Positions 1-13,453 of a stretch of DNA of 13,453 bases are shown here, piece by piece. The DNA comes from an archaeon. Lineage in GTDB: Archaea; Asgardarchaeota; Thorarchaeia; Thorarchaeales; Thorarchaeaceae. The position numbers were made by a program, and so were the translations under genes. The stretch covers positions 1 through 13,453 of the forward strand of contig JAJRZD010000037.1 of assembly GCA_024275415.1 (NCBI GenBank), written 5' to 3'. Position 1 is the first letter of the stretch. Each line of letters begins with the position of its first letter. The notes below the pieces were generated by a model. The model was not told where the DNA came from. It made no database searches and saw only the letters and a program-made list of their open reading frames with translations.

Positions 1-2
1 CT

Positions 3-845
3 CTTGCTGAAGTAGAGTCACGAGATGAGATCCTGCGAGGTGCACTGGTCACCTTTGATGGTCATATATTGACTTCTAATCTGCGAGCTTATGAAATCGA
101 AGCGCTCCTCGACCATCTAGAACATTCTGATTTTCCTGAAGACTGTACTGAGCCAAAGCTGTTAGAACATACTTCTCTTGAGTCTGGAACCTCGTTCTAT
201 GTTTATCCTATTGACCATAACTGCTTGGGTGTGTTCATTGTCGAAGTTGGAACGAAAGATGCAGAGATATACTCTGCAATGGTGAACCCATTCATTAACC
301 TTGTGAGGACAGTTGACCTGAGTGAGATGAAAAAGCTCCATCCCAAGGCCCAGGATCAATACACTGGGTTTTATGAGCATGATGTCTTGATCCCTACGAC
401 TGCACATACGGCAATACTGGACAACGCAAAAGACGTTCTTGCTGATATGACCCCCGACGCCAAAATGAATGCGATTGCAATCATCAAAGCGATTGACGGA
501 AAACAGACCGTACAAGAGATAATGGAGAAGACTGGGGTATCAAAGGAAACCATCACCGAATCGTTGGCGATTCTGATCTCACGAGGTTTCATACAGGTGG
601 CAAAACTATTTCCCGTCATGGGGAAGAGAGATGACCGGTTCTCCGCTTACTTGGAGGTCATAGGAATCCCTAAGAGGGCGTATGACATTGTTGATTCAGT
701 ATGGAAGTATTGCACAGGTGGTTACTCCATAAGAGAAATATCTGAGAAAAGCGGAATACACGCAGGAAGAATCATGGAAGTCCTTCGGTCACTTGGAACC
801 TATGTGACATGGCAGCATGACAGGAGAATCGAGTATGACAGGTAA
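3..845 (+). CDS. Roadblock/LC7 (MglB/LAMTOR-like) domain + tandem winged helix-turn-helix protein, 5'-truncated by the window edge
   Basis: The frame is open from nt 3 (LAEVESRDEILRGALVTFDGHILTSNL...), so the track's TTG start at 69 is probably internal. The N-terminal ~100 aa follow Roadblock topology: helix, GALVT-FDG-HILTSN hairpin, helix, three strands (LLEHTSLES / SFYVYPI / CLGVFIVE), helix. The C-terminal half has two similar wHTH-like units: IIKAIDGKQTVQEIMEKTGVSKETITESLAILISRGFI and VWKYCTGGYSIREISEKSGIHAGRIMEVLRSLG. Confidence 0.72.
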   Translation, partial: LAEVESRDEILRGALVTFDGHILTSNLRAYEIEALLDHLEHSDFPEDCTEPKLLEHTSLESGTSFYVYPIDHNCLGVFIVEVGTKDAEIYSAMVNPFINLVRTVDLSEMKKLHPKAQDQYTGFYEHDVLIPTTAHTAILDNAKDVLADMTPDAKMNAIAIIKAIDGKQTVQEIMEKTGVSKETITESLAILISRGFIQVAKLFPVMGKRDDRFSAYLEVIGIPKRAYDIVDSVWKYCTGGYSIREISEKSGIHAGRIMEVLRSLGTYVTWQHDRRIEYDR

Positions 846-1587
846 GATTGTAAGTATCCATTCATTCAGAGGGGGAACTGGGAAGTCCAACATCGCAGCT
901 AACCTTGCTGCTGTGGCTGCTTTGGAAGGAAAACGGATAGCTGTCATGGATACTGATATGGCATCGCCAGGGATACATGTCATCTTCGGGCAGGGACGTA
1001 AGAAACTCAAGTACACCCTTAATGACTACCTCAGAGGCGAGTGTGACATCACTCAGACCTGCATGGACATGACCAGCGAACTCGGCATAAAAAAAGGAAA
1101 GGTGTTCCTAATCCCAAGCTCGATGACTGCCACAGATATCACAAGAATTCTCCGCGAGGGATATGAGGTCAGCGACCTCCGGAATGGGTTCACAGAAGTG
1201 ATTAAGCAGAAAGACCTTGACTATCTCATCATTGATACGCATCCCGGCTTGGATCGAGAAACCCTACTTTCGATGGCGACTGCTGACTATCTTTTTGTTG
1301 TCGCACGGATTGACGAGCAGGACCTGCTTGGAACAGCTGCCACTCTGAGCGTGGCCAGGAAGCTTCAGGTTCCAGATATTAGGATCATCATCAACAAGAA
1401 ACCATCCATCTATGAGGACAAGACTATCATTAGAGAGGTGGAAACGAAGTTCAAGGCTCGCGTTGCCACAATAATCCCACTGCTTCCTATCCTCATTGAG
1501 GCGGGTAGCAGATACATCGTTTCGCTACGCCATCCAGATAACGAGTTCACAAAAAGCATGTACGATCTTTACAAAGTGATGGTCTAA
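835..1587 (+). CDS. MinD/ParA-family (SIMIBI) P-loop ATPase, atypical RGGTGKS subfamily
   Basis: Contains KIVSIHSFRGGTGKS (deviant Walker A), RIAVMDTD (Walker A'), DYLIIDTHPG (Walker B) and IIINK. ATG at 835 is preferred over 817: it follows a GGAG at 822-825 and overlaps the upstream gene's stop by 11 nt. Confidence 0.92.
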   Translation: MTGKIVSIHSFRGGTGKSNIAANLAAVAALEGKRIAVMDTDMASPGIHVIFGQGRKKLKYTLNDYLRGECDITQTCMDMTSELGIKKGKVFLIPSSMTATDITRILREGYEVSDLRNGFTEVIKQKDLDYLIIDTHPGLDRETLLSMATADYLFVVARIDEQDLLGTAATLSVARKLQVPDIRIIINKKPSIYEDKTIIREVETKFKARVATIIPLLPILIEAGSRYIVSLRHPDNEFTKSMYDLYKVMV

Positions 1588-1709
1588 TAGTATGAGGCAA
1601 GGTTGGCAAGCGCAATAGCTAGCACTAGTAGAAGCAGCGAAACCAACAATATCAGTATTATGAGATTATCACCACTATCCCTCGGTGTCCTGAAATACTC
1701 CTCATTCAT
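1584..1709 (-). CDS. Small single-pass membrane protein (41 aa), absent from the ORF track
   Basis: Translates as MNEEYFRTPRDSGDNLIILILLVSLLLLVLAIALANLASYY*, a charged N-terminus followed by one ~22-aa hydrophobic helix. It fills the otherwise empty MinD-GNAT gap, and its stop overlaps the MinD stop (ctaa at 1584-1587). An alternative in-frame GTG start lies at 1733. Confidence 0.6.
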   Translation of the reverse strand: MNEEYFRTPRDSGDNLIILILLVSLLLLVLAIALANLASYY

Positions 1710-1826
1710 CTTTCTTCGATTCTTATTTAGCACCTCACTTGTAATATTAGCTTTGATTTAGGGGAGCCACCGCAACGTTTCTATCGGGATAATGCCCCGA
1801 GATAATGGATACAGGATGGATCTTCT

Positions 1827-2273
1827 ATGTCAATCGAAGTTCGTGTTGCAACGGCCCATGACCGGCAATCACTGAAAGAATTCTATGCGCGTGAAGGACT
1901 GGACTTCAAGAACCTGACCTCACGAATAACTCCTGCTGCAGGAGGGATTGCCAGTGAAACAATGTTCATTGTAGCAGTGACAGATTCTATGGTGGTCGCA
2001 GCTATGCGATTGGACATTGGGCAGGATCCCCTGCTTGGAAAGGTGGGCTTCGTCCAGCATTTCGAGATTGAAGATGCTTTGGAGAGTACGGATCTTGGGA
2101 AACGGATGTTGGAGAAGGCTTCCCAGATTGGGGAGGAAAGGAGTCTCCGATGCTTGGAAGCACTGGTACCTGAGGATCGAAAGGAAGTCATAAACCTCTT
2201 CAAGACATCGGAGTTCAAGGAAGATCACAAGGAGATTCTTCTGAGAAAGGACTTCAAATCACGGATATTCTAG
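1827..2273 (+). CDS. GNAT-fold N-acetyltransferase-like protein (degenerate acetyl-CoA motif)
   Basis: Has the N-terminal IEVRVATAHD pattern (typical 'IR.A...D'), FIVAV...VVAAMRL strands, a GFVQHFEI strand, then LGKRMLEKA, CLEALV and INLFKTSEF, matching GNAT motif A/B spacing at 148 aa. Confidence 0.75.
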   Translation: MSIEVRVATAHDRQSLKEFYAREGLDFKNLTSRITPAAGGIASETMFIVAVTDSMVVAAMRLDIGQDPLLGKVGFVQHFEIEDALESTDLGKRMLEKASQIGEERSLRCLEALVPEDRKEVINLFKTSEFKEDHKEILLRKDFKSRIF

Positions 2274-4088
2274 CTATTGTGATGCAAGTCCAAGTTGTTT
2301 CAACGTGTCTTCTTTTGGAATGCCCATGGAGTCCCAGCCCATAAGCTGGTAATACCTCGAGAGTGATTCCTCGAAGTCATCCTTGCTCACAAATGACCTC
2401 ATGCCTTTTCGTGGCCCATGGGTCTGTGGTTCCCAGAGCCTCGGGGGCAATGTGTCGTCCCTCCGTGAGATTCCTTCACGGATATTGAACAGCCGAATGA
2501 GCGTTTCAATGCGCCTTGCAGCGGTTTCCAAATCTGACAATGTATAGTCTGCCCCAGTGGCACCATTCAGAAGCGCTCTCATCTGCTCCATCGTGATAGG
2601 AACTCGGTTGGTAAAATGACAGATTATCATGCTGTCTTTGAGGGTCTTCTCGAACCTGCTGGACAAGAGTTTCTCGACGAAATCGACTGCGGGTCTATCT
2701 GGAGGGTCTGATGTAGGAGGCCATCCACGCAGATGACTGGCACCTATATCTCCTGTCGCATATAGGAGACCTTGTCCAAGGCGTCCTCGTGGATCCCACG
2801 CTGGAACCTCTAATCCTTTAACATGGACCGCCAACTCCCCTGTTCCCTTTCCAAGCATCTCCGCTGCTCGCCTGACACCTTCAGCAAGTGTATCTCCGAT
2901 ATCCGACCTCGATGAGATCAATGATACCATCTTAGCCGCTGCATTTGCGTCCCCAAACCCAATCTCAAAGCCAATCTCTGACTTCGAGAGCATCCCGCGC
3001 TCATACGCTTCCATTGCAAACCCAATCACTGCGCCTGCACTTATCGTATCCAGTCCAAGGTCGTCACAGATGTAGTTGAGCTGTAGGACTGCCAGAGGGT
3101 CGGATATGCCTAGGTTACCCCCAAGAAGACCAAGTGTTTCGTACTCGATCATTGACTCAACCCGCCGTGACCCATCATTCGGGTCTGGGATGCTGAATGC
3201 ATGAGTACAGCGCATCACACAATGCGGACACGAGTGATGGTTCCCAACTCCATATTCCTGTTCCATTTTGATGTGGGATAGCTCCTCGAACTCGTCAAAA
3301 TACCCGTTCTGCCAATTACGTGTTGGGAACTGCCCGACATGATTTGCAATCTCTACCAGATGACGCGTACCATATTTCTTGAAGTCTATATCCAGTGTCT
3401 TCCAGTCTGCGATGTATTTCCTATTAATTGAGCGTATCAAGTCGATGTCATGTGCCGGAACAGAGTTGGTTCCTCTGACAACGATGGCTTTTATCTTCTT
3501 GGAGCCTAGAACTGCACCAATCCCTCCACGTCCTGTTTGGTGTGCGATTTCGCAGCAGGCAGTTGCATAACGAACCTTGTTCTCACCTGCAGGTCCTATT
3601 GCATAGACCGAGAATCCATCACCATATCCCTCATGTAGAAGATTGGTTGTAGCATAGACACCTTTCCCCCAGTACTTGCTTGCAGGACGGATGGAAACCT
3701 CATTGTTATCAATGACAAGTATTGAGGGCTCACTGCATGCGCCTTTGATACAAATAGCATCGTATCCAGCTTTCTTGATATCGCGTCCAGTTGCCCCTCC
3801 GCAATGCGAATCGAGAAAGATCCCTGTTAACGGTGACTTGGTCACTACAGACCATCTACCAACGCTTGGTCCTGGTAGACCCTGTAGGGGGCCACTGAGC
3901 AGTATCAGAATATTGTCTGCACTAAGAGGGTCGATGTTTGCTCCAAGATGTCTATAAAGGAGATATGCCCCCAGTCCTTTACCTCCTATGAATTGGCGAT
4001 AGGTTTCTCCATCTAGAGAGTCAGTTCTGTGCTCTCCTGACGACAAGTCAACCCAAAGTATTTGCCCGTTCCAGCCGATCCGTGACAT
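2274..4088 (-). CDS. aor: Tungsten-dependent aldehyde:ferredoxin oxidoreductase (AOR family)
   Basis: 604 aa with GWNGQILWVDLS, FIGGKGLG, KSPLTG..DSHCGG, IGPAGEN, GRGGIGAVLGSKKIKAI, the [4Fe-4S] ligands C-x2-C-x3-C (SCPHCVMRC) plus distal IICHF, EYET and CDDLGLDT. An SD-like GGTGA lies at 4096-4100 on the minus strand. Confidence 0.95.
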   Translation of the reverse strand: MSRIGWNGQILWVDLSSGEHRTDSLDGETYRQFIGGKGLGAYLLYRHLGANIDPLSADNILILLSGPLQGLPGPSVGRWSVVTKSPLTGIFLDSHCGGATGRDIKKAGYDAICIKGACSEPSILVIDNNEVSIRPASKYWGKGVYATTNLLHEGYGDGFSVYAIGPAGENKVRYATACCEIAHQTGRGGIGAVLGSKKIKAIVVRGTNSVPAHDIDLIRSINRKYIADWKTLDIDFKKYGTRHLVEIANHVGQFPTRNWQNGYFDEFEELSHIKMEQEYGVGNHHSCPHCVMRCTHAFSIPDPNDGSRRVESMIEYETLGLLGGNLGISDPLAVLQLNYICDDLGLDTISAGAVIGFAMEAYERGMLSKSEIGFEIGFGDANAAAKMVSLISSRSDIGDTLAEGVRRAAEMLGKGTGELAVHVKGLEVPAWDPRGRLGQGLLYATGDIGASHLRGWPPTSDPPDRPAVDFVEKLLSSRFEKTLKDSMIICHFTNRVPITMEQMRALLNGATGADYTLSDLETAARRIETLIRLFNIREGISRRDDTLPPRLWEPQTHGPRKGMRSFVSKDDFEESLSRYYQLMGWDSMGIPKEDTLKQLGLASQ

Positions 4089-4108
4089 GAGATGTTCACC
4101 GAGTGTCT

Positions 4109-4258
4109 TTAGGAAATTTCGACCTTGTTGATCTTATCGAGGTCAACACCGTGAAGATTCTTGATAAGGGACAATACAACGTCGTGCACAACGTCACTTG
4201 CGAATTCGTTCAGTGCTATCTTCTTTCCGTTCACATACAATTCAAAATCTGCGGTCAT
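4109..4258 (-). CDS. Small 49-aa protein resembling the stand-alone C-terminal domain of MobB-type molybdopterin proteins; absent from the ORF track
   Basis: Translates as MTADFELYVNGKKIALNEFASDVVHDVVLSLIKNLHGVDLDKINKVEIS*. The L.VNGK.I.LN.F...........L.G......+EI pattern matches my recollection of MobB C-terminal extensions. It ends 20 nt upstream of aor on the same strand. Confidence 0.75.
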   Translation of the reverse strand: MTADFELYVNGKKIALNEFASDVVHDVVLSLIKNLHGVDLDKINKVEIS

Positions 4259-4295
4259 TGGAAACACTAGGTCGTATTGTAGTTAACGCTCCTTA

Positions 4296-4309
4296 TACCA
4301 TTAATGGTA
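4296..4309. promoter_or_regulatory. Perfect 14-bp palindrome TACCATTAATGGTA, candidate operator
   Basis: Exact inverted repeat read from the sequence. It lies ~38 nt upstream of the 49-aa ORF/aor unit and overlaps a minus-strand TATAAG (4292-4297) in the divergent intergenic region. Confidence 0.45.
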
Positions 4310-4421
4310 AAAAAACGAAACCTACTTAGTGGGGTTCTCTTATGAACAAGGCACAAGAGCGCTCTCCGATACGGATATATACTCCACCCAATCGTACGGG
4401 TGCTCGAAGATGACCACTTAA

Positions 4422-4428
4422 GGTGAGG
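4422..4428 (+). promoter_or_regulatory. Shine-Dalgarno-like GGTGAGG
   Basis: Located 9 nt before ATG 4438, supporting that start rather than the track's GTG at 4423. Confidence 0.6.
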
Positions 4429-4437
4429 AATTTAGTC

Positions 4438-6321
4438 ATGACTGAAGATTTCTCGATATCTGGGATTTTCTCCCAAAAGAAAAAGGATGGTTCCAAGTAT
4501 GATCCAGTCGGGAAGCTGGCTGGGCTTGGAGGACTCCTGGGCGTTATTGCTGGCATCTATGGACTGATATTTAGCAACACCGAAACAATATTCCAAATTC
4601 AAGGGGAGAATCCCTCGAGTGGGCTGGTCCTGCTGCTCCTTGGGATCGGACTCCTTTTGCAATCCATCGGTGGAGGCCAGTTAAGAATCAAAATAGGATC
4701 TGCCTATTCTCAAGTTGGCTTGATTGGCGCACTGGTCGGGCTTGCTTACTATCCCTTTCTGATCATATCATCAGGATGGACGTTAGCACAGTACAATGAC
4801 TTTGTGACAATAAGTGCGTTCCTGACTGCCCTTTTCATCATACTATGGCAGATGTTTTGTGTGATATTTCCCGACTCGACAAACAGATGGCTTGGTGTGA
4901 TAACAGGTTTGTTGAATGGCCTATTCTTCCCATTGTTTGCAATAGGTCATGTTTACGGGAGCGGCATCACGATGCTCGCATTTCTCATGCTCATCATGGG
5001 TCAGCTATGCGTTCTCATCTTCTGGTGGAGCCCGTTAGAACTGGTTCGTGAATACGCTAGAAGCCCTGAGAAAGCCAAATTCTCATTCGGTCTGTCCGGA
5101 TTGCTCACATTTCTTGTTGGTGCTGTAGCACTATTTGCAAATGTCCAACAGACATCTCAGGGTGCTATCTGGTATCCTTTCAGTGCTCCCTTTGACTGGA
5201 ACTTTCCACTTGTGTTGGCATTTACTACAGCGTTGCTCTTCTGGGTGCTTCAGGGTCCCAGACTAGGAAAGAAAGAACTGAGAGCTGCTCATATCAGTGA
5301 GGATATCATCCAGGGCGGTAAGAAGTACTTTCCTGCGTTCCTGCTTGCCATAGGGATACTGGGATTGCTTCAAGCGGCGACAGGTCTACCTGGAGCGGCT
5401 GAGTCCAATGCGCTATTCATTGTTTGGGCCATATCTGGAACCATGTTCATGGTGGGTGCGTCCTACCTCGGACGTGCAGATGTAGTGACTGGACTGCCAC
5501 TTGTACTCTCCTCTATCATGCTTTCAATCCATCCAGCTGTCATCGCAGAGTTCGTGATCATCCCATTCGTTGCGGTGATTATCACACAGGGATTGTTAAT
5601 GGTGGAAACCAAGATTAGGGGATTCACATACTATTCGCAACCCTTCCTCACAGTGATTACCACCATCGCCTTTTCGCTGATTTTTCTGGCATTCATCCTT
5701 GGACTGTTCGGCAGTGGCCCTGCTTCTCTCTGGCCAACTAACAAATGGTTCAATGTAGCATTATTCCCACAATTTGATATGGCAACACAAGCAGCAACTA
5801 TCTTTGTCCTACCACTCGCTGCATTGATAACCCGGAATGTCGCTGCTGTTGGATTTGGACATAAGACTGGGCGAACCAATGATGTCATTAGCGGGATCAC
5901 AATGCTATTCGTGTTTATCATCCCGGCCATTGCAGCAGCCTTCAAAGGAGTCACTCATCAAGCTTTGACAGCAGCTGCAATAATGCTTGCGTTGTACATC
6001 ATTACGTTCGTGTTGGTACTCTCTCTCAATCTGAACCTAGCAGGTGAAATAGAGGACGCAGGACATACACTGACTGGGACTTTTCTCCGGATAACGGTTA
6101 TTGTGAGTCTCATTTTGGGAGTTGCCATCAGTATTTTCGTGATGGGAAGCTTCACAAGCACGGCAACGACAGCCCTACAAATGGCTTCTGCAATCACAGG
6201 ACTCGTGATTCTCATAACAGGTCTTGAGATTCTTATGACCATTGGGTGGGTCATTGCAGGAGTTCGATTGGGCTTCTTCACGTCAGGTTTCAGGTTCACG
6301 AAACCTGAGGCCGCACAATAA
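4438..6321 (+). CDS. Large polytopic membrane protein of unknown function (~627 aa, roughly 17-19 hydrophobic segments by eye)
   Basis: Long uninterrupted ORF of hydrophobic, Gly-rich segments with short charged loops. I recognise no MFS, APC, SSS or ABC motif. Confidence 0.88.
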   Translation: MTEDFSISGIFSQKKKDGSKYDPVGKLAGLGGLLGVIAGIYGLIFSNTETIFQIQGENPSSGLVLLLLGIGLLLQSIGGGQLRIKIGSAYSQVGLIGALVGLAYYPFLIISSGWTLAQYNDFVTISAFLTALFIILWQMFCVIFPDSTNRWLGVITGLLNGLFFPLFAIGHVYGSGITMLAFLMLIMGQLCVLIFWWSPLELVREYARSPEKAKFSFGLSGLLTFLVGAVALFANVQQTSQGAIWYPFSAPFDWNFPLVLAFTTALLFWVLQGPRLGKKELRAAHISEDIIQGGKKYFPAFLLAIGILGLLQAATGLPGAAESNALFIVWAISGTMFMVGASYLGRADVVTGLPLVLSSIMLSIHPAVIAEFVIIPFVAVIITQGLLMVETKIRGFTYYSQPFLTVITTIAFSLIFLAFILGLFGSGPASLWPTNKWFNVALFPQFDMATQAATIFVLPLAALITRNVAAVGFGHKTGRTNDVISGITMLFVFIIPAIAAAFKGVTHQALTAAAIMLALYIITFVLVLSLNLNLAGEIEDAGHTLTGTFLRITVIVSLILGVAISIFVMGSFTSTATTALQMASAITGLVILITGLEILMTIGWVIAGVRLGFFTSGFRFTKPEAAQ

Positions 6322-6339
6322 CTCACGAGGTCATCTACA

Positions 6340-7095
6340 TTGACTCCACAGGTGGAAGGCATCATCCGGAAACCTGTTGGAGCCAATGTTGCTTTTCTTT
6401 TGGTGCATGGGTTCTGTACTGATTATGACGAGCTTGCGAGCTTGGGCGAGTTGCTCGAATCTGAAGGGATGGCGTCTTTTGCCGTAAGACTGGCTGGGCA
6501 CGGAAGTTCACCCGAGGATCTTGCGACAACCACATGGAAAGATTGGTATGATTCTGTAGAATCCGCATACAGGGAAGTGCAGTCATGGAATGTGCAACAT
6601 GTATTTGTTGCGGGCTTGTCCATGGGTGCAGCTCTCACTCTCTATCTGGCGACACGAGAACCGACTATCGATGGGATTGTCATCATCTCTCCCGCAATCA
6701 AAGTAGGCGGACTGTTGGGAAAGCTTGTCCCAATCATCCGTATGTTCAAAAAATACCGTGCGGTAGATTTGTCGTATATCCCAAAGATGTACGACCTTCC
6801 GCGAACCAGGTATGATAGAGAGCCTCTTTCTGCGTTACAAGAACTCTTGCGATTCACAGGGGAAGTCCGCAAAGTGCTGCACGAGGTCACAGTTCCTATT
6901 CTTGTCGTAAAAGCAGGTGCTGATAAGACCGTGAATCCAACTAATTCTGATTACGTCTATGACAATGTTGCCTCGCCCCAAAAAGAGATTGTGACAATTG
7001 ATGGTGCTGAGCATGTAATCACTTGTCATCCCACTAGGAAAGAAGCGTACCCCCATATTCTGAGGTTCATTAACGAAGTCATTTTGGGTAATTGA
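6340..7095 (+). CDS. Alpha/beta-hydrolase carboxylesterase (Est30/YvaK, monoacylglycerol-lipase-like)
   Basis: Has the VHGF oxyanion motif, RLAGHG, nucleophile elbow GLSMG, catalytic Asp in GADKTV and His in AEHVIT. The TTG start is preceded by GAGGT (6327-6331) and lies 18 nt after the upstream stop. Confidence 0.92.
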   Translation: MTPQVEGIIRKPVGANVAFLLVHGFCTDYDELASLGELLESEGMASFAVRLAGHGSSPEDLATTTWKDWYDSVESAYREVQSWNVQHVFVAGLSMGAALTLYLATREPTIDGIVIISPAIKVGGLLGKLVPIIRMFKKYRAVDLSYIPKMYDLPRTRYDREPLSALQELLRFTGEVRKVLHEVTVPILVVKAGADKTVNPTNSDYVYDNVASPQKEIVTIDGAEHVITCHPTRKEAYPHILRFINEVILGN

Positions 7096-7118
7096 CAGTT
7101 GACGACAAGTTCCGCTAA

Positions 7119-7844
7119 TTAGCACCCCATCTGGTCTAGTACATTGATACAAATATCTGGGACATCAGTGATTATCCCATCCACATTCATCCTTACAAAT
7201 TCGGCGATTATCTCTTCATCGTTAACAGTCCATGGGTAGACTTCAAGATTGTTCGCATGTAATGTCTTGACCAAATCAGGCTCTAACAGAAAGAATAATG
7301 GATTGACAGCATCAGCATCCAGCGACCTAGCATATTCTACCAAGTCCTCTATTGGCTGGTTGAACAGGATGGCAATTTTTACATCCGCGTCTAGTGATTT
7401 AATCTTGCTTACAGATTCGTGGATGAAAGACGAAAACAGGATACGGTCAGTGAGGTTGAACCTCTTCACAATGGCAAGGACATCAGATTCTATATCGGGT
7501 ATTTTTATTTCAACATTTATCCGGATTCTATGCCCTATTTGATTGAACACCTCCTCGAGTGTGGGAATGCGAACACTATCACCAAGGTCAATCGACTGGA
7601 TCTCTTTTAGGGACATACTACTGACTTCGCGTTCATCACTGGCAAGCCTTGAAAAATCATAGTCATGAAACACGATAAGGTGTCCGTCAGATGTTCTTTG
7701 GACATCTAGTTCAACCATGTCGGCCCCGATACTAACTGCAGCCTCAAAGGCAGGGAGCGTATTCTCCATCTTTATTGTAGGAGCGCCCCTATGGCCAATA
7801 ACAAGCGGACGTGTCAAACCGAGCCCTCTCTTGGATACATTCAT
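7119..7844 (-). CDS. Glycerophosphodiester phosphodiesterase (GDPD, GlpQ/UgpQ family)
   Basis: Contains VIGHRGA, MENTLPAFEAA, VELDVQRTSDGHLIVFHD, IPTLEEV, INVEIK, FSSF, WTVN and VDGIITDVP. Confidence 0.95.
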   Translation of the reverse strand: MNVSKRGLGLTRPLVIGHRGAPTIKMENTLPAFEAAVSIGADMVELDVQRTSDGHLIVFHDYDFSRLASDEREVSSMSLKEIQSIDLGDSVRIPTLEEVFNQIGHRIRINVEIKIPDIESDVLAIVKRFNLTDRILFSSFIHESVSKIKSLDADVKIAILFNQPIEDLVEYARSLDADAVNPLFFLLEPDLVKTLHANNLEVYPWTVNDEEIIAEFVRMNVDGIITDVPDICINVLDQMGC

Positions 7845-8131
7845 TTCCTATCATGGTTGGTTATGCCAGTTCCCCCGCATCTAGGACATGACATTCCATC
7901 GGTCGAGGTGCCTGTTCCCTTGCAATAATAACATGGCTCTTCTGGTTCGTCAAGTTGTTTGTCGAATCCTTTGAGGACTGCACCCCCGATACCAATCATA
8001 ATCACTGCAATGAACATCAGGACTAGTGATAAGAGATAGAACTCAGGGATCTGCAGGATATAGAAGAACGAAATCAGAAATAGCGTTGCCCCGCAGATTG
8101 TAATTAGTCCTGCACGTTCGTTTCTGTTCAT
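7841..8131 (-). CDS. Small membrane protein with two TM helices and a C-terminal DnaJ-type zinc-finger pair (CxxCxGxG x2)
   Basis: From ATG 8131: MNRNERAG, two hydrophobic helices, then EEPCYYCKGTG-TSTDGMS-CPRCGGTG. Its stop overlaps the GDPD start (ATGA at 7844-7841). The longer 8197 start adds a non-protein-like leader that contains a TATTTA promoter-like element. Confidence 0.8.
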   Translation of the reverse strand: MNRNERAGLITICGATLFLISFFYILQIPEFYLLSLVLMFIAVIMIGIGGAVLKGFDKQLDEPEEPCYYCKGTGTSTDGMSCPRCGGTGITNHDRK

Positions 8132-8256
8132 CTCAATCGCCACATAGCGGGGGCCTGGCATTCCCCTAAATAGGTTATGGATGACAAGTATTTGCACTTG
8201 CTTTATCTACACAAGAGATAATAGAAACAAATGATGAAGAACCACAACGGTGTCGA

Positions 8257-9177
8257 ATGATGTCAGTGTCTGATTTCTTCTCCAGGTACTCCCAGCTCTA
8301 CCAGAAAGAAACCATTAGGGAGATTGTTCCCGAGGGTGTCTTTGTCAGACAGTTGGCAGATTTACGGACTCAGGGCTTGGATGTGGGGATATTCTTCAAA
8401 CAGAAGGGCATCCGGGAACCACGGCAAATCTACTATACTGAACCCATGCCTACTGCTGTGGCTAAGAAAGAGGGGCTTTTAGAAACCACCGATAGAACCT
8501 ACCTCAGTCATACAATCATAAAGAAATTCAAGAAGCTAGATTATCTAAGAGTAGTCATTGCCGCACCAACACGACTCGATTCGCGAGATGAACGTGTTGC
8601 ATTCCTGAAGAATTGCCAGAGAATCATTGACATCCTTCTTCGAAAAGCAAAGAATGTGATCCACTTTGGTGATTTCACTCCGTTCTTGTTTGCACAGAGA
8701 ATCCGCACACTGGACTGGTTCCTAGCAAAAGACCTCAAGCTCGATGAGATATCGGCTGAAGCAGCAGCAATCCCCTTCAATGTGGCGGAGCCAGAGTACA
8801 TTCTCCTCACGGGACAGAATATCATTGTAGTGAAGGACGAACCCCATGTGCCTAGTGGGATCTTCTATCTAGTGGGCGGAATCGGTTATAGTTTTGATTC
8901 ATCTATTGGAGCAGTCAATGAGGAGCGAATGTTCCGGATGACTGCAGATCTTTCTCCAATGGGAATCGATGAGGCGTATATCGAGAGCAACATTTCCCAA
9001 GTGACAGAGGATTTCCAGACAAATGTACATTCGTTGATATTCAGTGACATTTGGAAGAAAAGCCCTGCCAAGCCAGTCGGAGTCAACATCGGGAATGACA
9101 TCCTGATCAAGCCGACGTCGGACAGCGAGATATGGCTGGGCGTCTTTGAGGTGTATCTCAAGAAGCCTATAACATGA
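8257..9177 (+). CDS. Hypothetical soluble protein (306 aa)
   Basis: Long ORF with globular alpha/beta composition and no motif I recognise. It overlaps the convergent gene by 11 nt. Confidence 0.8.
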   Translation: MMSVSDFFSRYSQLYQKETIREIVPEGVFVRQLADLRTQGLDVGIFFKQKGIREPRQIYYTEPMPTAVAKKEGLLETTDRTYLSHTIIKKFKKLDYLRVVIAAPTRLDSRDERVAFLKNCQRIIDILLRKAKNVIHFGDFTPFLFAQRIRTLDWFLAKDLKLDEISAEAAAIPFNVAEPEYILLTGQNIIVVKDEPHVPSGIFYLVGGIGYSFDSSIGAVNEERMFRMTADLSPMGIDEAYIESNISQVTEDFQTNVHSLIFSDIWKKSPAKPVGVNIGNDILIKPTSDSEIWLGVFEVYLKKPIT

Positions 9178-10789
9178 TGAAATCGAATGAATCGATTGCA
9201 GCTATCACCGAACGAAACGCATAGATTCTGAATGTATACGTTACCTCTGCTGAATCCATTGCATCAAACTCAGTTCTCAGACCAGATATGCCGTCAATAC
9301 CGAACGAAGTGATGATCGAAGGCAGCGAACTGATGACCACTTGAGAAACCCCATTTCCACTAGCAATCACAATATCGGTCACGACCGCGTTCAGCGATTG
9401 GTACACTGGTTCTTCAACTGTGCCATGACCGCTCTGGTTCCCGACAGTCCCTAATCGCATCGAATGAATCCTGCTTGGCAGAGAGTAAGTGTATGGCAGG
9501 TATTCCCCTACATCCCCATCCATCACCTTGGAGTACCTCGACCGACTGCAATCTACCTCAATGATTGGGTCGTACTCCTGCAAAATTAAGGATGTAAATC
9601 CGTTCAGCTTTGACACCGTCGCATCGTTATCAAGCATGTCATCAACCGAGAAGCCGTCCACGACAAACCCGTATCTAAATCCCAGGTCTTGCGAGGATGC
9701 GTCTATCGTTCGGTAAGATTGGTATAATTGACTTTGGTTGAGATTCTCAGTCTGGTTCCTAAGGTACGATGAAAAGCCTGCGAGTTCGACTGACCGAACA
9801 TATCCCATCATATCCTCCCACTCGTCTACAGAGAGAGACATGTCAAAGAATATGTCAATGTCTGTTGAGGGGACGCCCATCGATTCTGTGATGTTGGAAA
9901 CCTCAGCGAGTGTCGAGGAATACTGGTCAGCCATCACATCAAAGACTGTGAGATATGGCAATGACTGTGCTGACAAGGAATCCAATACCATACTCTTGTT
10001 GCTGGAGATTGTGATTCTGAAGGGGACGCTCTGATTATCGAGAGCAGTGACCCATTGCTGAAAGCGCAGGATACTTTGAGTGTTGTTTGCGAGAAGGTGA
10101 AGATCCACTCCAAATCCACTTTGAGCCAAAGCAGAAGTGAGGTTATCCTCTGGAAACATTTCGCTTGAAATATCGTAACCAAGTGGCATCTCTAGGAATA
10201 TCTCGATTGTTGGATCCTTGTCTACCTCCGCGATAGGATTTTGTCCCATCACGACCACAGACACGGGCATTGCCAGACCGAGGATGTTCAAAAGCAAGAA
10301 CCATGCGATTCCCCTTTTGCCAATCTTTCGGATTGGTCGAGTAGAGCGGAACCTGCCCATGACAAAGAGGAACACTCCAGCCACTAGATTCAGGATGACT
10401 AGAACCGCAAATCCTCTGACCAGTGGCGATATCAGACCGAAGACCGTAGCAGAGATTGACAGGATTAGGATGTTCACCAGCGCAAGTCGTGCTCGATATA
10501 AATCCAAAAGGAGCTTGGGCAGTATAACCATGAGTGGGAGCACGTAAAACGCCAGCGGCAAGGCGTCTAACAACGGCACATTGCTGATGATACCCCTACC
10601 AATGATCGAACCCAGTGCGTAAACGATAATGGCGATGTTCGCTGCGAAAACGAAACAGATGAACAAATGGAGGGCTCTATCCAGTGTGATTCGCTGATTG
10701 ATACGTCGCCTCAAATTCCTCCGTGCTTCTACCAGTGTTGAAAGCGGTTTTTTCAATCGTGATAATCGTCCTTGCCCATCAGCAGCCAT
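9167..10789 (-). CDS. 5-TM membrane protein with a large extracytoplasmic, probably N-glycosylated domain
   Basis: Basic N-terminus, five hydrophobic helices and a basic loop (RFRSTRPIRKIGKRG) before TM5 predict a C-out topology. The acidic C-terminal domain carries 8 N-x-S/T sequons. ATG 10789 follows a GGTG and is preferred over GTG 10807. Confidence 0.85.
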   Translation of the reverse strand: MAADGQGRLSRLKKPLSTLVEARRNLRRRINQRITLDRALHLFICFVFAANIAIIVYALGSIIGRGIISNVPLLDALPLAFYVLPLMVILPKLLLDLYRARLALVNILILSISATVFGLISPLVRGFAVLVILNLVAGVFLFVMGRFRSTRPIRKIGKRGIAWFLLLNILGLAMPVSVVVMGQNPIAEVDKDPTIEIFLEMPLGYDISSEMFPEDNLTSALAQSGFGVDLHLLANNTQSILRFQQWVTALDNQSVPFRITISSNKSMVLDSLSAQSLPYLTVFDVMADQYSSTLAEVSNITESMGVPSTDIDIFFDMSLSVDEWEDMMGYVRSVELAGFSSYLRNQTENLNQSQLYQSYRTIDASSQDLGFRYGFVVDGFSVDDMLDNDATVSKLNGFTSLILQEYDPIIEVDCSRSRYSKVMDGDVGEYLPYTYSLPSRIHSMRLGTVGNQSGHGTVEEPVYQSLNAVVTDIVIASGNGVSQVVISSLPSIITSFGIDGISGLRTEFDAMDSAEVTYTFRIYAFRSVIAAIDSFDFIML

Positions 10790-10811
10790 GTCATAACACC
10801 AGTGCACTAGC

Positions 10812-10857
10812 CTTTATACATATGCAATGGAAACCACGATTGGCTAAGGCTATAAAG
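10812..10857. promoter_or_regulatory. Back-to-back divergent archaeal TATA boxes
   Basis: TATAAAG occurs on the minus strand at 10812-10818 (~23 nt before ATG 10789) and on the plus strand at 10851-10857 (~30 nt before ATG 10888). Confidence 0.6.
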
Positions 10858-10887
10858 CAAACCTAATAATCCTGCCTTCGATGCTGA

Positions 10888-12072
10888 ATGTATGATGCAC
10901 TTGTAGTCGGTGCTGGTCCCGGAGGTGCTACTGTCGCACGATACCTTTCTGAGAAAGGCCATTCAGTGGCGTTGATTGACCGAGAGAGCTTTCCTCGGGA
11001 CAAGCCTTGCGGAGGAGGATTTGCCTATGACATCATCGAGGAGTTTCCATACCTCAAGAAGCGCGAGAATCAATTCCTTACAGGGATTAGCAAGGTCGGA
11101 GTGCTTCACTCTCCGAACCGGAAGATATCCCTAAGAGGCAAAGTCAGCATGGCTACTGCGCTGAGGTACGACTTTGACAATGCCCTTTTCGAGTCTGCGA
11201 TCGAGTGTGGGGCGGAGCCAATTCTCAAGACCCGAGTTAAAGCAGTGCGAATCAAGGAAGATCAAGTCATCGCCAGCACGAGCGACCGGGATATTACAGG
11301 TCAGGTCGTCATCGGAGCAGATGGTGTGGGAAGCACCATTGCAAGAAACCTTGGTCTACACCGGAGATGGCCGAGCAAGTCTATCTCTGCATGTCGTGTT
11401 GTTGAGGTGCCTGACAGGGAGGAGCATATCAAAGATACTTTTGGTGACGAGTATCACTTCTTTGCGAACCTCGGGGGACGCCCCGGGTATGGGTGGATAT
11501 TTCCTAAACGTGAAACTGTGAATGTGGGTATCGGGATTGTAGGGTCTCATGCACAGGGATTGCCGGTCTACTTTGCCCGGTTCGTAAAGATGTTGAAATC
11601 GAAAGGGCTGTTGGAGCCGAACGCAAATGTGCGCAGTGCCAGAGGAGCTCTGGTTCCAACAGGCGGGACGATAGCGAAGACCTACTGTCATCGTGCAGTC
11701 CTTGTTGGCGATTCGGCGGGCATGGTATCTCCTATCACTGGAGGCGGCATCCATTACGCAATGGTTGCCGGAAGGGCAGCTGCGCAAGTAATCGCAAGGG
11801 GTCTGGAAATTGACAATCTATCTGAGGAGTTCCTTAAGCGGTATCAGGGTCTTTGGATGGCAGACTTCGGGAAAGACATCAAACCTATGCTATTTGCACA
11901 ACGCATCTTGACAGGGCCTTTCACTCAATTGCTGTTCGAGATAGCATCAAGAGATGTTGCTCTCCAGGATTTGGTTTCTGATGCGATGGCAGAGTCATCA
12001 GGGACTGTGAACATTGCCCAGATACTAAGTCGAACATTAAAGGTAGTCACACAGAGCGCATTCCATCTGTAA
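10888..12072 (+). CDS. Geranylgeranyl reductase family flavoprotein (digeranylgeranylglycerophospholipid reductase-like)
   Basis: Contains YDALVVGAGPGG (FAD Rossmann fold), DKPCGGG, RYDFDNAL, VIGADG, the GGR signature PGYGWIFP and LVGDSAGMVSPITGGGIHYAM. Confidence 0.93.
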   Translation: MYDALVVGAGPGGATVARYLSEKGHSVALIDRESFPRDKPCGGGFAYDIIEEFPYLKKRENQFLTGISKVGVLHSPNRKISLRGKVSMATALRYDFDNALFESAIECGAEPILKTRVKAVRIKEDQVIASTSDRDITGQVVIGADGVGSTIARNLGLHRRWPSKSISACRVVEVPDREEHIKDTFGDEYHFFANLGGRPGYGWIFPKRETVNVGIGIVGSHAQGLPVYFARFVKMLKSKGLLEPNANVRSARGALVPTGGTIAKTYCHRAVLVGDSAGMVSPITGGGIHYAMVAGRAAAQVIARGLEIDNLSEEFLKRYQGLWMADFGKDIKPMLFAQRILTGPFTQLLFEIASRDVALQDLVSDAMAESSGTVNIAQILSRTLKVVTQSAFHL

Positions 12073-12119
12073 TTACAACGCTCTTTCTATCTAAGAATTT
12101 CTCAATGCGAATCCAAAAT

Positions 12120-13147
12120 TCATCGTTCAACAAGTTTCAAGATACACTCAACTAGGTTTACGCTCAGGTGGGACGGCGGAGATAACTCCTCTGATACCAG
12201 CGTGTCTTTCACCTCTAAGGAAAGCCCAAGCCGTCCAAGAGCCTTTAGTATTTCTTTGAACTCCTGCTCAGTGCATGTCAGTCCCAGTTCTAGCGTTCTC
12301 AGGATTTGATGCCCATGTGCTGTAAGATGCAGTGCCCACAGGGAAATCTTATCATCCTTCTTCGGCAGTGAGAGCCATTCGGTTTCTCGTCGTCGGAGTT
12401 CTATTATGCGCTTCTTCAAAGACTGTATTTCAGGAACTGTCATCAGGTGATCAAGCGAGAGACCTAGGTCGTCCCTCCGGCTTCGACCTGTCTTATCCAG
12501 TGTGAGATGAACGCTTCACGTGCAATCTCTTTGAAATCTGTTTCTTCCCATTGCTTCATGACCTGCACAAAGGTATCACTATCGATGTCGAGCATTCCAA
12601 GAAACCCAAGACCGACTATCTCCAAGGTACTCTGAATCAGATGGTTCATCTTCCATGGTTCCTCGAATCTTTTCACTAATGGTATTAACTGCACAATCTG
12701 GAGAATAGAACGGAGTCGGGTCAATGTGAACGTGATTCGAAATGGATGCACCGAGCGAGCGACAAATAGAGCAACTGATTCGATGGTGATCCGAGAAAAT
12801 AGACAGCCAACACTTTCTATCTTACCTTCTTCGCCTACATCTAGATACTCCCGTCTTGTGAGCCTGCACAACGGTGTCAGGTCTATGCTTGTCAGTAATT
12901 TATTCCCACTAATATCCAAGAGTTGTAGGTTCCTTAGATTGGCCAAGGGGGTCAAGTCTAAGTTTTCTAGTCCATAGTTCCCACTGATTTCCAGATGCTG
13001 GAGTTCTAGCAGTCCGCTTAATGGTGCCAAATCCATCTCTGCCATCATTTCGATTCCGCAGATCGTGAGCCGATTGTCAAAGAAGTCCACGTCGATTATT
13101 CCTGTTGAGCCATCTACATACGTAACAGGGATTGGTATTGTCCGCAT
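12120..13147 (-). pseudogene. Leucine-rich repeat protein split by a single-base frameshift at ~12465 (pseudogene or assembly error)
   Basis: ORF 13147-12464 ends ...QVEAGGTT-TAG. Adding one base gives GGTT[L/I]GLSLDHL-MTVPEIQ..., in frame with ORF 12443-12120, for a joined product of ~342 aa. The two halves match what I recall as the N- and C-terminal parts of one Thorarchaeota-type LRR family. Confidence 0.75.
12812..13036 (-). repeat. Three tandem 25-aa leucine-rich repeats (third degenerate)
   Basis: MDLAPLSGLLELQHLEISGNYGLEN / LDLTPLANLRNLQLLDISGNKLLTS / IDLTPLCRLTRREYLDVGEEGKIES. Confidence 0.88.
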
Positions 13148-13312
13148 CGCTCAAACCTAATCCAAAGCTTCTGCCTGTTCTTGTAGAACGCAGACCCGAG
13201 AACCTGTATAATAGTTCACATACTGACACTTTCCGAAGGGCCCGGACTCTTGGAGTTTCTCATTCCACCTATCAGATTCGATTGCCCATAAACAATAAAT
13301 GCAACCGATTGA

Positions 13313-13453
13313 ATGAAATCTCCTATTGAATCGAGAAATCTCTTGAGAGAAAAAATTGTGGAAAGACCTTGGTTAAAGCATTATGTGGGTGGAACTCCCT
13401 CCGATATCGAGATTCCTGAAGGCCCCCTCTATGGGTACCTAGACAGGGCTATC
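13313..13453 (+). CDS. N-terminus of a probable long-chain fatty acid-CoA ligase (FadD-like), truncated by the window end
   Basis: Translates as MKSPIESRNLLREKIVERPWLKHYVGGTPSDIEIPEGPLYGYLDRAI. ERPWLKHY..G.P..I.IP..PL...L..A is the characteristic N-terminal leader of FadD-type acyl-CoA synthetases. The frame stays open to the end of the window, and GTG 13358 is an alternative start. Confidence 0.72.
   Translation, partial: MKSPIESRNLLREKIVERPWLKHYVGGTPSDIEIPEGPLYGYLDRAI

Follow-up and report, generated by a model that had tools for sequence, protein, structure and literature searches.

The window analyzed here, a stretch of 13,453 nucleotides from a thorarchaeal genome, opens with two overlapping genes that encode a longin–Roadblock–winged-helix protein (protein B) and a ParA/MinD-type ATPase. 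Judged from sequence comparison and gene order, the link between B and the ATPase is real and old, and the module that they form is vertically inherited in Thor- and Hermodarchaeota. We moderately favor the reading that this module is a switch in which a longin platform would act together with the ATPase. The module is neither a cell-division MinD system nor a proto-GATOR1 with a Rag GTPase.

Organization of the gene pair

The ATPase gene starts at ATG 835 and overlaps gene B, which ends with a TAA stop codon at 843–845, by 11 nt on the same strand. A Shine–Dalgarno-like AGGAG is located at 822–826, ahead of the ATPase start codon. The original prediction of two overlapping genes is confirmed by these coordinates, which point to translational coupling. 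A listed open reading frame at 817–1587 also spans the ATPase gene and is longer than the version from ATG 835, the position at which the ATPase orthologues start in the alignment. In relatives, the two genes overlap by up to 20 nt or are separated by up to about 100 nt, and both lie on the same strand in all cases.

The open reading frame 3–845 encodes 280 amino acids and is open at its 5′ end, position 3 being the edge of the contig and not the start codon of gene B. Positions 1–141 of the window are identical (100%) to positions 6868–7008 of contig C64 of the same assembly, on which the frame of gene B extends upstream to a GTG at 6417. Full-length B comprises 431 amino acids and is collinear with homologues of 425–433 amino acids (Table 1). 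The gene for a 148-residue protein downstream of the ATPase probably lies outside the core module and is absent from the loci of Hermodarchaeota and of the sister family f2.

Table 1. Positions of the features discussed, in window coordinates unless a contig is named
Feature	Position	Strand	Remarks
Gene B, 5′ 151 codons (longin domain)	G000:C64 (L003:6417-7008)		Frame continues from window
Gene B, 3′ 280 codons	3..845	+	431 codons in all
Roadblock domain of B	3..323	+	About residues 140–258 of the full protein; limits approximate; first helix begins on C64
Winged helix 1 of B, TrmB-like	420..617	+	Pfam TrmB; AlphaFold2 helices and hairpin
Winged helix 2 of B	618..842	+	Resembles NPRL3 C-terminal HTH in relatives
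ParA/MinD-type ATPase with ConB2 marks, 250 aa	835..1587	+	AGGAG 8 nt before ATG
Deviant Walker A motif HSFRGGTGKSN	856..888	+	Arg replaces signature Lys; invariant in 22 orthologues
148-aa gene, weakly GNAT-like	1827..2273	+	3′ of ATPase in Thorarchaeaceae only

Conservation and genomic neighborhood

In keeping with the original prediction, the adjacency recurs in related genomes. About 30 loci of Thorarchaeaceae and 17 of Hermodarchaeota have the ATPase gene after gene B, as does one f2 genome, and the surrounding genes differ among these three groups. The genes upstream of the pair encode paralog A, a membrane protein, MTD and TackOD1. The membrane protein is MFS-like with a cytoplasmic RadA-like helix-hairpin-helix (HhH) tail; its gene is usually divergently transcribed, accompanies the B–ATPase pair and is the only further neighbor common to Thor- and Hermodarchaeota.

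Among 86 family genomes, 70 carry both A/B and the ATPase, 12 carry neither, four (fragmented assemblies) carry A/B alone, and none carries the ATPase alone. Two of the 12 genomes in which the module is missing are at least 92% complete, so the module is not essential. Where present, it is single-copy and fixed in its chromosomal place amid metabolic genes (MTD, AFOR), and the ATPases with an adjoining B form one clade in a quick tree (SH-aLRT 99%). Genus g12 (L041/L042) has lost B and keeps A beside the ATPase. Together with the lack of a Roadblock domain in A, this argues against the idea, implied in the original prediction, that Roadblock is the constant partner element. Orthologous ATPases from three other Asgard families (f17–f19; 47–51% identity) have no A/B neighbor and adjoin TPR and helix-wHTH proteins instead, so the partner of the ATPase is replaceable.

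The whole region is syntenic within each family, so independent comparisons are few (Thorarchaeaceae, Hermodarchaeota and f2), and the adjacency could in principle be inherited synteny without a functional link. We consider this the least probable of the readings discussed here, since the pair persists while all other neighbors except the HhH gene change among the three groups, its start and stop codons overlap, and the presence and absence of its members are strictly joint. Moreover, the genome holds a second ParA–longin pair, in which the gene of another, unrelated ParA paralog overlaps that of a 204-residue protein whose longin domain is of the same type.

No match to the MinE, ParB or FlhF families was found among the window ORFs scanned, as had been stated in the original prediction. 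The possibility that the true partner is a small GTPase encoded ahead of the window was rejected, as there is none in the joined 20 kb, which includes 6.4 kb of C64, or in related contigs and loci.

The ATPase carries an arginine in its Walker A motif

The second gene encodes a SIMIBI ATPase, as predicted. The protein exceeds the Pfam gathering thresholds for AAA_31 (59.8 against 27 bits), ParA (51.5 against 27.1 bits) and CbiA (48.3 against 25.4 bits), and among solved structures A. fulgidus MinD-1 is the closest to it (E 2.4e-13). FleN is also among its solved relatives. An assignment to cell-division MinD was rejected, because the score for TIGR01969 minD_arch (75.8 bits) is far below the cutoff of 201.75, the orthologue alignment contains no C-terminal membrane-targeting extension, and the scanned ORFs contain no MinE-family match.

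The signature lysine of the canonical xKGGxGK[ST] motif is replaced in the sequence FRGGTGKS by R12, which is invariant in 22 of 22 orthologues. Of the 150 nearest cluster representatives, 70 have the same Arg Walker A motif. In the DTD..SPG motif, residues D39, T40, D41, S44, P45 and G46 are invariant across the orthologue alignment. Within the family, the ATPase is 77–94% identical, compared with 44–72% for B and 54–65% for the neighboring AFOR.

Relatives with 36–45% identity are fused to receiver, HisKA, PAS, Cache-HAMP or TIR domains, PAS plus HTH fusions occur among them, and some adjoin genes for Cache-HAMP or receiver-GAF proteins. From these fusions and neighbors, we infer that the ATPase clade is used as a switch wired to sensors.

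Protein B and its paralog A resemble NPRL2 and NPRL3

Protein B consists of an N-terminal longin domain, a Roadblock domain and two winged helices, in this order. The AlphaFold2 model is that of a full-length homologue, which from end to end is 85% identical to the L030 orthologue of the same genus. It contains a Roadblock unit with the topology α-β-β-α-β-β-β-α (pLDDT 75–90), followed by two winged helices. A Foldseek comparison of the Roadblock domain with structures of MglB, MglC and Asgard Roadblock proteins gave target-normalized TM-scores of 0.56–0.69. The original prediction of a Roadblock domain followed by two winged helices thus holds for the part of B within the window, whereas the true N-terminus of the protein, encoded on C64, is a longin domain and not Roadblock. 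The linker between the longin and Roadblock domains is conserved, basic (net charge +1 to +4) and of low pLDDT.

At the sequence level, all B homologues (38 of 38) weakly match Fuz_longin_1, and Pfam TrmB matches winged helix 1 with an E-value of 3.7e-9 (P0001 residues 166–201). HTH_NPRL3 is matched by 19 of the 38 B family members at E ≤ 1 (best E 3.7e-5), while the Pfam scan of the window's own B yielded no HTH_NPRL3 match below 0.01. A profile search of B against PDB sequences returned nothing significant, the top match being a MarR-family regulator (E 0.061).

Paralog A, encoded directly upstream of B, contains a longin domain and two winged helices without a Roadblock domain. In a whole-chain Foldseek search with the A model, the 11 best matches were all NPRL2 or NPRL3 chains (E 2.5e-8 to 8.7e-6); the corresponding TM-scores are low (0.2–0.3) because the domain arrangement differs. 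The longin domain of the A model has the topology b-b-a-b-b-b-a-a, where a and b denote helices and strands, and matches the VAMP7 longin domain with a Z-score of 15.5. In the models, long helices precede the two winged helices. With regard to the catalytic Arg finger and GP motif that mark GAP longins, a G-x-P is found ahead of strand 2 in A and some of the B proteins. HTH_NPRL3 is matched by 5 of 26 members of the A set at E ≤ 1, and one Asgard relative reaches 29.5 bits against a cutoff of 27.2. On these sequence and model comparisons, the B/A family is NPRL2/NPRL3-like. An NPRL2-like Thorarchaeota family with this domain organization, found in most thorarchaeal MAGs, was described by Liu et al. 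(bioRxiv 10.1101/2020.10.19.343400). A-like proteins of other Asgard lineages have no ParA neighbor, and no DEPDC5-family match was found among the ORFs scanned in the joined 20 kb and related loci. Pfam matches had also raised the candidate of a tri-longin GEF of the Mon1–Ccz1 or Fuzzy–Inturned type. This was rejected because A is closest to NPRL2/3 and the domain count does not fit: tri-longin RabGEFs contain three consecutive longin/Roadblock-type domains, whereas B combines one longin and one Roadblock domain with its winged helices, and A has a single longin domain.

The winged helices of A are acidic and those of B nearly neutral, so DNA binding, which the original prediction had allowed for, is doubtful. 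The charges bear on several alternative readings, two of which follow here. According to the first, B and A would be winged-helix transcription factors gated by the ATPase, as in FleN/FleQ, with the longin and Roadblock domains sensing ligands or partners. TrmB-, MarR- and Lrs14-type HTH matches are compatible with this, as are the kinship of the ATPase to FleN and the PAS plus HTH fusions of its relatives. However, besides the domain charges, the similarity of the tandem winged helices, which are closest to the protein-binding C-terminal parts of NPRL2/NPRL3, speaks against such factors, and we consider them very unlikely.

The second reading is ParA-type positioning or segregation (SegAB, ParAB-like), in which B/A would stimulate the ATPase as an adaptor for cargo or DNA, and the HhH protein would tether DNA or cargo to the membrane. 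It draws on the ParA/MinD family membership of the ATPase, the TrmB-type winged helices of the adjacent protein, the RadA-like HhH at the end of the membrane protein and the conserved basic linker of B, which is similar in kind to the activator peptides, short and basic, of ParB or MinE. We nevertheless regard this reading as distinctly unlikely, given the acidic or neutral winged helices, the absence of the module from 12 family genomes and the wiring of the nearest ATPase relatives to sensory domains rather than to DNA adaptors.

Relation to ParA-wHTH conflict systems

Li, Burroughs and Aravind (bioRxiv 10.64898/2026.10.19.760177) define ConB2 ParA proteins by two marks, an Arg that replaces the Walker A Lys and a PG after the sensor-1 DxD, and assign this Arg-Walker-A clade mainly to immunity. 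Their ParA-wHTH pairs are mostly archaeal, some with profilin/longin-like fusions, and in some bacteria a ParA of the clade PriB1 displaces MglA beside MglB; no Thor or Asgard example is given in the main text. The winged helix beside the ParA in such pairs, termed PwHTH1, has an elongated N-terminal helix. Our literature search for Asgard longin proteins with MinD, and for archaeal MinD/ParA with Roadblock, found nothing on this pair. Even so, calling the switch undescribed, as in the original prediction, was too strong: similar modules have already been predicted by computation, Liu et al. have published the protein family, and ParA-wHTH/longin systems are in the preprint of Li et al.

Both ConB2 marks are present in the ATPase, as R12 and as the PG of DTD..SPG. 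The module could therefore be a conflict system of this kind, in which winged helices sense invader DNA, the ConB2 ParA coats or sequesters it, and longins aid multimerization. The archaeal pairs and longin-like fusions of the preprint are in line with this, as are the dispensability of the module, which 12 family genomes have lost as a whole, an Eco57I-type methyltransferase gene adjoining it in Hermodarchaeota, and the TIR-fused ATPase relatives. Apart from these losses, however, the module shows neither rapid evolution nor patchy spread: it is single-copy, fixed among metabolic genes such as MTD and AFOR and vertically inherited, the ATPase surpasses all other proteins of the region in conservation, and A and B diverge no faster than AFOR. 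It has no effector gene, and PADLOC returned only weak, generic P-loop and HTH matches. The winged helices of A are acidic, and those of A and B show no detected relation to the helix-wHTH proteins beside the f17–f19 orthologues (hhalign probability 0.9% for family A). We therefore judge a conflict system unlikely.

Proposed mechanism and implications

In the favored reading of a longin platform with an ATPase switch, B would be an NPRL2/NPRL3-like scaffold of the longin family, joined by the translationally coupled ATPase with its ConB2 marks, in Thorarchaeaceae also by its Roadblock-less paralog A and, usually, by the MFS-like membrane protein with its HhH tail. The ATPase may serve as an ATP-dependent dimerization switch. 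The longin/Roadblock platform would bind it in a nucleotide-dependent manner, as such platforms bind small GTPases, and would either tune its hydrolysis or read its state. The winged helices could relay this state to a partner, for example the tail of the membrane protein, or to DNA. Structure prediction of the complex of B and the ATPase, using alignments headed by the L030 orthologues, gave ipSAE values of 0.00 and 0.01, the mark being 0.32, a result that counts neither for nor against binding. A more specific version, in which A/B would be a pre-eukaryotic NPRL2/NPRL3-type longin dimer that acts as a GAP-like catalyst on a SIMIBI ATPase in place of a Rag GTPase and reads the state of the MFS-like protein through its HhH tail, is a long shot. 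If true, it would describe an archaeal transporter-coupled sensor of nutrients or state with the NTPase class swapped, and would bear on the origin of GATOR1-type signaling.

Longin and Roadblock domains are textbook small-GTPase platforms, and arguments for proto-eukaryotic trafficking and nutrient signaling draw on their abundance in Asgard archaea. In the module described here, a ParA/MinD ATPase is stably linked to those Asgard proteins that most resemble NPRL2/NPRL3. If this partnership is physical, longin/Roadblock platforms are not GTPase-specific, and the longin proteins counted as "eukaryotic signature" in Asgard archaea cannot be read as evidence of a Rag/GATOR-like pathway. The module would also offer a conserved, non-defense-looking test case for the Arg-Walker-A (ConB2) ParA clade.

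Comparison with known systems

The ATPase shares its fold family with archaeal and bacterial MinD, and differs from MinD in the Arg that replaces the signature Lys and in lacking the C-terminal membrane-targeting extension. With ParA-wHTH systems, the module shares an archaeal ParA and a winged-helix protein able to carry a profilin/longin-like domain. In contrast to a typical conflict system, it is conserved, single-copy, syntenic and free of an effector.

MglB–MglA, Ragulator–Rag and SRX–SRβ likewise combine a Roadblock or longin protein with a dimerizing or switching P-loop NTPase. The longin fold found here matches VAMP7 and SRX (Z 13–15.5), and the Roadblock fold matches MglB and MglC. 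The NTPase, however, is a SIMIBI ATPase and not a TRAFAC GTPase as in those systems, and the PriB1 protein that accompanies MglB in Li et al. belongs to a different ParA clade from the ATPase of the module.

NPRL2–NPRL3 (yeast Npr2–Npr3), the core of GATOR1/SEACIT, shares with A and B an N-terminal longin domain and a C-terminal winged-helix region, and likewise consists of two paralogous proteins, whose counterparts are encoded by adjacent genes here. The differences are the extra Roadblock domain in B, the presence of B only, with no A, in Hermodarchaeota, and the conserved gene partner of A/B, which is a ParA/MinD ATPase instead of a Rag-like GTPase.

A contig break within gene 1

Positions 3–1587 of the window are filled by two same-strand ORFs. 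An AGGAG at 822–826 precedes an ATG at 835, the position where orthologues of the gene 2 product (a ParA/MinD-type ATPase) begin, and the gene 1 stop lies at 843–845, which bears out the predicted 11-nt overlap. The window opens contig C14, and its first 141 bases (1–141) are identical to the end of another contig of the same assembly (C64; L003, G000:C64 6868–7008), and these shared ends resemble an assembler k-mer overlap. The gene 1 frame runs on into C64 as far as a GTG at 6417, itself preceded by GGTGGAG; joined across C64 and C14, the gene comprises 431 codons. We consider the join sound because the combined gene order agrees with long contigs of relatives. Close homologues of the joined product, B, are all 425–433 aa long, and those with a name are from Thorarchaeota. 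Gene 1 in the window is a fragment of B, and since the contig break falls inside the gene, annotation would split B into two partial ORFs. A small antisense ORF (1584–1733, minus strand) has a counterpart in relatives, where a 42-aa gene is called at the corresponding position (L006, 4614–4742, and a Logan contig).

Locations of the module genes and of a second longin–ParA cassette in the same genome
Feature	Location	Strand	Description
Gene 1 (B, 3' part)	window 3–845	+	ORF open at 5' end, 280 aa
Gene 2 (ATPase)	window 817/835–1587	+	ORF 817–1587; start taken as ATG 835
A	C64:5448–6338		296 aa, directly upstream of B
Second cassette	L078 (G000:C106) 3108–4528	–	ParA paralog and longin-protein gene

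Architecture of B and its paralog A

The AlphaFold2 model of a full-length B homologue (pLDDT 70.6) falls into four parts: a longin-like N-terminus that is poorly resolved, a Roadblock domain of α-β-β-α-β-β-β-α topology that is well resolved, and two winged helices. The original prediction of a Roadblock domain with two winged helices agrees with this model but lacked the longin-like part that precedes the Roadblock domain in full B. The top Foldseek matches of the model are multi-longin proteins (Fuzzy/Inturned, NPRL2/3 and Mon1/Ccz1), while the Roadblock part alone matches MglB, MglC and Asgard Roadblock structures.

A, a paralog of B, shares its longin domain and both winged helices but lacks the Roadblock domain. 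It gave a good model (pLDDT 83, pTM 0.74), in which a classical longin domain forms the N-terminus (Z 15.5 to VAMP7, 13 to SRX). When the whole chain was compared by Foldseek, NPRL2/NPRL3 chains of GATOR1/SEACIT took all of the first 11 places. This likeness in fold gains sequence-level support from the Pfam family HTH_NPRL3, matched by related Asgard proteins (one above the cutoff) and, weakly, by 19 of 38 B homologues.

The ATPase

The ATPase exceeds the Pfam thresholds for AAA_31, ParA and CbiA, and among solved structures it is closest to A. fulgidus MinD-1 (E 2.4e-13), but its score against the archaeal MinD model falls far short of the cutoff. All 22 aligned orthologues carry HSFRGGTGKSN, with Arg in place of the signature Lys, together with DTD..SPG, REGYEV and IDTHPG; the alignment shows no C-terminal extension able to serve as a membrane-targeting helix. 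Arg at that Walker A position and a PG motif following the sensor-1 DxD define the 'ConB2' ParA assemblage (Li, Burroughs, Aravind, bioRxiv 10.64898/2026.10.19.760177), and the ATPase has both marks.

With 272 cluster representatives at E<1e-30, bacterial ones included, the subfamily is large. Some relatives (36–45% identity) are fusion proteins with a receiver, HisKA, PAS, Cache-HAMP or TIR domain, and unfused ones (42–49%) have as their neighbour a gene for a Cache-HAMP or a receiver-GAF protein, or an overlapping 151-aa gene without known family. These fusions and neighbours indicate that the clade serves mainly as a switch connected to sensory modules. In three relatives (P0133, P0136, P0155) the ParA-like domain is fused to a HisKA phospho-acceptor domain and in some cases also to a receiver; no HATPase_c match is listed for them, as if the ParA domain occupied the usual place of the kinase ATP-binding domain.

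Linkage and co-inheritance

Some 30 Thorarchaeaceae loci share the order membrane-HhH (a membrane protein gene, on the opposite strand), A, B, ATPase and a 148-aa gene, 17 Hermodarchaeota loci the order membrane-HhH, B, ATPase, and the sister family f2 has the B–ATPase pair alone; the adjacency underlying the original prediction is conserved. Hermodarchaeota copies of B and the ATPase are about 32% and 50–54% identical to those of the window, and every neighbour beyond these three genes differs from those in Thor. Pure synteny is an unlikely explanation of the linkage. An A orthologue is absent from Hermodarchaeota and f2 genomes. An Eco57I/TaqI_C-type N6-methyltransferase gene (L037, 8939–10612; L050–L061) adjoins membrane-HhH, conserved at 65–77% identity in those Hermodarchaeota loci that extend far enough to include it.

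In one Thorarchaeaceae genus, g12, two loci (L041, L042) lack B, with A abutting the ATPase, and 6 of 17 genomes lack the whole module, which therefore seems to be decaying there. Across 86 family genomes, A/B and the ATPase occur together in 70, and neither occurs in 12, two of which are at least 92% complete; 4 fragmented assemblies have A/B without the ATPase, and no genome has the ATPase without A/B. Since related genomes are not independent, we report these counts as a pattern rather than a statistical test. A quick maximum-likelihood tree places all ATPases with a B neighbour in one clade (99% SH-aLRT) whose internal branches are very short. The ATPase is the region's most conserved protein (77–94% identity, versus 44–72% for B and 54–65% for the metabolic gene AFOR). 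The analysis as a whole demonstrates the architecture, coupling and co-inheritance of the module. Its reading as an immunity system, as Li et al. read ParA–wHTH systems, fits in part: the ConB2 marks and the module's dispensability agree with it, whereas the fixed locus with vertical descent, the strong conservation and the lack of an effector speak against it.

In three other Asgard families (f17–f19; L071–L074), ATPase orthologues (47–51% identity) lack A/B neighbours and instead adjoin a TPR protein, a 110–137 aa protein and a 200–230 aa long-helix and wHTH protein, while A-like proteins of other Asgard lineages lack a ParA neighbour. This distribution places the origin of the B/A–ATPase pairing at the base of the Thor–Hermod group. 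In the second cassette, a distant ParA paralog (269 aa, Lys-type Walker A HSYKGGTGKT) overlaps by 4 nt a gene whose 204-aa product has a longin domain of the A/B type (E about 5e-10), so that longin–ParA pairing recurs.

The joined 20 kb and the related loci contain no small GTPase, which disposes of the concern that one just upstream was the real partner. Other Thor contigs carry a gene for a THEP1-type NTPase (Pfam NTPase_1) some 6 kb upstream of the module (L005, 1680–2234), and another Asgard family has one about 0.8 kb from its A-like gene (L064, 6851–7411); both proximities may be chance.

Proposed mechanism and relation to known systems

We propose as the most likely mechanism that the ATPase would act as an ATP-driven dimerisation switch, that B/A, through their longin (and Roadblock) platform, would bind it in the way known for such platforms and small GTPases, tuning or reading its nucleotide state, and that the winged helices would link to an output. 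More speculatively, and by comparison with peptides of MinE and ParB, the basic linker conserved between B's longin and Roadblock domains, low-confidence in the model, could contact the ATPase. The membrane-HhH protein, MFS-like with a DxxGRK motif and a RadA-type HhH tail at its end, is encoded by the sole other neighbour shared by Thor and Hermod loci; it may serve as an anchor or input. A ParA-type positioning system is a possible alternative.

The winged helices of A are acidic (pI 4.1–5.5, except winged helix 2 of both g12 copies, at 6.4 and 8.0) and those of B near neutral. Such charges argue against classical DNA binding, one of the two roles originally predicted, and fit the other, partner binding, as in the protein-binding C-terminal region of NPRL2/3. 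A FleN–FleQ-like transcription switch is likewise possible.

The proposed platform–ATPase switch had been called possibly undescribed. The specific, conserved three-gene Thor/Hermod module with its NPRL2/3-like pair goes unnamed in the main texts of Liu et al. and Li et al., but the A/B family is already published as a computational prediction, an 'NPRL2-like' family of this organisation 'in most Thor MAGs' (Liu et al., bioRxiv 10.1101/2020.10.19.343400). The general idea is likewise in print, as computational predictions of ParA beside winged-helix/longin-like proteins and beside MglB in MglA's stead (Li et al., bioRxiv 10.64898/2026.10.19.760177); the f17–f19 loci, with their TPR, small and helix-wHTH proteins, fit the simple ParA–wHTH form of the same authors.
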